Source: an uncultured Bdellovibrionales bacterium
GTDB taxonomy: Bacteria; Patescibacteriota; Minisyncoccia; Moranbacterales; GWC2-37-73
Length of the DNA: 64,000 nt
NCBI GenBank assembly: GCA_964500125.1
Contig: CAZCMV010000004.1
Span: 7,010 to 71,009 of the forward strand
Direction: 5' to 3'
Both the position numbers and the translations under genes were made by a program. The notes beneath the pieces are model-generated. The model worked only from the letters and a program-made list of their open reading frames with translations, did not search any database and was not told the origin of the DNA. This document shows positions 1 to 64,000 of this stretch, one piece after another (positions within the stretch are counted from its first letter, which is position 1; every line of letters begins with the position of its first letter).

Positions 1-157
<157 letters not shown>

Positions 158-291
158 TCAGCATGGCGTGTGTTTATCACATGTTTCATTTTTGTATTAC
201 ATGAATATTTTACCACATTGACAATCTCTTTTCAATCATTTATCATACAGAGGTAAAAAGGCTCAAAAAAGCCTAAAATAAAAGAAGATAC

Positions 292-375
292 GCCGCGGTG
301 GCGGAATTGGTAGACGCACTGGACTCAAAATCCAGCGATAGCAATATCATGAGAGTTCGAGTCTCTCTCGCGGTA
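292..375 (+). tRNA. tRNA-Leu (anticodon CAA), type II tRNA with long variable arm
   Basis: Acceptor GCCGCGG pairs with TCGCGGT (two terminal G-U). D-arm GCGG-AATTGGTAGA-CGC. Anticodon stem-loop CTGGA-CTCAAAA-TCCAG with anticodon CAA. Variable arm about 16 nt. T-arm GAGAG-TTCGAGT-CTCTC. Discriminator A. No encoded CCA. Confidence 0.85.
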
Positions 376-383
376 CTTAAATC

Positions 384-416
384 AAAAAGTCAGCTATTTA
401 TAGTTGACTTTTTGAT
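384..416 (+). terminator. Hairpin plus T-run just downstream of tRNA-Leu
   Basis: AAAAAGTCAGCTAT-TT-ATAGTTGACTTTTT; stem has one G-U and is followed by TTTTTGATTTT. Confidence 0.6.
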
Positions 417-507
417 TTTATCACCATGCAGACTCGAACCAGGAAAAGGGTCGGGAAAAACTAGGTTTTCCTGTGAAGGAAAGAATTGAAAACCGTGGGT
501 TTTCAAA

Positions 508-556
508 GAGCTCCGACTATAAATCGGAGCAAGTGAGATGTCTCTCCCGCGGTACA
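508..556 (+). other. Degenerate direct copy of the 3' half of tRNA-Leu (anticodon-arm-like hairpin, collapsed T-arm, acceptor 3' strand)
   Basis: GAGCTCCGA-CTATAAA-TCGGAGC hairpin followed by GAGATGTCTCTCCCGCGGTAC. Compare the tRNA 3' end GAGAGTTCGAGTCTCTCTCGCGGTAC. The T-loop is missing, so this is not a functional tRNA. Confidence 0.5.
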
Positions 557-634
557 AAAGATAAGCAATTTCACTTTTTTATATAGTGAGGTTTTTTTTA
601 TTTACTATATTTTATTCGTAATTTAAAATTAGCA

Positions 635-1870
635 TCACATTAAATAAAAAAACGCGGTGGACAGTTGTCCAACGCGTCTTATTTTAATTCTGTCCCCGCC
701 GACGTTTCCCTTATAGTCGACAAAAGGGGATTTCTGGAGGTTCCGAGTGAACCGTACCCAAGCAACGCTGTGCACGGTTATTTCCGCTCCCTTACCAATG
801 TGTTGCCACGGACCATCCCCAATCATGATGATCAGGGAAGCGAAGGGAGCCGAAGGGACAAATAGCTCCGACTGCGTGCTAACCTCCTTTCCTATCACGC
901 CTTCCGGACCGATGTGCACCCTTTTTCCCCCAGGATTTTGGTACTTGAAGTCGCTGCCAGTAGCAACGACTTCATATTTTCCCGGTTCAAGGGTTGTTCC
1001 TGGATCCTCTCCATAGAGATATGACCCTTGAATTTTAATCGGCCTCGGCGGGTCGTTTTTTTGCAACTCCCCCGCCTTCCTATCCAGCTCTATTTTCCGC
1101 TGGATATCAGCCGCCCTATCATGGGAGGTTTTAGCATCCCTCCAATCCCATCTTATTTTTCTCGATGGGACATAACCGGTGTTCCCCTTAATGAAATCAC
1201 CGATTTCGTTGGGAATCATTACCCGGACTAAGCCCTCAGAATCAGGCTGCGCCGGTACTCCTCTGAGATCCAATGCGCGAACCAATGTTCCTTGAGAAAG
1301 CTTTCGGAAAGGATTACCATTTTGGTTATATACCCAAGTTTCCTCGGGCAAAAAACCCAATATCTCGGATTCAGCTTCCGATTGCAGAGATCTCTTGTCG
1401 AGGCTGTTGGCCACAGTTTGTTTTCCATCTTTATGCCAACGATCGAAACTGCTTTTTACAGCAGGCGACCAAATTCCAACAAGCAGGAAAATTACAGCAA
1501 TTGCCAGGATTGGAGAAAAAACATACCTCACAACCTTAATGACCGGACCAAGAATCCAGACCCTGCTCGCGATTGGTGGCATAATGAAAGCCAAGAACCA
1601 AATCGGAAACAGGACGAGAATAGCAATGGAGCATCCGATAGCATGAGCATAAGCACCCAATCCTATTATAAGAACAGCTAATATCAACCAACCCAAGAAA
1701 AATACGCCAACGGCAATAAGAATGACGTTTCCTATTGCAGGCCAAACTGTTCTGAATGTGCCTGCAGCCAAATATGCGCTACCCGCTATAATATTAGCGA
1801 TTTCCGCGCGAAAATATACGGCCACAGCTACCAATACTGCAATTATTACTAGAAGTAACAATCCACTCAT
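635..1870 (-). CDS. Hypothetical membrane protein: about 4 N-terminal TM helices plus a ~270-aa soluble C-terminal domain; GC-rich relative to surroundings
   Basis: 411-aa ORF. Hydrophobic N-terminus (LLLLVIIAVLVAVAVYF...). GC visibly higher than flanks (about 48% against about 35%). Its ATG overlaps the stop of the upstream gene by 4 nt (1867-1870). Confidence 0.6.
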   Translation of the reverse strand: MSGLLLLVIIAVLVAVAVYFRAEIANIIAGSAYLAAGTFRTVWPAIGNVILIAVGVFFLGWLILAVLIIGLGAYAHAIGCSIAILVLFPIWFLAFIMPPIASRVWILGPVIKVVRYVFSPILAIAVIFLLVGIWSPAVKSSFDRWHKDGKQTVANSLDKRSLQSEAESEILGFLPEETWVYNQNGNPFRKLSQGTLVRALDLRGVPAQPDSEGLVRVMIPNEIGDFIKGNTGYVPSRKIRWDWRDAKTSHDRAADIQRKIELDRKAGELQKNDPPRPIKIQGSYLYGEDPGTTLEPGKYEVVATGSDFKYQNPGGKRVHIGPEGVIGKEVSTQSELFVPSAPFASLIIMIGDGPWQHIGKGAEITVHSVAWVRFTRNLQKSPFVDYKGNVGGDRIKIRRVGQLSTAFFYLM

Positions 1871-2604
1871 TTTTTGCCTCCTTTGGATTTTTCGTAGAAA
1901 GCTTTCGCTCTCTCCTTGAATGATTTACAATCATCAGAAAAACTCAAGCGTTCCTCTTTAGCTTGAGAAATTATTCCCTTGATGGTGTCAACAAACTTGC
2001 CTTTCCCATCAGAAAAAATTTCTTTCATTTTTTGAGAGAATTGACTTTCCGCCTTTTTTTCTTTCACTAAAGAAAAAACATTTTTTCCTTGCAGAAAAGC
2101 GACGCGAACCTGAAATGTTTCCTCAGCGTCAGCTCCGGTCTTCCTAAGCAGAGATTCGAGAAAGTTTTTAGCATGACCAATACCCTCCTGAATGCTTTTA
2201 TATGCTTGCTCGATTTTTGGATCAGAGCTGCCTTTAGGCGGGTTGACCGTTTCTTTGATGTCTCGTTCGAACCTCATAACCATCTTTGCTACATAGAGAA
2301 CGAGAGCTTCCGCCTTCTCCTTATCTTCGCGACGAAGACGGGCCTCAAGAGCGTCCATTTCATCTTCCTTTGTCATATCATTCAGGGCATTTACAACTAT
2401 GCCATAAATGATTTCGTCGGAGACATCCTTCTTGGCTTTTTCCAAATCAAAACCAAGAATTTTTTCCACCCTCTCATGGATTTTTTCCGCCCCCTTCTCG
2501 CCAATCTTATCAAAAACCTTCTTGATAATGATTCCAAAAACAGGAATAGCTGTTAATGCCGTAATCCAACGATCGAGTTTCTCCGCAAATGTGGTAATTG
2601 TCAT
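1867..2604 (-). CDS. Hypothetical protein, one N-terminal TM then a charged coiled-coil region; co-transcribed with the 635-1870 gene
   Basis: Start chosen at MTITTFAEKL (ATG 2604-2602) because GGAGGTG sits 5 nt upstream. The ORF track's longer start has no SD. 4-nt overlap with the downstream gene. Confidence 0.55.
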   Translation of the reverse strand: MTITTFAEKLDRWITALTAIPVFGIIIKKVFDKIGEKGAEKIHERVEKILGFDLEKAKKDVSDEIIYGIVVNALNDMTKEDEMDALEARLRREDKEKAEALVLYVAKMVMRFERDIKETVNPPKGSSDPKIEQAYKSIQEGIGHAKNFLESLLRKTGADAEETFQVRVAFLQGKNVFSLVKEKKAESQFSQKMKEIFSDGKGKFVDTIKGIISQAKEERLSFSDDCKSFKERAKAFYEKSKGGKK

Positions 2605-2796
2605 AACACACCTCCATATTGATTGAGTTTTCAAAGGACAATTCCTTTGTTTTACAGATTTGCATCTGCAACGGTCTATTTTAGCATAAATTAACCAAAA
2701 AGTCAATAGCAGGGCGGTTTTTGGCTATTTTTAGCGTCAAATTGGCATGAGAAATTTGGAAGCTTCACACATATTACATTAAATACGAATAAGACA

Positions 2797-2930
2797 TGTC
2801 ATTCTGAGCGAGTGCCGAACTTTCCCAGTTCGGCACGAAGTGAAAAATCCCGTAATAAGCATACGAGTTACCCGAGATCCTTCATTGCACTCCTCCGACA
2901 TATGTCGAAGCTCGCTTGCTCAGGATGACA
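2797..2930. mobile_element. MITE-like palindromic element, copy 1 (terminal inverted repeats TGTCATTCTGAGC...GCTCAGGATGACA; internal perfect hairpin GCCGAACT-TTCCC-AGTTCGGC)
   Basis: 134-bp intergenic element. Its ends are reverse complements of each other and match the ends of the copy at 8181-8255. Both copies share an internal CGAGATCCT. Confidence 0.55.
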
Positions 2931-2935
2931 AATAC

Positions 2936-2966
2936 AAAAAGAGCAGGCTCATCGCCCGCTCTTTAT
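2936..2966 (-). terminator. Hairpin terminator downstream of the 3031-4167 gene
   Basis: AAGAGCAGG-CTCATCG-CCCGCTCTT flanked by A/T runs. Confidence 0.5.
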
Positions 2967-3030
2967 AAAATGCTCTTGTGTTCTTTACATCAATTCATAT
3001 ATTCGTATCAATTCGTATTTCGTAGGGATT

Positions 3031-4167
3031 TTATTTTTTCACTACCCTTGATCTACCTTTTGAAACCTGTGCAATGGTACGCGTGCGAGAAGAACGTTTT
3101 ACAGGTTCAAGTTCGACAGCATTTAGCTTTTCATTTTGTTGATCTGTTTTTCGTTGTTGTTTCCTCAGTAAAAACGATTTGATGATTGCCCTGATAATCC
3201 AGAAAATAATCAGGAAGAAAAGAATAAGTACAATTAAAACTGGAATCAAGCGCACTACAATCACAATCAGTGCACCAACTAATTTTTGCATATCTTTTAA
3301 CATGCTGGCAAACTCTGTCTTTGCCACTTGCCAAGGCCTCCATGATGTCGCAGTTCCTACAGTAACATCCTCGGAAATATTAGCCGTGATCGTTGACATT
3401 TCAACCTGCGAAGAAAGATATCTCATTTGTCCTTCCATAGCTTCAATTTCTCCTCGCACCCGCGAAATTTCTTGAGTCACCGCAAGAACATCACTAATCT
3501 TTCCACTAGTATTATTCAAAATTTCTTGGAATGATTCCTCTTCAGCTTTCTTGTTACGAAGACGAGCCTCTAAATCAACAAACTGGGCGGTCACATCATT
3601 CGCATTAATAGATTCGCTTTTCACCAAAGTAGCAATCTTTTTTATTTCTGCAAAAGCCACGTCGAAATTATTAAACGGGACTTTCACACTGATTGAACCA
3701 CTTTTCATGTTTTGTGCTCCTTTGCGGAAATTTGTCGATTGCACTTCTCCACCAAGTCTCTTTGCAATATCTGAAATTTCTTGCGCGGCAACATCGGCAT
3801 TTTCAACTTGCGCGGTCATGTATCCATTCTTGATTATCTTCTGCTCGACGGGTGCCACTTCTCCAACAACACTGTTTTGTATTGAAACAGGCACACTTTC
3901 CCTAGAGATTCCTTTTGCAGTATTGGACCTGGTCATATCCATACTTTCCCCTACCGAAGACATCGGAGTGATTTCCATTCCTGCATCAGAAAAAGAACCT
4001 TTCAACCCAAGAATTGTTGCATTTTTATTATAGGTCGCCACACGAAAACCAACTAGAAGTATGACCATCAGCACGATTGCAATGATTGCAATCACCCCAA
4101 TTTTGAGGATTTTTTTGGCAGTTTCCATTTTCTTTTTGTTATTTTTTATAAGAAATAGCTTACGCAT
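3031..4167 (-). CDS. Membrane-anchored extracytoplasmic coiled-coil protein (DUF4349-like architecture: N-terminal TM, about 250-aa domain, C-terminal TM helices)
   Basis: 378-aa ORF. N-terminal TM (IGVIAIIAIVLMVILLVGF). C-terminal hydrophobic stretch (LVGALIVIVVRLIPVLIVLILFFLIIFWII) followed by a basic tail. Confidence 0.45.
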   Translation of the reverse strand: MRKLFLIKNNKKKMETAKKILKIGVIAIIAIVLMVILLVGFRVATYNKNATILGLKGSFSDAGMEITPMSSVGESMDMTRSNTAKGISRESVPVSIQNSVVGEVAPVEQKIIKNGYMTAQVENADVAAQEISDIAKRLGGEVQSTNFRKGAQNMKSGSISVKVPFNNFDVAFAEIKKIATLVKSESINANDVTAQFVDLEARLRNKKAEEESFQEILNNTSGKISDVLAVTQEISRVRGEIEAMEGQMRYLSSQVEMSTITANISEDVTVGTATSWRPWQVAKTEFASMLKDMQKLVGALIVIVVRLIPVLIVLILFFLIIFWIIRAIIKSFLLRKQQRKTDQQNEKLNAVELEPVKRSSRTRTIAQVSKGRSRVVKK

Positions 4168-4243
4168 TTATCCGAAACAAAATAGGATGAACACATAAGT
4201 CTCACAAGAAAAACTCACTGATTAGATTATACAATATTTTATA

Positions 4244-4285
4244 AAAAAATAAAAGGCGCCATCCGGATTTCCAGACAGCGCCTTA
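4244..4285 (-). terminator. Intrinsic terminator for the 4306-4638 gene
   Basis: AAGGCGC...GCGCCTT stem; on the minus strand it is followed by TTTTATTTTTTTAT. Confidence 0.6.
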
Positions 4286-4305
4286 TTTCTCCTTTCCATG
4301 AAAAT

Positions 4306-4638
4306 TTATTCTTCTTTTAACACGCCCGCATTGAATCTAAAAAAACGAGCCTTGGAAAATTTTTTCTTAAGACTCCTTTTTTCCCTTTCCCCAACTTTCT
4401 CATCAATCCCACTAACAAAAACAACGTTTTGCGGGGAAAATTTGCTCTCAGTCACAAGTTTTTTTGCTTCCTCCGCATCACTGACACAAATAAATCTGTT
4501 GCAAGAGACCGAATATTTGTCCTTTTTCAATAATTTTCCTATCGCTGCTACAAAAAATTTCATCTCTCCGGGCCAGTAAATAAGGATGGTACTTTTTTCT
4601 TGCTTCATCTTTTCCCCTTTTTTTGATGTCACATTCAT
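4306..4638 (-). CDS. Hypothetical small protein (110 aa), translationally coupled to the upstream 85-aa ORF
   Basis: ATGA start/stop overlap at 4635-4638. Confidence 0.45.
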   Translation of the reverse strand: MNVTSKKGEKMKQEKSTILIYWPGEMKFFVAAIGKLLKKDKYSVSCNRFICVSDAEEAKKLVTESKFSPQNVVFVSGIDEKVGEREKRSLKKKFSKARFFRFNAGVLKEE

Positions 4639-4892
4639 ATTTTTACGAATTTTACATCATTTTTTTCATAGACTTTTTTCATTTCTTCCACCTCTTCGCA
4701 ATAGTCGCTTTTCTTGTGTCCATAAACCACGACAATACCGCATGCATTTCTGAACTTATCAATAGAATAAACTATACCTCCCTTTTCTAAATTTTCACTA
4801 AAAGATAAAACATTTAACCTCAATTGAGCCAATTTTATTTTTACTGCAAGATCGAACTCCTTTTTGAAACATAAAACCAAAACGTTTTTCAC
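4635..4892 (-). CDS. Hypothetical small protein (85 aa)
   Basis: ORF with 4-nt overlap to the downstream ORF. Confidence 0.4.
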   Translation of the reverse strand: MKNVLVLCFKKEFDLAVKIKLAQLRLNVLSFSENLEKGGIVYSIDKFRNACGIVVVYGHKKSDYCEEVEEMKKVYEKNDVKFVKI

Positions 4893-5024
4893 TATTCAGT
4901 CTCCTTTTTTTGAGATTCTTTATATTTTATAGCGAGAGCATATATGAATTTTAAAAAACAAGGGCCACGCACAAAATGTACGCAGCTCAAATATAATATA
5001 CAAAAACAAAATTTCAGTCAATAT

Positions 5025-5498
5025 CTACTCGATGGTCATAAATTCGATCTCATCCTTGTTTTCAGTCAATCTTGCATAAACTAACACAACTTCTTTTTCT
5101 TTTTCCGAATATTTTTTATTAATTGCATCTTTGGCTTTTTTGAGTTCCATTTCGTGAAAAGCTTGCTCGGCATCTTTGTCACCATCAAACTTGCCACTGC
5201 CACCATATGCACCACAATCTTCATGATTTACGATCACAACTTTCTTGGCATGATGCAAATCGCAAGGAACACTTATGCAAGACATAGCCAGCTCACCATC
5301 CTTCACGCATTCATTGATAGCTTTTGCGCTACCAGGAAGAGATGGGAAATCAAAGGTTGTCAGTTTCAATTCTTTTTCGATAAACTCAAGCGTTTCCCGC
5401 CAGAAGCGAAAGTCGATACAAGTCAATACAACCGCTTCACAATTATGAATGTTTTTGAATTTAAATGGAATTTTCATATTGGTAAAATCAAAAATCAA
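5025..5498 (-). CDS. Small protein with beta-carbonic-anhydrase-like zinc motifs (CxDxR ... HxxCG)
   Basis: TCIDFRF at aa 27-32 and VNHEDCGAYGG at aa 88-98. The spacing is about 60 aa, as in beta-CA ligand sets. The protein is short at 157 aa. Confidence 0.35.
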   Translation of the reverse strand: MIFDFTNMKIPFKFKNIHNCEAVVLTCIDFRFWRETLEFIEKELKLTTFDFPSLPGSAKAINECVKDGELAMSCISVPCDLHHAKKVVIVNHEDCGAYGGSGKFDGDKDAEQAFHEMELKKAKDAINKKYSEKEKEVVLVYARLTENKDEIEFMTIE

Positions 5499-5610
5499 AA
5501 TGCAAAAATCAAAATGTCAATGCAAAATGAAAAAATAATAATTCTTTTTGCATTTTAATCTGCCATTTTGCATTTTGAGATTTGCATTTTGCATTATCTC
5601 AAATTATCAA

Positions 5611-6051
5611 CTAATCGATTTTGATATTACGCTTCGTCCTATGTTTTCTCGCTACTCTAATACGTGCAGTTTCTTTTTCAATTGCCGCAGCCACGCGTGC
5701 ATATTCTATGTCGTCCATTGTAACTTTTTCCTTCTTAAGTTCTTCAGCTCGCTTGCGCGCTTCTTCTGCACGGGTAATGTCAATTTCTTCAGCAGACTCA
5801 GCTGTATCAGCCAGCACAACCAAAGCATTGTCGTTAAATTCGATAAATCCACCTGACGTAGCCATTAAAGTTTCCTTACCCTCTATTCTTAGCATTATTT
5901 CGCCAGCCTTAAGCGAAGCAATATAGCTTCGATGATTTGGCAAAATTGTCACTTCTCCATCAGTAACAGGCAGTGTTGCCTGATCGATTTCAGATTCGAA
6001 GACAGTTTTTTCAGGAGTAACTATTTTAAATTTAATTTTAATTGAAGACAT
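5611..6051 (-). CDS. atpC: F1 ATP synthase epsilon subunit
   Basis: 146 aa. Beta-sandwich N-terminus (VTPEKTVFESEIDQATLPVTDGEVTILPNH) and helical C-terminus. Last gene of the atp operon. Confidence 0.85.
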   Translation of the reverse strand: MSSIKIKFKIVTPEKTVFESEIDQATLPVTDGEVTILPNHRSYIASLKAGEIMLRIEGKETLMATSGGFIEFNDNALVVLADTAESAEEIDITRAEEARKRAEELKKEKVTMDDIEYARVAAAIEKETARIRVARKHRTKRNIKID

Positions 6052-6207
6052 AAATATTGCTTTAAAATCCTAATGTCAAAATCCTAATGTCAAAATCCTA
6101 ATTTCCAATAAATGACTCGATGACCAAATTCTATTTTTAGATATTTTGATTTAGTATTTTATTTGATATTAGTCATTAGGATTTAGAATTTGCGAAGTTA
6201 AAAAATC
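6052..6207. repeat. Intercistronic palindromic repeat element (AAATCCTAATGTCAAA x3 ... GTCATTAGGATTT), atpD-atpC spacer
   Basis: Three tandem copies of AAATCCTAATGTCAAA, with the inverted partner TAGTCATTAGGATTTAGAATTT about 90 nt later. Confidence 0.7.
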
Positions 6208-7740
<1,533 letters not shown>

Positions 7741-7813
7741 CAAGCTTTTTGTTTCATCCACGATTCAACTAAGCTATAAACAGAATCAGAATCTCGAACA
7801 TACTATAGCGGTC

Positions 7814-7842
7814 TTGACTTTTTTATGATTTGGGTGTATAAT
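7814..7842 (+). promoter_or_regulatory. Near-consensus sigma70 promoter on the plus strand (TTGACT, 17-nt spacer, TGTATAAT)
   Basis: TTGACT at 7814-7819. Spacer is 17 nt. TATAAT at 7837-7842 is preceded by TG. Confidence 0.65.
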
Positions 7843-7907
7843 TGACAACTTTCCACGCAGTTCCTTTCATGTCATGTCGACTGGCCCAAAACGCAAAGGA
7901 GAAAATC

Positions 7908-8093
7908 ATGATAAAACCAGAGGTTTTAAACATGATGTATTTCGGACTTGGGATTGCAATAATTATTGTGTTTTCCATGATAGCCCTCCAGAAATTACAA
8001 ACTCTAACGGCATTGGAAATGATACTATACTTTCTGGTCATTTTCTTGGCTGGGTCTCTCCTGTTTAATGGTATTTTATTCTTGGTAAAGTAG
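7908..8093 (+). CDS. Small 2-TM membrane protein (61 aa) encoded antisense to the atp operon
   Basis: AAGGAG lies 7 nt upstream of ATG 7908. Sequence MIKPEVLNMMYFGLGIAIIIVFSMIALQKLQTLTALEMILYFLVIFLAGSLLFNGILFLVK. Sits about 65 nt downstream of the promoter above. Confidence 0.5.
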   Translation: MIKPEVLNMMYFGLGIAIIIVFSMIALQKLQTLTALEMILYFLVIFLAGSLLFNGILFLVK

Positions 8094-8180
8094 TTTCTTT
8101 GCCAACAAGCGGCACAACGTCCCATTCCGGCAACACTGGAATTGGGGCGTTTTTTATTTTTCAAAAGAACCTCTTCTCTT

Positions 8181-8255
8181 TGTCATTCCGAACTTGTTTC
8201 GGAATCTAGAGGAGCATGCAACCCTTCGAGATCCTGAAACAAGCTCAGAATGACA
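8181..8255. mobile_element. MITE-like palindromic element, copy 2 (TGTCATTCCGAAC...GCTCAGAATGACA; internal hairpin ATTCCGAA-CTTG-TTTCGGAAT)
   Basis: The reverse complement of its 3' end (TGTCATTCTGAGC) is identical to the 5' end of copy 1 at 2797. Shared internal CGAGATCCT. Confidence 0.55.
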
Positions 8256-8372
8256 CATTATTATCTTTTCATTTTACATTGTCATTTTGCTCCGCCAATT
8301 GGCGGATTGATTTTTGCATTTTGCATTCATAAATTCGAGTCATTCGAGTGCCCATTCGTAAATTAGAGTCGC

Positions 8373-9329
8373 CTATTCGAGCGCCGCCGATCCTGCACTT
8401 ATCTCCGCAATCTCCTGCGTAATCTTTCCTTGACGAATCTGGTTATACATCAGTGTGAGATCTGCGGACATTTCCGTTGCTGCGTCTGTTGCATTTCTCA
8501 TAGCCATCATGCGCGCGCTTTCTTCAGATGCTTTTGATTCCAAAATCGCATGAAACAATTGCATCTCAATAAGGCGTGGAATAATAAATTCCAAAACTGC
8601 TTCCGGACTTGGCTCAACTTTATATTCAACTTTCGGTTCGTCCAATCCATATTCTTTCGCAAGCACATCCATTTCTGCAATTTGCTTTTCAATATCAACC
8701 TTTGATATCGGCAAAATCTGACGAATTCTGGTTTGCTGAGTTACTGCACTGATATAATCCGTATACACCACCACTACCTTGTCATATTTCTTTGCCAAAT
8801 ATTCATCAATAACCATTTTGGAAACAGGCTTGATATCTGTAATTGAAGCAAACTGCGCGCCATCGGCAAATGCAGCGATTATTTCCTTTTTCATCTTGCG
8901 CACCATCCCTTCGCCTTTCTTACCAATCGTAATAAAATCAATCTTAAGATCCGTTGCGCAAGTCTTGGTCTCAACCTTTTTCTTGCCAATGCGGTTAATC
9001 AGAAGCTTTTTTGGATCAGTAATTTCTTCGCGCAGTTTTTTGAAAATTTGCGTGTTAAATGAGCCGCAAAGTCCCCTATCGGACGCAACCACCACGATAA
9101 GCACACTACACACCGGACGTACTGCCAGTAATCCTTCCTGCGCATTTTCAAACGCGCGTGCAAGATTAGTCAGCACGCTCCAAGCACTGTGAGCATAAGG
9201 GCGCACACCCAAAACGCTCGCCACACTCCGGCGCATCTTAGCAGCTGAAACCATCTCCATTGCTTTGGTGATTTTGCGAGTACTATTTACAGATTTTATT
9301 CGACGACGAATGTCTTTACCTGATGCCAT
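8373..9329 (-). CDS. atpG: F1 ATP synthase gamma subunit
   Basis: 318 aa. MASGKDIRRRIKSVNSTRKITKAMEMVSAAKMRR N-terminus; C-terminal helix ends ...AALE. Confidence 0.9.
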   Translation of the reverse strand: MASGKDIRRRIKSVNSTRKITKAMEMVSAAKMRRSVASVLGVRPYAHSAWSVLTNLARAFENAQEGLLAVRPVCSVLIVVVASDRGLCGSFNTQIFKKLREEITDPKKLLINRIGKKKVETKTCATDLKIDFITIGKKGEGMVRKMKKEIIAAFADGAQFASITDIKPVSKMVIDEYLAKKYDKVVVVYTDYISAVTQQTRIRQILPISKVDIEKQIAEMDVLAKEYGLDEPKVEYKVEPSPEAVLEFIIPRLIEMQLFHAILESKASEESARMMAMRNATDAATEMSADLTLMYNQIRQGKITQEIAEISAGSAALE

Positions 9330-9448
9330 AATTTTTTTTAAATCCTAAATCTAAAATCTAAATATCAAATAAAATCCTAAGTCTCAAATTCCAATTTGTC
9401 ATTTCGTCACTAGACATTTATTAGGCATTAGTCATTAGGATTTTGGTT
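9330..9448. repeat. Intercistronic palindromic repeat element (AAATCCTAA family)
   Basis: TAAATCCTAAATCTAAAATCTAAAT ... TAGTCATTAGGATTTTGG. Confidence 0.65.
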
Positions 9449-10951
9449 TTATCCCTGATATACTTCTTTAAATTCTTTAATTGCTTTTTCCAATGCAGCA
9501 ATCACTTCATCCGTAAGTGCTTTTTGCTCAGTGATGAGTGTGAGCACATCTTTTGCCTGCGAGTCGAGATACTTATGGAAATCATTTTCCCACTGCTTGA
9601 TTTTTTCTATTTCCACATCATCCATGAAACCATTAGTCAGAGCATAGAGAACTGCTACTTGGTGCTCAACTGCCATCGGTTCATATTGTCCTTGTTTAAG
9701 CACTTCCATCGTGCAACGTCCGCGTTCGATTTGAATGCGCGTCTTTTCATCAAGGTCAGATCCAAATTGTGCAAACGCTTCCAATTCACGGAATTGCGCC
9801 AATTCCAATTTGAGTTTTCCGGCAACTTTTTTCATTGCTTTGATTTGCGCATCTCCTCCCACGCGCGACACGGAAATACCCACATTCAAAGCCGGACGCA
9901 CACCTTTATAGAAAAGATCCGTTTCCAAGAAAATCTGTCCGTCAGTAATCGAAATCACATTGGTCGGAATATATGCCGAAACATCACCAGCTTGCGTTTC
10001 AATGATTGGCAACGCAGTCATCGAACCACCACCAAAATCTTCATTGAGTTTTGCACTGCGTTCCAAAAGACGAGAGTGCAAATAGAACACATCTCCAGGA
10101 TATGCTTCGCGTCCTGGTGGGCGCTTCAAAATCAAGGAAATCTGGCGGTATGCCCAAGCATGACGTGAAAGATCATCGAACACAATCAAAACGTCTTCAC
10201 CTTTATCCATGAAATATTCACCCAGTGCACAACCAGAATAAGGAGCAATATAGGAAAGCGCTGCAGAGTCTGAAGCTCCAGCAACAACAATTGTTGTATA
10301 TTCCATCGCGCCGTTCTTTTCCAGTTCACCCAAAATTCTGGCAATTTTGGATTCTTTCTGTCCAACAGCAACATAGATACATTTCATGTTCTGCCCTTTC
10401 TGGTTGATAATCGTATCGATCGCCACAGCAGTCTTACCCGTCTGACGGTCGCCGATAATCAGTTCGCGCTGTCCGCGACCGATCGGAATCAAAGCATCGA
10501 TAGCCTTAATACCAGTCTGTACCGGCTGATGCACCGATTTACGCGTAATCACACCCGGAGCAATCTTCTCTACTGGATAAAAAGCGTCTGATTTTATATC
10601 ACCCTTACCATCTACTGGTGCTCCAAGCGGATCAATTACACGACCAACCATTCCTTCACCAACTGGAATCGACAAAATCTTTCCTGTAGCCTTAACTTCA
10701 TCACCTTCTTTAATGGAAAGATAATCACCCAAAACCATCGCACCGACACGATCTTCCTCAAGATTGAGCGCCACGCCGATTTGACCGCCTGGAAATTCAA
10801 CCATTTCACTGGCCATAAGATTGCCCAGGCCAGATATTCTGGCTACGCCATCTCCTACCTCAATCACCTTGCCGACTTGCTCGGAAGTTGTTTCAGCCTT
10901 GAAGCCTTCAATCTGTTTTTTCAACTGTTCAATGATGTAGTCTTTGCTCAT
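9449..10951 (-). CDS. atpA: F1 ATP synthase alpha subunit
   Basis: GDRQTGKT Walker A; 500 aa. Confidence 0.95.
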
Positions 10952-10987
10952 ATGAATATATTTATTGCTCGATTAACGTGTTAAAGT

Positions 10988-11030
10988 GTTAACGAGTTGA
11001 ACCCAACCCGTGAACGCGTTAACTCGTTAA
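10988..11030. repeat. Palindromic element GTTAACGAGTT...AACCCGT...AACTCGTTAATAA (atpH-atpA spacer)
   Basis: 10-nt perfect inverted repeat TTAACGAGTT / AACTCGTTAA. A second copy lies at 60214-60266. Confidence 0.6.
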
Positions 11031-11038
11031 TAAGTTAA

Positions 11039-11437
11039 CTAAATTAAAACTTTTTTAAGACTATTCAATTTTCCAACCACGCTTCCATCTAAAACCTCAT
11101 CTCCGACTTTGATGATAATTCCGCCTTTGATATCAGTATCAACCGTGTTTTTTATCTCCACTTTCTTGGCATCATATTTCTCCTTGATAAATTTCTCAAC
11201 CTCTCTCAAATCTCTATCTCCCATCTCAAATCTCGTGGTCACGCTCGCCTCAATAATTCCGTGCTTTGCGTTATACAGTTCTGAAAATTTTTCCATAATT
11301 TTGCCGGCATTTTTGAGCTGTCCGTCATTCTTCAAAACCTCGGCAAATTTTTTCACGATATCAGAAATCTCTTCCTGAGATTTATTCTCAGCAAGCTCTA
11401 GCAAGGTTTGTGCGTATTGTGTCGATGTAATTTTCAT
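11039..11437 (-). CDS. atpH: F1 ATP synthase delta (OSCP) subunit, short form
   Basis: C-terminus GGIIIKVGDEVLDGSVVGKLNSLKKVL is typical of delta; position is between atpF and atpA. Confidence 0.8.
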   Translation of the reverse strand: MKITSTQYAQTLLELAENKSQEEISDIVKKFAEVLKNDGQLKNAGKIMEKFSELYNAKHGIIEASVTTRFEMGDRDLREVEKFIKEKYDAKKVEIKNTVDTDIKGGIIIKVGDEVLDGSVVGKLNSLKKVLI

Positions 11438-11555
11438 TATTTTAATTCCTAAATCTAAAATCCTACTGTCTAATAAAATTCAAAATCATAATGTCAAAAA
11501 ATTTGGATTTGGAATTTTAGATTTTATTGGAAATTTGACATTTAGATTTATGATT
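11438..11555. repeat. Intercistronic palindromic repeat element (AAATCCTA family plus TTTGGATTTGGAATTTTAGATTT)
   Basis: AAATCATAATGTCAAA ... TTTGACATTTAGATTT. Confidence 0.65.
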
Positions 11556-12044
11556 TTACCTTAGCATTTTCTCTATGATTTCTTTATCCTTCCCCTCATT
11601 CATTTTCTCATCAATAACTTTTCCCGTCACTGCAATCACTAATTCCGCGACTTGTGTTTTTACTTCGCTTAGCATTTGGTTTTTTTCTAACTCAATCTTC
11701 TTGGCAGCCTCATCCAAAATCTTTTGCGCTTGCTGCTTAGCTTGATCAGCTATTTCATCTTTCGCTTTGCTGGCTGCGGCTTCCGCTTTGGCCACAATTT
11801 CTTGTGCTTGTTTTCTCGCTTCCACCAAAACCGCTTTTTCCTTTTCGGCAATTTCCTGGAGTTTTTTGTGCGAATCCTCCGCATCCTTAAGTCCTTTGTC
11901 AATCTTCTTGGTACGTTCATCCATCATCTTCATTATCGACCCATAAGCGAATTTATATAGCACAAAAAGCACGATGGCAAAATTCACCAATTGCGCAATA
12001 ATCAGTTTCCAATCAATGTGAAATGTTTTTATTAATTCATCCAT
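11556..12044 (-). CDS. atpF: Fo ATP synthase b subunit
   Basis: N-terminal TM then a long charged helix (AEKEKAVLVEARKQAQEIVAKAEAAASKAKDE...). Confidence 0.85.
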   Translation of the reverse strand: MDELIKTFHIDWKLIIAQLVNFAIVLFVLYKFAYGSIMKMMDERTKKIDKGLKDAEDSHKKLQEIAEKEKAVLVEARKQAQEIVAKAEAAASKAKDEIADQAKQQAQKILDEAAKKIELEKNQMLSEVKTQVAELVIAVTGKVIDEKMNEGKDKEIIEKMLR

Positions 12045-12246
12045 AATATTGAAGAAATAAATCCTAAATCTAAAATCCTAATGTCAAATAAAATTCTAAA
12101 TCCTAATGTCGAAATTTTGAACTTTGGATTTGTGACTTTATTGGAAATTTGACATTTAGATTTGGGATTTTTAATGATTGCCTTTTTAATTATTTTAACA
12201 TTCTCACTTCGACTTCTTGCAATAAACAAGAAGCCGTCAGAAGATA
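12045..12246. repeat. Intercistronic palindromic repeat element (AAATCCTAATGTCAAAT ... ATTTGACATTTAGATTT)
   Basis: Two left-arm copies and one inverted right arm; 200-bp spacer between atpE and atpF. Confidence 0.65.
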
Positions 12247-12489
<243 letters not shown>

Positions 12490-12626
12490 CTATATTTTCT
12501 CTCCTTTTGGGGAATATAGATGGTGTATGCGATAAATTAATTAATCGTTTATAACGTTCATAACGTTAAAAGTTCGTAAAGTATTTTGACGTTATAACTT
12601 TATAAACTCTATAACTTTATGAACTT

Positions 12627-13508
12627 CTAATGTTCTTCTGCAGTCGTTGCTATGCTCAAAAACGCCAATGTCAGAATAGAAAATACCAATGCCTGCACGA
12701 TTCCCACAATCAATTCCAAAAACATAAATGGCAAAGGTAATAAATATGCAAAAATAGCCATCATCGAAGCAAGCAATACTTCTCCAGCAAAAATGTTCCC
12801 AAAGAGACGAAGACTCAATGATGCCACTTTGGCAATTTCACTGATAATTTCAATCACACCCACAAATATTTTAATCGGGTTAACCATAAGTACGGCAGGA
12901 TCTTTCTTTATTTTCTTTGGTATCTCCAGGATAGCTTTAATATTGATGAACTTATTCAAGTGATGCCAAATACCAATCGTAATCACCCCGAAAATATGTG
13001 ATGTTACGACCGTAAAAAGCGCAAAAGCCAAGGTTGTATTAAGGTCTGCAGTGCCACCGCGAAGAAGCGGCACGAAAACATGATGACCATCTTCAACTTC
13101 ATTAAATCCGATCGTACCAACTCCAGGAAGAAGCCCGAGCCAATTATTTACCAAAATAAACAAAAAGAGTGTCAAAACAATCGGCAAAAAACGCAAAGTT
13201 TTTTTCCTTTCACCAGTTACCGTGTCAGCCATATTCAAAGCCTGCTCTAAAATAATTTCAAAAACACTTTGAATTTTACCAGGGATCTTCTTAACATTTC
13301 TATTGATAAATATAAAAAAGGTCACAAGTATTGCTACAGTGACCCAGCTCATAATCAAGGAATTGGTAATATCAAAGTTTCCCACATGCAAAATCGGCTC
13401 TGCAAAAATGGTTGGTTCATGGGAAGTTTGCTGCGTTGTTTCTATATTTTGTTGTGTAACTGTTTCAGACATAAAAAATAATACAAACTTCAAAAATGTA
13501 AAAATCAT
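12627..13508 (-). CDS. atpB: Fo ATP synthase a subunit
   Basis: Polytopic protein. Conserved Arg in LRLFGNIFAGE. True start may be the internal MSETVTQQ. Confidence 0.85.
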   Translation of the reverse strand: MIFTFLKFVLFFMSETVTQQNIETTQQTSHEPTIFAEPILHVGNFDITNSLIMSWVTVAILVTFFIFINRNVKKIPGKIQSVFEIILEQALNMADTVTGERKKTLRFLPIVLTLFLFILVNNWLGLLPGVGTIGFNEVEDGHHVFVPLLRGGTADLNTTLAFALFTVVTSHIFGVITIGIWHHLNKFINIKAILEIPKKIKKDPAVLMVNPIKIFVGVIEIISEIAKVASLSLRLFGNIFAGEVLLASMMAIFAYLLPLPFMFLELIVGIVQALVFSILTLAFLSIATTAEEH

Positions 13509-13777
13509 TCATCATCGTTTTGATTTTTGATTTTTGATTTTTGATTTTGAGAATTCATCTCTCTCAACCCCACTCTAACTATCATAACTATGGAAAAAAT
13601 AAATGAAATCGCGACGCAGAGAAAAAACAGCCACGGTGCAGTGTGGAACATGCTGTCCATTTTTTTCCCAATGATGATGCCGACAAGGATCGGGATTATA
13701 ATCCAGACATTCAGCCTTAGGAATAACCTCAATCCCGGTTGCCACCAAGCTCCATTGAGCCATTCATTCTTTTTCAT
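13505..13777 (-). CDS. Small membrane protein preceding atpB (AtpI/AtpZ-like)
   Basis: 90 aa, two TM helices. 4-nt overlap with the atpB start. First gene after the atp promoter. Confidence 0.5.
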   Translation of the reverse strand: MKKNEWLNGAWWQPGLRLFLRLNVWIIIPILVGIIIGKKMDSMFHTAPWLFFLCVAISFIFSIVMIVRVGLREMNSQNQKSKIKNQNDDE

Positions 13778-13807
13778 GTGCGTTTCTACACTTCAAACAT
13801 CACATCC

Positions 13808-13836
13808 TATTATACGGCACAAAACCACTCACGTCA
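13808..13836 (-). promoter_or_regulatory. Consensus sigma70 promoter of the atp operon (TTGACG, 17-nt spacer, TATAAT)
   Basis: Minus strand reads TTGACGtgagtggttttgtgccgTATAAT, about 30 nt upstream of the atpI-like start. Confidence 0.7.
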
Positions 13837-13930
13837 ACACCGAGAATTTTTTAATATCATCGAATATTATAACACAAAAAACACAAAAACTAGCTGTTAC
13901 CGCAACTTATGCTTCAATACATAATACATT

Positions 13931-14788
13931 CTACACGATACCTAATACATTCTTGGCATTTTCAGTCGTTTTTTCCGCAATTTCTTCAATTGAAATTTCC
14001 AAGACATCTACAATTTTTTGAGCGACGTGTTTAACGAAAAGCGGCTCGTTGCGCGTGCCTTTATCCAGTGGGCGCGGTGTGAGATATGGGCAATCGGTTT
14101 CAATGACGATATTTTTCAAACCTATTTCTTTAATTAAACGATCATAACTGTTGCCATAGGTGATGATTCCATTGAGACCGATTTTGTAGCCAAGCTCGAT
14201 GAATTTATTGGCGGTTTTATATGAGCCGATAAAACTGTGCACAATTCCTTTTTTGTCCGCAGGATTTTCTGAAAGTATTTCTAAAAGATCATCATAGCCA
14301 TCCCAGCAGTGCAATAAAACTGGTTTTCCAACTTCGTTAGCTAGTTTTATAAATTCAATCAGTGTTTCTTTTTGTTTTTTAATGAGTTCGCCAACATTAT
14401 CACCTTCCTCAAAATGGTGATAGTCTAAACCAACTTCTCCGATCGCCAAAACCTTATTATCTTTAGCTAATTCCAAATATTTTTTATAATCAAAATCTTC
14501 GCCAATTGTTTTGATTTCCATTTCTTCCAATTCACTTGGGTCGTGATGCGTGAAGCTTCCCCTTTTCAGATGCACCGGGTGAATGCCAACTGCAGCATAA
14601 ATTCCACTTTCGAATTTATAAGCATATTCCATAGCACGCTTCGAAGTTGAATATTGCGATCCCACGTTCAAAACAGACACGCCATCTTCAAGACAACGAC
14701 GGAGGACATCTTCTCCGTCGTCTTTGAAAGCGTTGAAATTAACATGAGCATGAGTATCGAAAAACACAGGCTTTAGTCTTTTAGGCAT
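13931..14788 (-). CDS. tatD: TatD-family metal-dependent DNase/hydrolase
   Basis: N-terminal FDTHAHVNF. Internal H and D/E ligands (GEVGLDYHH, LLHCWDG, VHSF, ETDCPYLTP). Confidence 0.85.
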   Translation of the reverse strand: MPKRLKPVFFDTHAHVNFNAFKDDGEDVLRRCLEDGVSVLNVGSQYSTSKRAMEYAYKFESGIYAAVGIHPVHLKRGSFTHHDPSELEEMEIKTIGEDFDYKKYLELAKDNKVLAIGEVGLDYHHFEEGDNVGELIKKQKETLIEFIKLANEVGKPVLLHCWDGYDDLLEILSENPADKKGIVHSFIGSYKTANKFIELGYKIGLNGIITYGNSYDRLIKEIGLKNIVIETDCPYLTPRPLDKGTRNEPLFVKHVAQKIVDVLEISIEEIAEKTTENAKNVLGIV

Positions 14789-14805
14789 TAGCTACTTAGA
14801 AAAAT

Positions 14806-16212
14806 TCATTTGATTCGTTGAAAGAGAGGTTCAGCAACCTTGCTTTCCAGAGCTGATTTTATTTTATCAGCAGTTTCAGGAAGAAATGGCGTAAGCAATT
14901 CAGAAACCACATACAAATCTTCGATAAGCTTCTCCATTACTTCCTGGAATTTCTTTTCATCCGTTTTTGCCAACTCCCAGGGCTTATTGTCTTCAATGAA
15001 TTTATTGGCATTGCGGACAATCTGCCAAATTTCTTCCAGCGCCTTCCCTATTTCCATCCTGTCAATATATTGCCCCAGATCAATCGTGCTTTTCTGTGAT
15101 TTATCGATAGAAATATTTTCGCCCAATTTTATAACTCTGGAAACAAGATTTCCAAGACCGTTGGCGAGATCGGCATTATATTTTTCCATCATTCTTTCCC
15201 AGGTGATGTCCATGTCTTCACCATAATTTCCAAAACTCAAAAGCAAATACCTTGTTCCATCAACACCGAATTTATCCACCATTTCATAAGGACTGATAAC
15301 ATTACCAAGACTCTTGCTCATTTTTTGGCCACCAACGTTGATAAACCCATTGATGAAAATACGCTTGGAATGAGGAATTCCCGCCGACAAAAGCATAGCT
15401 TGTAACATAGCTGATTGCTGACGAAGATTATCCTTGCCAGCCAATTGGGTTACCGGCCACCAAGATTCGAATTTTTCCATGTCATACGGCCAACCGATCG
15501 CGGAGACATAATTCACCAAAGCATCAAACCAAACATACATTACATGCTCCGGATTTCCGGGAACTTCTATGCCCCAGGGCATTTTTTCTTTGAGTCGAGA
15601 AATGGAAAAATCTTCAAGACCGTTTTCAACAAAACTCTTGATTTCGTTGAGTCTTTTTTTGGGAATCACAAATTCCGGATCTTTTTCATAAATATCCAGG
15701 AGCGGCTTTTGAAATTTGGAGAATTTAAAAAAGTAATTCTCTTCTTCGATCACTTCAATTTCCGTATTCGGATGCAAAGGACACTTTCCATCAACGAGTT
15801 CCGAATCTGTTTTTTCCAATTCACAGCCCACACAATATTTAACTTTGTATATTTTTTTGTAGATATCTCCGTTTGCTTCGCAACGCTTCCAAAATTCCTG
15901 TGCTGATTTTATATGACTTTCATCGGTCGTTCGAATGTAATTATTGAAACTGAGATTCAAAACCTTTTTTAATTCCTTGAATTTTTCCGTCTGTTGGTCA
16001 ACATATTCCTGCGCGGTAATTCCAAGTTCCTGTGCTTTTCGATAAAGCTTCAATCCATGTTCATCCGTTCCGGTATTAAAAAAAACTTCTTGGCCTTTTT
16101 GCGCATGAAAACGAGCCATAGCATCGGCTTCGATTATTTCCAGCGCAAAGCCTGCATGTGGCTCACCATTAACATATGGCAAAGTTGTTGTTATATAGAA
16201 TTTACCTGACAT
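14806..16212 (-). CDS. metG: Methionyl-tRNA synthetase (short form, 468 aa)
   Basis: Class I synthetase with KMSKSLGN. N-terminus YITTTLPYVNGEPHAGFALE. Zn-knuckle CVGCE...CPLHP. Confidence 0.9.
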   Translation of the reverse strand: MSGKFYITTTLPYVNGEPHAGFALEIIEADAMARFHAQKGQEVFFNTGTDEHGLKLYRKAQELGITAQEYVDQQTEKFKELKKVLNLSFNNYIRTTDESHIKSAQEFWKRCEANGDIYKKIYKVKYCVGCELEKTDSELVDGKCPLHPNTEIEVIEEENYFFKFSKFQKPLLDIYEKDPEFVIPKKRLNEIKSFVENGLEDFSISRLKEKMPWGIEVPGNPEHVMYVWFDALVNYVSAIGWPYDMEKFESWWPVTQLAGKDNLRQQSAMLQAMLLSAGIPHSKRIFINGFINVGGQKMSKSLGNVISPYEMVDKFGVDGTRYLLLSFGNYGEDMDITWERMMEKYNADLANGLGNLVSRVIKLGENISIDKSQKSTIDLGQYIDRMEIGKALEEIWQIVRNANKFIEDNKPWELAKTDEKKFQEVMEKLIEDLYVVSELLTPFLPETADKIKSALESKVAEPLFQRIK

Positions 16213-16218
16213 AGATTA

Positions 16219-17520
16219 TTAGCTAAACAGTTTTTTATAATTCTTCGACCAATAAACAATACCGTTATAATATGGCGCATGAAAAGTTCCCAAATAATTT
16301 ATAGAAGCCTTCTTTATGGTTGATGAACTATCGGAAGTTGCACCCGCTTTTTTTAATTTTAGCGCCATTGCCATAACTCCATCAGTCAAATTCCATGGAT
16401 CAGGAGTTGAATGCCCTGTTTTGCTGGCAATTTGAGAAGAATAACCATTCCAAACATCTGACATAAATTGAGGAATACCCATAGCTCCTCCTTGGCCAAT
16501 ATACCCACTTGGGGAACAGGATACTTTTTTATTTTTACTATAATCCAACTTATCCATCAAATCATAGAAAAGATCTTGTCTTTTTTGAAGAAGCGCTATT
16601 GAACTCTTGTATTTTGATCCATATTTTTTATATCTTGCCACAGCCACTTTTTCAACTTCCTTATAGGTACACTGTCCAGTATTAGCACCAAGATTGGTTT
16701 CCATTTTGAGAAAACCATATAATACGCCCTTTGGCACTCCGGTCTTGCCACTGGCATATTCCACTGCTTCGCGAATGTCTCCAGCATTAAAAGATTTTCC
16801 GGTTATTTTGTTCAAGTCACTTTGCAATTCAGCAAGCTTATCTTGCAATTCGCTTATAGTCGCTTCCTTTTCAGCAACATCCGCGGCAGCTTCAGCTTTG
16901 CCAACAAGTAAATCTTGCTGTAAATCTTTTTTATCTTCAAGAATATCTTCGTGTTCTTCTTTCATTTGTGCCAATTCTGTCTTTTCTTCTTCCACTTTTG
17001 ATTTAGCATCTGAAATCTCACTAGCAATAGAACGTAGCTTCTCTTCCAAAGTAATCAGATGATCAGTTGAACCAAAGATATCGTCAAATTCCCCGTCGCT
17101 CATGACAACTGCTGCCAATGATTCTTTCTTGGCGTAGAAATATTCTTGCATGACACCTTTGAGGATTTCCATTTGCAAATCTATCCGTTGGTTGATTTGA
17201 GAAATTTCCTCCTCTTTGCGAGAAATATTTTCTTTCGTGCTTTTTATGGTTGATTGAGTTTTGTTGATATCCTGCTGTGTAGCATGTACAGAATTTTGTA
17301 TTTGATTTAGATTTTGCTCCAACTTCTTTTTTTTGGCCTGTTCTTGTTTCAATTTCTTTTCCAAACTCGAAATACTATCTTCAATATCATCAGCATCATC
17401 GGCCGCATAAACTACTTTGTTGCCATAAAAAGAGGCCTGAGACATGACAAAAGCTGGTAGTGCCAGGGCCCACGCCAACAAGAGAACATGCTTTTTTGTA
17501 TGCTTTTTCATACATTCCAT
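16219..17520 (-). CDS. Secreted coiled-coil protein with a C-terminal lytic-transglycosylase (SLT-like) domain; PcsB-like architecture
   Basis: Signal peptide, then about 220 aa of heptad-rich sequence. C-terminus has KMETNLG...GQGGAMGIPQFM, consistent with an SLT catalytic Glu and GLMQ-like motif. Confidence 0.5.
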   Translation of the reverse strand: MECMKKHTKKHVLLLAWALALPAFVMSQASFYGNKVVYAADDADDIEDSISSLEKKLKQEQAKKKKLEQNLNQIQNSVHATQQDINKTQSTIKSTKENISRKEEEISQINQRIDLQMEILKGVMQEYFYAKKESLAAVVMSDGEFDDIFGSTDHLITLEEKLRSIASEISDAKSKVEEEKTELAQMKEEHEDILEDKKDLQQDLLVGKAEAAADVAEKEATISELQDKLAELQSDLNKITGKSFNAGDIREAVEYASGKTGVPKGVLYGFLKMETNLGANTGQCTYKEVEKVAVARYKKYGSKYKSSIALLQKRQDLFYDLMDKLDYSKNKKVSCSPSGYIGQGGAMGIPQFMSDVWNGYSSQIASKTGHSTPDPWNLTDGVMAMALKLKKAGATSDSSSTIKKASINYLGTFHAPYYNGIVYWSKNYKKLFS

Positions 17521-17587
17521 TATACCATCAACTGTGTAATAAGCAACATTATAGGTTTTGGGTTTCAGGTATTAGGTGCTAGGTTTC

Positions 17588-17625
17588 AAGAAAGCAAAAA
17601 CCACGCCGTAAGCGTAGTTTTTTTT
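17588..17625 (-). terminator. Bidirectional hairpin terminator downstream of rplY
   Basis: AAAACCACGC-CGTAA-GCGTAGTTTT flanked by A-run and T-run. Confidence 0.55.
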
Positions 17626-17689
17626 GCAATAAGTATTCTTAAATTCTATTTTATAAACTTTATGAACTTTTAACTTTATAGACCCAGCG

Positions 17690-18340
17690 CTATTTCTTCT
17701 CTCCTTTGTTTTCACCTTCTTTCACTACTCCTGCAATCTTGGTTACATCTTCTTCAACCTTATTTTCCAAAGATTCCAATTCTTCTTGGGTTCTTGGCGG
17801 AGTAACCAGAGCGATAACAGTTTCCGGTTCAAGATCTATCTTTATCTTATCAGAAACTTTAATATCAGCAATGGTGATGTGGTCGTCGAAAGTTTTGATT
17901 TTAGCAAGATTGATTTCAAAATGAGGTGGAAGATCGGATGGCAGACATCTAACCGGCACTTCATCCATATTCTTTACCAAAACTCCCCCAAGAGCTTTCA
18001 CTGCTTCTGATTCACCAATGAATTCGAGAGGAATTTCTGTTTCCACTTCCTCTTTCATATTCACCTGGAAAAAATCAACATGTGAAATTTTGCCACTCAT
18101 GTGGTCTGTTTGCGCATCGTGAATAAGCACGTTTAATTTCTTTCCCTCCAACTCCAATTCCACTATTGCACTTTCACCAGCATTGGCATAAGCACGCTCC
18201 ATTTCCAAAAGAGGCACGGCAATGTTGCGAGCTGCAATCTTGTTGCCATAGATAACAGCTGGTACAATTTCCTGCTTGCGTAAGTTTTTCACCTTTTTGC
18301 CTGTAATTTCGCGAATAATTGCTTTCAGTTTGATTGTCAT
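17690..18340 (-). CDS. rplY: Ribosomal protein bL25 (Ctc/general-stress form)
   Basis: N-terminus AIIREITGKKVKNLRKQEIVPAVIYG. 216 aa with an acidic C-terminal extension. Confidence 0.85.
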   Translation of the reverse strand: MTIKLKAIIREITGKKVKNLRKQEIVPAVIYGNKIAARNIAVPLLEMERAYANAGESAIVELELEGKKLNVLIHDAQTDHMSGKISHVDFFQVNMKEEVETEIPLEFIGESEAVKALGGVLVKNMDEVPVRCLPSDLPPHFEINLAKIKTFDDHITIADIKVSDKIKIDLEPETVIALVTPPRTQEELESLENKVEEDVTKIAGVVKEGENKGEKK

Positions 18341-18445
18341 ATTTTTAGATATTATTCAAATACTTAAATATACCAACTATTAAGATTGTATTTTAGCCTA
18401 AAAAAAGCCTAAACTATTTCATTAAGCCTAGGCAGTATAACAAAA

Positions 18446-19627
18446 TCAAGCCAAAGAGTCAATGGTATCCATATTTAAATCTTGATATTCAGAAACAATC
18501 ATTTTATCACTACGAATATGAATATTATTAATAATGCCCATAGCAGAGAGAACCACCACGAGAGAACTTCCACCGTAGCTGAGAAAAGGAAGCGGAATAC
18601 CCGTAACGGGCATTAAACCTATATTCATTCCAATATTTTCCAACATTTGAAGAAATATCATAAACAAAACACCTATTGCTAAAAGATATCCGAAATTATC
18701 CGTAGCTTTTTTAGCGATAATCCCAATTCTGTAAAATATAACAAAAAACAAAACCAGCACAGCAATTGAACCGGCAAATCCGAGTTCCTCTGCAATGGCG
18801 GCAAAAATAAAATCTGTATGTTTTTCCGGCAAAAAATTCAATTGCGATTGAGAACCGTGTCCTATTCCTTTCCCCCAAAACCCACCGCTACCAACAGCCA
18901 CTGTTGACTGTATTACATTATATCCACTACCACGCGGATCAGAAGATGGATCTAAAAAAGTATTTATGCGTGCTTTTTGATAGTCAGCCAAATGAAACCA
19001 TCCAATAAAAGCAAGGGATAATATTGCCACAAAGATACCGATAACTACTTTGCGAGAAAGACCAGAAACAAAAAGCATACCTATCCAAATTCCGAAAAGA
19101 ACCATGGCGCTACCAAAATCAGGCTGTTTGAAAACAAGAAACATGATTACACCCATTAGGACAGCGGATATAATCACTCTGCCCAACTCGCCAAACTCGG
19201 ATCTTTTTTGAGAAATAAAGCTAGCCATAAAAATTATCATGACTAATTTGGCCAATTCCACAGGCTGAAAACGAAGGGAGCCAATACCTATCCAACCAGA
19301 TGTGCCTCTTATATTCATCCCAAAAATAAGAACTATTGATAAAACAAAAAGTATAATGAAATACAATGCAGTGCTTTGCTTTTTTAATATCTGATAATTA
19401 CCAAAAGAAAAAAAGAACATTGCAAAAATGCCAAGCAGTGCAAATATAGCCTGTCTCCAAAATATTGATAAGTCACCCGTTTGTCCTGTTGAAAGAGAAG
19501 CGCTATATAAAACAGTAAGACTAATCGCGAGCAACAAAAAAACACTGCAAACAAGAATCCAATCTGTCCTAACTAGCTTATTTATCATATAAAAAACATT
19601 TGGAAAAAGGCTTAATAATAATTTCAA
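18446..19627 (-). CDS. ftsW: FtsW/RodA/SpoVE-family peptidoglycan polymerase (SEDS)
   Basis: About 10 TM helices. Motifs QPVELAKL, FKQPDFGSA, NFLPEKHTDFIFA and PLPFLSYGGSS. The annotated start is a TTG overlapping the next gene's stop; the internal ATG (MINKLVRTD, at 19588) is an alternative. Confidence 0.85.
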   Translation of the reverse strand: MKLLLSLFPNVFYMINKLVRTDWILVCSVFLLLAISLTVLYSASLSTGQTGDLSIFWRQAIFALLGIFAMFFFSFGNYQILKKQSTALYFIILFVLSIVLIFGMNIRGTSGWIGIGSLRFQPVELAKLVMIIFMASFISQKRSEFGELGRVIISAVLMGVIMFLVFKQPDFGSAMVLFGIWIGMLFVSGLSRKVVIGIFVAILSLAFIGWFHLADYQKARINTFLDPSSDPRGSGYNVIQSTVAVGSGGFWGKGIGHGSQSQLNFLPEKHTDFIFAAIAEELGFAGSIAVLVLFFVIFYRIGIIAKKATDNFGYLLAIGVLFMIFLQMLENIGMNIGLMPVTGIPLPFLSYGGSSLVVVLSAMGIINNIHIRSDKMIVSEYQDLNMDTIDSLA

Positions 19628-20457
19628 TATTCACTTTTTCTATAAGGAGCATCTATGATATTCATAGAATTATACATATCTGAAGTAGCATCAACCTCCA
19701 TCTTCACAACTTCGCCGCTAAGTTCATATGGCCAAGACAACCTGAAGTCACGCTCCTCTCCGGATCGCACAATATCCTTCTCGGTTTTGTTGAGAGCAAT
19801 GATCTTATTTTGAGAATCACGCAGAATTATGGAAACATCAACCTTTCCAAGATCATACATACTATCATTGCGAAGAATTGCATAGGCTATAACGCCAGAA
19901 TTTCCCGATTGCACCGACAGATTTTTACTAAAAACTGCAATCTGTGGCTTATTCGTGTTTTTCAAAGTTTTCCAATTAACATCAAATATGCTCATTTTCG
20001 CCTCTGTTGGTATTATTTGGGAAGGAACTTGAAAGCCCAATTCAACTATTGATCTTTTTTCAGACGGCAAGATATATGAACTGCCTTCTTTTTGAGCAAC
20101 CACGGTGCCGGAAGAGTCCAACAAATCAATACGGTAGGAGAACTTTGGGGAACCCATTTCAGTATTTGGATTTTTCAAAACGAACAAAACATCCCAGTCA
20201 TTATTACCACCGCCAAAAACAACTGCCTTTTCCACAATTTCAAGATCATCTCCTATGGTTTTCTCACAAGGAGTACATAGTCCGCCACAATCAACGCCCT
20301 TTTCATTTTGGTTTTGAATGCCATCAGTACAGGTTTCGGAAGGTCTCAAATAAAACCATATAGCCAGAATTATGGATAGGAAAATAAAAACATAAACTGA
20401 AACAATAATTGATCTTTTTTTTGTTCTAGCTGTCTCCATATTTTTCGATTCTAGCAT
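19624..20457 (-). CDS. Hypothetical membrane-anchored extracytoplasmic protein with a Cys-rich N-proximal segment
   Basis: 277 aa. TM (IIVSVYVFIFLSIILAIWF) then CTDG...CGGLCTPC. Overlaps ftsW by 4 nt. Confidence 0.5.
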   Translation of the reverse strand: MLESKNMETARTKKRSIIVSVYVFIFLSIILAIWFYLRPSETCTDGIQNQNEKGVDCGGLCTPCEKTIGDDLEIVEKAVVFGGGNNDWDVLFVLKNPNTEMGSPKFSYRIDLLDSSGTVVAQKEGSSYILPSEKRSIVELGFQVPSQIIPTEAKMSIFDVNWKTLKNTNKPQIAVFSKNLSVQSGNSGVIAYAILRNDSMYDLGKVDVSIILRDSQNKIIALNKTEKDIVRSGEERDFRLSWPYELSGEVVKMEVDATSDMYNSMNIIDAPYRKSEY

Positions 20458-20581
20458 TAAAATAACAAAAAAACAAATGCGTAGATCAAGATGAAATTCT
20501 CATCATCTGAGTATTTGCAAACATTATAGCCACAAAATTTTTTACATGCAATGTCTCCAAAATATCAATCGCGCAAACTTA

Positions 20582-20612
20582 AATAAAAAAGAAGGCAAAC
20601 AATGTTGCCTTC
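20582..20612 (-). terminator. Intrinsic terminator of the CAP-domain gene
   Basis: Minus strand reads GAAGGCAAC-ATTGTT-TGCCTTC followed by TTTTTTATTT. Confidence 0.7.
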
Positions 20613-20830
20613 TGCAGAATTTTGTCCTTCCAAGAGGACCAAGACATGGACTCATGCCTTTGATTTAATAAAGAATTTTTAATCCTTTTTTGTGATTATT
20701 TTTTATTTAAAGAACAATGACTATTCAAAATCAATAAATTCAAACATAATTAATCCCGACAAAATACGAATAATCTATAAACATAGCCTCACATTCGTAT
20801 TCTTGTAAAAATATCCTTGACTTGCTGGTA

Positions 20831-21595
20831 TTACACCATGATTCCCTCTTCCTGTCTTTTTTTGAAAGCAATCAAAACATCGGCAACTATCGCAATAAAA
20901 AATGCTAACATCGTCAAAAACGTAGCGACGTATCCCGCAAACGTACGGTCAGATGAAACATTTATCGTTGTTTTTTCAGGCTGCAGAGAAAGTACCTGCC
21001 TTGTATTTTCTGACTGATTAACAACCTCCACTGATTTTACTTCACTTATTTCAAGTTGTTGTCTTTTATTAGTTGCAGCTACCGCAGCAGAACCATCGGC
21101 CAATTTTCCGAACATTTGCACTACAATCAAAGAATCATGACCATCTATTTTAGCTACTGCCATAGCGACACCAATATCTTCATATTTTGGGTTTAAGATA
21201 TTTTTGCGATGAGTTGGACTGTTCATCCAAGCTTTTTCTTGATCCTCGGCATTTTTATAGTTAATTGCAAGATTCTCACCAGCATACAAATAATTGTAGC
21301 CTGCACTGTCGAACCAGTGCCATGGTTCAATGCCTTTTGGCGAAGTATGAGCAAAATAACCATTATCTACCATATCAGCAACTTTTTTTTGAGCAGCTTC
21401 AGTCAAAACATCATTTTCTTGCAACAAGGGAATGTCTTGTTCGGCCCTATCCTTATTTGCCAAGTCAATAACCAAACTTGATGTTATTTGGCTTGCCATA
21501 GCCTTGCTGGCTGCAATTTGCATCAAAAACACCGCCAACAAGGCAAAAAAAGTGATTCTTACAAATTTATTAGCTTTTTGTTTTTTTAGAGGCAT
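20831..21595 (-). CDS. CAP/SCP/PR-1 domain protein (YkwD-like) with signal peptide and C-terminal TM anchor
   Basis: GYFAHTSPKGIEPWHWF...GENLA...AWMNSPTHRKNIL...YEDIGVA matches CAP-domain motifs. C-terminal TM FAGYVATFLTMLAFFIAIV. Confidence 0.75.
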   Translation of the reverse strand: MPLKKQKANKFVRITFFALLAVFLMQIAASKAMASQITSSLVIDLANKDRAEQDIPLLQENDVLTEAAQKKVADMVDNGYFAHTSPKGIEPWHWFDSAGYNYLYAGENLAINYKNAEDQEKAWMNSPTHRKNILNPKYEDIGVAMAVAKIDGHDSLIVVQMFGKLADGSAAVAATNKRQQLEISEVKSVEVVNQSENTRQVLSLQPEKTTINVSSDRTFAGYVATFLTMLAFFIAIVADVLIAFKKRQEEGIMV

Positions 21596-21902
21596 CTTTT
21601 TGTATTTATTCCAGACATTTGAGTCTTTCCAAAAAAGAAAGAGGGCGTTTCACCCTCGGCAAAACCCCTCTTTTTTTGCTTTTCTAATACCATTATACTA
21701 CAAAAAACATCATTAGTCAACCATTATAACTCAGCCAAAATTAAACAATTACAGATATCCCGGATGATTTGAATATATTTTTCCCCATTTGACTCAAACA
21801 CCCCTTGGGTATTAAATAAAAATATACCAAACAGAAGGAGGTGAAATTCGTTCTTTCTCAACCCATTTACGATCTTCTTAAACTGTGGCCAGGAGGAAGA
21901 AA

Positions 21903-22385
21903 ATGAAAAAAGAGACGATCCTCAAAAAAAAACAAGCTCGAGTCTTGCGACGTGAGCAATTGCCAAGCAAAGAGACGGAGGAAAAAATTCTTTTACTCCA
22001 AGAAAAAATGGAAAAGAAGCGCAAAGACCAGGAAAGGAGAAGGATAAGAAGAAAGAAGCAATTTCTACAAAAACAGGAAGATATAAATAGCGCTAGGGAA
22101 AAAATTTCCGAGTCGGAAGACCGCAAAGAAAACTCGCCTGTCGAAAATGATTTGCCCATTGATGAACCACCAGAGAAACCTTCAGAGGAAACATCAGAGC
22201 ATTTTGTAATGAGGCCACACTCTCGCAAATTCTTGCGAGAAAAAGACGAGCAGCTGAATCCTTGCAAAGGAATGATGGCAACCGTACAAGAAAAATACAA
22301 GACTCTAACTGCTAAACTTCCCACCAGTTTTGAAGAAAAACGACTTCTCTTAAGACAGTGGCGAGGATTGAGTGAATCCCAATAA
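21903..22385 (+). CDS. Hypothetical highly charged (K/R/E-rich) low-complexity protein
   Basis: GGAGG lies 6 nt upstream of ATG 21903; the ORF track's ATG at 21885 lacks an SD. One of very few plus-strand genes. Followed by a terminator. Confidence 0.5.
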   Translation: MKKETILKKKQARVLRREQLPSKETEEKILLLQEKMEKKRKDQERRRIRRKKQFLQKQEDINSAREKISESEDRKENSPVENDLPIDEPPEKPSEETSEHFVMRPHSRKFLREKDEQLNPCKGMMATVQEKYKTLTAKLPTSFEEKRLLLRQWRGLSESQ

Positions 22386-22401
22386 CACGCCAATCTACAA
22401 A

Positions 22402-22443
22402 ACCCGCCAAGCAAACATCGCTTGACGGGTCTTCTTTTTTTGT
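22402..22443. terminator. Bidirectional terminator between the converging 21903-22385 gene and uppP
   Basis: CCCGCCAAGC-AAACATC-GCTTGACGGG followed by TCTTCTTTTTTTTG. Confidence 0.65.
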
Positions 22444-22454
22444 TCTGCAAAAAT

Positions 22455-23273
22455 CTATCTTGCAAAGTACATGATCAAAATAATGGCAGCCAAAATAAGG
22501 CGATACCAGAAGAATGGTGCATAGCCGACTTTCTGGATGAATCGCAGCATGAATTTAATCGCCAAATAACCACTGATTGCCGCAGCCAAAATACCAAAAA
22601 TCATAGCGCCACTAATTCCATCTCTAAATAATTCTGGCAATTTTACCAATGCTGCACCGAATATTATCGGCGTGGAAAGTAAAAAAGAAAATCTGGCCGC
22701 AGTCTCGCGTGAAAGACCAAGTGCAAGCCCCATAGTCATTGTCGCACCACTTCTGGACACTCCGGGAATAACAGCACTTGCTTGCGAAAGCCCAATCAAC
22801 AAAGAATCTCTATAATTTATTTGTCCGATGGTTTTTTTGTGAACCGCATAGCGATCAACAAGATACAAAACCAAGCCGACGATACTCAAAGTGCCAGCAA
22901 TTATGAGTGGACTACGAAGTGTCGTCTCAGCTGCGTCTTCCAAAAGATAACCGATCACCGCCCCCGGCACTGATGCCACCACCAAAAGCCACAGCAAACT
23001 TTTCGGATAGCCCAAACTATCAGTCTTATTCGTCCTATTAGTCCTATCCGAAATTCTACCAAATGCTGCTGCAAAAATTTCCACCCAATCACGCCAAAAG
23101 TAAGCAATGACAGCTACCAGCGTTCCGAGATGCAGTGCCACATCAAAAGAAAGCCCCGGATCCTGCCAACCCGTAAAATATGGCACCAAAACCAAATGTG
23201 CCGTCGATGAAATCGGCAAAAATTCCCCCAACCCCTGCACTATTCCCAAAACAATTGCTTGCAAAATATCCAT
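22455..23273 (-). CDS. uppP: Undecaprenyl-diphosphatase (BacA/UppP)
   Basis: N-terminus LGIVQGLGEFLPISSTAHL; GLSRE...FLLSTP. 272 aa, polytopic. Confidence 0.9.
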   Translation of the reverse strand: MDILQAIVLGIVQGLGEFLPISSTAHLVLVPYFTGWQDPGLSFDVALHLGTLVAVIAYFWRDWVEIFAAAFGRISDRTNRTNKTDSLGYPKSLLWLLVVASVPGAVIGYLLEDAAETTLRSPLIIAGTLSIVGLVLYLVDRYAVHKKTIGQINYRDSLLIGLSQASAVIPGVSRSGATMTMGLALGLSRETAARFSFLLSTPIIFGAALVKLPELFRDGISGAMIFGILAAAISGYLAIKFMLRFIQKVGYAPFFWYRLILAAIILIMYFAR

Positions 23274-23315
23274 AAAAAAATAAATTAGATTGTTATATGT
23301 TTTATGTTACATGAT

Positions 23316-24065
23316 TTATAGTTTCTTTCCAATTAAAATAATATTTCTTTCGCCGACAACTTCACATTTTTCAATCTCAAATCCCGCACTTTCAAAAAGT
23401 TTTTTTAGTTCCCTTCTTGTAAACGCGTGATGAAATCGCTGAAACACTTTCCCTTGATTGTCAGTAAACGAAATCATGCAATCATTCACTTCTAATTCAC
23501 TCCCGCCTTTTATCTTTTTAATCCAGTTTTTTAGAATGTTTTTGAAATATTTTTTTTGCCATAAATACCAAACCGTAATTACCACATGTCCACTTGGCTT
23601 CGTAACTCGATAAAGTTCCTTTGCCATTTTTTCGCGATATTCTTTTGACGGAAAATGATGAAAAACGGCAATAGAGCATATAGTATTAAAAAATCCGGAT
23701 TCGAATGGTATAGCATTTTGAACGGGATTAAGCTTGGAAAATTTAATATTTTCACCAACATATTTATTTTTCGCAATATCTATGAGTTTTGCAGAAACAT
23801 CTGCGCCATAATATTCCAAATTTTTCACGTCTCCAATAAGTTCCAGCAGTCTGCCGTTGCCGCAACCGAAATCAAAAACTGTGTCGCCCTCTCGCACATA
23901 GTCTTTCAGGAATTCCAACCCACGCCAAAAATGTTTTCGCGTTTGGGAAAACTTTTGGGCAATGCTGTCATAACCAACCTCCGTATCGTGTAAAATTTTT
24001 TCCGTAATTTTCTTTTTCATATCACAATAAATATAACACGTATGAAACATAAACCGAAGGCTCAA
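23316..24065 (-). CDS. Class I SAM-dependent methyltransferase
   Basis: Motif I VFDFGCGNGRLLE. The internal start MKKKITEK (at 24020) is also possible. Confidence 0.7.
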   Translation of the reverse strand: MSLRFMFHTCYIYCDMKKKITEKILHDTEVGYDSIAQKFSQTRKHFWRGLEFLKDYVREGDTVFDFGCGNGRLLELIGDVKNLEYYGADVSAKLIDIAKNKYVGENIKFSKLNPVQNAIPFESGFFNTICSIAVFHHFPSKEYREKMAKELYRVTKPSGHVVITVWYLWQKKYFKNILKNWIKKIKGGSELEVNDCMISFTDNQGKVFQRFHHAFTRRELKKLFESAGFEIEKCEVVGERNIILIGKKL

Positions 24066-24083
24066 CCTTCGGTTTATGTGTTT
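24044..24083 (-). terminator. Perfect hairpin downstream of the 24123-25025 gene
   Basis: AAACATAAACCGAAGG-CTCAA-CCTTCGGTTTATGTGTTT. A second hairpin CCGAAG-ATTTGC-CCTTCGG sits at 24084-24105. Confidence 0.55.
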
Positions 24084-24122
24084 CCGAAGATTTGCCCTTC
24101 GGAATATTTTCAGAAAGCCTCC

Positions 24123-25025
24123 CTATTCCACAACCTCAACACAAAGTATTGGATTGGAAACACAACAAGAAGGATTGTTACAATCGTCATAAATCGTTCC
24201 TCCTGATAAACCTCTTTCATTTAACTTTACAATTCCAGTTCTAGCTCCATGACCGTTCGTTTTATAAGCACCACTTGGTTCAGGCACACAACTATGAGTC
24301 ACACTAGGAATACCACTACCCACCCTATTTATATATGGTCCAGTATCACTAGTCCAGTTAGAACAATTATCAAGTCCATTGCTCCATACACGATCCGAAC
24401 AACGGCTAGCATTAGGTATAACACCAAAATATTCAACTCCAGGAACACCCCAAGACGCTGCCGTAACTGCCGCATATTTCCTTCCATCAATTCTATTGGC
24501 ATCCTTATTGCATTTATCAGACATTCCTTCAGCACCACCCATTTTGCCATTATATGTTGCTGCAGAGATGAAGAAATGTTTTTTTCCAGGTTCCCATGTA
24601 TCGACGCATTTCCAAGCTCCGTCTTTCTTTTTCAGATATTGCCCATCCTTGCAATCAGGCAAGCTACCTCCGCTGATCTGACTTATCCATTTTCCAGTAC
24701 TGCGGACGTATACATCATTAACATCCACATTTCCCGTCTTGTCATTTGGAGCGGGTGTTTTGGGCGAAAGAGTGCCGATACCCATATTGCCGAATTGTAT
24801 CAACAAACCATTCTTTGCACCTGCCGTGTTCAACAAAAGTCCGCCTTCTTTGGCCTGGCCCATTGTGCCCGTATTAAGCGGTGCTCCTAAATTGTCATCC
24901 GGGGGAGTAAACGAGGGTTCAGTCCACGCGCTGACAAACTGCAATGATAAACCAATTATTGTCCCTAATAAAATAGTTTTTCCCCAATAGGCAATTTTTT
25001 TTACATTTTTCATTTTATTGATCAT
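24123..25025 (-). CDS. Secreted cysteine-rich hypothetical protein (signal peptide; 14 Cys); locally elevated GC
   Basis: 300 aa. N-terminal KKIAYWGKTILLGTIIGLSLQFVSA. Many Cys in the C-terminal half (DDCNNPSCCVSNPILC). Confidence 0.5.
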   Translation of the reverse strand: MINKMKNVKKIAYWGKTILLGTIIGLSLQFVSAWTEPSFTPPDDNLGAPLNTGTMGQAKEGGLLLNTAGAKNGLLIQFGNMGIGTLSPKTPAPNDKTGNVDVNDVYVRSTGKWISQISGGSLPDCKDGQYLKKKDGAWKCVDTWEPGKKHFFISAATYNGKMGGAEGMSDKCNKDANRIDGRKYAAVTAASWGVPGVEYFGVIPNASRCSDRVWSNGLDNCSNWTSDTGPYINRVGSGIPSVTHSCVPEPSGAYKTNGHGARTGIVKLNERGLSGGTIYDDCNNPSCCVSNPILCVEVVE

Positions 25026-25036
25026 TATTCCCCTAA

Positions 25037-25357
25037 TTAATTAGCTGAAATAGAATCCAAAACTTCCTTTTTGGGAGCGCTTTTTTCTTTCACCGGAGGT
25101 GCGGTAACAGATTGAACAACATCTTCAGGCACCGGAGAAAAATTTTCTTTTTCTTCACTCGTCTCTTTTGCAGGAACGGTTATTGATTCTATTGCCTCTT
25201 CGCGAGTTATTTCTTCATTCACATTATTTTGAACCGTACTTTCATTATCCTCTTTGTTCAAAAAAAAGAAAACAACCATGAAAGTTGCTCCAAAGACGAT
25301 TGCAAGTATTGCTAACAATAATATTAATTTTCTATTTTTGTTTATAATACTTTCCAT
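25037..25357 (-). CDS. Small membrane-anchored protein (106 aa) with an acidic/proline-rich tail
   Basis: TM LILLLAILAIVFGATFMVVFFFL. Ends 11 nt before the downstream gene's start. Confidence 0.45.
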   Translation of the reverse strand: MESIINKNRKLILLLAILAIVFGATFMVVFFFLNKEDNESTVQNNVNEEITREEAIESITVPAKETSEEKENFSPVPEDVVQSVTAPPVKEKSAPKKEVLDSISAN

Positions 25358-25501
25358 TTTTGTTTTTTATTTTTTATAAAGTCACTTTAATTCCATTTTA
25401 CCCCCACTTGGTCTTATGTCAAATGGTTAATTCGGCTGAAATCCAAGATTAATCCCTTGGGAGTCTTGCTTATTATCACATGAAGTATTAGGCTTGAGTA
25501 T

Positions 25502-27106
25502 ATGGAAAATTTATATGACAACTATATTATCTCTGCAATCAACGAGATTCCTGCAACCCAAGAAGAATTTTTGCAACTTAAAAAAGCTCTTTCCAAAAGA
25601 TATAAGCTGCCAATTCCTACTAATGCCGACCTCCGAGACAGATATAACGCCTTGGTGACGGAGAAAAAAATAGAACCAAACACTGCTTTTGAAAAAATCT
25701 TGCGCACACGTGGCATCAGAACACAATCCGGCGTAGCGGTCGTGGCGGTACTCACTAAATCATATCCCTGCCCGGGAAATTGTCTTTATTGTCCCACGGA
25801 AAAAGACATGCCCAAAAGTTATCTTTCCAATGAACCGGCAGTGATGCGTGCCATTGATGCTAAATTTGATCCCTACAGGCAAGTGCAAAACCGCTTGCGT
25901 TCACTTGAACTAAACGGCCATGCAACTGACAAAATCGAGCTCATTGTAATGGGCGGCACTTTTTCCTATTTGCCGAAAGCATACCAGAAAAAATTCATCA
26001 CGGAGTGTTTTAGAGCAGCAAATGATTACGGAATCGTTCATAATGTTCGTAAAGTTCATAACGTAAAACAAACAGCTGATGAAAAATTGCAATTCGAGCA
26101 AAAAAGAAATGAGAAAACAAAGCACAGAATTGTGGGACTCACTTTGGAAACACGCCCAGACTATATCGACGAAAAAGAAATCATCAATTTTAGATATTTA
26201 GGTTGCACCCGCGTGGAATTGGGTGTTCAGAACCTAAATGATGACATTTTGAGGCTTAATCGCCGCGGACATCTTGTCCAAAGCACCATTAAAGCTACAA
26301 AAATGCTCAAAGATGCCGGTTTCAAGATTAACTATCACATGATGCCGGGTCTTCTTGGAAGCACCTTGGGGCGCGATTTTGACATGTTTAAAGAGCTTTT
26401 TACAAGCCCGGATTTCCAGCCTGATATGCTCAAAATTTATCCGACTGTGGTTTTGAAAGATAGCGATCTATACGACTTATGGAAGGAAGGAAAATACAAA
26501 CCACTTTCTGACAAGCAATTTGAAAAACTTGCATTGAAAATAAAAAATGAAGCAATCCCGCCATATGTGCGCATTGCCAGACTTGTGCGCGATGTGCCCA
26601 CAAACTCCATTGAAGCCGGCCCCATTGTTTCCAATTTGCGACAAATAATCGCGCATCGTTCCCAGTGCCCTTGCATCCGCTGTCGCGAGGTTCGCGAAGA
26701 TTACGAAATTCGTGAAAAAATTATTTTAGATCGTATAGATTACAACGCTTCCGACGGTAAGGAGATATTTTTGCAATATGTCTCGCCGGATAAGAAAAAG
26801 TTATTTGCATTGTTGAGATTGCGTATATCAACTGGGAATTCGACTCCCATTATACCTGTTCTCCAAAACGCCGCAATCATCCGTGAAGTGCACACCTACG
26901 GTAAACTTGCCAAAATAGGTTTGTCCGACAAAAATTCGCCTCAACATATCGGCCTTGGCAAAAAACTACTCAAAGAAGCCGAGCGCATCGTTAAAGAAGA
27001 ATTCGGCTTCAAAAAAATTGTAGTAATTTCCGGAGTCGGCGTACGGGATTATTATCGAAAGAATGGATACAAACTTAGAGATACGTACATGTACAAAAGT
27101 TTATAA
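25502..27106 (+). CDS. elp3: Elp3-family radical-SAM/GNAT tRNA-modification enzyme (tRNA uridine-34 carboxymethyl-synthase homolog)
   Basis: CPGNCLYC (the CX4CX2C cluster of Elp3-type radical SAM). Central radical-SAM barrel motifs. C-terminal GNAT-like block (RNGYKL). Confidence 0.8.
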   Translation: MENLYDNYIISAINEIPATQEEFLQLKKALSKRYKLPIPTNADLRDRYNALVTEKKIEPNTAFEKILRTRGIRTQSGVAVVAVLTKSYPCPGNCLYCPTEKDMPKSYLSNEPAVMRAIDAKFDPYRQVQNRLRSLELNGHATDKIELIVMGGTFSYLPKAYQKKFITECFRAANDYGIVHNVRKVHNVKQTADEKLQFEQKRNEKTKHRIVGLTLETRPDYIDEKEIINFRYLGCTRVELGVQNLNDDILRLNRRGHLVQSTIKATKMLKDAGFKINYHMMPGLLGSTLGRDFDMFKELFTSPDFQPDMLKIYPTVVLKDSDLYDLWKEGKYKPLSDKQFEKLALKIKNEAIPPYVRIARLVRDVPTNSIEAGPIVSNLRQIIAHRSQCPCIRCREVREDYEIREKIILDRIDYNASDGKEIFLQYVSPDKKKLFALLRLRISTGNSTPIIPVLQNAAIIREVHTYGKLAKIGLSDKNSPQHIGLGKKLLKEAERIVKEEFGFKKIVVISGVGVRDYYRKNGYKLRDTYMYKSL

Positions 27107-27155
27107 AGTTAGAAAGTTCATAACGTTTATAAAGTAATTCGTTATCCATAATCAT

Positions 27156-27551
27156 ATGAACAAAATCATCATCGCCTCTGGGCCTGTTATTGTTGAAGAC
27201 AACAAAGTTCTTCTTGATATTTCCGGAGAAGATAATTTTTGGAAGTTTTGCGGCGGACGCGTTCGTGAAGATGAAACACTAGTGCAAACAACAGCACGAA
27301 GAGCAAACGAGGAACTCGGAATTAACATTGAAATCACAGACAATGAACCACTTTTGCTTTATACAAAAAAGAAAAAAGATAATAATACTTCTGATGTTAT
27401 TCTTGCTCATTTTCTGGCCAAACGCATCGGTGAAATTATGCCTGGCGAAGATATTCGCGAGTGGAAATGGATTGCACTTGAAGAATTATCCAGTGAAAAC
27501 CTAGCACCTAACATCATCCCCACACTCAAACACTTCGGATTTATTAACTAG
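27156..27551 (+). CDS. NUDIX-family hydrolase
   Basis: GGRVREDETLVQTTARRANEELGI approximates the Nudix box GX5EX7REUXEEXGU, one residue short. Confidence 0.55.
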   Translation: MNKIIIASGPVIVEDNKVLLDISGEDNFWKFCGGRVREDETLVQTTARRANEELGINIEITDNEPLLLYTKKKKDNNTSDVILAHFLAKRIGEIMPGEDIREWKWIALEELSSENLAPNIIPTLKHFGFIN

Positions 27552-27631
27552 CTTTCGAATTAAAAACAGGAGTAGGTTTAAAACCTGCTCCTTTTAATTT
27601 CCACGCTAAAATATTTTGCCAGCTAACTGTC

Positions 27632-27676
27632 CACAAAAAAAACTTACTTCCATATATTAAAATATGGAAGTAAGCA
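27632..27676. terminator. Perfect 13-bp palindrome acting as a bidirectional terminator (convergent nudix and rlmN)
   Basis: AAAAAAAA-CTTACTTCCATAT-ATTAAA-ATATGGAAGTAAG. T-run on the minus side. Confidence 0.65.
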
Positions 27677-27718
27677 AAGGAGTTCTATACTAAATACTAA
27701 AATACAAGATACTAAATA

Positions 27719-28771
27719 CTATTTTCCAGCCAATTGTCCGCACGCTCCCTTGATCTCATCGCCAAGTGATTTGCGTATTGTGGCATGAATGCCAAGCTTT
27801 TCAAGTCCATTCTTGAATCGCGTAGTATTATCTCTCGTAGAAGGTTTCAGATCCTCGGAAGTCGTGTTGTAGCGAATAAGATTAACATGTAGCAAATGCT
27901 TATTTCCAATCGATTTAATATATTCCGCAAGCTGTCTTACGTCCAATGCCCCGTCATTGATACCATCAAGCATGATATATTCCAAAAAAACTTTTCTTTT
28001 GGTGATTTGAAAATATTCTTGCAAAGCTTTTTTCAGTGCGGACATATCATCTTTCAAATTCGCCGGCATGAAGCGGCTGCGTTTTTCATCATTGGCAAAA
28101 TGAAGTGATAGTGCCAAATTCACTTGGGGAAATTCTTTGGCCATACGCACAATCCCCTCAGCAATTCCAGAAGTGGAAACGGAAAGACTGCGCGAACCGA
28201 AACCGAACAAATCTTTGTCCGTAAGAATTTTGATGCTTTCGGAAACATTTTGCCAATTATTGAACGGTTCCCCCATGCCCATATAGACGATGTTTCCTAC
28301 GGAAATATTGGAATTTTGAATTTTGAATTTTGAATTTTGAAAATTATTTTTTAAATACTGTTTCCAAAATAATATTTGGTCGGTTATTTCTTCGGCGGTT
28401 AAATTTCGTTTGAAGCCCATTTTTCCTGTGGCGCAAAATTTGCAACCCATCTGGCAACCGACTTGGCACGAAATGCATGCCGACCATGTACCAGGTTTGG
28501 GCGAAATCAAAACTGTTTCAATCGGGCTGCCATCGTGCAATTTCAACAATGCTTTAATAGATTGTCCATCTCTGGCTTCCAAAACTTGCTCTACCTCGAA
28601 AGAGAGGGTGTTTAAATTATTTTCCAATATTCCCCGCAAATCCTTGGGAATTGTAGTTATTTCCGAAAACGACAAAACGCCATCTTGAAAGACGGCTTTT
28701 CTTATTTGCGCCAAGCGAAATTTCGGCAAATTATTTCCAGCCAAAAATTCTTCCAACTTTTTTATATCCAT
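27719..28771 (-). CDS. rlmN: 23S rRNA (adenine2503-C2)-methyltransferase RlmN (radical SAM) with a low-complexity insertion
   Basis: CISCQVGCQMGCKFCATG and GMGEP motifs. Insertion FQNSKFKIQNSNIS encoded by (GAATTTT)x4 at 28311-28338. Confidence 0.9.
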   Translation of the reverse strand: MDIKKLEEFLAGNNLPKFRLAQIRKAVFQDGVLSFSEITTIPKDLRGILENNLNTLSFEVEQVLEARDGQSIKALLKLHDGSPIETVLISPKPGTWSACISCQVGCQMGCKFCATGKMGFKRNLTAEEITDQILFWKQYLKNNFQNSKFKIQNSNISVGNIVYMGMGEPFNNWQNVSESIKILTDKDLFGFGSRSLSVSTSGIAEGIVRMAKEFPQVNLALSLHFANDEKRSRFMPANLKDDMSALKKALQEYFQITKRKVFLEYIMLDGINDGALDVRQLAEYIKSIGNKHLLHVNLIRYNTTSEDLKPSTRDNTTRFKNGLEKLGIHATIRKSLGDEIKGACGQLAGK

Positions 28772-28772
28772 A

Positions 28773-29420
28773 CTACTTTAAGATTTTGATTATTTTTCCA
28801 ACTTCTTTCAGACTATGCGCCTCGAAATCACACCACTGATCTTTTTTCATTTCTTGATATCTGCCATCCGGACGTTTAAGCAGGATTGTCACAATATTCG
28901 AAAATTTTTTCTTAACCTCTCTAATATTTTCAGAGCGATCATCGATAAAAATTATTTTGCTTTTATTTTTATGTCCAGAAATTATTTTTTCGATTATTTT
29001 GGCTTTGGATTCTTGGACCACATGAACGTTTTTTATAAATTCATGGATATTTGTATTTTTTATTTTAACGCCCTGGAAACGTTCATTGCCATATGAAACA
29101 ATGTGAATGGGAAAATTATGAAATTCGGATAAAAACCATGCCGAATCTTCAAATAAATATTTTTTTGTATTTTTCTCAAAACTGAGAATTGCTGCTTTTA
29201 ATTCTTCTTTATTCTCTGGCTTTGGAAAATCAATACGCTCAATTTGTTCCAAAGGATCATATGTACGCAATTTCCCATCTTTGCTAAAAACTGGATAATC
29301 AAGATAACTATCTTCAAACTCCTTTTTGCCAACTCCGCATCCAAAAAAGACTTTTTTCAGGTCTTCCTTGAGTTTCTTGGTATTGAAAATGACATCATCA
29401 AAATCTATGAGAATTATCAT
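28773..29420 (-). CDS. HAD-superfamily hydrolase
   Basis: Motif I ILIDFDDVIFNT (DxD); motif IV IIFIDDRSEN. Confidence 0.6.
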   Translation of the reverse strand: MIILIDFDDVIFNTKKLKEDLKKVFFGCGVGKKEFEDSYLDYPVFSKDGKLRTYDPLEQIERIDFPKPENKEELKAAILSFEKNTKKYLFEDSAWFLSEFHNFPIHIVSYGNERFQGVKIKNTNIHEFIKNVHVVQESKAKIIEKIISGHKNKSKIIFIDDRSENIREVKKKFSNIVTILLKRPDGRYQEMKKDQWCDFEAHSLKEVGKIIKILK

Positions 29421-29962
29421 ATAAAAATATTCATCAAAAATAAAGCAACCGACGCATAAACTATTCCCAGGATAATGCCCGCAATAATATCACTAGGGTA
29501 ATGCATACCGTTATGCAAACGAGCAAACCCGACGATCAAAGCTATCAAAATTGCCAGTATAATAAACGACGGATAAAAAAACACTAGTGTAGACAGGATA
29601 GCCACGGTGCTTGCCACATGACTGGACGGAAAGGAGGAATCGGAAAATTTGCCACCTATCGGTTTTATTTCCTCGGGATGAGCAACATATGGCCGCTGAC
29701 GAAACAAACCTATTTTTTTGCCTCCTATTTTCAAAATACCCTCGCTTATGACGAAATGGAGAATAATTGCGACTGCCGTAACAGAAAATAATTTCACGCC
29801 GTTTTTTTCGTCCAGCAAGGATATTGCAAGCACCAAAAAAAACGATCCGAAAACTGAAAGTGGCACCCAGCTTATTGCTTTAGTAATTGGATCAATTGCC
29901 GGACTCAAAAAAGAGTTGCATTTTTTGGTTACAATAAAATCAAAAGATTTACTAGAATTCAT
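29417..29962 (-). CDS. PAP2-family membrane phosphatase
   Basis: RQRPY, SFPSSHV and ARLHNGMHYPSDI correspond to KX6RP, PSGH and SRX5HX3D. Start moved to ATG 29962, which forms an ATGA overlap with the upstream stop. Confidence 0.75.
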   Translation of the reverse strand: MNSSKSFDFIVTKKCNSFLSPAIDPITKAISWVPLSVFGSFFLVLAISLLDEKNGVKLFSVTAVAIILHFVISEGILKIGGKKIGLFRQRPYVAHPEEIKPIGGKFSDSSFPSSHVASTVAILSTLVFFYPSFIILAILIALIVGFARLHNGMHYPSDIIAGIILGIVYASVALFLMNIFI

Positions 29963-31395
29963 AAAAATAGAAATATTATCGAAGCAATTACCGCAACAAT
30001 CATAAATATTACTGCAAGCCATCCAAAAACAAAGGTAAATTTGGAATGAGTTTCGCGTCCCATTATTTTCTTGTCATTGCCTATTCTCATAATCACAATC
30101 AAAAGAGGAATCGCAATAATACCATTAATAAAAGCAGCCCAATATAAAGCATTGATAGGATTAATATTCAAAAGATTGAACGCCAAACCAAAGATAATGG
30201 AAAATACGATAATCAAATAAAAACCTTTGGCTTGAAAAAATCTAAGTCCCAGACCCTCTTTCCATTTCATAGTTTCAGAAATTGCATAGGCGCTCGCTCC
30301 GGCAAGCACAGGAACCGCAAGTAAACCTGTACCGATAATTCCTGCAGCAAAAAGAATATATGCCCAATCACCCGCCAAAGGACGGAGTGCCATCGCGGCC
30401 TGTTCCGCAGATTGAATTTCCGTAACACCGTTTGCAAACAAAACATTTGCCGTAGTCAATACAATAAAAAAGAAAGCAATATTTGCCAAAAACATGCCCG
30501 TATTAATATCTGTCCGCATTTTTGGAATTCTTTCTAATCTCGCTTTTTTATTATTGTTTCCATGATTCATTCTGCCCTCTTCCACCTCCTCAGAGGTCTG
30601 CCAAAAGAAAAGATAAGGTGTGATTGTTGTTCCAAAAACCGCAATCATGGCGAAAATATATCCCTCATTCCAAGATATTTTCGGGATAAAGGCATATTTT
30701 GCAACCAAAGACCAATCGGGATGAATTATAAAACCAGCGATTATATAAGCAAAAATGGAAATCGTCAGCCATTTCATGATTTTTACGTACACATGGTATT
30801 TGAAGAATATTTCCATCAAGATGATGATCAAAGCAAACAAAATAGCGCCTACATATGGCTCTATATCAGTCAAAAGGGCAAGAGATGCGCCCATTGCTCC
30901 CAAATCAGCACCAATATTGATTACATTCGCAATAACCAAAAGGCTAACCAGGAAAACTACAATACCCTTGGAATATTTTTTAGTAAGAACACCAGCAAGC
31001 CCTTTGTTGGTAACAATCCCGATACGCGCACATGTCTCCTGCACAGCAATCATCACCGGCAAAAGCCAAGCAGCCATCCAAATAATTGCCATTCCGAATT
31101 TAGCACCTACCGAGGAATATGTACCGATGCCAGAAGGATCATCATCTGATGCGCCCGTAATTAGTCCTGGACCAAGTGCGCTTACAAAAAGCCTAGCCTT
31201 CGTCCAAGGATCTTTCAATAATTCTTTCGCCTGTGCAAGTTCGGCATTGGTTATGCTGATTGTTCCATCAATCGCCTTTATTGTTTCAATACCACCCCAA
31301 GAAATCAGTTTTTTTGCCAAAACCAAGGGAATTCCCAATTCCCTGCGAAATTCCGAAATCGTAAACAACTTTTGATTTTTTGTTTCGTTTTGCAT
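29959..31395 (-). CDS. mntH: NRAMP/MntH-family divalent metal transporter with about 55-aa N-terminal extension
   Basis: GPGLITGASDDDPSGIGTYSSVGAKFG (Nramp consensus). About 11 TM helices. Confidence 0.8.
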   Translation of the reverse strand: MQNETKNQKLFTISEFRRELGIPLVLAKKLISWGGIETIKAIDGTISITNAELAQAKELLKDPWTKARLFVSALGPGLITGASDDDPSGIGTYSSVGAKFGMAIIWMAAWLLPVMIAVQETCARIGIVTNKGLAGVLTKKYSKGIVVFLVSLLVIANVINIGADLGAMGASLALLTDIEPYVGAILFALIIILMEIFFKYHVYVKIMKWLTISIFAYIIAGFIIHPDWSLVAKYAFIPKISWNEGYIFAMIAVFGTTITPYLFFWQTSEEVEEGRMNHGNNNKKARLERIPKMRTDINTGMFLANIAFFFIVLTTANVLFANGVTEIQSAEQAAMALRPLAGDWAYILFAAGIIGTGLLAVPVLAGASAYAISETMKWKEGLGLRFFQAKGFYLIIVFSIIFGLAFNLLNINPINALYWAAFINGIIAIPLLIVIMRIGNDKKIMGRETHSKFTFVFGWLAVIFMIVAVIASIIFLFL

Positions 31396-31476
31396 TTTTA
31401 TTCAAAATCCCACAAATTTACAAATAAACTACAAATAAAAATCGCACATTCATAACAATTGGTAATTCGTAGAGAA

Positions 31477-32505
31477 CTATAATATTTCTTTTATTATACT
31501 TTCATATTTGCCTATCTCCAAAAGCATCATTACCATCTCAGCGAGTTTGTGGCTGTCGTGACGAATAAAAGCACGCTTGTCTGCAAGAGAATCGCTTATG
31601 CTGAAAACCGGTTTTTTTCCACTCAAAATATCCCCGCGAATCACTCTATATTTACGCTCTTTGCGAACCGAATGATCAAATTCAATCAATAACTCTTTTT
31701 TGCTTTCATATTTTTCAATCAGATTTTTACCGGGTTTTTTGGAGTTGAAAGTGACAAAATCAATTCTTTTTTTACCAATAAAAGAATTTATGGAATCAAC
31801 ATAATCATCAAGGGTAAAGTGATCCGTATGTCCCGGTTTATTTACCAAGTTGCAATTATATACTACAGTGGCTTTTGATTTTTGGATGGCTTGAGAAATA
31901 CCCTTTACTAAAAAATTAGGCACAATCGAACAAAAATGATTTCCCGGACCAATAACTACCAGATCTGCTTCCGCAATTCTTTTGAGAGCTTTCGGATTAG
32001 CTTTCACATTTGGCGAGAAATACATCTTTTCTATGCCATGTTTCTGAATTGAAAAATTATGATTAATTTCATTCTCCCCCTTCAATATTTTTCCGTTTTT
32101 CATTTCCAAAAAAAGATGCGCATGATCATTGGTAACTGGAATCACTTCGCCCTTAACATTCAAAATTTTACTAACCTCTTCTACGCCATCATTAAAATTG
32201 CCTTTTATTTTTTCCAAGGCCGACAACAAGAGATTGCCAAATGAATGACCCTTAAGAGAACCGCTCTCGAAACGATAATTAAGAAGCTCACGAAGGACTT
32301 CAGAAGATTCACTTAGTGCTACCAAACATTGACGCACATCTCCTGGAGGAAGCACGCCAAGTTCGTCGCGAAGCACACCGGTTGAACCTCCATCATCAGC
32401 CATTGAAACAATCGCCGAAATGTCTACCGGATATTTTTTAAGACCAGAGAGCAAAGTAAAGCTTCCCGTCCCCCCGCCGATTGTAACTATTCGCTTTCTC
32501 TTCAT
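31477..32505 (-). CDS. yvcK: YvcK/CofD-family protein (UPF0052, gluconeogenesis-factor-like)
   Basis: IVTIGGGTGSFTLLSGL ... VSMADDGGSTG. Confidence 0.8.
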   Translation of the reverse strand: MKRKRIVTIGGGTGSFTLLSGLKKYPVDISAIVSMADDGGSTGVLRDELGVLPPGDVRQCLVALSESSEVLRELLNYRFESGSLKGHSFGNLLLSALEKIKGNFNDGVEEVSKILNVKGEVIPVTNDHAHLFLEMKNGKILKGENEINHNFSIQKHGIEKMYFSPNVKANPKALKRIAEADLVVIGPGNHFCSIVPNFLVKGISQAIQKSKATVVYNCNLVNKPGHTDHFTLDDYVDSINSFIGKKRIDFVTFNSKKPGKNLIEKYESKKELLIEFDHSVRKERKYRVIRGDILSGKKPVFSISDSLADKRAFIRHDSHKLAEMVMMLLEIGKYESIIKEIL

Positions 32506-32619
32506 ATAATCATGTAATCATACAAGCATACAATCATATAAACATGAAACCCGTGTTTGAATGTTTAAACGCTTACACGTCTGTGATTTGTATGTTTAAA
32601 TGTTTGAATGTTTGAATGT

Positions 32620-33300
32620 TTAAATGAATTTATGTATCGCCTCCTCTGCTTTCCCTAGGTCATCAGGATTGCCGATTGGATGCCAATCATGCGCTTTGAG
32701 AATTTTGATTTTCTCATCCTGCGCCATCTGTACCAATGTTTGCGGCAAACCAAATTCAGTTTCACTCACCCTCACCAAGGGATAATCAAAAAAATGTTTA
32801 CTCAAAACGTACGCCCCGATATTAGCGAGTCCCGGCCCGCCCTCCTTGGGCTTTTCGATTATATCAACCAAATGGTGCTGTTCGTCGATTTTAAAAACTC
32901 CAAATCTGCTGCAATCCTCAACATGGATGGCTAAAATAGAAAAAGGAAATTCAATCATCTTTGCCAAATCGTCGCGATAATACAAATCATCACCCATCAG
33001 CACCAAGAATTTTCCTTTGATAACATCCTTGCAACAATGCACCGCCCCACCAGTTCCATTCAACGTGTCTTGCTGCACATATGTTATCTTGCGACCACCA
33101 AATTCAGTGCCGAAATATTTTTTGATGTGCTCACCAAGATAATTCACCACAAAAATAACTTCATCAATTTCCTTGGGCAAAAAGCTCAGAGTGTGCTCCA
33201 AAATGGGCTTTCCCGCCACGGGAAGCATCGGTTTGGGAATGTCATATGTCAAAGGACGCATCCGTGTACCCTTTCCTGCTGCCAAAATTACTGCCTGCAT
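32620..33300 (-). CDS. Sugar-phosphate nucleotidyltransferase
   Basis: N-terminus MQAVILAAGKGTRMRPLTYDIPKPMLPVAGKPIL. Confidence 0.75.
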   Translation of the reverse strand: MQAVILAAGKGTRMRPLTYDIPKPMLPVAGKPILEHTLSFLPKEIDEVIFVVNYLGEHIKKYFGTEFGGRKITYVQQDTLNGTGGAVHCCKDVIKGKFLVLMGDDLYYRDDLAKMIEFPFSILAIHVEDCSRFGVFKIDEQHHLVDIIEKPKEGGPGLANIGAYVLSKHFFDYPLVRVSETEFGLPQTLVQMAQDEKIKILKAHDWHPIGNPDDLGKAEEAIHKFI

Positions 33301-33342
33301 AAAATTTCATATAAACATCTTAACATTCAAACATGAAAACAT

Positions 33343-33690
33343 TCATTTTTTTATCGACTGAATTGATTTCCATAACATTGCACCTATTTCATCAGCTAAT
33401 AAAATAGCTTCTTTATAGTCAGATCCCTTGCAATACTTTTCCACTAAAGAAAAGTGCAACAAATATTTAGTTTCTTTTAGTGATCCGTACGAAATTTCCC
33501 AAAAATTTAATTTAACCGCATTTCTTTGACGCGCATATCCTTCTATATAATTAAGGATTATTGAAAGCGCAGCTCTTCTTATCTGAGAGACCACACCATA
33601 CAATTAATCTCTGGGAAATTCTTTTGTTATTCTGTACACAAGATGCACATACGAATCCATTTTCATTTTTAAGTTTTCAGAAAATCCATC
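33343..33690 (-). pseudogene. Four-helix-bundle protein of the 23S-rRNA-IVS-protein family, interrupted by an in-frame TAA
   Basis: Downstream part (starting with TTG at 33603) reads YGVVSQIRRAALSIILNYIEGYAR...YGSLKE. The upstream in-frame part MKMDSYVHLVYRITKEFPRD ends at TAA 33604-33606, exactly where family members have FPKEE-YGLTSQ. Confidence 0.55.
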
Positions 33691-33741
33691 CACAATTTTA
33701 TTTGTATGTTTATGTGCTTGAATGTTTAAATGCTTGAATGT

Positions 33742-36282
33742 TTAAATGACGATATTAATAAGTTTCCCGGGAACAAAAATGATTTTCTTGATTTCCTTTC
33801 CTTCGGTAAACGCTTTTATTTTTTCACTTTCCAATGCGGTTTCTTTTATTTCATCTTCCGTCACATCAGCGGCAACGATCAAACGATCACGCACTTTGCC
33901 GTTTACCTGCACAACCATCTCAACCTCTTCGTCTTTGGCCAATTCCGGATCATATTTGGGCCACTCGGACAAAAATATGCTTTCTTTGTTTCCCAGCTTT
34001 TCATTCAATTCTTCCGCAATATGTGGAGCAAAGGGAGCAAGTAATATAATCAACTGCTGGTAATCAGCAACTAGTATTTCCTTTTCTTTTTCCATTGCGT
34101 TTACCAAAATCATCAACGAGCTAATCGCCGTATTAAACCTGAAATTCTCAATATCCTCCGTAACTTTTTTAATGGTCTTATGTAACAAGGAAGAAATTTT
34201 ATTGTTCATTACCCCTTGTTCACTAATCATTGATTGCAATTTCCAAACCTTCTCCAAAAATCGATAAACCCCACTCACACTGTTAGTACTCCAAGCCACA
34301 CTCTGTGTAAATGGACCCATAAACATCTCATAAATCCTCATTGCGTCCGCGCCAAATTCAGCAATCACATCATCCGGGTTCACCACATTATTCCAGCGCT
34401 TACTCATCTTGCGCCCATCCTCAGCCATAATCAAACCAACATGAACCAATTTCTTGAAAGGTTCAGTAGTAGAAACCACACCGATATCATACAAAAATTT
34501 ATGCCAAAAACGCGCATACAAAAGATGTCTTGTTGCATGCTCAGCTCCACCAACATAAAGATCAACTGGCATCCACTTTTTTTCCTTCTCTTTATCAATC
34601 AGCGCGTTGTCATTTTTTGGATCGATATAACGCAGATAATACCAAGATGACCCCGCCCATTGAGGCATAGTGTTCGTCTCGCGTTTAGCTGATCCACCGC
34701 ATGTCGGACATGTTGTATTTACCCATTCTTCAATTGTCGCCAAGGGACCCTCGCCTGTTCCTGTCGGCTCATAATGTTCAACTTCAGGTAACAATACAGG
34801 CAAGTCTTTTTCCGGTACACCAACTGCACCACATTTTTCACAGTGGACGATCGGTATCGGCTCGCCCCAATATCGCTGGCGGGAAAATACCCAGTCACGC
34901 ATCTTGTAATTCACTTTTCGCTTTCCAATTCCTTCTTTCTCCAGCCACTCGCTCATTTTCTCCCGGGCATATTCAGAATCAAAACCTGTATATTCACCAG
35001 ATTCTACCAAATTTCCTTCAGATACAGAGCATTTTTCTCCAGAAATAATACTATTAAAAAACTTTTCCTCATCCTTCATAAATTGTTCTGAATCTGGAAT
35101 TCCCGAGGATTTAATTTCATACATTTCTGGCATAATTACACATTTCACGCCCAGATTATATTTTTTGGCGAATTCAAAATCACGCTCATCATGTGCCGGC
35201 ACCGCCATCACCGCACCGGTTCCATAGCCACCAATGACATAATCAGCAACAAACAAAGGCACGGCTTCATTATTAAAAGGATTTATAACTTCAATACCCT
35301 CAATTCTCACGCCTGTTTTTTCTTTCTGCAAATCAGTTCTTTCCAAAGCGGTCTTGTTTTGTGCCACAATTACATATTTTTCAACTTCCGCATAATTTTT
35401 TATCTTATCTTTGATTTTTTCAATAATCTCATGTTCCGGCGCAACCACCGCATACGTCATACCAAAAACCGTATCCAAACGCGTAGTATAGACCTCTATA
35501 TACATATCATCTTGAGCGTTAGCGACAGATCCCATATTATTTCGTGATTCTTCACTCAGCTCCGCTCCGTTCAGAATGACGCTAAGTTTGAATTGCGCAC
35601 CCTCTGAGCGTCCAATCCAGTTTTTCTGTTGGTCGATTATGGAATTCTCCCAATCCAAGTCACTGCTGTCCAAATCATAAAGCAACCGATCGGCATAATC
35701 AGTCATTTTCAAAACCCATTGGCGCATTTTTTTCTGCACCACCTGAGAACCACAACGCTCGCAAAGCCCTTTTTCCAAATCCTCATTAGCTAAAACCGTT
35801 TTACAAGAAGGGCACCAATTTACCGGCTCGTTTGATTCATATGCCAAACCTTTTTCAAAAAGCTTCAGAAAAATCCATTGGGTCCATTTATAATAGTCCG
35901 GGTCAATGGTATTGATTTCTCTGTCCCAATCATAATTAAAGCCAAACATTTCAAGCTGTTTCTTAAATCTCTTCACGTGTTCCCTTACGAATACATCCGG
36001 ATTGACCTTGTTTTTAATAGCATAATTCTCCGCCGGCAGTCCAAACGCATCCCATCCCATAGGATGAAGTACGCTATATCCTTGTAACATTTTCATACGT
36101 GAAACCACGTCGGTAGCAATATACCCTTTTGGATGACCAACATGAATACCGGAACCGGAAATATATGGGAACATATCGAGCGCGTAAAATTTCTTTTCGT
36201 GCGAATAATCTTTATACAGTCTGCTATCTTCCCACTTCTTCTGCCACTTTTTTTCTATTTTAGATGGTTCGTATTTTTCCAT
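33742..36282 (-). CDS. leuS: Leucyl-tRNA synthetase
   Basis: 846 aa. N-terminus KWQKKWEDSRLYK...FYALDMFPYISGSGIHVGHPKGY. KMSKR. Confidence 0.95.
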   Translation of the reverse strand: MEKYEPSKIEKKWQKKWEDSRLYKDYSHEKKFYALDMFPYISGSGIHVGHPKGYIATDVVSRMKMLQGYSVLHPMGWDAFGLPAENYAIKNKVNPDVFVREHVKRFKKQLEMFGFNYDWDREINTIDPDYYKWTQWIFLKLFEKGLAYESNEPVNWCPSCKTVLANEDLEKGLCERCGSQVVQKKMRQWVLKMTDYADRLLYDLDSSDLDWENSIIDQQKNWIGRSEGAQFKLSVILNGAELSEESRNNMGSVANAQDDMYIEVYTTRLDTVFGMTYAVVAPEHEIIEKIKDKIKNYAEVEKYVIVAQNKTALERTDLQKEKTGVRIEGIEVINPFNNEAVPLFVADYVIGGYGTGAVMAVPAHDERDFEFAKKYNLGVKCVIMPEMYEIKSSGIPDSEQFMKDEEKFFNSIISGEKCSVSEGNLVESGEYTGFDSEYAREKMSEWLEKEGIGKRKVNYKMRDWVFSRQRYWGEPIPIVHCEKCGAVGVPEKDLPVLLPEVEHYEPTGTGEGPLATIEEWVNTTCPTCGGSAKRETNTMPQWAGSSWYYLRYIDPKNDNALIDKEKEKKWMPVDLYVGGAEHATRHLLYARFWHKFLYDIGVVSTTEPFKKLVHVGLIMAEDGRKMSKRWNNVVNPDDVIAEFGADAMRIYEMFMGPFTQSVAWSTNSVSGVYRFLEKVWKLQSMISEQGVMNNKISSLLHKTIKKVTEDIENFRFNTAISSLMILVNAMEKEKEILVADYQQLIILLAPFAPHIAEELNEKLGNKESIFLSEWPKYDPELAKDEEVEMVVQVNGKVRDRLIVAADVTEDEIKETALESEKIKAFTEGKEIKKIIFVPGKLINIVI

Positions 36283-36381
36283 ATTGTTACACTGTTATAT
36301 TTTCACATTGTTAACCAATATTAAAAGCTGCCAATTTTCCTTTATATTAGCAGCAATGTAGCGATTTAGCAATGTAGTAAT

Positions 36382-37191
36382 CTATTTTTTTCGGGATTCA
36401 AAGGCCAAATAAACATTTTCCAAAAGACATGCGATCGTAACGGGACCAACACCACCGGGAACCGGAGAAAGAAAGCCTTCTTTTTCCTTTGTTGAGGCAA
36501 AATCCACGTCTCCTACTGTCACTCCGTTCACTTTCTCAATTCCCCCGTCAATAACAATAGCGCCATCCTTAAACATTTCACCCCGAAGAAGCCCTGGCGA
36601 GCCCACAGCACTTATCACAACATCTGCAGCCTTGATTTTGCCAAGATTCGAGGAGATATTTTTCGACAAAATGTATTCTGCAGTCATATTTTCATTTTTG
36701 AGCATATCAATCATAGCTTTGCCAAATTCATCGGAATTTGCTATAACCAAGGCATTTTTTTCCTTTAAATCAACGCCGCTACTCTTTGCAAGAAGCAAAA
36801 TTGCCCTAGGAAAAACCGGAAACAATCCACTCTGAGATGAAAACCCGTCTACGTCCTTTTTGGGATCAATTGCCTTAATAATCAAATCCGTATCAAATTC
36901 CGAAGGCAACGGCAACTGCACAAGAATGCCATCAATATCTTCGTCTGCACTCATCATTTTCACACATTCCAACACGGATTCTTGTTTTTCTTTAGCAGAA
37001 AATTTATATAAAGAAACATCAATACCCACGCTTTTAGCCGCCTTTTCCTTTAGTGACACATAAAGCTCGGAAGCTGGATCATCACCTACCAAAAAAACCG
37101 CCAAATGAGGATGAACTCCTTTTTTGCACACTTTTGAACATATGCTGTCCAGAATTTTTTCCGAGACTAATTTTCCGTCTAGTAACTTCAT
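36382..37191 (-). CDS. folD: Bifunctional methylene-THF dehydrogenase/methenyl-THF cyclohydrolase
   Basis: LAVFLVGDDPASELYVSLKEKAAKSVGI; C-terminus GGVGPVTIACLLENV. Confidence 0.9.
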   Translation of the reverse strand: MKLLDGKLVSEKILDSICSKVCKKGVHPHLAVFLVGDDPASELYVSLKEKAAKSVGIDVSLYKFSAKEKQESVLECVKMMSADEDIDGILVQLPLPSEFDTDLIIKAIDPKKDVDGFSSQSGLFPVFPRAILLLAKSSGVDLKEKNALVIANSDEFGKAMIDMLKNENMTAEYILSKNISSNLGKIKAADVVISAVGSPGLLRGEMFKDGAIVIDGGIEKVNGVTVGDVDFASTKEKEGFLSPVPGGVGPVTIACLLENVYLAFESRKK

Positions 37192-37308
37192 AATGAATCA
37201 TCTTAACATACAATCATTTAAACATATAAATACACTAAAACACAAGCACTTTAAGATATTTAAATGCCTACATGTTTAAATGTTTATATGTTTTAATGTT
37301 TTTATGAT

Positions 37309-38523
37309 CTACTTGTACCTCAGTGCATCCAAAGGATCAATTTTGCTGGCACGCCGAGCAGGAGCAAGACCGGTAAACAAACCCACAACCGCAGAAAAAG
37401 CTATGATAGCAAGCACGAACCAAAGAGGGCTATAGAAAAGAGTAACTTCTTCGCCACCGAAACGAGCAGCTACAAAATTAATCAACCAATTAAATACAAC
37501 TCCTCCCAGGTAGCCCATCAAAACACCAGCAAGACCACCCAGAAAACCCATTATTGCAGACTCCATGAAAAACATTATTGAGATACTCCCATCAGAAGCT
37601 CCAATTGATTTCATGATACCGATTTCTTCCGTGCGCTCTAGAAGTGCAATAGTCATCGTATTAAACATACCAATCGCCGAAACAATTAAAGCAATGATAC
37701 CAAAAAGCATTAAGATCAATTGAACGATACTAAAAATCTTGTTTGCTTGATCAACAGTATCTGAAAGCGAAGACACTAAAAGTCCCTCATTTATTATGGC
37801 GTCACGAATAACTGACATTTCCTGATTAGAATCACATTTTACCTTCACTTGCGAATATCTTTCTATGTTTAAATCGCTAAGAGATTTTGAATTCACATAA
37901 ACTACATTTTCTTCACTGCTTACCATCCCTATTATCTTATATGAATTTTTACTATCAATTCGTTCGTATTCAGCTTGAGATTCACTTTCACCTTCGGAAG
38001 ATCCTCTTTCCTTGGGTACAAAGAAAGAAAAAGTCATTTCTTTGCCAATCATTTCTTCATCATTTTTGCCAAAAACCTGAGCTATGGCGCTACTAACAAC
38101 TATGCCATTCGTAACATCATCAGATAGAAGTTCTCCCTGCGTAGCCTTGAATCCACCAAGCTTTAAATATGATGGTTTAGATACGAAAGAAACCAGATCG
38201 GCTGATAAATCGTCAAGGTGACCTTGTGCAGTCAATTGAAATGCTGGACTTACTTCAGAAACACCCTCCATTTGTTGCAATTTATCTATCCTTTCGTTAT
38301 TAAGCATTATAACGCCAGACTTTGCTTCAGTAATATCAAGAGTAAGTAGCGAATCAGAAGTAGTAATTCTCTCTAATAGCGTTTTCTGCAAACCATATCC
38401 CAAAGACACCAAAAACAATATGGCTCCAATACCAATACTCATACCAAGAATGGTTAGAAGCGTACGCGAGGTTCGCGCCTTAAACATTCTGGTTGATAGT
38501 CTAAATAAATCAACAAATTTCAT
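37309..38523 (-). CDS. ABC transporter permease, FtsX/MacB/LolCE family
   Basis: N-terminal TM, large periplasmic loop, C-terminal 3-TM bundle. Adjacent to the ABC ATPase. Confidence 0.8.
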   Translation of the reverse strand: MKFVDLFRLSTRMFKARTSRTLLTILGMSIGIGAILFLVSLGYGLQKTLLERITTSDSLLTLDITEAKSGVIMLNNERIDKLQQMEGVSEVSPAFQLTAQGHLDDLSADLVSFVSKPSYLKLGGFKATQGELLSDDVTNGIVVSSAIAQVFGKNDEEMIGKEMTFSFFVPKERGSSEGESESQAEYERIDSKNSYKIIGMVSSEENVVYVNSKSLSDLNIERYSQVKVKCDSNQEMSVIRDAIINEGLLVSSLSDTVDQANKIFSIVQLILMLFGIIALIVSAIGMFNTMTIALLERTEEIGIMKSIGASDGSISIMFFMESAIMGFLGGLAGVLMGYLGGVVFNWLINFVAARFGGEEVTLFYSPLWFVLAIIAFSAVVGLFTGLAPARRASKIDPLDALRYK

Positions 38524-38559
38524 TTGGATAATTTATTATCTGATTCGCAATTCATGGAA

Positions 38560-39870
38560 TTATGATGAATATTTTAACAACATTATCATTTCAACTTCCC
38601 TAGCCAGTCTCTCGGCAGTATTTTTATAAAGCCCGATTCCGCCTAAATTCATACTGGCATCTAGACGTTGAACCAAGCCAAAACGATCTATTTTATTATT
38701 CACACGTAATTGTAAAAATATATGCAGTCTTTTGATTTGTTCCTCGTTCAGCTTCAAATCAAACATTTTTTTCAAGTGATCAATTAAAATAGCTATGGAT
38801 TCCGGATCATTTTTGCCTATATTTTCAGCTTGTTTTAATATACCCTCGACTCTTGCCGTAAAAGACTTGGCTCGTTTCTTGTTAAAGCCAGCACCGCCAT
38901 CATTATAGTCGTCATCCAGCCTGTTTTCAAAAATCTCTAAGTTTATATTTTTAAACAGAAGTTCCTTAAGTAAAGCTTCCGCTACTGAAACTTGTTCTTC
39001 ATTGAGTTCAGATAGAACATGAGACAACAATTGTTTTGCTTTAAAGGGAACAAGCAAAACTCCTATTTGTTGCAAAGAAAGATTCTTGAAAGTTCTTGAA
39101 AGGATACGCAAATCCTCGGAAACTTCTGCGGGAGTGTTGAGTATCTCTTTTTTTACTTCATTGACAGGCCTTTTTTCCCTTCTAATCTCTTCAGACACAA
39201 TCTTACCATCCCGCATATGAATAACACGATCTGCATAGAAAAGATGCTCAGGATTATGTGTAACCATGATCACCGTTTTTTTATCGACCGTATTAAGTTC
39301 CTGCAAAATTTCCAAAACGTTTTGTGCCGACTCACTATCCAAATTACCAACCGGCTCATCCGCCAAAATTATCTGCGGATTATTTACCAAAGAACGAGCA
39401 ATTGCCACCCGCTGTTTTTGTCCGCCAGAAAGCTGACTGGGAAATTTGTCTGCTTGTTCAGCAATTCCAAAACGATGCAAAAGTTTCATTGCTTCAATTT
39501 TTCGTTGTTTCAAATCTTCACCACTAAAAACTTTTGGCAAACAAACATTATCCCAAACAGTAAGGGTTGGTATGAGATAAAAAGCTTGAAAAATCATGCC
39601 AATTCCAGATTGATGAAATTCCACCGCCTCCCTTTTAGTCATTTTTGCCAAATTTTTTCCATTAACAACAACTTCACCATATGTTGGCGCCTGAAGTCCG
39701 GAAATACCATAAAGCAGGGTAGATTTGCCGCAACCGGAAGGACCGAAAATAATAACATATTCTTCAGGAAAAATCTTCACGCTTGCGCCATCAAGTGATC
39801 GTACTTCATTAGATTTTCCCTGATTATATATAACACGAAGTTGCTCTACAATTATGTTCGGTTCAGTCAT
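38560..39870 (-). CDS. ABC transporter ATP-binding protein (MacB/FtsE-like) with about 200-aa C-terminal extension of unknown function
   Basis: GPSGCGKST Walker A. LSGGQKQRVAIARSL signature. ILADEPVGNLD Walker B. Extra C-terminal domain from aa 230 to 436. Confidence 0.85.
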   Translation of the reverse strand: MTEPNIIVEQLRVIYNQGKSNEVRSLDGASVKIFPEEYVIIFGPSGCGKSTLLYGISGLQAPTYGEVVVNGKNLAKMTKREAVEFHQSGIGMIFQAFYLIPTLTVWDNVCLPKVFSGEDLKQRKIEAMKLLHRFGIAEQADKFPSQLSGGQKQRVAIARSLVNNPQIILADEPVGNLDSESAQNVLEILQELNTVDKKTVIMVTHNPEHLFYADRVIHMRDGKIVSEEIRREKRPVNEVKKEILNTPAEVSEDLRILSRTFKNLSLQQIGVLLVPFKAKQLLSHVLSELNEEQVSVAEALLKELLFKNINLEIFENRLDDDYNDGGAGFNKKRAKSFTARVEGILKQAENIGKNDPESIAILIDHLKKMFDLKLNEEQIKRLHIFLQLRVNNKIDRFGLVQRLDASMNLGGIGLYKNTAERLAREVEMIMLLKYSS

Positions 39871-39931
39871 TTTTTGTATACATATTTATGTTACTTTGTG
39901 CAAGCATTATATCACAAAAAACTACTTTAGA

Positions 39932-42900
39932 CTATTTATTAACCCACTTAAAAATATCAAAGAAATTGTTAATAATTATTTGAACAATATTCTCTTTGGT
40001 TTTTGGTGTAAGTAAGGCATAATCAGAGGAAATAGCCACGTTATCTGAAGCATCCGTCGATTTTGCCCTGAAATAATATACTGATCCTTGGTTAAAAGAA
40101 GTAAGCACAACTACATGTTGTTGCGAAAGCACTTCGGAAAAAACTAATTCCTTATCTTCACCATTTTTTCCGTCACGATATATAATTGCACTTGTTGCTG
40201 GTTCATCAGTTTTCCAGCTTACAATTGATTGAACCTTCTCGTTTTGAGCCAATGCGGACTCTGTTTTTACCTGGTCGATTATTGGCGCACTCGTATCCTT
40301 TCCGGTAACAAATGTCTTCTCTTCCGAAACAGTCTCTAGGCCATTTTCATCGCGAGCTGTAACAGTGTAGACATAAGTCAAGCCAGATTCCAGATCATTA
40401 AGTTCTATTTGTTGTTTTTTTGCAAGATTAGGATTGCCTTTGCTTTGGGCTTCTTTTTCTTTCTTTGAATCTTGGTAATTTACTGTAGCAACAATCGGAA
40501 CATCTGATGAGAATGTTATAGTTGCCGAATGTTCAGAAACATGCACGGCCTGCAAATCGTTTATTTTTGGCGGCGATTTCGGTTCAAAAGTTGAATCAGC
40601 AGAAGTATAAATATTGCCATCAGAATCGGTTCCCTTGATTCGGAAATGATATATGGACCCACCCTTAAGCCCTGACAACTCCACACGATGATCTTTGGCT
40701 AGAGAACTTTGTTCTATTTCTGAACCATATTTTGTAGAAATTCCATATTCCAAATATGTATCAGTTGGCATTTGTGTAAGCCACACCACGGTAGCCCTGC
40801 CAATCTCTTTTGATTCCAAAACTATTGAAGATATTATTGAAGTTCCATCAGTTGTAAAAGAATTTTGTGAAGATTTGCCAATGTTGCCTTGAGCATCCAG
40901 GGACATGGCTTCGAAATAATATTTGGTTCCAGGCGCTAACCTATCCAAGGAAACCTCATGATTTTGGGTATATTTTGCAATATCCGAATTGGTATCATCA
41001 TCACCTATCATCTTTCCATAAATGGAACTCGTGCCAAAACGAACCATGCTGTTCGCATTTTCATTGGTATCCCAAGAAATCACCACGTTTTCACTTGATA
41101 TTGATTTTACGGAAACATTACTGATTGATGGTGCTACACGGTCCACATTTTCTCCGCTCTCAACCTCACTTTCTCCTATTTGTTTTTCCAATGTTGTGAA
41201 ACTTAATTCATCAGACATTAGTATAGTGTCTAAATTATCCAAGCAAGTAATGCGATAATGGTATTGTGTTTTATATATTAAACCTGAAAGATGAATTGAA
41301 TGATTGGAATTGAATGATGCTTCACCGACAGGCACTTCATTATATTGACCTAATTGTGTGCCATATTCAATAAAACATTGGGCTCTTTGGTCTGTAGAGA
41401 AATTAATAACTGCCTTTGTGTCAGTTAGGACCGCAGGAGGATTGGAAATATTACCAATATCTCCAAGTGGATCATGATTAAGTTCCGGATCGGATAAAGT
41501 TGTAAATACTTGTTCCTCTGTTTCCGAACTATTGCCATATTCATCAATCGAAACAGCCTTAAAATAATATTTCTGGCCGCCTACAAGTCCGGAAAGTGAA
41601 ACTACGTGTACATCTGAATTTATTTGGTCATTATAGTTATTAAGCAAATCGTGATCAATGCCATAATTTACCCTGGTAGAAGTACGCTTGTCTGTTTTCC
41701 ATGATATCACAGCATTATTGTCTGTTATGCTAAGTACTTCCAAATCGAAAATTTCCGGATCGGAAGTATCTGCGATAGTTGTTAATGTTTGATCAGCAGA
41801 ATAGGAGATATTATTCAGATTGTCTGTTGAACTTATTTGATAATGATAGGTTGTTTCCGGCTTCAATTCATCAAGATCAACGGAATGAATATTTATTGAT
41901 TCGTTGCGATTACCGGCAATCATTGAATAATCAACTGTTTCACCATAATTAACCAGCGAGTTCGAATTCTCGTCTGTCATCCAAGTTATTTTTGCACTGT
42001 CTTTGGTTATATTCGTTGATGATATAGCGCTTATTTCCGGTCCAAAACTATCTGGCAAGTTGATAGTTGTGAAAGTATAATCACCTGAAACATTTTCCAC
42101 TTCATCTGTCGAACGCACACGAAAATGATAGGTCGTACCAGGCAACAATCCCTCTAGGGTGACAGAATGCGCTGTATTATCATCCAATTTACCAAATACT
42201 GCTCCATAATCAGTGTTTAAACCGTATTCAACAAAAGACGTTGCTGCTAGGTCCGTATTCCAAGAAACAGTCGTGCGATGTTCATCAAGATTCAATGAGG
42301 ATAACGAACTGATCACCGGCGGCACTGGTCCAGGAGCTGTTGCTCTCTGATAATATGAACCTGAATTATTATCCGTCGCCTTATTTCCAGAAGCATCGGC
42401 AGAAGAAATTCTCAACAAATACACAGTGCCCGGAGTAAGCCCGGAAAGGGTCACACTATGGAATGTTGATAGCACGGAAAACCCTTGCTCTGAAAAAGTA
42501 TTTCCACCATCGCTGGAATATCCAACATATGAATTGGAAGCTTCATCAGTATTCCAAGTAACCGTTACTGAATCCCTTGTTGGCGTACCAATGTTTATAT
42601 TTGCAATTATTGGCGCCGTGCTATCCGCAGGATTGACCGTTGTTGTAAATGTATTATCATCGGAAACAGCTTCATTATATAATCCGTCGGAAGATCTCAC
42701 TCTGAAATGATATGCCTGTTCCGAGGACAAGTCGTATGGCAACTGAACCGTATGATTTTTTACAGCATTATTATCACCATAAATTCTTCCATAGGAAACT
42801 GTCTGACCATATTCTACATAAGAAGTGGCGTCTTCGTCTGTTGTCCAAGTTATTGTCGCACTATTAAATGAGGGAGTTGAAGATAAATTGCTAATTTGCG

Positions 42901-45900
42901 GAGGAGTCACATCTTCACTTGTCAAAGTAACGAACTGATCCTGAGCCGATATTGCTTCATTATTAGCAGCATCTTTGGAGTGAATTTTGAAATAATAGGT
43001 TACACCCTGTTCAAGGGAAGGGACTATAATACTATGGTTTGTAACCATGTTTCCGTCGCCATATTGGGCGCCAGTTGAAAAACCATTTGTTTTTGAATAT
43101 TCAATAAATGAAGTCGCTGCTTCATCTGTATTCCAAGTTATTGTTGCAGTTGAAGATGTAGTTCCAGCCACAACAATGTCTGATATTGAAGGGGCTGTGT
43201 TGTCACCAGCAGAAGTAATGAAAGTATATCCGTTGCCTCCATTAGTATCCACGGCTAAAGCATTGGATGCATTCGCGGACTTTGCCTGAAAATAATATTG
43301 CGTATTTGGAGTGAGTCCGTTCAAAACAACACTATGAGAAGTTACCATTGTACCTGAGCCAATTTCATTTTCAAAGTGTGCCGGTTGCACAGAAAACCCA
43401 ACAATAGAAGAAGATAGCACGTCTGTTGTCCAATTTATCTGCACACTGTTTGCTGTTATATTATCAATGTTTACATCGGAAATTACAGGGGATTGTTCAC
43501 CCGACCCTCCACCACCTTCCCCAGCATCCTTTATTCCATTAGCCACTCCACTGACCACAGAAGAAGAATATGAAACATTATTTTCAGTATCTACAGACAC
43601 CACACGATAATAATAATTAACATCACCCTCGACAGAATTATCTCCATAATAATTAGTAAGCCTATTATTTATTGTTTCGATATGAGTCCAGTCTGTCTGA
43701 TTTTCAGAACGATAAATATGATAAGCTTCAAAACCAGCAACGGGAGCAATGATAGTTTTCCAAGCAATAAATAAACGAAATTCACTCAGGCCGTCATACA
43801 AATTTGAAGTATCTTGAATCATCATCGCACCTGGCTGTTCCGGAGTGGTTGCTGAAATAATTTCAGAAAAATTATTAAAACCATCCTTAAACTGAACATA
43901 GACCACGTCAGGATTTTCAGCTAGAGCAATGTTTTTAGTAGCAGCATAATCTTCCCATGAAGATCCAGCCAGATCACTATTAAGTGAAACTTTCATTTGC
44001 AAAGAACTGTCATCTGTTAACATTAAATGTGCCACAGCTGGAATACTTGAAGCATCCACAGTTGCAGGAATAACTCCCAGTATTGGATCTTTTGTGTCCA
44101 CAATGGGAACAATAATATTCCCATAGGTAATATTATTAGCACCTTCTCCATCGTTTACCTTGACCCTTATTTTTAGGTCAGTCAGATATTGATTTGCATA
44201 ATCTTGTTTTATATTCCATTTTAATTGATGTTCTGTCCAATTAACTTCGTCCACCGAAACGCCAGCACCAACATCGCCAGTTAGGCTAATAGCATCCACC
44301 CAAGTTTCACTTCCTTGAGTTGAACAATTAGACTTACAATATTGTAAGCTAACATTAACATTTTCTTGCGTAGCACCTGTTGATGTATCAGCATCACGTA
44401 CTTCATAATCAACAGCAATCAAACCATCCGAACCTTGTGAAGCTGAAATATTTTGGATTTCAGGAGAAGCATTAACAACATACATCACATCCACTGATTC
44501 CAAAATAGGCGTATAGGCGGTATTTCTACTTGATAAATTAATTTCATATTGTATCCATTGGTCATTATTACTATCCATTACCAAAGCAGGCATTGCTTCA
44601 TTTCCATTATTATCTGTAAAGTACGATGTCGAAGTTCCATCCGGTCCAATCCAATCAGTCCAGTTTGTCCCATCAGAAGAGGTTCTGATGCGGAAAAGAA
44701 TTTCCGTTTCCGCAGATAAATTTTCCACCCATTGCAATTTTGCCAATACATTATTCAAATCTCCAGTATTATAAGCGGAGGATCGCAACCTGGAATAATC
44801 CTTTATGTAATCAACGGTTATCCTATCCAAAAAAGGACTCGAATCACCATCGGAAGAATAAAAACTTGCAGCAAAATCAAGCGTATCAGTTTCAACAGTG
44901 AATCCTCCAGAAGCATTCCACTGCGAAAAACCAAGGTTTTGGATGATATCCCCCTCCATTCCAACTGTCGCAACATTACTTAGTTCAGTTGCTATCCAGG
45001 ATGATCCATCCCAATATTTCCATGTATTTCTATTATCAAAAGAAACCAAATATCTTATTGAGGTTAAATCTGGAATATCTTGATTTAACGACACCTTTTC
45101 TATGCCATTCCATTGCGTTGTAGACAATTGAGAAGTAGCATTGGTTGTTACGTAAAAATGCTGATCAGTAGTATATGCAACTGTCTGCTTGTTATCTGAA
45201 ATTGGCACAATATTGCCTGAAGCATCAGTTATTCTTACATAATCGATTCCCAGCTGTCCCATACCAGAAGCTTTAGCATCTTCAAACTCCAAATACACGG
45301 CCTGTCCTCTAGCCGAGCTGATATCATACGTCTCATCATACATGTTATTGGTTGTGTAACCGCCATACATGTTTGTCTCCCAAACAACAGAATTATCAGA
45401 TGCTTTTCTTAATCGCGACCATGTCTTCTCGTTCCCATTTGCCCTTCTCCTTATTTTTAGATAACTGGCGTTTTGCGGAATATCCAATATCGAAGAATAC
45501 TTCAGCACGCCCACAGGATTGTCACCTATCCAAGCGCAGTATGTGCCTTCAGTATTCCCCTCGCAACCAGATATCCCCCAAGAAGCTGAGGCTGTCCATT
45601 CCTGCATAGTGCCAAGCTCAAAATTATAGTTGACTAAATTTGAATAAGTACCTGATAATTTAACGCCACTATTTAAAAAATCCGTACCTGCTGCCTCATT
45701 TTCCTGAATAAAATCACTTTCATTAGTAAAATAAATATTTTCCGTTCCTACTATGTCATAAAAATAATAATTGAAAGACATATCATTCAGTGTTGGTGAA
45801 ATAGCATTATCCGAAGTAGATAAATTAGCTCGATATTGAACATATCTATTGCCATTCAGGGAAGGTATGCCTCCTCCATTTACAATTCCCGTTTGCCAAG

Positions 45901-47377
45901 AAGTCCAGCTTTCATCCGGAACCATAGTATTTCCTGCACGCACATCGACAGTAAGTGTTGTATTCACCGGCGTAGTTGCGTTAAATACAAGCGTAGAGAA
46001 ACTAGATTTTTGGCCAACGTCAATAATGTTTGACGTAAAAGATCCGGAAGAAAAATAACTAGATACGCTGGTCCCAAAAGAAATTTCTGGTTCAGATGAA
46101 GAAGTTTTTCTTAACAATATTTTTCCCGGATAATTTAAGGTTGCATAGCCACGACTATATAAATCAGCTATTTCATCTGGGGATAAATTTCTGGAAAATA
46201 TCATAACCTCATCAATTTGACCATTGAATGGATGTGGATTGCCACCAATTTCAAATGAACTTGTATTAAGAACATTTTTCAAGGCACCCGAAGAAACAGC
46301 TACGCCATCAATATACAAAGTGCCAGTCGTATCATACTTAACAGCAGCATAATGATGCCATTGGCCGTCTTTAACAGACGTTGATCCGCAAACATTAGAA
46401 TACCCTCCTGAATATGTCATTATGCAAGGAAAACCTTCGTTGTTTATATTGAAACGAATTTCATAGTTTCCAGTACTATCTCTCTGCGATACAATTTCTT
46501 CATAATAATCAGTTGTTTTAAACCAACCAGAAACGGTATAATTAACATTTCCCTCCAATTCGTTTATTTTTGTTGCAAATGTCACTGGGGAATAATTGAA
46601 ACTACGAGCATTTCCATATTTTCCGGGCACAATTGATGAGCTTGTTGTGCCATTATAATTATTACCAGACATGTCATTTACCGCGGTACCGCTTGCTTCA
46701 TCCATAGAAAAAATAGCGCGTGCATTGGAAATTTCCCTAATAAAAACATCATTTATGTTACTTTGACTCTCCAGAGATAAATTTCCATAGTTAAAATATA
46801 CTGTTGTGCCACCGACAGGAATCAATGGCAATTTAATCCAAATCTTTGTTGCTACCGAATTAATCCCAGATTCTATCCAATAAGGCAAAGGAGAAATACC
46901 ATCAGTATCATAAAACCTGATGTCTCCGCCGTCACTACGCATGTTTCCCTGAGAAATAAGCTCTTGGGTATTAATATTCAGACTTACCTGAAAATCAGTC
47001 AAGTCCGCACCGGAAGCATTGGAGATTAAAACAGGCAAACGATATTCTTGGGAATCCAAAACCAATCCAGCATCAATACCTTCTCCAAAAATTATTGCGT
47101 TAGAATTAGTCCCGGAATTAAAATCAGTATCGCTCGTCTGCGTTTTCAACCCAAATGATTCTTGCAATTTTATTTCCGAACCAGCACTAACAATTTCATC
47201 TTTACTTTGATATTCATTCCAATCGCTTTGATTTCCAGGATGTTGAGCATTATTAGTGGTTCCCCCGCCAACCCATGATGACTGAGTGAATATATAAGTT
47301 GCACCTTGAATGCCATTGCTTCGAAATAACAAAATCAACATTAACAAAAAACTAACCAAAAAAACCGTCGCTTTCAA
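39932..47377 (-). CDS. Giant (2481-aa) secreted/surface protein: signal peptide, LamG/concanavalin-like domain, beta-rich region, about 15 tandem FN3-like repeats, hydrophobic C-terminus
   Basis: N-terminal signal MKATVFLVSFLLMLILLF. LamG-like block (...NYNGTT...DEVMIFSRNLSPDEIADLY). Repeated W-TDE-ATS-VEYG...H-V-L-GL-P-T-YHFRV-S-D units. Confidence 0.8.
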   Translation of the reverse strand: MKATVFLVSFLLMLILLFRSNGIQGATYIFTQSSWVGGGTTNNAQHPGNQSDWNEYQSKDEIVSAGSEIKLQESFGLKTQTSDTDFNSGTNSNAIIFGEGIDAGLVLDSQEYRLPVLISNASGADLTDFQVSLNINTQELISQGNMRSDGGDIRFYDTDGISPLPYWIESGINSVATKIWIKLPLIPVGGTTVYFNYGNLSLESQSNINDVFIREISNARAIFSMDEASGTAVNDMSGNNYNGTTSSSIVPGKYGNARSFNYSPVTFATKINELEGNVNYTVSGWFKTTDYYEEIVSQRDSTGNYEIRFNINNEGFPCIMTYSGGYSNVCGSTSVKDGQWHHYAAVKYDTTGTLYIDGVAVSSGALKNVLNTSSFEIGGNPHPFNGQIDEVMIFSRNLSPDEIADLYSRGYATLNYPGKILLRKTSSSEPEISFGTSVSSYFSSGSFTSNIIDVGQKSSFSTLVFNATTPVNTTLTVDVRAGNTMVPDESWTSWQTGIVNGGGIPSLNGNRYVQYRANLSTSDNAISPTLNDMSFNYYFYDIVGTENIYFTNESDFIQENEAAGTDFLNSGVKLSGTYSNLVNYNFELGTMQEWTASASWGISGCEGNTEGTYCAWIGDNPVGVLKYSSILDIPQNASYLKIRRRANGNEKTWSRLRKASDNSVVWETNMYGGYTTNNMYDETYDISSARGQAVYLEFEDAKASGMGQLGIDYVRITDASGNIVPISDNKQTVAYTTDQHFYVTTNATSQLSTTQWNGIEKVSLNQDIPDLTSIRYLVSFDNRNTWKYWDGSSWIATELSNVATVGMEGDIIQNLGFSQWNASGGFTVETDTLDFAASFYSSDGDSSPFLDRITVDYIKDYSRLRSSAYNTGDLNNVLAKLQWVENLSAETEILFRIRTSSDGTNWTDWIGPDGTSTSYFTDNNGNEAMPALVMDSNNDQWIQYEINLSSRNTAYTPILESVDVMYVVNASPEIQNISASQGSDGLIAVDYEVRDADTSTGATQENVNVSLQYCKSNCSTQGSETWVDAISLTGDVGAGVSVDEVNWTEHQLKWNIKQDYANQYLTDLKIRVKVNDGEGANNITYGNIIVPIVDTKDPILGVIPATVDASSIPAVAHLMLTDDSSLQMKVSLNSDLAGSSWEDYAATKNIALAENPDVVYVQFKDGFNNFSEIISATTPEQPGAMMIQDTSNLYDGLSEFRLFIAWKTIIAPVAGFEAYHIYRSENQTDWTHIETINNRLTNYYGDNSVEGDVNYYYRVVSVDTENNVSYSSSVVSGVANGIKDAGEGGGGSGEQSPVISDVNIDNITANSVQINWTTDVLSSSIVGFSVQPAHFENEIGSGTMVTSHSVVLNGLTPNTQYYFQAKSANASNALAVDTNGGNGYTFITSAGDNTAPSISDIVVAGTTSSTATITWNTDEAATSFIEYSKTNGFSTGAQYGDGNMVTNHSIIVPSLEQGVTYYFKIHSKDAANNEAISAQDQFVTLTSEDVTPPQISNLSSTPSFNSATITWTTDEDATSYVEYGQTVSYGRIYGDNNAVKNHTVQLPYDLSSEQAYHFRVRSSDGLYNEAVSDDNTFTTTVNPADSTAPIIANINIGTPTRDSVTVTWNTDEASNSYVGYSSDGGNTFSEQGFSVLSTFHSVTLSGLTPGTVYLLRISSADASGNKATDNNSGSYYQRATAPGPVPPVISSLSSLNLDEHRTTVSWNTDLAATSFVEYGLNTDYGAVFGKLDDNTAHSVTLEGLLPGTTYHFRVRSTDEVENVSGDYTFTTINLPDSFGPEISAISSTNITKDSAKITWMTDENSNSLVNYGETVDYSMIAGNRNESINIHSVDLDELKPETTYHYQISSTDNLNNISYSADQTLTTIADTSDPEIFDLEVLSITDNNAVISWKTDKRTSTRVNYGIDHDLLNNYNDQINSDVHVVSLSGLVGGQKYYFKAVSIDEYGNSSETEEQVFTTLSDPELNHDPLGDIGNISNPPAVLTDTKAVINFSTDQRAQCFIEYGTQLGQYNEVPVGEASFNSNHSIHLSGLIYKTQYHYRITCLDNLDTILMSDELSFTTLEKQIGESEVESGENVDRVAPSISNVSVKSISSENVVISWDTNENANSMVRFGTSSIYGKMIGDDDTNSDIAKYTQNHEVSLDRLAPGTKYYFEAMSLDAQGNIGKSSQNSFTTDGTSIISSIVLESKEIGRATVVWLTQMPTDTYLEYGISTKYGSEIEQSSLAKDHRVELSGLKGGSIYHFRIKGTDSDGNIYTSADSTFEPKSPPKINDLQAVHVSEHSATITFSSDVPIVATVNYQDSKKEKEAQSKGNPNLAKKQQIELNDLESGLTYVYTVTARDENGLETVSEEKTFVTGKDTSAPIIDQVKTESALAQNEKVQSIVSWKTDEPATSAIIYRDGKNGEDKELVFSEVLSQQHVVVLTSFNQGSVYYFRAKSTDASDNVAISSDYALLTPKTKENIVQIIINNFFDIFKWVNK

Positions 47378-47511
47378 AAGAGGACGATAAGAAAAAAATT
47401 TTTTAGAAAATATTTTGCACGCACAAAAATTACCATGTTATTTATATTTCTCGCCTTTCCGCAAAAGATTCAATAGGCGTTGATATGTATCTTTTTTGTT
47501 TATAGAAAAAT

Positions 47512-50614
<3,103 letters not shown>

Positions 50615-50738
50615 TTTTTTATTTTTTTGCTTTTTATCTACTTGATGTAATTATAACACATTGGTCATATATGTCCCATCAACACATAAGCACTTCTTGT
50701 CATTTTGTTCCATTTATCCTATTTTTCTTTGAACAACC

Positions 50739-51470
50739 TCACGCCAGCCACTGATAAAAGTCCTTAATAACTGATTCAAGCGACCGCAAATCTCTTTGCT
50801 CCATTTGCAGCTTTACCAAGGATTGTAAGGAATTTTTAGCTGAGATACGCAGTGCTTTGATTGCATTTTTGGAGATATGCATTGAGCCTATTGATTTTGG
50901 CACGCAACCGTTACAAATAATCCCGCCGCTTCTGGCAGAAAAATTGGCGTCACTTTCAGTTATTGCCTTGCCGCAATAAGCACAGCGCATACTTTCAATC
51001 GTATAACCCAAACCCATTGCCATGTGTAACAAAAATCCCGCGCTTACCAAACGCATGCTCACATTTTTCTTATCACTGTCTTTAATATTCGCAGAAATAA
51101 TATCAATTGTTTCCAGATATGAGTATATGATATTAAACAATTGTTCATCCACATGCTCCAAATCAATGAAGTGATTTACTGTATTTATGGAAGAAAAAAC
51201 CACATCGAGAGCTTCGCCGTCACGCTTTAAAAATGAAAAATTATTTTCCACAATTGAGCCGGTTATTTTCCCCGTGCCACGACTTCGCGCAATCGTCACA
51301 TCAGCCAAAGTGAAATTCTCCAAAAGTCCGGCAAGCTTGGCGCCATGCTTGCGCACGCTCTTGGCCAAAACTTGCATCTTGCCACGCTCGCGCGTATACA
51401 GCCAATATAGCCGGTCCATTTCTCCGACATCCTTCTTTCTCAAAACTATTGATGTATATGTTTGTTCCAT
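50739..51470 (-). CDS. recO: DNA repair protein RecO
   Basis: OB-fold N-terminus (TSIVLRKKDVGEMDRLYWLYTRERGK). C-terminal Zn motif CAYCGK...ICNGC. Confidence 0.8.
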   Translation of the reverse strand: MEQTYTSIVLRKKDVGEMDRLYWLYTRERGKMQVLAKSVRKHGAKLAGLLENFTLADVTIARSRGTGKITGSIVENNFSFLKRDGEALDVVFSSINTVNHFIDLEHVDEQLFNIIYSYLETIDIISANIKDSDKKNVSMRLVSAGFLLHMAMGLGYTIESMRCAYCGKAITESDANFSARSGGIICNGCVPKSIGSMHISKNAIKALRISAKNSLQSLVKLQMEQRDLRSLESVIKDFYQWLA

Positions 51471-51583
51471 AAATACATTATACCAAACTATTTCGCAAGG
51501 GTCCGATATTCATGATTCATCCATTTCAAAACAAAAGAAAAAAGGACACGCTATAATAACGCGGTCCTTATAGTTGAAGTAGA

Positions 51584-51766
51584 TCATAACAATAAGCCAA
51601 TCCCCTTGGCCAGTGGAATAATCATATCTTCCCAAACCAGCCATAAAATCCCGCGCCTGGGGTAACATTCGTCACCCTCGGCATTCCCTTGGTCAATGAT
51701 CTTCTGAAGGCCGTTGGCCTCCAGATTCCTCTGAGCTCTTTCAAGCTCAATAAATCCCATTATCAT
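51584..51766 (-). CDS. Small hypothetical protein (60 aa) in a GC-rich patch
   Basis: AAGGAG lies 7 nt upstream of the ATG. Terminator hairpin plus T-run downstream (51555-51583). Local GC about 48%. Confidence 0.4.
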   Translation of the reverse strand: MIMGFIELERAQRNLEANGLQKIIDQGNAEGDECYPRRGILWLVWEDMIIPLAKGIGLLL

Positions 51767-51797
51767 ATTTTCTCCTTTTCCGAGCTATCTAGTAGCT

Positions 51798-52016
51798 CTA
51801 TCTTTTTTTTGTCATTATTTCGCACAATTCGTGCAAGATAAACAAACAAGCTAAATAAACAAATAGACAAAAAACTACATCCTTTGCCCAAACATAAACT
51901 TGCCCGAGCCAGCCACAGAAATCTTCTGGATTAATCCAGTCATTTCTGCAACTGACAAATAAAGGATACAGAAAAAGAACTAAAACCATCATCTCCTTTT
52001 TTTGGGTTATTTTCAA
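51798..52016 (-). CDS. Small Cys-rich 2-TM membrane protein (72 aa), TTG start
   Basis: AAAAAGGAGGAAGG lies 8-9 nt upstream of TTG and overlaps the ileS stop, so it is likely co-transcribed with ileS. Confidence 0.4.
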   Translation of the reverse strand: MKITQKKEMMVLVLFLYPLFVSCRNDWINPEDFCGWLGQVYVWAKDVVFCLFVYLACLFILHELCEIMTKKR

Positions 52017-52040
52017 TGTACCTTCCTCCTTTTTATTTTT

Positions 52041-55000
52041 TTAAATCTTTTTTATACTTATTGAAATATTTTCTCCATCCACCAAAAACTCCTTTTTCAA
52101 ATCTGCGTCATCCATTTTTCCTTCATTTATGGCATCAGCCAACGTTTCTTTAGCAATCAAATCGCCAAATTTTCCAAACACTACCGATGATCCATTATAG
52201 CATATTTGAATGCGATTGTCAACCTCATAACCGGCAGCTTTGCGCATTTCCTGAATGAAGCGAACCACCTCCCGCGCCTGCCCTTCCAGCTTAAGATCCT
52301 TTGTTATTTCAATGTTAAGTGCAATCAAGGCATGTCTTTCATTGATAGAAAATTCTCTTTTATCGTCATTAAGCAAAAGATATTTCTTCCTTTCTAAATC
52401 TCCAACTAGAACAAGATCAAATTCTTCTTTGCTAGTAAATTTTCTAATAAATTTAACATTCAATTCTTCTTTAATAATATCATCAAATTGTTCATTCAAA
52501 TCAACTCTTGTCCATATCAACACCTCTTCCAGCGGTTGTCTCACTTTTATTTTTCCCTGAGCACGCGCAGCGAGACCTTGCGAAACTATATCACGAACTG
52601 TAGCCATATCAACATTTAATTCTGTATCTATCATGTCTTTATCAATTTCAGGAAAATCTGAAAGATGCACAGATTCCTCTCCTGTGAGATTTTTATATAT
52701 ATCCTCCGCCACAAACGGCGTGAAAGGTGCCATCAGCTTAGACAGTGTAACCAGCACGCAATGCAGCGTCACGTATGCCTCATTCTTGTCTGCGTCATTC
52801 TCGCTCTTCCAGAACCTTTTGCGCGATCGGCGAATATACCAATTGGAAAGATTGTCGATATATTTTTCAATCAATTTAGCCGCTGCATATATATCATAAT
52901 TTCCCAGCTTATCATCCACTTCTTTTATAAGCACATTTAATTCCGACAATATCCATTTATCAAGCAAACTTATCACTTTTAACTTTTCACTTTTAACTTG
53001 AAAATTATCAATATTCGCATACATCACAAAAAACGAGTATGAATTCCAAAGCATGCGGAACACGCGATTCATAATATCTTGCATGCCTTTGATATCAAAC
53101 TTCTTCGGCATACCCGGTTGATTTATTGTGAAAAGCATCCAGCGCAGCATATCGGCACCATATTGATCCATCACTTCCATCGGCTCAACCACATTGCCGC
53201 GTGATTTACTCATCTTCTTACCGTGCTTGTCCAAAATATGTGCCAAACAAATAACATTTTTATATGCATTACCTGTCGGCATTTTACCAGCCTTGTTGAG
53301 TAGCGTAGCGATTGCATGCAACGTATAGAACCAGCCGCGTGTTTGATCGATCGCTTCGGAAATATAATCAGCCGGAAACACTAATCCTTTTTCAATCTTC
53401 TCCTTGTCTTCGACGGTTGCATTACTTGGATACAAAAATTGCGCAAGCGGCATTGAACCGCTATCAAACCAAACATCCATCACTTCCGGCGTACGCGTCA
53501 TTTTCCCCCCACATTTTTCACACTTAAACTTAACGTCATCTACAAACGGCTTATGAACATCAAGAGATTCAGAAAACATTTTCTTCACACTTCCATTTGA
53601 AAGATAACCTTTTTCTTTAATCTCATTGTCTCGTAATCCTTCTAGCACGCCAGAAAATATGTGCAAGGGATCTCCATGCGAAACGATAACAATATTTTTG
53701 CCTGAATATTTTTCATTTATTTCTCCAAGAAAAGAACTTAATCTTTTTTTTATGTCAGAAACTGTTTCTGCGCCATATTCATTGCTTTCATTAAAATGAA
53801 CTTCCTTAATAATCCGCCAATTTTCCAATGCCTCACCATTAAATTTACCCATGCCTGTCTCCGTAAGTCTTTCATCAAAAACAATTTTCACTCCCGTATT
53901 TTTCGATATTATTTCTGCAGTCTCTTTTGTTCTTTGCAAAGGAGAAGCGAAAATCAAATCGATTCTTTCCTCACACAATTCACGCGCAACTTTTTCAATC
54001 TGAGCTTTTCCGATTTTGGTTAGCGAATATGCTTTTTTTTCAGGATAGCTGCTTATTATCTTCTGCACATTATTTTCTGATTCGCCATGGCGTACTAAAA
54101 ATAACTTATTGGGATTACCCAGCTGTTCCTTTATTTCCTCAATAGATTCAACAACTTTCAGCTCTCCACACGTGTCACATTCCCAAATAGGCAAAGGCGT
54201 GCCCCAATATCGTTCGCGCGAGATTGCCCAATCCTTAATTCCACGCAGCCATTCTCCAAAGCGCCCTTCTTTGATATATTCCGGCACCCAATTAATATTC
54301 TCGTTATTTTTCACCAATTCATCTGAAAACGCGCTCATGCGGATATACCATGAAGGTTTTGCATAGTAAATAAGCGGCGTGTCGCAGCGCCAGCAATGAG
54401 GATACTCGTGTTCATACACTTCTTCCTTGAAAAACAAATCTCTTTCTTTCAAATCAGTAACGATCAAATCATCCACGGAATAGCGATTTTTGTCATTTTT
54501 CTTTTTAACCTCGATGCCTTTCGTATTTGCTACATCAGCAATCATTTTTCCCTCTTCATCGACGGTGATGAGTGTAGGCAAATCATTTTCCTGAGCTACG
54601 TCGGCATCATCCGCGCCAAATGCCGGCGCAATATGCACAATTCCTGTGCCATCCTCAGTTGTCACAAAACCACCAGCGACGACATAGTGAGTTTTTCTGT
54701 CTACATCATTAGCAGTCTTATATAATGGCTCGTATTCAAGACCAACTAATTTACTCCCCTGGAAATAATCTATATTTTTAAACAATACATTCCCCGTGCC
54801 TTTGTAGTTGACACATGCCCATGAAAAATCATCTTCATGATTAGAAATTGCTCCAAAGCGTATTGGCTCACCAAAAATTTTTATATGCAAATTCGTATCA
54901 TTAGCCAAAATTATCTTATCTCCTTTTTTAAAATTAAACTCGCCAGAATCATTTGCTTCTATCTCCGCTTCAAAATATTGGTTTTTAGCATTAACTGCCA

Positions 55001-55790
55001 ATGCAACGTTTCCAGGCAATGTCCAGGGTGTGGTTGTCCAAGCCAATAAATATGTTCCTGCACTCTCATTCGAGTCATTCGAGTGACCATTTGAGATATT
55101 AGAGTCGCTCCTTACTTTAAATTTAACGTATATTGAGTTGTCCTTTACGGTCTGATACCCTTGCGCGACTTCGTGAGAAGCAAGGGCAGTTCCGCAGCGA
55201 TAGCAATATGGCACCACTTTGTGACCCTTATATAAAACATCTTCACCTTTTTCAGTTTTTAGCTTCGCAATCTGCGCCAAAACCCACCACACCGACTCAA
55301 TGTATTTGTTGTCATAGGTGATGTAAGGATTTTGCAAATCAACCCAATACCCCATGCGCGTGGTCATTTTCTCCCACAAGTCTTTATATTCCCAGACTGA
55401 TTCTTTGCATTTTTTGTTGAATTCAATTACGCTTTGACGCGAATCACCCGGTACGATATTCAAGATGTCATGCTTATGTTTTATTCCTAGAGTTTTTTCA
55501 ACTTGGATTTCTACAGGGAGTCCATGAGTATCCCAACCAGCTTTTCTTTCCACCAAAAATCCTTTCATCGTTTTATAACGAGGAATGATATCCTTGAAAG
55601 CACGCGCTAAAACATGGTGTAGCCCCGGCTTGCCGTTAGCCGTTGGCGGTCCTTCAAAAAACACAAACGGTTTATTGTCACGATTTTTTTCAATCGATTT
55701 TTCAAATATCTTATTTTCATTCCAAAACTTTAAAACCTCTTCCTCCATTTTTGGAAATGATTGCTTCTGATCTACTTTTTTGAATGACAT
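52041..55790 (-). CDS. ileS: Isoleucyl-tRNA synthetase (1249 aa) carrying an inserted histidine-phosphatase (PGAM-like) domain
   Basis: HIGH-type N-terminus (PPTANGKPGLHHVLARAFKD) and KMSKSRGN. Between WECDTCGEL and LDVHKPFVDDVKFKCEKCGG...WFDSGSMP lies about 200 aa with LFLVRHGESENN ... SPLQRTKETAEI ... IVIVSHGDPL (RHG/SHG histidine-phosphatase signature). Confidence 0.9.
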   Translation of the reverse strand: MSFKKVDQKQSFPKMEEEVLKFWNENKIFEKSIEKNRDNKPFVFFEGPPTANGKPGLHHVLARAFKDIIPRYKTMKGFLVERKAGWDTHGLPVEIQVEKTLGIKHKHDILNIVPGDSRQSVIEFNKKCKESVWEYKDLWEKMTTRMGYWVDLQNPYITYDNKYIESVWWVLAQIAKLKTEKGEDVLYKGHKVVPYCYRCGTALASHEVAQGYQTVKDNSIYVKFKVRSDSNISNGHSNDSNESAGTYLLAWTTTPWTLPGNVALAVNAKNQYFEAEIEANDSGEFNFKKGDKIILANDTNLHIKIFGEPIRFGAISNHEDDFSWACVNYKGTGNVLFKNIDYFQGSKLVGLEYEPLYKTANDVDRKTHYVVAGGFVTTEDGTGIVHIAPAFGADDADVAQENDLPTLITVDEEGKMIADVANTKGIEVKKKNDKNRYSVDDLIVTDLKERDLFFKEEVYEHEYPHCWRCDTPLIYYAKPSWYIRMSAFSDELVKNNENINWVPEYIKEGRFGEWLRGIKDWAISRERYWGTPLPIWECDTCGELKVVESIEEIKEQLGNPNKLFLVRHGESENNVQKIISSYPEKKAYSLTKIGKAQIEKVARELCEERIDLIFASPLQRTKETAEIISKNTGVKIVFDERLTETGMGKFNGEALENWRIIKEVHFNESNEYGAETVSDIKKRLSSFLGEINEKYSGKNIVIVSHGDPLHIFSGVLEGLRDNEIKEKGYLSNGSVKKMFSESLDVHKPFVDDVKFKCEKCGGKMTRTPEVMDVWFDSGSMPLAQFLYPSNATVEDKEKIEKGLVFPADYISEAIDQTRGWFYTLHAIATLLNKAGKMPTGNAYKNVICLAHILDKHGKKMSKSRGNVVEPMEVMDQYGADMLRWMLFTINQPGMPKKFDIKGMQDIMNRVFRMLWNSYSFFVMYANIDNFQVKSEKLKVISLLDKWILSELNVLIKEVDDKLGNYDIYAAAKLIEKYIDNLSNWYIRRSRKRFWKSENDADKNEAYVTLHCVLVTLSKLMAPFTPFVAEDIYKNLTGEESVHLSDFPEIDKDMIDTELNVDMATVRDIVSQGLAARAQGKIKVRQPLEEVLIWTRVDLNEQFDDIIKEELNVKFIRKFTSKEEFDLVLVGDLERKKYLLLNDDKREFSINERHALIALNIEITKDLKLEGQAREVVRFIQEMRKAAGYEVDNRIQICYNGSSVVFGKFGDLIAKETLADAINEGKMDDADLKKEFLVDGENISISIKKI

Positions 55791-55794
55791 AATT

Positions 55795-56110
55795 TATATG
55801 TAAATAATAAAAAAACATCCTTAAATCAACATAAGGACGTCAGTCCGCCTTTGCGCAAGCGCTCCGGCGTGATAAAACGTGGTACCACCTTACTTTAGTA
55901 TAATGTATCAAGTATCAAGTATATGTATTATGTATCCAAATACATTATACATTCTACATCATACATCATACCCTTAATTGCCGCTATTACGGGCTTACCC
56001 GACACGTTCTACTGTGACTTGCCGTAGTCCTAACGAATGCGGCTTGTCTTTTCTTCGCGCAGCTCCGGAGTGATAACTCCCTCATCGCTTTTTCCAATGC
56101 TAATAATATA
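55795..56110 (-). promoter_or_regulatory. T-box riboswitch leader upstream of ileS
   Basis: Minus strand contains AAGGTGGTACCACG (plus-strand 55878-55891), matching the T-box consensus AGGGTGGNACCGCG. It is followed by a terminator hairpin and U-run, and preceded by structured stem-I-like sequence containing an AUC. Confidence 0.6.
55808..55836 (-). terminator. Intrinsic terminator at the 3' end of the ileS T-box leader
   Basis: Minus strand reads ACGTCCTTA-TGTTGATT-TAAGGATGT followed by TTTTTTTATTATTT, just upstream of the ileS ATG. Confidence 0.65.
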
Positions 56111-56121
56111 TCACACAGCTC

Positions 56122-56622
56122 CTAAAAATCAAGCTTATCGACGGAATGCATTCCCTTATTAGCATTATAATATTCCCACCCTTTTCGTATATCAATATCT
56201 ATACCTTGGATAAAATCAATTCCACCCAGTGAATTTATCAACTGCCATTTCCATTCCGAAAATTCTTCTTCACTGATTACTGGACTTTTTCCGTTAACAT
56301 ACTCGTTAAAAAAACATACAAACTTAATACCCGGAATGATTTTTTGTTCAAGCTCGGGCGTCTTAATACAATAAGTGTCGAAAACCAAAACTTTCTCAAC
56401 GATAATTCCTAATTCTTCTTTTATCTGACGTTTGACCGCGTCCACAAAACTCTCACCTGCATAAACCTGGCCGCCGCCACATTCCCATTTGCCAGGATAC
56501 AACGCACGATCTTCCCTTCTTTTTGCAATCAATACTTCAATATCGTTTTCCGTCTCACGAAAACAAATTCCTGCCACATGAACTTCGATCAAATGCCGTT
56601 TTTTCTCGCGCATAGCTTTCAA
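56122..56622 (-). CDS. NUDIX-family hydrolase
   Basis: GGGQVYAGESFVDAVKRQIKEELGI fits the Nudix box. Confidence 0.65.
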   Translation of the reverse strand: MKAMREKKRHLIEVHVAGICFRETENDIEVLIAKRREDRALYPGKWECGGGQVYAGESFVDAVKRQIKEELGIIVEKVLVFDTYCIKTPELEQKIIPGIKFVCFFNEYVNGKSPVISEEEFSEWKWQLINSLGGIDFIQGIDIDIRKGWEYYNANKGMHSVDKLDF

Positions 56623-56636
56623 TGAAAATGTTTATT

Positions 56637-57794
56637 TTATTTTTCATATATGGCCAAGGTTTCTCTTGCTGTCTTTTCCCAATCAAATTCCTTCGCTCTT
56701 TCAATGCCCTTTTGTTTCAATGAATCCTTCAGCTGTTCGTCGCTTGCGAATTTTTCCAGCGCACTTGCCATTTCATCTGTGTTTGTCGGGCTAGTAAAAA
56801 ATACCGCACCATCACCGATTTCTTCCAGAGTCGGAATCTTAGAGAGAATAGCCGGCGTTCCGGTTGCAAAAGCTTCCAACACAGTCATACCAAATCCTTC
56901 ATAAAGTGAAGGCATCACAAAGAATTCCGATCCTTGAAACAATGGCACGAGTTCATCACCAACAATATATCCAGTAAAAATAATGTCTTTATCTAAACCA
57001 AGTTCTTTAATTTGATGCTGTAATTGCTGCGCGAGCCATCCTCGCTTGCCAGCCAATACAAGCTGATATTCAAAAACTCCTTCGCTTTTCGCCTTTTGGT
57101 TCTGTTTAAATTTAGCGAATGCCTGAATCAAACGTCCGATATTTTTTGAAGGTTCCAGTGTTCCCAAGAATAGAATATATTTTTTGTTAATACCGAAACG
57201 ATAAAGCATTTTCTTGCTGTCCACACCGAACTGTCCAAAAAAGCGTTTATCTATTCCTCCATAAACCACCTCAATTTTATCATTTTCAGCCTCCAGATAT
57301 TTTTCGAGATCTTTTTTAAGAGCCTGAGAAACAGCTATTATCTTGTCCGCTTTTTTTGACATCAAGCGTGAGGTTACTTTCGATTTGGTCCTTTTTACTG
57401 ATGGATAACATTCAGGAACGGAAAACATTCCCATATCATGGAAGGTCACGATAGTCTTGCCTTTGTAACTTTGTGGGATGCGGCTCATCGGCGACGTTGT
57501 GTGTAAAACATCCAATTTTTCTTTTTGCAAAGTAGCCGCACCCAAAATTTCACTATACACACCCGGAAGATATTTTTTGTAATCGGAATAGGGATAAAAT
57601 TTTATTTTTACGTTCGGCTGGGTAAACTTTTTCACATCTTTCTCTCGCACACGAAAATCAAAGAAAATAACATATTCATTTTTCGTGTCCACCTTAAGCA
57701 AATGACGAATCAGCTGGTAGGTATAGTGCCCTACACCTATCGCATCTCCTTTCTCGGGATTCAATATTGTTCGTGCATCTATTCCTATACGCAT
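56637..57794 (-). CDS. GT4-family glycosyltransferase
   Basis: C-terminus FVMPSLYEGFGMTVLEAFATGTPAI (E-x7-E motif). Confidence 0.8.
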   Translation of the reverse strand: MRIGIDARTILNPEKGDAIGVGHYTYQLIRHLLKVDTKNEYVIFFDFRVREKDVKKFTQPNVKIKFYPYSDYKKYLPGVYSEILGAATLQKEKLDVLHTTSPMSRIPQSYKGKTIVTFHDMGMFSVPECYPSVKRTKSKVTSRLMSKKADKIIAVSQALKKDLEKYLEAENDKIEVVYGGIDKRFFGQFGVDSKKMLYRFGINKKYILFLGTLEPSKNIGRLIQAFAKFKQNQKAKSEGVFEYQLVLAGKRGWLAQQLQHQIKELGLDKDIIFTGYIVGDELVPLFQGSEFFVMPSLYEGFGMTVLEAFATGTPAILSKIPTLEEIGDGAVFFTSPTNTDEMASALEKFASDEQLKDSLKQKGIERAKEFDWEKTARETLAIYEK

Positions 57795-57875
57795 AAAAGT
57801 TCATGTATCTTGTAGAATGTATTATGTATTTTTTGAATTCATACATTATACATACTACATAATACTTGCTACATA

Positions 57876-59489
57876 TTACATCTTATTTGGCGCATCTACT
57901 CCGATTAACCTCAACGTTTCAGCTAAAACGATTTTTGTGGCTTTAACTAGGTATAATCTAGCCTTGGTTAATTCCAGATTTTCTTCATCAATAACCCTGC
58001 ATGAATCATAGAATGAATGGAATTTATCAGCCAGTTTTATCGCGTAATGTGGCAATTTATGAACTTCATAACTATTGGAAACTTCTTCTATCAACTCAGG
58101 AAATTTTTCAAGTTCCCTCATGAGACTTAATTCCTTTTCATGAACCAGTAAAGAAAGGGAATCCGACTCTCCTTGAGTTGGAAGTTGTACTCCCAAATCT
58201 TGAGCCTTCTGCAAGATACTACAAATTCTCGCATGAGCGTATTGCACATAAAACACTGGGTTTTTCTGCGACCTTTCTTTTGCCAATCCCAAATCAAAAT
58301 TCATGTGCGTGTCGGGTGAGTACATCAAGAAAAAAAATCTTGTCACATCATGCCCAATTTCATCAATAAGGTCATCAATATATACTACATTTCCAGCACG
58401 CTTACTCATTCGCACTTCTTTGCCATCTTTCATGAGTCGTACCATTTGCACTATTTCGAAGTGGATTTTTTTATCATCAAAACCCAACGCTTTAGCTGAA
58501 GCTTTGAAACGCTGTATATATCCATGATGATCTGCACCCCAAGCCTCAACTAACTTATCAAAGCCTCGCTCTATTTTATATAATATATATCCGCAGTCTG
58601 AAGCGAAATATGTTTTTTGCCCACCAGACTTTATCAATACACGATCCTTGTCATCTCCAAAATCAGTAGTTTTAAGCCAAACCGCCCCATCCTGCTCGAA
58701 AGTAAGCTTCTTATCTTCTAAAATTTTAATTGCTTTATCTACATAGCCATCTTCATAAAGCATTTTTTCCGAAACCCACTCATCAAACTTAATTTGCATC
58801 TTTTCCGAGATTGTCTTTTCGACAATGTTTTCCATGATGTATGCAGCAGCCTTTTCCCCGACTTCCCTAATGTTTCCAATATCCCCAAACATCTTATTAA
58901 GTTCATCGATATATTTACCTTTATACGCCGCTTCTTCATCTTTCAAAACACTGTGCCCAAGCTTAATTACTTGCTCTCCTGCATTATTTACATAATATTC
59001 GTTTACCACCTCAAACCCCGCTTTTCTCAACATGCGCGTAAGCGAATCACCAAAAAATCCTCCCCGACCATTACCAAGATGAAGTGGCCCTGTAGGATTA
59101 GCAGAAATAAATTCATTATTCACTTTTATTCCTTTGCCAATCTCTAAATTACCAAAAGCATTTTCTTTTTCATTTATTTCGGCAACCTTATTTTGATAAT
59201 ACTTTTTCGACAAATAGAAATTAACATACCCCGGCGTTGCTATTTCAACTTTTTCAAAGTTGAAAGATTTGAGATTTGAGATTTGAGATTTGAGATTTTC
59301 CGCAATTTCCATCGGATTCTTTTTCACCAACCTCGCCAAAACCATCGCAATATTGCTTGTGTAGTCCCCAAATCGCTCATCTTTCGGCCTGTCCACAACT
59401 ATTCCAGGCAACTCAAATTCATCCCAAGATTGGCTTTCTTTGGCTTCCAAAATGGCTTGTTTAAGGTATTTTTCTATTTCTCTTTTCAT
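57876..59489 (-). CDS. argS: Arginyl-tRNA synthetase
   Basis: ANPTGPLHLGNGR (HIGH region). C-terminal anticodon-binding domain ending ...GVDAPNKM. Insertion KSQISNLKSFNF encoded by (CAAATCT)x3 at 59266-59292. Confidence 0.9.
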   Translation of the reverse strand: MKREIEKYLKQAILEAKESQSWDEFELPGIVVDRPKDERFGDYTSNIAMVLARLVKKNPMEIAENLKSQISNLKSFNFEKVEIATPGYVNFYLSKKYYQNKVAEINEKENAFGNLEIGKGIKVNNEFISANPTGPLHLGNGRGGFFGDSLTRMLRKAGFEVVNEYYVNNAGEQVIKLGHSVLKDEEAAYKGKYIDELNKMFGDIGNIREVGEKAAAYIMENIVEKTISEKMQIKFDEWVSEKMLYEDGYVDKAIKILEDKKLTFEQDGAVWLKTTDFGDDKDRVLIKSGGQKTYFASDCGYILYKIERGFDKLVEAWGADHHGYIQRFKASAKALGFDDKKIHFEIVQMVRLMKDGKEVRMSKRAGNVVYIDDLIDEIGHDVTRFFFLMYSPDTHMNFDLGLAKERSQKNPVFYVQYAHARICSILQKAQDLGVQLPTQGESDSLSLLVHEKELSLMRELEKFPELIEEVSNSYEVHKLPHYAIKLADKFHSFYDSCRVIDEENLELTKARLYLVKATKIVLAETLRLIGVDAPNKM

Positions 59490-59532
59490 ATATTCATTAT
59501 ACTAGCACTTTGCTCTTTTGGGCAACTATTTC

Positions 59533-60204
59533 CTAGTAAACTATCACCACAAATTCCCCTTTCACTTTTCCTGGATTTTTTTCAAAATATTCAACTATTT
59601 CCTCAATATCCCCGCGCACGATTTCTTCAAACATCTTAGTCAGCTCACGTCCAATGATAATTCTTTTCTCGTTCGAAATGCTTTTTAGTAATTCCAAATT
59701 CTTAATAACCCGATGCGGAGAATCATAATACATCACCGGCAAATCAAAAGATATAACTTTTTTAAAAAATGTTTCCCGACCTTTTTTGTGCGGAGGAAAA
59801 CCCAAAAAAACGAAATTTTGCATATCAATACCCGCCACACTAACCAAAGCGCCCAACGCGGAAACTCCCGGAATCGGCACAACTCTGATATCATTTTCCA
59901 CAGCTTTTTGCACCAATATATTTCCCGGATCGGAAATTCCCGGCGTACCCGCATCTGTCACCAGAGCGATGTTTTCGCCAGAAACAAGGCGCTTCACCAA
60001 AGACTGTAGTTTTTCACTGTCACTATGCTGATGACAAGAAATACAAGGGGTGTCTATGCTATAATGATTTAGAAGTTTTTTAGTTACCCTCGTATCCTCA
60101 CAAGCAACCACATCGGCTTCTTTCAGGATTCGCAAAGCCCTCAAAGTAATGTCTTCGAGGTTTCCAACAGGAGTAGCCACAATGTATAATAAACCGTTAT
60201 TCAT
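59533..60204 (-). CDS. rsmI: 16S rRNA (cytidine1402-2'-O)-methyltransferase RsmI
   Basis: LYIVATPVGNLEDITLRALRILKEADVVACEDTR; tetrapyrrole-methylase fold. Confidence 0.85.
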   Translation of the reverse strand: MNNGLLYIVATPVGNLEDITLRALRILKEADVVACEDTRVTKKLLNHYSIDTPCISCHQHSDSEKLQSLVKRLVSGENIALVTDAGTPGISDPGNILVQKAVENDIRVVPIPGVSALGALVSVAGIDMQNFVFLGFPPHKKGRETFFKKVISFDLPVMYYDSPHRVIKNLELLKSISNEKRIIIGRELTKMFEEIVRGDIEEIVEYFEKNPGKVKGEFVVIVY

Positions 60205-60213
60205 TATTGAAAA

Positions 60214-60266
60214 GTTAACGAGTTCACGAGTTTTAGTTTCAACCCGTTAACCCTTTAACTCGTTAA
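60214..60266. repeat. Palindromic element GTTAACGAGTT...AACCCGTTAACC...AACTCGTTAATAA in the divergent rsmI / 60281 promoter region
   Basis: Same 10-nt inverted repeat and AACCCGT core as 10988-11030. Confidence 0.6.
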
Positions 60267-60280
60267 TAAATTAATAAAAA

Positions 60281-60742
60281 ATGATTCTAACTACCCACGC
60301 CCTCACCGGTGCCGCACTAGGCAAATATATTCATAATCCAATTTTGCTTGTTATCATGGCGATTGTGATGCACTTTACACTTGATACTTTCCGTCACGGA
60401 GAATATTTGAACCGCCGATCAACTGTAAAAAACACTTGGTGGAAAATAGTTACAGACTTACTTATTGGTAATGGGATTGTTCTTGCATATATATTAATCC
60501 AGCATCCGCCAACTGAAATAATCATTTCAATGCTTTTAGGAACATTCTTTTCCATGTTTCCCGACTTACTCACCGTTTGCTATTGGAAATTACATTTCAA
60601 ATTTTTGGAGAAAATATTCAATTTTCACGCTTGGGTCCACCCATATCCCAAAGGTGATTCCCGCTATGACTGGAAACTGCGTAACGCGGCAAACGACATT
60701 ATCTTCTCAACAATTGCAATTATCATACTTTTCACATTTTAA
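60281..60742 (+). CDS. DUF457/YdjM-like membrane-bound metal-dependent hydrolase
   Basis: N-terminus MILTTHALTGAALG. Four TM segments. 153 aa. Confidence 0.55.
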   Translation: MILTTHALTGAALGKYIHNPILLVIMAIVMHFTLDTFRHGEYLNRRSTVKNTWWKIVTDLLIGNGIVLAYILIQHPPTEIIISMLLGTFFSMFPDLLTVCYWKLHFKFLEKIFNFHAWVHPYPKGDSRYDWKLRNAANDIIFSTIAIIILFTF

Positions 60743-60745
60743 ATC

Positions 60746-60850
60746 CTAAATTACAATTACTAAATCCTAAACAAATCCAAATATCTAAATATAAAATTCA
60801 AAAAGTTTTGGGATTTGGTTATTGAGATTTTTATATTGTTTAGAAATTAA
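60746..60850. repeat. AAATCCTAAA-family palindromic repeat copy between convergent ydjM-like and uvrA
   Basis: AAATCCTAAATTACAATTACTAAATCCTAAACAAATCCAAA ... TTTGGGATTTGGTT. Confidence 0.55.
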
Positions 60851-60856
60851 AAATTT

Positions 60857-63652
60857 CTATAGATATTTTGCGGTCCAACTCTTCTTGTTTTTCTTCAATT
60901 TATCGGGCGTACCCTCGTAAACAAGCTTTCCGCCATTGCTTCCGCCATCCGGACCGAGTTCAATCACCCAATCAGCTTCACTAATCACATCGAGATTGTG
61001 TTCGACCACCAGTACAGTATTTCCTTTGTCCACCAAGGCGTTAAGTACACCAAGAAGTTTTTTAGTATCTTCAAAATGTAATCCCGCTGTCGGTTCATCT
61101 AAAATATACAAAGTGTTTCCCGTGGATTTGCGTGCCAATTCCGTGGCCAATTTTATGCGCTGCGCTTCACCACCAGAAAGATTAGTTGCACTTTGACCTA
61201 GCTTCAAGTATCCCAAGCCAACATCCTCCATTGTCTTGAGTTTTTCCGCAATCAAAGGATGCTTGGCAAAAAATCTGAGTGCAAAACGCACGTCCATATC
61301 CAAAATTTGAGCCACATTAAATCCTTTATATTCAATTTCCAAAGTTTTTTTACTGTAGCGCGTGCCGTCACATGCTTCGCATTTAACGTACACGTCCGGC
61401 AAAAGGTGCATTTCAATTTTTTTATATCCTTCTCCCTGACAAATTTCACAGCGTCCGCCTTTCATATTGAAACTGAAACGACTTGCAGTGTAGCCGCGAT
61501 TTTTTGATTCCTCTTCTTGTGCAAACAGTTCACGAATATGAGAAAATACACCAGTATAAGTTGCCGCATTTGAGCGCGGGGTACGTCCAATTGGTGATTG
61601 GTCGATACTGATTACTTTATCAATATGCTGCAAACCTGATATTTTTTTGTGAGCCCCTGGCAATTCACGCGCATTGAAAAAATGTCGCGATAACGCTTTG
61701 GCCAAAATGTCATTAACCAAAGTAGATTTGCCGCTACCAGAAACTCCGCAAATGGACACGAATTTTTTGAGAGGGATTTTTACATCCACATTCTTAAGAT
61801 TGTGTTCACTTGCCCCAATTATTTCAATATGTTTTCCATTGCCTTTGCGATATTTAACTTTTTCGGAGACTTTTTTCTTGCCAGTCATATATTGTGCCGT
61901 CAAACCCTTACTCTTGAGTAATTTAGGCACATTACCCTCAAACACCACGATCCCTCCTTCACTTCCTGCACCAGGTCCCATATCAATCACCCAATCAGCG
62001 GCAGAAATAATACTTTCGTCATGTTCGACCACAATCAAAGAATTACCAAGATCTTGTAATTTTCGTAGTGTAGCAACCAATTTTTCCGTATCTCTGCTAT
62101 GCAAACCGACTGACGGTTCATCTAAAACATAAACAATACCCATAAGTTGCGAGTTGAGCTGCGCAGCCAAACGAATACGCTGAGCCTCTCCACCAGAAAT
62201 AGTCTGCGCGCTTCTGCCTAAATTCAAATATTCCAAGCCTACATTTTCCAAAGCTTCCAAACGCTGATTAATCTCTTTAATGAGAGGATTCACTATTGAA
62301 ACATCTGCCGCACTTTCTTTCCAATTTTTGCTATCACATAGAAATTCTTTGAGCTGCGTAATTCCCATATTTACAATGTCATCAATATTCTTGTCATTAA
62401 TACGCACAGACAAATATTGCGGCTTTAGTCTTTTGCCATTGCAAGAAGGACAAACATGAAAAGTCATATATTTCTCAATTTCCGCCCGCATATATTCCGA
62501 CTTGGTTTCTTGATATTTTTTCTCCAACTCGCCAACAACTCCATGGAAATCGCTTTTGCCATTCACATTACCAAAAAGTATCACGTCTATTTGTTTTTTG
62601 GTCAGCTTCTTTACGGGTTCATCCAAGGAAAATTTATATTCTTTAGCGAGTGTTTTAAGCGCCAATAAATGAACACTGTTACTGGAAATTTTTCCTCCCG
62701 ACTTGCTCCATGGCTGAATCGCCCCTTCCATCAAAGATAAATTTTTATTGGGAATAATTAACTCGGGGTTAACTTTTAGACTATATCCCAAGCCACTGCA
62801 TTTTTCACAAGCTCCTTCCGGACTATTGAATGAAAAATGTCTCGGCGTAACCTCGCGAACTTTTATACCACAATCTCCACAAAAAAAATCTTGGTTATAT
62901 GAGCGCTTTTCATTCCCATCAATCAAAATACTCATTGCCCCACTGCCTAGTTTCATTGCCGTTTCAATTGAATCCAAAAGCCTTTCATGATCTTGTTTTT
63001 TTTGGTCAAAAATAATCCGATCAATTACCACTTCCACTTCCGCATCCACATGTTCCCTGATATGTTCCGCTGCTTCGGCAACTGCAATAATTTTGCCACC
63101 CACGCATACGCGCGCATAGCCTGATTGTTGAACCAAAGAAAGTGCTGATTGCGCATCCGCATTTTTGTCACGCGGTTTGGCCAAGATAGCCACATGCGTA
63201 TGGTGCGGCAAAGCGCATATTTCCTCAAGTATTTCGCGATTATTTCTCCTCTGCATAGATGCGCCACACTTTGGACAGTACAAAACCCCAATTTTAGCAA
63301 AAAGAATACGGATATAATCGTACACTTCCGTAAGTGTGCCAACTGTTGAACGCGGCGAACGTGTCACGCTTTTTTGATCAATAGAGATCGGCGGGCTCAA
63401 ATTTTCAATTCTGTCCACATCCGGTTTCACCGAAGGATCCAGAAAATTGCGCGCATAAGAAGAAAGGCCTTCCATATAGCGACGATTTCCTTCGGCATAT
63501 ACTGTATCAAAAGCCAAAGATGATTTGCCGCTACCAGAAAGACCGGTGATCACAACAAATTTGTTGCGAGGAATTGTCACATTGATATTTTTGAGATTAT
63601 TCACCCGCGCACCCTTGATTATAATGTCATTTTGTGAGGAAGACTTTGCCAT
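60857..63652 (-). CDS. uvrA: Excinuclease ABC subunit A
   Basis: Two ABC modules ([13 protein letters not shown]; [13 protein letters not shown]; LSGGEAQRI x2) and Zn-finger cysteines. Start placed at [20 protein letters not shown] rather than the track's longer start. Confidence 0.95.
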
Positions 63653-63835
63653 GTAACATGAATCATGAAACATGCAACATTTGCTTTTATGCATTCTGTT
63701 ACATGCTACATGTTGTATGCTTTATGATATTCGCTAAGTACACATGATAGCAGTAAAAACGAGATATGTAAATAGACTCCTACAAAATAAAACGCCCCGT
63801 TTTTCAGGAGCGTTTTTAGCTAAGTTGTTAATCCC

Positions 63836-64000
63836 CTAATACCCCCATTTCATATTCACCTCTTTGCCTTCCGCAACATTTGAATCATGTTTTTCTTTTT
63901 CATGTCCTGACACAGCCTGGGTATATTCTTTTATAATTTTGCGTTTAGTGTCTAAATCCAAAGCTTTATTATTAATAGCCGGGCCACCGATGCAACCACC
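63836..64000 (-). CDS. C-terminal 54 codons of an unidentified protein (gene continues beyond the window end)
   Basis: This is the only open frame on the minus strand there: ...GGCIGGPAINNKALDLDTKRKIIKEYTQAVSGHEKEKHDSNVAEGKEVNMKWGY*. Confidence 0.3.
   Translation of the reverse strand, partial: GGCIGGPAINNKALDLDTKRKIIKEYTQAVSGHEKEKHDSNVAEGKEVNMKWGY

Follow-up and report, generated by a model that had tools for sequence, protein, structure and literature searches.

A copy of the tRNA-Leu(CAA) 3' end in Patescibacteria belongs to a conserved structured element and is probably not the border of an island that carries the neighbouring operon

In the genomic islands that tyrosine integrases insert into tRNA genes, as set out in the Islander source (PMC4383910), the inserted DNA is flanked on one side by the regenerated tRNA and on the other by the displaced fragment. 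The locus described here, found in a 64-kb stretch of patescibacterial DNA (hereafter the window), shares with these islands an intact tRNA gene, tRNA-Leu(CAA), a direct repeat of its 3' end and variable adjacent DNA; it differs from them in that the interval between tRNA and fragment is 163 nt long (377-539), in that the genes, two in number, lie outside this interval and beyond the copy, in having no integrase or distal repeat, and in that the fragment is under purifying selection within a larger structured unit. The tycheposon islands of Prochlorococcus (10.1101/2020.12.28.424599) are similar in occurring in a streamlined host, in forming a flexible region at one tRNA, in the presence of partial tRNA copies and in that most single islands have no integrase. 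The present locus departs from them in that no element with an integrase or a replication module was found at the tRNA in any relative, and the only swap seen is an intragenic recombination.

A functional RNA is known from the corresponding part of a tRNA transcript in E. coli, where 3'ETS-leuZ, the excised 53-nt trailer of a tRNA-Leu transcript, acts as a sponge of small RNAs (Lalaouna 2015, summarised in PMC8166272). The element considered here would likewise be a functional RNA derived from the 3' trailer of a tRNA-Leu transcript; set against the summarised account of 3'ETS-leuZ, its sequence is unrelated, it measures 130 nt, and it has three hairpins and a copy of the tRNA end. Modules resembling tRNAs also occur in several non-tRNA RNAs, namely tmRNA, the bacterial Y-RNA-like YrlA, mascRNA and the viral TLS. 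With these the element shares a partial mimic of the acceptor and T stem, and in two lineages an armless cloverleaf can be drawn from 64 nt of it (492-555); however, the T loop is deleted here, the anticodon is not conserved, and the sequence matches no Rfam family.

In the window, tRNA-Leu(CAA) occupies positions 292-375/376 of the + strand and lacks an encoded CCA; that it is intact at 292-375, as a preliminary description of this DNA had stated, was borne out by ARAGORN and by Rfam (RF00005, 54.9 bits, E 2.8e-10). A sigma-70-type promoter of the tRNA (218-246, + strand; TTGACA, 17 nt, TATCAT; 11/12 consensus positions) forms a block that is kept in the related contigs L001, L009, L134 and L141; a search of metagenome contigs with the promoter pattern gave no match, though L001, a JGI contig, carries the promoter. 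The gene parA adjoins the tRNA, and this position is kept in L001, L009 and L134-141.

The 3' end of the tRNA, GTCTCTCTCGCGGTAC at 361-376, recurs as GTCTCTCCCGCGGTAC at 540-555 (15/16 identical); no other match with 3 or fewer mismatches occurs in the 64 kb, where 0.08 are expected by chance. TGAGA stands 5' of both copies, so that the second one reads as a T arm minus its loop followed by the acceptor 3' strand; in full it spans 21 nt of the + strand (535-555; GAGAT-GTCTCTCCCGCGGTAC), comprising the T stem with the loop deleted, the acceptor 3' strand, the discriminator and the next base. The copied 3' end tracks the tRNA of each genome; in L141 the tRNA has GGCAC and the copy AGCAC. The duplication that the preliminary description had placed at 508-556 is therefore real and not a product of chance, but the segment is part of a larger conserved unit (427-558). 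Similarly, the hairpin that had been compared with an anticodon arm, GCTCCGA-CTATAAA-TCGGAGC, is present at 510-530, but its loop differs between lineages, being CTATAAA, CGGAAGG or part of a short GAAA hairpin, and no anticodon loop is thus under constraint.

The larger unit is a structured element of about 130 nt on the + strand (427-558), represented by the covariance model R1, which contains three hairpins (helix 1, 440-447/466-473; helix 2, 486-494/498-506; helix 3, 510-516/524-530) and ends in the tRNA copy. The model scores 162 bits in the window, 158 bits in L001 and 125 bits in L141-144, a third Moranbacteria lineage, and has no further match in the 316 kb searched. When the element of the window is aligned globally with that of L001, 112/127 bases agree (about 88%; within the aligned core, about 90%), while for the same pair atpD shows 82% nucleotide identity, 4-fold sites are saturated at only 37-50% identity, and the flanks of the element are unalignable on both sides. 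The conservation of the element is above the neutral level, and the tRNA copy, which lies within it, is not decaying. Pairing also appears to be maintained: 98.5% of the cells pair on the + strand, with 4 pairs changed on both sides, compared with 93.9% on the - strand. All 8 pairs of helix 1 are kept through 3 double changes and 2 G-U changes, helix 3 shows 1 double change and is variable in length, and helix 2 and the 3' tail are invariant. In a shuffle test, with 3 distinct sequences only, the observed value was reached by 5 of 500 shuffles; the covariation rests on 4 pairs in these sequences, which are too few for statistical weight.

Searches of Rfam 15 over the element returned chance-level matches alone, well below the gathering scores. 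No tRNA was found over 427-558 by Rfam at E<=10, and none by standard ARAGORN even at lowered thresholds. The armless mitochondrial mode of ARAGORN calls a tRNA at 492-555 (64 nt) in the window and in L001, with anticodons that differ, and makes no call in L141, where there are two acceptor mismatches; a second, armless tRNA was rejected on these grounds. At its 5' end (430-439) the element reads AGACTCGAAC, the antisense of the tRNA T loop (355-364). This match is a perfect 10 nt in the window and L001 and 9/11, with an internal 2-nt mismatch, in L141, so that L141 weakens the antisense match as well as the armless-tRNA shape. Two other candidates were tried and rejected: a lone CRISPR repeat at 465-492 (Rfam E 0.38 in a 264-nt search, less than half the gathering score), and a parS reading of the helix 2 palindrome, which is unlike canonical parS (no canonical parS occurs in the window). 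Whole-transcript folds pairing the tRNA 5' end with the element tail were not used as evidence, the z-score in L141 being only -1.5; alternative folds of tRNA and element arise because the duplicated CCGCGG is self-complementary, a trivial outcome.

It is very improbable that the element is conserved because it codes for a small protein, either from a 55-codon ORF on the - strand (390-557) or from a 16-codon ORF on the + strand beginning at TTG 486. The - strand frame runs through the element without a stop codon in the window and in L001, where it would give similar peptides, and a purine-rich sequence (AAGGAAAG/GGAGGAAAG) precedes TTG 486; however, a strand rich in purines can be expected to leave a frame open on its pyrimidine-rich complement, the - strand TTG has no SD, and the differences between the window and L001 are mostly non-synonymous in the - strand frame. 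In L141, 7-nt and 1-nt indels split the peptide over three frames and the + strand ORF alters its frame and length, and the coding reading was rejected on these frame shifts.

Three distinct versions of the element are present in 9 assemblies, always just 3' of tRNA-Leu(CAA) and on the tRNA strand. In L141-144 the element lies directly behind the tRNA and the two-gene cassette is absent; in L136, of a fourth lineage, the cassette is present and the element absent. The close relatives L134-136, which have the same tRNA type, lack the element, which is therefore dispensable, and a repeat-bounded unit of about 180 nt is precisely missing from L134 and L136, where the tRNA is intact. Wider searches added little: the central pattern of the element had no match in genome-contig or viral-contig collections, three further scans and a phage BLAST found neither repeat nor element in viral contigs, the tRNA anticodon-arm pattern proved too generic in genome contigs (120 loci in many phyla, with one CPR locus that lacks the element), and a protein-based metagenome scan returned one distant locus.

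The clean presence or absence of the unit beside an intact tRNA, the direct repeats of the tRNA 3' end that bound it in all three lineages, and the variable region adjoining it in the window and L001 would also suit a site that acts at the DNA level. The element would then be a minimal integrative remnant (attL, arms and attR, CIME-like) or a secondary attachment site that has been retained. Its conservation would stem from related mobile elements that use the site or recently deposited it, and its hairpins would be inverted repeats bound by proteins; the size of the element matches that of attP arms. We consider this unlikely, since the double changes that keep pairing and the tolerance of G-U pairs on one strand fit an RNA better, and no recombinase lies nearby and no viral matches were obtained. 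Moreover, the element has diverged roughly in step with the adjacent tRNA (about 3 versus 10 differences in the tRNA, about 13-15 versus 30 in the element), which fits vertical descent.

The interval from the Pro_CA_2 gene to tRNA-Leu/parA is variable in related Moranbacteria, with six gene-content states: it is empty in L137, holds one small ORF and a partial tRNA-Leu copy in L138-140, DUF4349 and the genes for the 245-aa and 411-aa proteins in the window, L001 and L009, and Band_7 with a gene for a 279-aa protein in L134. The copy in L138-140 is a second, independent one, located after the tRNA and extending from the anticodon loop onward (28/33). The two-gene cassette is found at conserved synteny in at least four related contigs (L001, L009, L010 and L136) and is absent in others, and the same gene pair also occurs in other contexts in L004 and L013. 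L134 and L136 have an identical ParA and share a C-terminal 162 aa that is 98% identical, whereas the N-terminal halves and the partner genes are unrelated; the breakpoint of this swap lies inside the large gene and not at the tRNA. A variable membrane-gene region beside the tRNA is supported by these data. An integrase island delimited by the tRNA-end repeat is not. No integrase domain was found in the ORFs from 292 to about 5000, as the preliminary description had noted, or in their counterparts at the related loci inspected, and a third copy of the tRNA-Leu 3' end, around 2600-3000 or beyond, is absent from the 64-kb window, so that none bounds the two-gene cassette. With so short an interval, the genes outside it and no third copy, the reading of the repeat as a tyrosine-integrase scar is not supported, and an island that carries the two-gene operon would not have its border at the tRNA copy.

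The composition of the region points both ways. The cassette had been described as GC-rich (42-48% against about 35%), which is correct for the 411-aa gene (46.9%, the highest of 45 ORFs, z about 2.9) but not for the 245-aa gene, whose GC content of 40.5% is ordinary beside a window mean of 38.4%; the DUF4349 gene is likewise not foreign-looking. The 411-aa gene is also the most atypical of the 45 ORFs in codon usage (z -3.45) and contains the most deviant tetranucleotide tile. Its orthologues are, however, equally GC-rich in every host, and the same two genes occur at tRNA-Leu in relatives, an outcome that the preliminary description had named as one that would refute the island reading.

A looser form of that reading supposes that elements repeatedly entered and left tRNA-Leu(CAA), leaving behind partial tRNA copies and stranded cargo (DUF4349, 245 and 411) and having since lost the integrase and the distal repeat. 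Such a history is documented for the tycheposon islands of Prochlorococcus, most of which are without an element (10.1101/2020.12.28.424599), and it would account for the six gene-content states, one of them empty, for the independent copy in L138-140, for the atypical 411 gene and for the precise absence of the repeat-bounded unit from L134/L136. It nevertheless seems rather unlikely here, given that no integrase, phage or ICE gene is present at the site in the related loci examined, that the 64 kb hold no further tRNA fragment, that the copy and the 110 nt upstream of it are under constraint rather than decaying, and that the viral-contig scans for repeat and element were empty. High GC is found throughout the 411 family, in every host, and the sole strain-level swap, which breaks inside a gene, points to homologous recombination.

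The two overlapping genes of the preliminary description, at 635-1870 and 1867-2604, were recovered on the - strand. The ORF at 1867-2604 encodes a protein of 245 aa in which an N-terminal TM helix precedes a long helical region; the gene has an SD (GGAGG) 8 nt before its ATG and overlaps the 411-aa gene by 4 nt (ATGA), an arrangement by which the two genes are predicted to be translationally coupled. The 411-aa membrane protein (635-1870) has about 4 TM helices, an SH3-like, beta-rich conserved middle (about 170-245) and a variable C-terminal beta domain encoded by GC-rich sequence (about 266-411). A promoter-like site with an extended -10 is located at 2678-2706 (- strand; TTGACT, 17 nt, TG-TAAAAT; 10/12 positions), and a terminator hairpin at about 645-680 overlaps the 3' end of the 411-aa gene. 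In L010, about 100 nt of the region upstream of the operon stand in front of a different membrane-protein gene. Profile searches, which had been proposed for both proteins, gave homologues but no family: 142 representatives in 1.84e9 proteins were obtained for the 411-aa protein, with a common core at profile positions 1-250, and 11 homologues in 5.8e9 proteins for the 245-aa protein, while Pfam, NCBIfam and PADLOC had nothing above cutoff for either. The AF2 models of both are poor (pLDDT 54.7 and 52.7), that of the 411-aa protein being used for secondary structure only, and no PDB structure was matched below E 0.2 when the 245-aa model was searched with Foldseek. In operons of SPFH (Band 7) and NfeD proteins, the gene for a membrane-anchored helical protein precedes that for a multi-TM protein which carries a beta domain. 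The present operon resembles them in its overlapping two-gene layout, and in L134 the partner gene is a Band_7 gene; however, the 245-aa protein aligns with the L134 Band_7 protein at an hhalign probability of 0.4%, and neither the 411-aa nor the 279-aa protein has an NfeD match.

The arrangement that we favour, at about even probability, comprises three separate parts: tRNA-Leu(CAA), a conserved tRNA-derived structured trailer, and a convergent, self-contained operon. The element probably arose from a degenerate tRNA duplicate, 492-555 being still drawable as an armless tRNA, and would since have been kept by selection and inherited with the tRNA rather than with the neighbouring genes. Its most likely mode of expression would be as the trailer of the tRNA-Leu transcript, from which normal tRNA 3' processing would split it, its own end being set at a weak hairpin followed by T8 (570-599, + strand). 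This terminator-like end of the tRNA-element unit was read from the sequence and is missing from the output of a simple terminator scan; a hairpin and T-run follow the element in all three lineages (window, L001 and L141), and in L141 the terminator is strong. The product may be a stable small structured RNA, whose strand and ends we infer from the G-U patterns and the terminators, and its tRNA-like 3' end could allow recognition of a tRNA-type end or competition with tRNA-Leu for a partner. The operon, which brings its own promoter, SD and terminator as well as the ATGA coupling, would constitute a clade-specific envelope module in a strain-variable region, re-assorted among strains by recombination inside the larger gene.

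The spacing between tRNA and element varies among the lineages. In L141 the two are separated by an 11-nt spacer, with no hairpin between them and the terminator after the element, whereas a hairpin with T-runs separates them in the window and in L001. In the window this is an AT-rich 19-bp hairpin with T-runs on both strands (379-418, inverted repeat I8, strand unassigned), which may be terminator-like or a processing hairpin, and in L001 an unrelated hairpin takes its place. The hairpin with T-runs, in L001 as well as here, could stop transcription before a trailer RNA is made, and a promoter scan found no separate promoter for the element. Other possible sources of the conservation are a site that acts at the level of the DNA and descent from a related mobile element.

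A more specific role for the trailer RNA, that of a mimic or antagonist of tRNA-Leu produced from its own trailer and tuning tRNA-Leu supply in a CPR bacterium of reduced genome, is doubtful. It would draw on the 3' tail, identical to the acceptor 3' strand, and on the 5' end, antisense to the T arm in two lineages; such an RNA would rival the tRNA-Leu(CAA) precursor or alter its fold, or else would sequester an enzyme that binds tRNA ends (RNase Z or P, the CCA-adding enzyme or LeuRS).

Direct repeats of tRNA 3' ends are customarily taken for integration scars. At this locus, comparison with relatives makes it perhaps an even chance that the repeat was instead kept by selection within a small structured element that goes with the tRNA, in which case the customary reading would misplace the borders of an island. 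If the element acts as an RNA, a tRNA-derived trailer RNA in Patescibacteria would join the very few functional tRNA-trailer RNAs known, and the adjacent operon would mark a strain-variable envelope locus in bacteria of the episymbiotic type, in which surface variation is likely to matter.

The intact tRNA-Leu(CAA) (292-375/376, + strand), on which ARAGORN and Rfam agree, is served by a near-consensus promoter (TTGACA-17-TATCAT, 218-246), and its 3' end, GTCTCTCTCGCGGTAC (361-376), is repeated as GTCTCTCCCGCGGTAC at 540-555. No other match with at most three mismatches occurs in the whole 64 kb (0.08 expected by chance). TGAGA precedes both copies, so that the second corresponds to a T arm that lacks its loop and continues into the acceptor 3' strand. 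A small GGCT...AGCC hairpin just 5' of the tRNA (259-274), kept in the window and in the related loci L001, L009, L134 and L141, is read by a terminator scan as a - strand terminator. The preliminary description had rightly recognized the tRNA, its partial direct repeat and a hairpin (510-530), which it likened to an anticodon arm, and had interpreted the repeat as the scar of a possible, decayed tyrosine-integrase island with two GC-rich genes as cargo. In the standard definition (PMC4383910), an integrated island has the regenerated tRNA on one side and the displaced fragment on the other, whereas here only 163 nt separate the two and the genes are outside this interval. No further tRNA-Leu 3'-end fragment that could bound them was found in 64 kb, and, as already described, no integrase was found in the ORFs of 292 to about 5000, nor in the related loci examined. 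Since the fragment, moreover, is under selection, this specific island model is unsupported.

The copy ends a conserved, hairpin-rich element (427-558, + strand), which in L001 (~128 nt, AGACTCGAACC to CGCGGTAC) is ~88-90% identical to the window. Between these two genomes the post-tRNA hairpin and the DNA past the copy are unalignable, 4-fold sites are saturated (37-50% identical) and atpD DNA is 82% identical. In L141-144, which represent a further Moranbacteria species in four assemblies, a third version lies 11 nt past tRNA-Leu(CAA), followed by a strong terminator and with no cassette nearby. A covariance model of these versions, the three distinct element sequences obtained, scores 125-162 bits on them and, in the rest of the 316 kb of related loci, gives weak hits to tRNAs only; an Rfam search with the element returned no family match. 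The related loci L134-136 carry the same tRNA type without the element, and L136 retains the two-gene cassette; element and cassette, each occurring without the other (in L141-144 and L136, respectively), are therefore independent. In two lineages a hairpin with T-runs lies between tRNA and element. All pairs of helix 1 (440-447/466-473) survive three double changes and two G-U changes; in helix 2 (486-494/498-506) a single mismatch is the only variation. Helix 3 (510-516/524-530) shows one double change, and in L141 it is reduced to a short GAAA hairpin. Pairing cells amount to 98.5% on the + strand and 93.9% on the - strand, where G-U pairs turn into A-C; with three sequences, the three-helix + strand structure is suggestive only. 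A coding role was considered and rejected, as indels in L141 break the peptide over three frames.

The copied 3' end tracks its own tRNA, with GGTAC in the window and L001, and AGCAC in L141, whose tRNA has GGCAC. For 492-555, ARAGORN's armless mode gives a reduced cloverleaf in both the window and L001, with unrelated anticodons, and makes no call in L141. The element is likely to derive from a degenerate tRNA duplicate, arisen by tandem duplication or an old integration. Our preferred account, given about an even chance, is that the element forms a conserved and structured 3' trailer of the tRNA-Leu transcript, derived from the tRNA itself: a putative RNA beside an unrelated variable membrane operon. 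It would resemble in kind the 3'ETS-leuZ RNA of E. coli (as summarised in PMC8166272). A different trailer in L138-140 holds an independent 28/33 tRNA copy from the anticodon loop onward, and the trailer of tRNA-Leu(CAA) is evidently a settling place for tRNA-derived and selfish sequences. The L138 trailer (4716-4873, also in L139 and L140) is ~160 nt long with a folding z of -4.1, its copy covering the stretch from the anticodon loop to the variable arm, and has a T-arm-like hairpin of different sequence. In L009 a free-standing LAGLIDADG_3 homing-endonuclease-like ORF (5983-6531, tRNA strand) begins ~20 nt past tRNA-Leu(CAA), where the element lies in others. A 23S rRNA intervening-sequence protein gene is located between tRNA-Leu and parA in L001 (9725-10147), and PDDEXK_3 genes occur in L001 (3661-4119 and 16047-16451) and L145 (5886-6254); both types are small, selfish-type genes found in some relatives only, in otherwise syntenic intergenic gaps.

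The two overlapping genes of the operon were found as described, on the - strand: the 245-aa gene (1867-2604), preceded by a Shine-Dalgarno sequence, shares an ATGA overlap with the 411-aa gene (635-1870), and the operon has a promoter-like site (2706-2678) and a terminator hairpin (about 645-680). Their reported GC richness holds for the 411-aa gene (46.9%, top of 45 ORFs, against a window mean of 38.4%) and fails for the 245-aa gene (40.5%), which like DUF4349 is of ordinary composition. In synonymous codon use, too, the 411-aa gene is the most atypical of the ORFs (z -3.45), and of all tiles its tetranucleotides deviate most; its GC excess lies in the last two thirds (codons 266-411, GC 50.7% and GC3 53.4%; GC3 36.7% in the TM part). 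Its orthologues are equally GC-rich (44.5-46.5%) across hosts with a local GC of 34.8% to 42.6%, hence high GC is a family trait, which looks most foreign in the window's genome, a lower-GC host.

Other repeats and ORFs were noted in the window. A 138-nt imperfect palindrome between the 245-aa gene and DUF4349 (2795-2932, GTCATTCTGAGCGAG ... CTTGCTCAGGATGAC; folding z about -7 on either strand) has a shorter relative at 8183-8257, with ends GTCATTC...GAATGAC, and the two look like a MITE- or REP-like repeat. Direct repeats of ~120 nt, 86-93% identical and carrying internal AAATCCTAAT/ATTAGGATTT inverted repeats, lie on both sides (6061-6203 and 7620-7737) of the ATP synthase beta gene (6208-7578); an inverted repeat of AAAATCAAAATGCAAAA-type motifs (5476-5597, 56-nt arms, 71% complementary) separates Pro_CA_2 from atpC, and a single ORF of 2481 aa occupies 39932-47377 (- strand).

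Homologues proved very scarce, a search of 5.8e9 sequences returning 5 for the 411-aa protein and 11 for the 245-aa protein; the named ones, and the nearest ParA proteins, belong to Candidatus Moranbacteria. A profile search gave 142 cluster representatives with the first ~250 positions in common and diverse C-terminal ends; predicted structures of the cassette proteins were too poor for comparing folds. Scans of public collections did not reach the relevant genomes. L001, L009 and L010 retain the order ATP synthase, epsilon, Pro_CA_2, small ORFs, DUF4349, 245-like, 411-like, which in the first two runs on via tRNA-Leu(CAA) into parA; the L010 contig stops short of the tRNA, and L136 has the series end only (242+420 aa, tRNA, parA). 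The presence of the same gene pair at this tRNA in L001, L009 and L136 speaks against the integrase-island reading. In other relatives, anchored on ParA, Pro_CA_2 is directly followed by the tRNA (L137), or the place is taken by a single ORF of 153/169 aa (L138-140), Band_7 and a 279-aa protein (L134/L135) or HAD and YkuD genes (L141-144), so the tRNA-distal side of tRNA-Leu is variable in this clade. A looser form of the island reading, a flexible region growing beside the tRNA as described for tycheposon islands (10.1101/2020.12.28.424599), is still a live rival, though the less probable one. Pairs of a 245-like and a 4-TM/SH3-like gene also occur at other sites in the more distant genomes L004 (44% over residues 6-246) and L013.

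Within the operon, L134 (172-1952, Band_7+279 aa) and L136 (102-2089, 242+420 aa), with identical ParA and near-identical tRNA flanks, have in common only the terminator and the last 162 codons of the large gene beside the tRNA (98% identical residues), everything upstream, partner gene included, being unrelated. Similarly, the large proteins of the window and L010 share the C-terminal domain alone (80%), and the upstream region of the operon is found again in L010 before another membrane-protein gene. This recurring stretch, some 100 nt of promoter and leader (window 2604-2705), is at L010 6355-6630, 3' of a 428-aa gene and before a TM-protein start, which suggests tandem cassettes. Between the window and L001, the 411, DUF4349 and 245 proteins are 53-68% identical and atpD 94%; divergence is far quicker in the cassette proteins than in housekeeping ones. 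Such divergence and swaps point to recombination rather than insertion at the tRNA, and are the pattern of an envelope locus that diversifies quickly and is reshuffled through homologous recombination.

Follow-up and report, generated by a model that had tools for sequence, protein, structure and literature searches.

Several families of short hairpin repeats have been described in bacteria, and two of them are close to the elements reported here. First, the CGTC-tagged REP superfamily consists of units with a tag that is often TGTC, stems of 8-9 bp in which the first pairs are A-T, loops of 4-5 nt and a short unpaired tail (Di Nocera 2013, PMC3733652). These units occur mostly as dimers, have no dedicated transposase and are found in several phyla, with the dRS3 repeats of Neisseria and the RPE-4 and RPE-6 elements of Rickettsia included; many of the species also carry RAYT or IS200 genes, but none of these genes is flanked by CGTC units (PMC3733652). 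Second, the 28-nt NTS of Neisseria (CGTCATTCCCGCGMAVGCGGGAATCYRG) is bound by SsnA, a 94-aa single-domain GIY-YIG nuclease, only as single-stranded DNA and only on one strand, and the cut is made a few nucleotides upstream of this motif (Chenal 2025, Nat Commun, PMC11893778). In this system, the GTC before the palindrome is required for cleavage, binding depends most strongly on the C that follows it, and SsnA is reported not to bind RNA (PMC11893778). Homologues of Ssn occur widely, with "Ssn-related motifs" (SRM) on their flanks, and the NTS-ssnA-NTS arrangement was likened to an insertion sequence by its authors (PMC11893778).

Here, a 64-kb stretch of DNA from a CPR bacterium (Moranbacteria), referred to as the window, was analysed. 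This assignment follows from its LeuRS and AtpG proteins, for which the best matches carry the name Candidatus Moranbacteria. In the first-pass annotation, two MITE-like elements with shared terminal inverted repeats had been reported in the window, and their coordinates, their ends and the identity of their 13-nt end sequences could all be confirmed. The two elements (e1 and e2, Table 1) have the common ends TGTCATYCYGARC...GYTCRGRATGACA. Element e1 starts with TGTCATTCTGAGC and ends with GCTCAGGATGACA, e2 starts with TGTCATTCCGAAC and ends with GCTCAGAATGACA, and the reverse complement of the e2 3' end is identical to the 13-mer at the e1 5' end. When the 64 kb was searched for the 13-mer TGTCATTCYGARC with at most one mismatch, 5 sites were found, compared with 0.29 +/- 0.5 expected, and this number was reached in 0 of 100 shuffles. 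Four of the five half-sites are the ends of e1 and e2, and the fifth (35569-35581, minus strand) is the head of e3, so that three copies are present in the window. This third copy lies outside the pair that had been annotated before. The CGAGATCCT core, which had also been noticed as common to e1 and e2, is present in both (2873-2881 and 8227-8235) and corresponds to the inner tail and stem of the right-hand arm. In addition, an independent short-read contig (5.3 kb, Logan) stops about 100 nt past atpG, where e2 starts, which is expected of a repeat and hints at further copies.

Table 1 Coordinates of the elements, their arms and neighbouring features in the window
Feature	Position	Strand	Description	Basis
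e1	2797..2930	.	134 nt; two tagged hairpin units in inverted arrangement, tags outermost	sequence, folding
e1 left arm	2797..2852	+	TGTC tag, stem ATTCT...AAAAT (4/5 pairs), tail begins with C	comparison with canonical arm TGTCATTCTGAACGAAGTGAAGAATCTC
e1 right arm	2873..2930	-	TGTC tag, perfect 5-bp stem ATCCT...AGGAT, tail CTCG	
Terminator-like hairpin of DUF4349 gene	2938..2964	-	directly precedes e1 in the transcriptional direction	
atpD (ATP synthase beta)	6208..7578	-	far side of the gap that holds e2	
e2	8181..8255	.	75 nt; inverted dimer of two tagged hairpin units	sequence, folding
e2 left arm	8181..8209	+	TGTC, ATTCCGAA, CTTGT, TTCGGAAT, CTAG	
e2 right arm	8227..8255	-	TGTC, ATTCTGA, GCTTGTT, TCAGGAT, CTCG	
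atpG (ATP synthase gamma)	8373..9329	-	PF00231, E 4e-85	
e3	35505..35581	-	decayed third copy, in frame within leuS	half-site search

Both elements are strongly structured. On both strands of e1 and e2, RNA folding gave z values of -5.9 to -8.8 and DNA folding gave -4.0 to -5.6 against shuffled sequences. As RNA, e1 folds into a three-way junction with the terminal (TIR) stem at its base (z = -6.3/-7.5), and the whole of e2 can alternatively fold as a single long hairpin (z = -5.9/-8.8 for RNA and -4.5/-5.6 for DNA). The internal hairpins that had been proposed for both elements are real, being GTGCCGAACT/AGTTCGGCAC at 2812-2836 in e1 and the one long hairpin in e2. Both arms of e1 contain an additional nested hairpin within the loop, namely the perfect hairpin at 2812-2836 in the left arm and CGACATATGTCG in the right arm; these arms are of a 'GAGCG...GAAG' type that carries nested loop hairpins at several other loci as well, and the e2 arms are of the 'GAACTTGTTTC' type. 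In the left arm of e2, a perfect 8-bp stem starting with AT encloses a loop of 5 nt, the palindrome is followed by a C, and the arm forms a hairpin alone (dG -6.5, z -3.9). The right arm of e2, with one T.G stem mismatch, is weaker alone (dG -1.2, z about 0). All four arms of e1 and e2 carry the tag TGTC, and the tag of e3 is CGTC. A structural scan of the window for additional solo units, with the tag followed by a stem of at least 6 bp, gave 10 matches (5.1 +/- 2.5 in shuffled sequences), of which the e2 left arm alone was convincing.

When the arms were compared with the described repeats, the left arm of e2 (TGTCATTCCGAACTTGTTTCGGAATCTAG) showed every CGTC-REP and NTS feature listed above. 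It fits the CGTC-REP description exactly, the other arms fit it except for their longer loops, and it coincides with the consensus of the Neisseria NTS at GTCATTCC...GGAATC+YRG. The palindrome of the SRM, which starts with AT and is directly followed by C, is perfect in the left arm of e2 and the right arm of e1, and the left arm of e1 and the right arm of e2 have one stem mismatch each. The published SRM string, HGTCWYN(0-2)YYVSBRHN(0-5)WNVSBRGN(0-2)RNCYNB, matched none of the four arms and nothing else in the window; it matches an NTS control, but not the canonical high-GC arm. Because this string fails on the arms, the elements are classed here as a sequence variant of NTS/SRM and CGTC-REP and not as strict SRMs. 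A literature search with raw sequence strings and their translations returned unrelated primer matches only.

The two elements belong to a widely dispersed family. Using a search pattern made of both ends and the shared core of e1 and e2, matches were obtained in six viral contigs and in at least 120 contigs of a species-representative genome collection, and the matches listed provided a family sample of 166 elements at 126 loci. All 166 listed elements follow a common plan, TGTC-[ATYCT..loop..AGRAT]-CTC-variable centre-GAG-[ATYCT..loop..AGRAT]-GACA. Among the hosts named in the titles of the records are Acidobacteriota, Chloroflexota, Planctomycetota, Verrucomicrobiota, several proteobacterial classes, Bacteroidota, Clostridia, Nitrospirota, Cloacimonadota and Campylobacterota, as well as Saccharibacteria and Daviesbacteria of the CPR. 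More than 15 phyla including CPR were met among the matches listed, and the arms are nearly identical across them.

The pattern of base pairing in this sample shows what the repeated unit is. Among the matches listed, position 7 is paired with its partner in the same arm (C-G, T-A or G-C) in 137 of 144 elements, and the two arms of an element disagree with each other in 58 of 144. Likewise, the 102 unique arms of canonical length among these matches covary internally at positions 7-23 (CG 75, TA 23, GC 1), 9-21 (TA 93, CG 6) and 12-18 (GC 81, AT 15), and the canonical loop is usually GNA closed by C-G (GCGNAGC type) beside tandem G.A. Since pairing is conserved within arms and not between them, an element is an inverted pair of a hairpin unit with an unpaired 5' tag. 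The repeat unit is about 28 nt or longer, with a 5' (T/C)GTC tag, a stem starting with AT, a variable loop and a C right after the stem, and its loop may sometimes contain a nested hairpin. The inverted ends described earlier are thus shared as claimed, but they are not plain terminal inverted repeats, each being a separate tagged hairpin with covariation of its own.

These features bear directly on the view that e1 and e2 are classical MITEs, i.e., deletion derivatives of a DDE-type IS that are moved in trans by cut-and-paste through their terminal inverted repeats. The small size, the inverted ends, the intergenic location and the differences in presence between relatives described below would all suit a MITE. 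However, no target-site duplication of 2-9 nt was found at any offset in 153 family copies among the matches listed, so the duplications that had been looked for at the element borders are lacking, and the target sites of these copies have no consensus beyond a slight shortage of A at position -1. When 260 ORFs around the 166 listed elements were clustered, the only recurrent neighbours were generic SDR and ABC ATPase clusters, and no transposase-like family, including Y1 transposases, was present among them. The ends are independent hairpins, as the covariation shows, and the gene that lies between identical ends in other genomes encodes a GIY-YIG nuclease of about 95 aa (see below). With no duplications, no transposase and independent arms, a MITE of the DDE type is essentially excluded. 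What remains valid in the earlier MITE assignment is that the family is dispersed, has gene-carrying versions and differs in presence between genomes, which makes "non-autonomous relative of a protein-coding element" a fair description; the nuclease concerned is not a known transposase.

The genomic setting of e1 and e2 also allows another explanation, in which the elements are cis-acting RNA or DNA structures that benefit the host, such as an mRNA-stabilising or processing hairpin or an insulator in the atp cluster, and are kept by host selection. Both elements are intergenic, as had been annotated. Element e1 lies downstream of the DUF4349 gene (3031-4167, minus strand), just past the terminator-like hairpin of this gene, and is followed by a promoter-like site and the next gene. 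As for the GC-rich cassette that had been placed beside e1, the sole GC-rich neighbour is this terminator-like hairpin. Element e2 starts 118 nt past the stop codon of atpG in the 795-nt atpG-atpD gap, which also contains the small antisense ORF mentioned in the first-pass annotation, and in the atp sense transcript it is predicted to fold into a hairpin of -42 kcal/mol. Such effects of RNA or DNA structure are known for the REP/BIME elements of E. coli. Around the family members among the matches listed, convergent flanks are mildly overrepresented (40 convergent, 24 divergent and 70 tandem), but the orientation of the flanks is near random, and a terminator role was rejected for this reason. 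With Rfam 15 at the gathering score, only a tRNA was found in the whole window, and around the elements generic hairpin (miRNA-like) matches appeared only far below threshold at E values up to 10, so the alternative suggestion of a structured small RNA family has no support from Rfam; moreover, the partner nuclease is reported not to bind RNA (PMC11893778). Integron attC sites, hammerhead and twister ribozymes, C/D-box-like k-turns and the omega-RNA ends of IS200/IS605 were also considered and were rejected, as they were not consistent with Rfam or with the sequence.

The comparison with relatives provides further evidence against a host function. In the relatives L208/L212 and L209, whose AtpG proteins are 92% and 89% identical to that of the window, the atpG-atpD gap is only 34 nt long and e2 is absent. 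These nearest relatives do without e2, so e2 is dispensable. In other relatives, the same gap is 650-1042 nt long with differing contents. At the e1 site of L212, the terminator (2938-2964 in the window), the promoter and the ribosome-binding site are kept, and unrelated sequence replaces e1. Neither of the differences at e1 and e2 represents a clean empty site, and the junctions are therefore approximate. As described below, a copy is also located in frame inside leuS, which speaks against this explanation as well. Taken together, we consider it unlikely that host selection for such a structure explains the elements. A beneficial structural effect may nevertheless coexist as a side effect with the repeat-nuclease reading given below, and e2, being inside the atp transcript, may have such a side effect at the RNA level.

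The third copy, e3, consists of a CGTC-tagged left arm and a recognisable right arm and encodes SVILNGAELSEESRNNMGSVANAQDD within LeuRS. Its folding is no better than that of shuffled sequences (z -1.0), and e3 is clearly a relic. When 120 LeuRS homologues were compared, the insert was common to the closest homologue (P0002) only, and about 85 of the 120 have a short 31-residue loop without it. In two other genomes (L213 and L214), intact in-frame dimers of two other variants are located in the same LeuRS loop, and the DNA of L215 has an empty site at this position. Hence, one loop of LeuRS has received three independent in-frame insertions (e3, L213 and L214). All three copies in the window differ in presence between relatives. 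The 34-nt and 795-nt atp gaps and the insertions in the LeuRS loop represent clear natural evidence of gain and loss, which bears on whether Ssn-flanked cassettes are mobile elements.

The gene associated with these repeats was recognised in a related atp operon. The atp operon of L100 is syntenic with that of the window (70-73% nucleotide identity) and has e2-type dimers in three of its gaps. In its atpG-atpD gap, two e2-type dimers bracket a 98-aa GIY-YIG ORF (PF01541, E 5.8e-18). In another genome (L056), a homologous GIY-YIG gene is located within a single dimer of an ATTGC/GCAAT variant. When metagenomes were scanned with these two proteins, 80 loci were obtained. A hairpin with its tag facing outward was present within 200 nt upstream of the gene in 67 of the 80 loci, within 220 nt downstream in 65, and on both sides in 59. 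Across the 80 loci, hairpins amounted to 65-72 per 100 nt beside the gene, compared with about 1-5 farther out. In five loci (L135, L138, L142, L143 and L173), GIY-YIG genes are flanked by an exact copy of the 26-nt e2 left arm. The same arms are thus tightly associated with Ssn-type genes, and this association is visible only when the search starts from the gene side. The published SRM string was found in the flanks of 11 of the 80 loci and was absent from the other 69.

The protein itself is of the Ssn type. A 94-aa ORF of N. gonorrhoeae, the SsnA orthologue, shares 50% identity (E 3e-32) with the L100 protein; this ORF has Y6, Y17 and E64 and canonical NTS on its flanks, and the catalytic Tyr, Tyr and Glu are aligned between the two proteins. 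Tyr6, Tyr17 and Glu64 are the residues that were mutated in the SsnA study (PMC11893778). The proteins of the metagenome loci are Ssn-type, single-domain GIY-YIG proteins (putatively cd10448-type). Sequence searches of NCBIfam and PDB with the GIY-YIG protein gave weak generic GIY-YIG matches or none. In the 64-kb window, neither an ssn gene nor another GIY-YIG gene was found by tblastn.

The same loci can be used to weigh a REPIN/RAYT-type explanation, in which an HUH tyrosine transposase (RAYT/TnpA-REP or the TnpA of IS200/IS605) mobilises the dimers and the GIY-YIG gene is only often found nearby or has been domesticated as a partner. The dimers and REPINs agree in their architecture, with two inverted REP hairpins, a spacer and a 5' tetranucleotide tag, target-site duplications are absent in both, and many species with CGTC-REPs also encode RAYT or IS200 genes (PMC3733652). 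However, CGTC units flank no RAYT or IS200 gene (PMC3733652), the hairpins lie within 100 nt of a GIY-YIG gene across the 80 loci, and the 260 neighbouring ORFs among the matches listed include no Y1 transposase. In addition, RAYTs are lineage-specific and vertically inherited, but the arms described here are nearly identical in more than 15 phyla among the matches listed. A transposase of this type is a possible but very unlikely agent.

We consider it likely that e1, e2 and e3 are ORF-less inverted dimers of a known kind of repeat, the CGTC/TGTC-tagged hairpin that is associated with Ssn, and that they are probably mobile or relict selfish DNA. For this repeat-nuclease pair, the following mechanism can be proposed. 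Each arm would form its own hairpin once the DNA is single-stranded, as during replication, transformation or repair or through cruciform extrusion, and an Ssn-family GIY-YIG nuclease would bind the arm hairpin on the tag-bearing strand only and nick a few nucleotides 5' of the tag. As the tags are directed outward, the recognition strands of the two arms would be opposite and the nicks would be predicted just outside each end of the element; such a geometry on opposite strands would be suited to excision or copying. In relatives, the gene-carrying forms are arm-ssn-arm or dimer-ssn-dimer. Having no gene, e1, e2 and e3 would be non-autonomous and depend on an ssn elsewhere in the genome, or they would be relics. 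We infer that the source genome encodes an Ssn, that this protein may move or copy the elements, and that e1 and e2 may still be its substrates. The stem mismatches in the left arm of e1, in the right arm of e2 and throughout e3 mean that recognition may be lost there. To our knowledge, mobilisation or transposition of DNA by an Ssn has been demonstrated in no experiment. The tags face away from the gene in most metagenome loci and face the gene in Neisseria, and because of this difference the cutting geometry is not uniform and nicking just outside the element is not general.

More tentatively, the gene-less dimers and their ssn-carrying relatives might form a distinct class of mobile DNA that uses a GIY-YIG ssDNA nuclease of about 95 aa as its mobiliser and has reached more than 15 phyla, CPR among them, by horizontal transfer. 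Such elements would be cut just outside two outward-facing tagged hairpins, would leave no target-site duplication and could be inserted in frame into essential genes. We regard this wider proposal as possible but rather doubtful. If it is true, the present variant (TGTCATYCTGAGC...), missed by the published SRM motif, would be the form that dominates in the environment, and Ssn would be the "missing transposase" of the CGTC-REP superfamily. Since the published SRM string misses this variant, which occurs in very diverse phyla among the matches listed, censuses based on it probably undercount the repeats. For assembly and annotation, contig breaks, spurious small ORFs and peptides of the 'VILSEAKDL/CHPERSEGS' type in real proteins are to be expected.

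Compared with the described systems, the elements share features with each of them. Like the CGTC-REP superfamily, they occur in several phyla, mostly as inverted dimers with occasional intragenic copies, and have no RAYT attached. In contrast to that superfamily, the loops of many arms described here are long and contain nested hairpins or GCGNAGC mini-hairpins with tandem G.A on their flanks, and more than 15 phyla including CPR were met among the matches listed, whereas five are listed for the CGTC-REPs (PMC3733652). REPINs and RAYTs (Bertels and Rainey 2011) are similar in that two inverted REP hairpins and a spacer form a larger hairpin, the elements are non-autonomous, no target-site duplication is made and one small nuclease-type gene lies between the same repeats; they differ in their GTAG tag and in the HUH tyrosine transposase. 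RAYT systems are vertical and lineage-specific, whereas the present arms are nearly identical across phyla. The palindromic elements of Rickettsia (RPE) were reportedly found in frame in protein genes by Ogata et al. in 2000. The LeuRS loop with e3 and the L213 and L214 dimers resembles them, as palindromic repeats are in frame in surface loops of essential proteins, but the host phylum is different. RPE-4 and RPE-6 are described as CGTC-type (PMC3733652).

The closest likeness is to the NTS/SRM-SsnA system. Both have a (C/T)GTC tag, a hairpin starting with AT(T/C)C, GRATC and a short tail behind the stem, dispersed copies that probably number in the hundreds, and arms that flank single-domain GIY-YIG genes of about 94-98 aa. 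The differences are in the stem and loop, which read GAACTTGTTTC or GAGCGNAGCGAAG here and CCGCGMAVGCGG in Neisseria, and because of this difference the degenerate SRM string misses the present arms. The copies in the window are also gene-less with their tags outward, whereas the tags in Neisseria point toward ssnA, and the host is a CPR bacterium (Moranbacteria) with no ssn within the window. A Moranbacteria example from the CPR is thus added to the already described pair of repeat and nuclease.

Moranbacteria have an insertion hot spot in the surface loop of LeuRS that holds e3, the third copy of the tagged-hairpin dimer. First, e3 contributes about 20 extra residues to LeuRS (SVILNGAELSEESR...) where the editing domain begins, and this peptide insert is absent from most LeuRS homologues. 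Second, among the loci compared for this loop (L213, encoding P0096; L214, encoding P0058; L215, encoding P0004), the loop of P0096 and P0058 is filled by intact tagged-hairpin dimers, which are two variants other than that of e3. Third, in other lineages (homologues including P0005, P0010-13, P0021 and P0023) the loop carries peptides, such as INGGSTSIGEVEPP and ISNSDGISNDQ..., that resemble the translated products of other repeats, palindromic or rich in AT.

A second repeat family, unrelated to the tagged hairpins, was also found in the window, and consists of AT-rich palindromic blocks with a period of about 8 nt (AAATCCTAAATCTAAAATC... / AATGTTTGAATGTTTA...). These blocks occupy nearly all intergenic gaps of the atp operon and several gaps elsewhere, and a related copy is present at 773-891 of L100, a related genome's locus.

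Features in the window and on L212, the contig of the nearest relative
Feature	Position	Strand	Location
Small antisense ORF, 64 aa	7874-8068	+	atpG-atpD gap, alongside e2
e3, decayed tagged-hairpin dimer	35505-35581	minus	in frame inside leuS (33742-36282)
AT-rich palindromic blocks	6073-6191, 7620-7737, 9334-9450, 11443-11556, 12058-12170		atp operon gaps
AT-rich palindromic blocks	32500-32642, 33692-33756, 37196-37314		further gaps
Two 23S_rRNA_IVP (four-helix-bundle) genes and one PDDEXK_3 gene	1107-1658, 18301-18705, 20610-20996		L212

The atpG-atpD gap (7579-8372) is 795 nt long in the window, compared with 34 nt in the nearest relatives. In other relatives it spans 650-1042 nt with differing contents, among them an ssn nuclease cassette in L100 and L128. 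The small antisense ORF in the window's gap had no Pfam match; it is preceded by a near-consensus promoter-like site (7814-7842, 11/12 matches), and a candidate hairpin with a T-run, unlisted by the terminator scan, was read by eye at about 8108-8160. Small genes of the 23S_rRNA_IVP and PDDEXK_3 types, as on L212, are frequently dispersed among housekeeping genes. In an independent assembly, a 5279-nt Logan contig (SRR8925823; L127) with an identical atpG terminates about 100 nt past the stop codon, at the start of e2, a position that fits a contig break caused by the repeat.

At eight loci (L028, L080, L092, L093, L122, L140, L152 and L161), the 13-nt head (similar or identical to TGTCATCCTGAGC) recurred as incomplete additional copies stacked 18-23 nt upstream of whole units, in places two or three in succession. 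These copies may be traces left by successive rounds of cutting and repair.

The N. gonorrhoeae chromosome NZ_CP119140.1 (2.17 Mb) is entered in PLSDB as 'plasmid'. Its segment 1881878-1882941 codes for a 94-aa SsnA orthologue between NTS repeats, the tags of which point toward the gene, whereas most metagenome loci have the reverse orientation.

What the first reader, a model, noticed from the sequence alone, without database searches (positions are those of the whole stretch)
52041..55790. IleRS with an in-frame ~200-aa histidine-phosphatase (PGAM-like) domain inserted in the catalytic core
The 1249-aa IleRS ORF is continuous. Between the conserved PIWECDTCGEL block and the LDVHKPFVDDVKFKCEKCGG...WFDSGSMP block (about nt 53500-54110) lies a module with LFLVRHGESENN, SPLQRTKETAEI and IVIVSHGDPLH. 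This is the RHG catalytic-His motif plus the second SHG His of the branch-1 histidine-phosphatase superfamily (dPGM/SixA/CobC). It is not intein-like: there are no Cys/Ser-His-Asn splice junctions. A phosphatase fused inside an aminoacyl-tRNA synthetase is not a described IleRS architecture as far as I know. It could act on Ile-AMP, Ap4A or tRNA 3'-phosphate, or on some other small phosphate ester; this is speculation.
Basis: partly seen in the sequence, partly recalled or inferred. Interest (0 to 1): 0.75.

Follow-up and report, generated by a model that had tools for sequence, protein, structure and literature searches.

The report
Phosphatase domain nested inside isoleucyl-tRNA synthetase
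An essential protein-synthesis enzyme (isoleucyl-tRNA synthetase) of a tiny candidate-phyla bacterium carries a complete, apparently active phosphatase enzyme spliced into one of its surface loops; this fusion turns out to be widespread in these bacteria and was noted once in 2013, but its purpose has never been tested.

Summary
ORF 52041-55790 (-) encodes a 1249-aa type-2 IleRS with all synthetase and editing motifs. About 187 residues (556-742) form a His_Phos_1 domain (Pfam E=7e-34) nested between the two Cys pairs of a zinc knuckle. It folds autonomously (pLDDT 92) and resembles short phosphatases (PspA, PhoE, CobC), not true mutases. It is neither an artefact nor unique: at least 140 protein clusters (50% identity) across Patescibacteria share the fusion. 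The same domain also occurs at two or more other IleRS sites and in up to four copies. The catalytic Arg-His...Arg...Glu...His set is essentially invariant in 165 copies. Kantor et al. 2013 mentioned such an IleRS in SR1 in one sentence. New here: the closest free-standing homologues sit in an argS-phosphatase-ileS cluster, and nested and free forms never co-occur (0 of 80 loci). The nested allele is patchy on the IleRS tree, and one close pair shows a recombination-like tract. A probable Ile T-box precedes ileS; in relatives it also controls small nucleotide hydrolases (HIT, NUDIX, HD, NYN). Function is inferred only: a plug-in phosphomonoesterase coupled to IleRS expression, perhaps protecting isoleucylation. 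The substrate is unknown.

The parts
52041..55790 (-). ileS: 1249-aa type-2 isoleucyl-tRNA synthetase with a nested phosphatase domain
   Evidence: ORF. NCBIfam TIGR00392 ileS scores 920 bits against a cut-off of 621. Pfam architecture. The closest solved structures are PmIleRS2 8C8U/V/W and T. thermophilus 1ILE.
54126..55790 (-). IleRS N-terminal part (aa 1-555): first half of the Rossmann fold, CP1/editing domain, CP2 and the first Cys pair
   Evidence: Pfam tRNA-synt_1 covers 19-559. The editing motifs WTTTPWTLPGN and GTGIVHIAPAFG are invariant.
55614..55625 (-). Class-I signature motif in the swapped form G56-L-H-H59 (GXHH)
   Evidence: Read directly from the sequence. Invariant in 45 relatives. 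GXHH in IleRS2 confers mupirocin hyper-resistance (Brkic et al. 2023, PMC10485003).
54168..54179 (-). First Cys pair of the zinc knuckle (C538-x2-C541)
   Evidence: Invariant C538 and C541. Aligns with the CxxC of PmIleRS2 just before its residue 477.
53565..54125 (-). Nested histidine-phosphatase cassette (aa ~556-742; Pfam His_Phos_1 aa 563-735 = nt 53586-54104)
   Evidence: Pfam E=6.9e-34. Boundaries come from alignment with insert-less relatives. The AF2 model of the insert alone has pLDDT 91.7 and pTM 0.88. Within the 1-1140 model the domain has pLDDT 85-96, with linkers at ~65. Foldseek finds PspA, Rv2419c, PhoE and CobC at TM ~0.76.
54084..54092 (-). R567-H568-G569: catalytic RHG motif with the nucleophilic His
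   Evidence: Invariant in 19 close carriers. R and H are each present in 162 of 162 ungapped domain copies.
53931..53933 (-). R620: second phosphate-binding Arg
   Evidence: Present in 162 of 163 copies.
53859..53861 (-). E644: general acid/base
   Evidence: E in 150 and D in 8 of 163 copies.
53676..53678 (-). H705: second catalytic His (the SHG motif)
   Evidence: Present in 161 of 161 copies.
53511..53522 (-). Second Cys pair of the zinc knuckle (C757-x2-C760)
   Evidence: Invariant C757 and C760.
52041..53564 (-). IleRS C-terminal part (aa 743-1249): WFDSGSMP, KMSKS (nt 53202-53216), anticodon-binding domain and the DUF5915 C-terminal domain
55861..56094 (-). Probable Ile-specific T-box leader of ileS
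   Evidence: Rfam RF00230 gives a full-length match at 29.2 bits, E=7e-5, below the gathering score. The sequence shows a short Stem I hairpin GGAG-UUAUCA-CUCC with AUC followed by A in the loop, the GGUGGUACCACG box, and a hairpin plus U-run before the ATG. Equivalent leaders in L018 and L043 score 56 and 50 bits.
56122..56622 (-). Free-standing NUDIX gene in the variable slot upstream of ileS (outside the T-box unit here)
   Evidence: Pfam NUDIX E=4.9e-14. It is 69% identical to the NUDIX at the same position in L006. A NUDIX domain is nested in IleRS of P0357.
57876..59489 (-). argS, the upstream anchor of the conserved argS...ileS-recO cluster; no free-standing phosphatase follows it here
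   Evidence: Pfam. Synteny. The phosphatase HMM finds only the nested copy in the 64-kb window.

Best explanation
SHOWN. The gene encodes a complete type-2 IleRS (GXHH variant). A whole, autonomously folding, short-form histidine phosphatase (PhoE/PspA/CobC-like) is plugged into the loop of the zinc knuckle just before the second half of the Rossmann fold. It is one member of a large Patescibacteria family of IleRS enzymes carrying this domain. Most carry it at this site (A). Some carry it just after WFDSG (site B) or ~70-80 residues after KMSKS (site C), and some have up to four copies. The catalytic residues are conserved in virtually every copy. The nested domain is the alternative state of a gene that otherwise lies free-standing in the argS-phosphatase-(variable slot)-ileS-recO cluster; the two states were never seen together. 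The nested allele is scattered across the IleRS tree. In the one closely related pair available it behaves like a cassette exchanged by homologous recombination. No IleRS core position away from the junction co-varies with it, and nested and free forms have the same conserved active-site residues. INFERRED. The domain works as an independent phosphomonoesterase on the same substrate as its free-standing orthologue. Nesting gives 1:1 co-production and co-localisation with IleRS and puts the domain under the Ile T-box, so it is induced when tRNA-Ile is uncharged. It appears to belong to an interchangeable set of small, mostly nucleotide-directed enzymes that are either nested in CPR IleRS (NUDIX, GNAT, P-loop kinase) or co-transcribed with ileS behind the T-box (HIT, NUDIX, SpoT-like HD, NYN). 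The most likely shared task is to keep isoleucylation going. For the phosphatase, that would mean removing a blocking or toxic phosphate from a nucleotide-type substrate, such as a 2'/3'-phosphorylated tRNA 3' end or a phosphorylated nucleotide or inhibitor. Confidence in identity, distribution and evolutionary relationship is about 0.9. Confidence in the proposed role is about 0.3. The substrate is unknown.
For: Identity: Pfam, NCBIfam and PDB matches; AF2 models; Foldseek neighbours. Active site: 13 invariant residues in 19 close carriers, although the insert averages 44% identity against 71.5% for the core; the catalytic residues are conserved in 165 copies. Family size and sites: 181 representatives at E<=1e-30, about 140 of the top 150 with site-A architecture, plus sites B and C and multi-copy forms. 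Link to the free-standing gene, over 80 species-representative loci: 53 are free-standing, of which 50 have argS directly upstream (median gap 228 bp) and 41 have ileS visible downstream; 31 of 31 such ileS genes with a complete junction lack the insert; 27 loci are nested; none has both. L090 has argS-HP-ileS with 4-bp gaps, and L003 has argS-HP-HIT-ileS. Patchiness and cassette: carriers are interspersed on the core tree, with insert-less sisters at 90-100% bootstrap. The P0127/P0162 pair is 94% identical in the protein core; at the DNA level, mismatches are 27.5% within 60 nt of the indel against 6.7% elsewhere (p=1e-11), including synonymous changes. Plug-in behaviour: only junction columns 551, 553 and 554 associate with carriage after Bonferroni correction, and no position is differentially conserved between nested and free forms. 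Coupling to tRNA-Ile sensing: T-box upstream of ileS; T-box-X-ileS units with HIT, NUDIX, HD_4, NYN, Fic-like and IVP genes. Nested copies carry about 6 more positive charges than free ones. tRNA 3'-end pyrophosphorylation by toxins is a documented way to block aminoacylation (Kurata et al. 2021, bioRxiv 10.1101/2021.04.30.441581, listed).
Against: There is no biochemical evidence and no way here to measure the distance or orientation between H568 and the synthetic site, the editing site or A76. The free-standing orthologue is never behind the T-box (0 of 53), and it works in trans, so fusion is not required. A more distant free-standing homologue (P0088) is unlinked to ileS. Some close non-carriers (L001, L006) have no phosphatase anywhere in the locus. 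The closest characterised relatives are metabolic phosphatases (phosphoserine, glucosyl-3-phosphoglycerate, riboflavin pathway, alpha-ribazole) and none is known to act on RNA ends. The variable slot also holds unrelated genes (NrdD/G, sigma factor, hemerythrin). CPR IleRS tolerates even a transposase-like insert (P0250), which fits mere permissiveness. Multiple copies per protein are not needed for a stoichiometric catalytic role. The recombination signature was significant in only one of three pairs. The T-box hits are below Rfam's gathering score.
Confidence: 0.4

Rival explanations
1. Hitch-hiking housekeeping enzyme. The phosphatase has a function unrelated to IleRS (for example a metabolic phosphoserine, sugar-phosphate or cofactor phosphatase). 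It was captured from the neighbouring gene into a permissive surface loop. It persists because the cell needs the phosphatase and the fusion is neutral or merely convenient for co-expression.
For: Free-standing orthologues exist and are mutually exclusive with the nested form, so the enzyme works in trans. The active-site residues are identical in both forms. No core residues co-adapt to the insert. The nearest characterised relatives are metabolic phosphatases. The gene lies next to ileS, which makes local capture mechanistically easy. CPR IleRS also tolerates GNAT, kinase, NUDIX and even Y1-transposase inserts.
Against: The same domain family has entered IleRS at three or more different sites and in up to four copies. 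ArgRS, which is even closer to the free gene, shows no insert in the loci examined. Nested copies show a systematic charge shift. The other genes nested in or co-transcribed with ileS are strongly biased towards nucleotide-directed hydrolases under tRNA-Ile control.
Confidence: 0.3
2. Resistance module against an IleRS-directed natural product. The phosphatase, like the GNAT, HIT, NUDIX and kinase partners, inactivates a phosphorylated or nucleotide-like inhibitor of IleRS. This is a specific sub-case of the best explanation.
For: The enzyme already carries the GXHH motif linked to mupirocin hyper-resistance. GNAT domains are nested in related IleRS, and NCBIfam has a model 'ileS_w_GNAT'. HIT genes sit behind the Ile T-box. 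From memory, not tested here: GNAT and HIT enzymes are known resistance factors against aminoacyl-nucleotide antibiotics. T-box induction by uncharged tRNA-Ile is a natural sensor of IleRS inhibition.
Against: To my knowledge no known IleRS inhibitor bears a phosphomonoester. Histidine phosphatases need a terminal phosphate and would not cleave adenylate-type diesters or phosphoramidates. No biosynthetic or transporter context was seen.
Confidence: 0.1
3. Non-catalytic structural or regulatory insert. The domain serves as a spacer, a tRNA-binding surface or an interaction platform and no longer acts as an enzyme.
For: It sits in a zinc-knuckle loop that tolerates variation. Some distant carriers have lost the zinc cysteines. 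Nested copies are more basic.
Against: All five catalytic residues are essentially invariant across 165 copies that are otherwise 30-50% identical. That pattern is not expected for a non-enzymatic scaffold.
Confidence: 0.05
4. Selfish or mobile insertion (intein-like or homing element) or a true glycolytic phosphoglycerate mutase fused by chance.
For: Patchy distribution on the host-gene tree and a cassette-like recombination tract. Superfamily-level similarity to dPGM.
Against: No Hint, intein or endonuclease domain was found and there are no splice-junction residues. Inserts are more diverged than their hosts, which is not what recent homing would give. The domain scores far below the dPGM cut-offs (111.9 against 225), and its structural neighbours are ~200-aa phosphatases lacking the mutase tail.
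Confidence: 0.04
5. Artefact: assembly chimera, frameshift or mis-called ORF.
For: None found. The insert has somewhat lower G+C (0.34-0.38) than the adjacent core (0.42-0.43).
Against: The identical protein is on two independent contigs. There are 19 full-length close homologues and at least 140 diverged clusters with the same junctions. The reading frame is continuous. Other parts of the gene reach similarly low G+C.
Confidence: 0.01

Closest known systems
[quoted passage not shown] 2013, mBio, PMC3812714)
   Same: A candidate-phyla IleRS interrupted in frame by PGM-superfamily (His_Phos_1) domains. The same phenomenon appears in representatives such as P0357 (NUDIX plus His_Phos_1) and P0286 (two His_Phos_1).
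   Different: That report is a one-sentence observation in another phylum, with three inserts and no analysis. The window's enzyme is Moranbacteria-type with a single insert at site A, and its NUDIX is a separate upstream gene. The evolutionary and regulatory context (argS-HP-ileS cluster, mutual exclusivity, T-box) was not described there.
Short-form branch-1 histidine phosphatases: H. thermophilus PspA (4IJ5/4IJ6), G. stearothermophilus PhoE (1H2E), Rv2419c GpgP (4PZ9), CobC (6E4B, 6NRU), riboflavin-pathway HFP (9MMH)
   Same: Same fold and catalytic residues, ~190-210 aa, no mutase tail. Foldseek TM 0.73-0.79 and 21-28% identity. phmmer E=1e-14 to 1e-5.
   Different: All of these are free-standing enzymes with small-molecule substrates. 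None is nested in another enzyme. The insert reaches no NCBIfam equivalog cut-off, so no substrate can be transferred to it.
NCBIfam NF040702 'isoleucine--tRNA ligase, N-acetyltransferase domain-containing' (ileS_w_GNAT)
   Same: A curated example showing that IleRS with an extra enzymatic domain is a recognised class. GNAT domains are nested in relatives that also carry the phosphatase (P0344, P0375, P0250).
   Different: The window protein has no GNAT and scores 305 bits against a cut-off of 1999.
GXHH-motif IleRS2 (Brkic et al. 2023, PMC10485003; PmIleRS2 structures 8C8U/V/W)
   Same: The host enzyme is the same type: IleRS2 with DUF5915-type C-terminal domains and the swapped G-x-H-H signature motif. 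Best PDB match is 808 bits.
   Different: The characterised IleRS2 enzymes have only a ~5-residue linker where the window enzyme has the 187-residue phosphatase.
Bifunctional RNase H / acid phosphatase (NCBIfam PRK07238, Rv2228c type)
   Same: A nucleic-acid enzyme fused to a CobC-like His_Phos_1 domain. It is the second-best NCBIfam hit of the insert at 91 bits.
   Different: That is an end-to-end fusion, not a nested one. The score is far below the 326 cut-off, and the partner enzyme is different.
Inteins
   Same: An in-frame insertion in a conserved region of an essential gene, with patchy phylogenetic distribution.
   Different: No Hint or splicing motifs and no homing endonuclease. The insert is a conserved enzyme and is presumably retained in the mature protein.
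tRNA 3'-end blocking and healing systems (toxSAS pyrophosphorylation of the CCA end, reversed by small alarmone hydrolases)
   Same: Functional analogy only. These systems involve phosphate groups on the tRNA 3' end that prevent aminoacylation (papers listed). A SpoT-like HD_4 gene lies behind the Ile T-box next to ileS in L043 and L055.
   Different: There is no evidence that the nested phosphatase acts on tRNA. No histidine phosphatase is known to do so (one search found no such report).

Membership tests
Histidine phosphatase superfamily, branch 1 (Pfam PF00300) | Profile match above the curated threshold | tested here: met
   117.6 bits against a cut-off of 21.7, E=6.9e-34, residues 563-735, profile positions 1-176 of 194.
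Histidine phosphatase superfamily, branch 1 (Pfam PF00300) | Catalytic core: RHG nucleophile motif, second Arg, Glu acid/base, second His | tested here: met
   R567-H568-G569, R620, E644 and H705 are present. They are invariant in 19 close carriers and essentially invariant in 165 copies.
Histidine phosphatase superfamily, branch 1 (Pfam PF00300) | Alpha/beta/alpha fold of the superfamily | tested here: met
   AF2 model with pLDDT 91.7. Foldseek probability 1.00 and TM 0.76-0.79 to 4IJ6, 6S2Q, 4PZA and 1H2E. This is a prediction, not a solved structure.
Histidine phosphatase superfamily, branch 1 (Pfam PF00300) | Phosphoryl-transfer activity through a phospho-histidine intermediate | not testable with these tools
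   Requires an enzyme assay of the wild type and the H568A mutant.
Cofactor-dependent phosphoglycerate mutase (dPGM / 'PGAM' proper) | Equivalog-level profile score | tested here: not met
   The best model, dPGM_arch NF038349, scores 111.9 bits against a cut-off of 225. GpmB scores 69.9 against 261. TIGR01258 scores 33 against 81.7.
Cofactor-dependent phosphoglycerate mutase (dPGM / 'PGAM' proper) | Longer (~230-250 aa) form with the C-terminal tail that caps the active site | tested here: not met
   The domain is ~187 aa. The top structural matches are 200-215-aa phosphatases, and true mutases align with worse rmsd (3.2-6.6 A) and lower target coverage.
Isoleucyl-tRNA synthetase, type 2 (IleRS2) | IleRS equivalog profile above cut-off | tested here: met
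   TIGR00392 scores 920.2 bits against a cut-off of 621.4.
Isoleucyl-tRNA synthetase, type 2 (IleRS2) | Class-I signature motifs and editing-domain motifs intact | tested here: met
   GLHH (the GXHH variant of HXGH) at 56-59, KMSKS at 859-863, WTTTPWT and GTGxVHxAP all present and invariant among relatives.
Isoleucyl-tRNA synthetase, type 2 (IleRS2) | Type-2 C-terminal organisation, without the IleRS1 zinc-binding domain | tested here: met
   DUF5915 covers 1145-1248. The best PDB matches are IleRS2 enzymes.
Isoleucyl-tRNA synthetase, type 2 (IleRS2) | Isoleucylation activity retained despite the insert | not testable with these tools
   Inferred from intact motifs, from this being the only ileS seen at the conserved locus, and from the T-box leader. 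Needs an aminoacylation assay.
CPR IleRS with nested PGM-superfamily domain(s) (the architecture noted by Kantor et al. 2013) | tRNA-synt_1 interrupted in frame by His_Phos_1 | tested here: met
   The same junctions occur in 19 close and at least 140 distant representatives.
Intein | Hint/splicing domain, with Cys/Ser/Thr at the N-junction and His-Asn followed by Cys/Ser/Thr at the C-junction | tested here: not met
   No intein, Hint or LAGLIDADG family was found in the Pfam scan. The junctions read ...EQLGNPNKLF... and ...KKMFSESLDVHKP....
Mupirocin-resistance IleRS MupA / MupB; ileS_w_GNAT | NCBIfam 'exception' model score | tested here: not met
   MupA 804 and MupB 805 against a cut-off of 1900. 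ileS_w_GNAT 305 against 1999.
T-box leader (Rfam RF00230), for the element upstream of ileS | Covariance-model score at the gathering threshold | tested here: not met
   29.2 bits against 93, although the match is full-length with E=7e-5.
T-box leader (Rfam RF00230), for the element upstream of ileS | Conserved T-box sequence, a specifier codon matching the downstream aaRS, and a terminator/antiterminator | tested here: met
   GGUGGUACCACG box, AUC followed by A in the Stem-I loop, and a hairpin plus U-run ending ~40 nt before the ATG. Homologous leaders score 50-56 bits. The antiterminator pairing was not analysed.

The most novel reading that the evidence does not exclude
Candidate-phyla bacteria use IleRS and its T-box-controlled transcription unit as a platform for a fast-changing set of plug-in enzymes (histidine phosphatase, NUDIX, HIT, SpoT-like HD, NYN, GNAT, P-loop kinase). 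Together these would form an inducible defence or repair system for isoleucylation. Uncharged tRNA-Ile is the alarm signal, and the enzymes remove phosphate-, pyrophosphate-, nucleotidyl- or acyl-type blocks placed on tRNA-Ile, or neutralise nucleotide-like inhibitors of IleRS, produced by competitors, hosts or phages. In this reading the nested phosphatase is a tRNA 3'-end (2'/3'-phosphate) healing enzyme, which would be a new activity for the histidine-phosphatase superfamily and a new kind of aaRS accessory function.
Probability: 0.15. Interest if true: 0.85.

Novelty: new member of a known kind. Interest (0 to 1): 0.58.

Why it matters
Aminoacyl-tRNA synthetases are among the best-studied enzymes, and new catalytic domains inside their cores are rare. 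Here an intact second enzyme sits inside the catalytic domain of an essential synthetase. It occurs in at least 140 diverged lineages of an enormous, uncultivated bacterial radiation, yet the dedicated IleRS papers examined here do not mention it. The context adds testable hypotheses: mutual exclusivity with a free-standing gene in an argS-ileS cluster, exchange as a cassette, and a tRNA-Ile-sensing leader that in relatives also drives HIT, NUDIX, HD and NYN genes. These turn a curiosity into a specific question: is this a system that protects or repairs the isoleucylation step? If so, it would reveal a new layer of translation quality control or conflict biology in organisms with minimal genomes, and a new substrate class for histidine phosphatases. 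If not, it is still a clean natural example of domain nesting and of presence/absence polymorphism maintained by recombination in an essential gene.

Tried and rejected
(1) Searching with the insert alone returned only ~190-aa free-standing proteins and not even the known IleRS carriers. It therefore could not show whether this phosphatase clade is nested in other host proteins, and that question stays open. (2) I tested whether the free-standing phosphatase lies behind the Ile T-box, which would have tied it directly to the ileS operon. It does not, in 0 of 53 loci. (3) The recombination-tract test was repeated on two more diverged carrier/non-carrier pairs (P0124/P0157 and WIN/P0125) and was not significant. 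DNA for P0136 was not on record. (4) Insert tree against core tree: only a weak correlation (Mantel r=0.30, p=0.04) with some clear incongruence. I could not separate ancient polymorphism with recombination from repeated loss. The uniform 7-8-residue linker in all non-carriers argues against many independent deletions. (5) The structure tools return no coordinates, so the distance and orientation of the phosphatase pocket relative to the synthetic and editing sites could not be measured. Two IleRS structure papers gave only nomenclature (CP core, CP1-CP3) and no location for this knuckle relative to the tRNA. (6) NCBIfam gave no equivalog, so no substrate could be transferred. (7) Literature searches for 'isoleucyl-tRNA synthetase' plus 'histidine phosphatase', and for histidine phosphatases acting on tRNA or cyclic phosphate, found nothing relevant. 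(8) Considered and rejected: intein, pseudogene or chimera, and glycolytic mutase (see the rival explanations).

Full report
OBSERVATION. The window contains one uninterrupted ORF on the minus strand, 52041..55790, encoding 1249 aa. Pfam finds tRNA-synt_1 (E=2e-108) interrupted by His_Phos_1 (PF00300, E=6.9e-34, residues 563-735), followed by Anticodon_1 and DUF5915. NCBIfam identifies the host as IleRS (TIGR00392, 920 bits against a cut-off of 621). The closest solved structures are the type-2 IleRS of Priestia megaterium (8C8U/V/W) and T. thermophilus 1ILE. Alignment with insert-less relatives shows that about 187 residues (~556-742, nt 53565-54125) replace a uniform 7-8-residue linker ('LSGQKLE'). 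This linker lies between the two Cys pairs C538xxC541 and C757xxC760, about 15 residues before WFDSGSMP. In PmIleRS2 the corresponding linker spans residues ~477-483. The exact protein occurs on two independent contigs.

WHAT THE INSERT IS. The domain has the full catalytic set of branch-1 histidine phosphatases: R567-H568-G569, R620, E644 and H705. Modelled alone it folds with pLDDT 91.7 and pTM 0.88. Inside a model of residues 1-1140 (pLDDT 80.5, pTM 0.71) it keeps pLDDT 85-96 and is joined by two lower-confidence linkers. It is therefore an autonomous domain. By sequence and by fold its nearest characterised relatives are ~200-residue phosphatases: PspA phosphoserine phosphatase, Rv2419c, PhoE, CobC and a riboflavin-pathway phosphatase. 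It falls far below every NCBIfam mutase or equivalog cut-off (best is dPGM_arch, 112 against 225). 'Histidine phosphatase' is justified. 'Phosphoglycerate mutase' is not. There are no intein features.

IT IS A LARGE FAMILY AND WAS NOTICED BEFORE. A word-indexed search found many partial Patescibacteria IleRS fragments with PF00133+PF00300 and 18 full-length Moranbacteria-type homologues with the insert. An exhaustive search of 1.84 billion representatives gave 181 hits at E<=1e-30, and about 140 of the top 150 match both flanks and the insert in one stretch. Mapping host and insert segments on these 150 proteins revealed further insertion sites. Site B lies just after WFDSGSMP (WIN ~785-804). 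Site C lies ~70-80 residues after KMSKS (WIN ~930-943). There are also tandem copies at site A and one protein with four copies (P0312, Pfam-confirmed). Across 165 domain copies the catalytic residues are essentially invariant: Arg 162/162, His 162/162, Arg 162/163, Glu or Asp 158/163, His 161/161. In the 19 close carriers the insert averages only 44% pairwise identity against 71.5% for the core. This is strong purifying selection on catalysis. Other enzyme domains are nested in related IleRS: GNAT, NUDIX, an AAA_33/Zeta-like P-loop kinase and even an IS200-type Y1 transposase domain. In the literature, Kantor et al. [quoted passage not shown] No other paper in the library mentions the fusion, and two recent specialist studies of IleRS evolution do not. 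NCBIfam does recognise an 'ileS_w_GNAT' class.

ORIGIN AND DYNAMICS. The closest free-standing homologues (43-50% identical to the insert) are ~190-aa Moranbacteria proteins. Their genes lie in the same conserved neighbourhood as the window's ileS: argS - phosphatase - variable slot - ileS - recO. I examined 80 species-representative loci:
- 53 have a free-standing phosphatase. In 50 of these, argS is directly upstream (median gap 228 bp). In 41, ileS is visible downstream on the same strand.
- All 31 ileS genes in that group with a complete junction lack the insert.
- 27 loci have the nested form.
- No locus has both.
In L090 the three genes are separated by only 4 bp. The window fits the pattern: it has the nested copy, no gene between argS and the glycosyltransferase, and no second phosphatase in 64 kb. 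Some non-carriers have neither form in the locus (L001, L006). A more distant homologue is unlinked to ileS (L091).

On a core-only IleRS tree (928 columns, 100 bootstraps) the 19 carriers are scattered. Most have insert-less sisters at 90-100% support, down to 94% core identity for P0127 against P0162. Insert and core distances correlate only weakly (Mantel r=0.30), and there are clear incongruences. In the P0127/P0162 DNA pair, mismatches reach 27.5% within 60 nt of the indel against 6.7% elsewhere (p=1e-11), and these include synonymous changes. The divergent tract ends at the two Cys pairs. This suggests the inter-knuckle loop, with or without the domain, is exchanged as a cassette by homologous recombination. 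Two more diverged pairs gave no significant signal, so this step is supported but not established.

Only junction columns (551, 553, 554) associate with carriage after multiple-test correction. No position is differentially conserved between nested and free-standing phosphatases. The domain therefore behaves as a plug-in that needs no adaptation of the host and probably keeps the same substrate. Nested copies are, however, about six charges more positive than free ones (p=0.008 within Moranbacteria).

REGULATORY AND FUNCTIONAL CONTEXT. Between the upstream NUDIX gene (56122-56622) and ileS there is a probable T-box leader (55861-56094). The Rfam match is full-length but sub-threshold (29 bits, E=7e-5). 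The sequence shows a very short Stem I hairpin with the Ile codon AUC followed by A in its loop, the GGUGGUACCACG box and a terminator-like hairpin with a U-run. The nested phosphatase is thus produced under tRNA-Ile-sensing control.

In related loci the T-box core is never upstream of the free-standing phosphatase (0 of 53). In about 15 loci it precedes a small gene that directly precedes ileS. The covariance model confirms leaders in L018, L043 and L036 at 56, 50 and 30 bits. The intervening genes are HIT, NUDIX, SpoT-like HD_4, NYN, a weak Fic-like match, 23S-rRNA-IVP four-helix proteins and unknowns. In L005 the intervening gene is a weak nucleoside-deoxyribosyltransferase-like match. The slot as a whole also contains unrelated genes such as NrdD/G, a sigma factor and hemerythrin. 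The recurring theme, both nested in IleRS and behind its T-box, is small enzymes that act on nucleotides or nucleotide-type adducts.

MECHANISM (INFERENCE). I commit to the following. The domain is an independent phosphomonoesterase tethered in the zinc-knuckle loop. It acts on the same substrate as its free-standing orthologue. Nesting provides obligatory co-production with IleRS and induction when tRNA-Ile is uncharged. Together with the NUDIX, HIT, HD, NYN, GNAT and kinase partners it most likely serves to keep isoleucylation running, by removing a blocking or toxic phosphate from a nucleotide-type substrate. Candidates are a 2'/3'-phosphorylated tRNA 3' end, or a phosphorylated nucleotide or inhibitor. 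tRNA 3'-end pyrophosphorylation by toxins is a documented way to block charging (papers).

I put about 0.3 on this role. I put about the same on the main rival: that this is a housekeeping phosphatase captured from the neighbouring gene into a permissive loop, with no mechanistic link to IleRS. The points against my reading:
- The enzyme works in trans.
- Its characterised relatives are metabolic phosphatases.
- No geometry is available.
- Multi-copy forms are unexplained.
- CPR IleRS tolerates even a transposase-like insert.
The points against the rival:
- The same domain has entered IleRS repeatedly at several sites, while ArgRS, which is even closer to the free gene, shows no insert in the loci examined.
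- Nested copies show a charge shift.
- The companions nested in or co-transcribed with ileS are strongly biased towards nucleotide-directed enzymes.

COMPARISON AND NOVELTY. The host is a standard IleRS2 of the GXHH type (G56-L-H-H59, invariant in 45 relatives). That motif confers mupirocin hyper-resistance in characterised IleRS2. The insert is a standard short histidine phosphatase. The combination was noted in 2013 and is abundant in databases, where it is often named only 'class I tRNA ligase family protein'. The window's gene is therefore a new member of a known, though uncharacterised, kind. What appears not to have been described is the family-level picture: several insertion sites and copy numbers, mutual exclusivity with a gene of the argS-ileS cluster, cassette-like exchange, and T-box-controlled accessory hydrolases.

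VERDICT. Interest is moderate to high (0.58): the architecture is surprising to a synthetase specialist and readily testable, but it is not unprecedented and its role is unproven.

Noticed in passing
window 55861-56094 (- strand): Probable Ile-specific T-box leader upstream of ileS. It has an unusually short Stem I (hairpin GGAG-UUAUCA-CUCC with AUC followed by A in the loop), the GGUGGUACCACG box and a terminator-like hairpin plus U-run. Rfam scores it only 29 bits (gathering score 93). Related Moranbacteria loci score 50-56 bits.
   Followed up: partly
window 55614-55625 (- strand; IleRS aa 56-59): The class-I HIGH signature reads G-L-H-H. This GXHH swap was shown by Brkic et al. 2023 to give IleRS2 mupirocin hyper-resistance. 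It is invariant in all 45 aligned Moranbacteria-type IleRS.
   Followed up: partly
window 56122-56622 (- strand): NUDIX-family gene directly upstream of the ileS leader. Its Nudix box has RQ instead of RE (GGQVYAGESFVDAVKRQIKEELGI). It is 69% identical to the gene at the same position in L006. NUDIX domains are also nested inside some CPR IleRS (P0357).
   Followed up: partly
related loci L012, L018, L025, L031, L036, L039, L043, L045, L055, L056 (between the T-box and ileS): The Ile T-box often controls a two-gene unit, T-box - X - ileS. X varies among HIT, NUDIX, SpoT-like HD_4, NYN, a weak Fic-like match, 23S-rRNA-IVP four-helix proteins and unknowns. This slot changes rapidly between close relatives.
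   Followed up: partly
proteins P0344, P0375, P0250, P0357, P0356, P0312 (representatives): Other domains nested in Patescibacteria IleRS: GNAT acetyltransferases (two in P0344), NUDIX, an AAA_33/Zeta-toxin-like P-loop kinase, an IS200-type Y1 transposase domain inside the editing region (P0250), and four His_Phos_1 copies in P0312.
   Followed up: partly
L005 vs L006, ileS 3' end (about alignment columns 3000-3550 of the gene): A second block of strongly elevated divergence (12-39 mismatches per 100 nt against 0-9 elsewhere) lies in the C-terminal domain region of an otherwise ~95% identical ileS pair. This suggests ileS is a recombination mosaic in these organisms.
   Followed up: no
window 51584-51766 and 51798-52016 (- strand); L001 7303-7518 and 7537-7719: Two small ORFs (about 60 and 71-72 aa) occupy the same position between ileS and recO in the window and in its closest relative. 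They have no Pfam hit on record and may be conserved small proteins.
   Followed up: no
L018 3985-4039 (+); L018 1657-2058, L043 3786-4189, L056 3581-3985 (-): A type III hammerhead ribozyme candidate (39.8 bits, below the gathering score of 48.5) was seen in one Moranbacteria locus. tmRNA genes lie a few kb upstream of argS in three loci.
   Followed up: no
window 56637-57794 (- strand): The glycosyltransferase between argS and NUDIX also matches Pfam 'GT4-conflict' (family 4 glycosyltransferase in conflict systems, 46.7 bits). It is conserved at this position in several relatives (L001, L005, L006).
   Followed up: no
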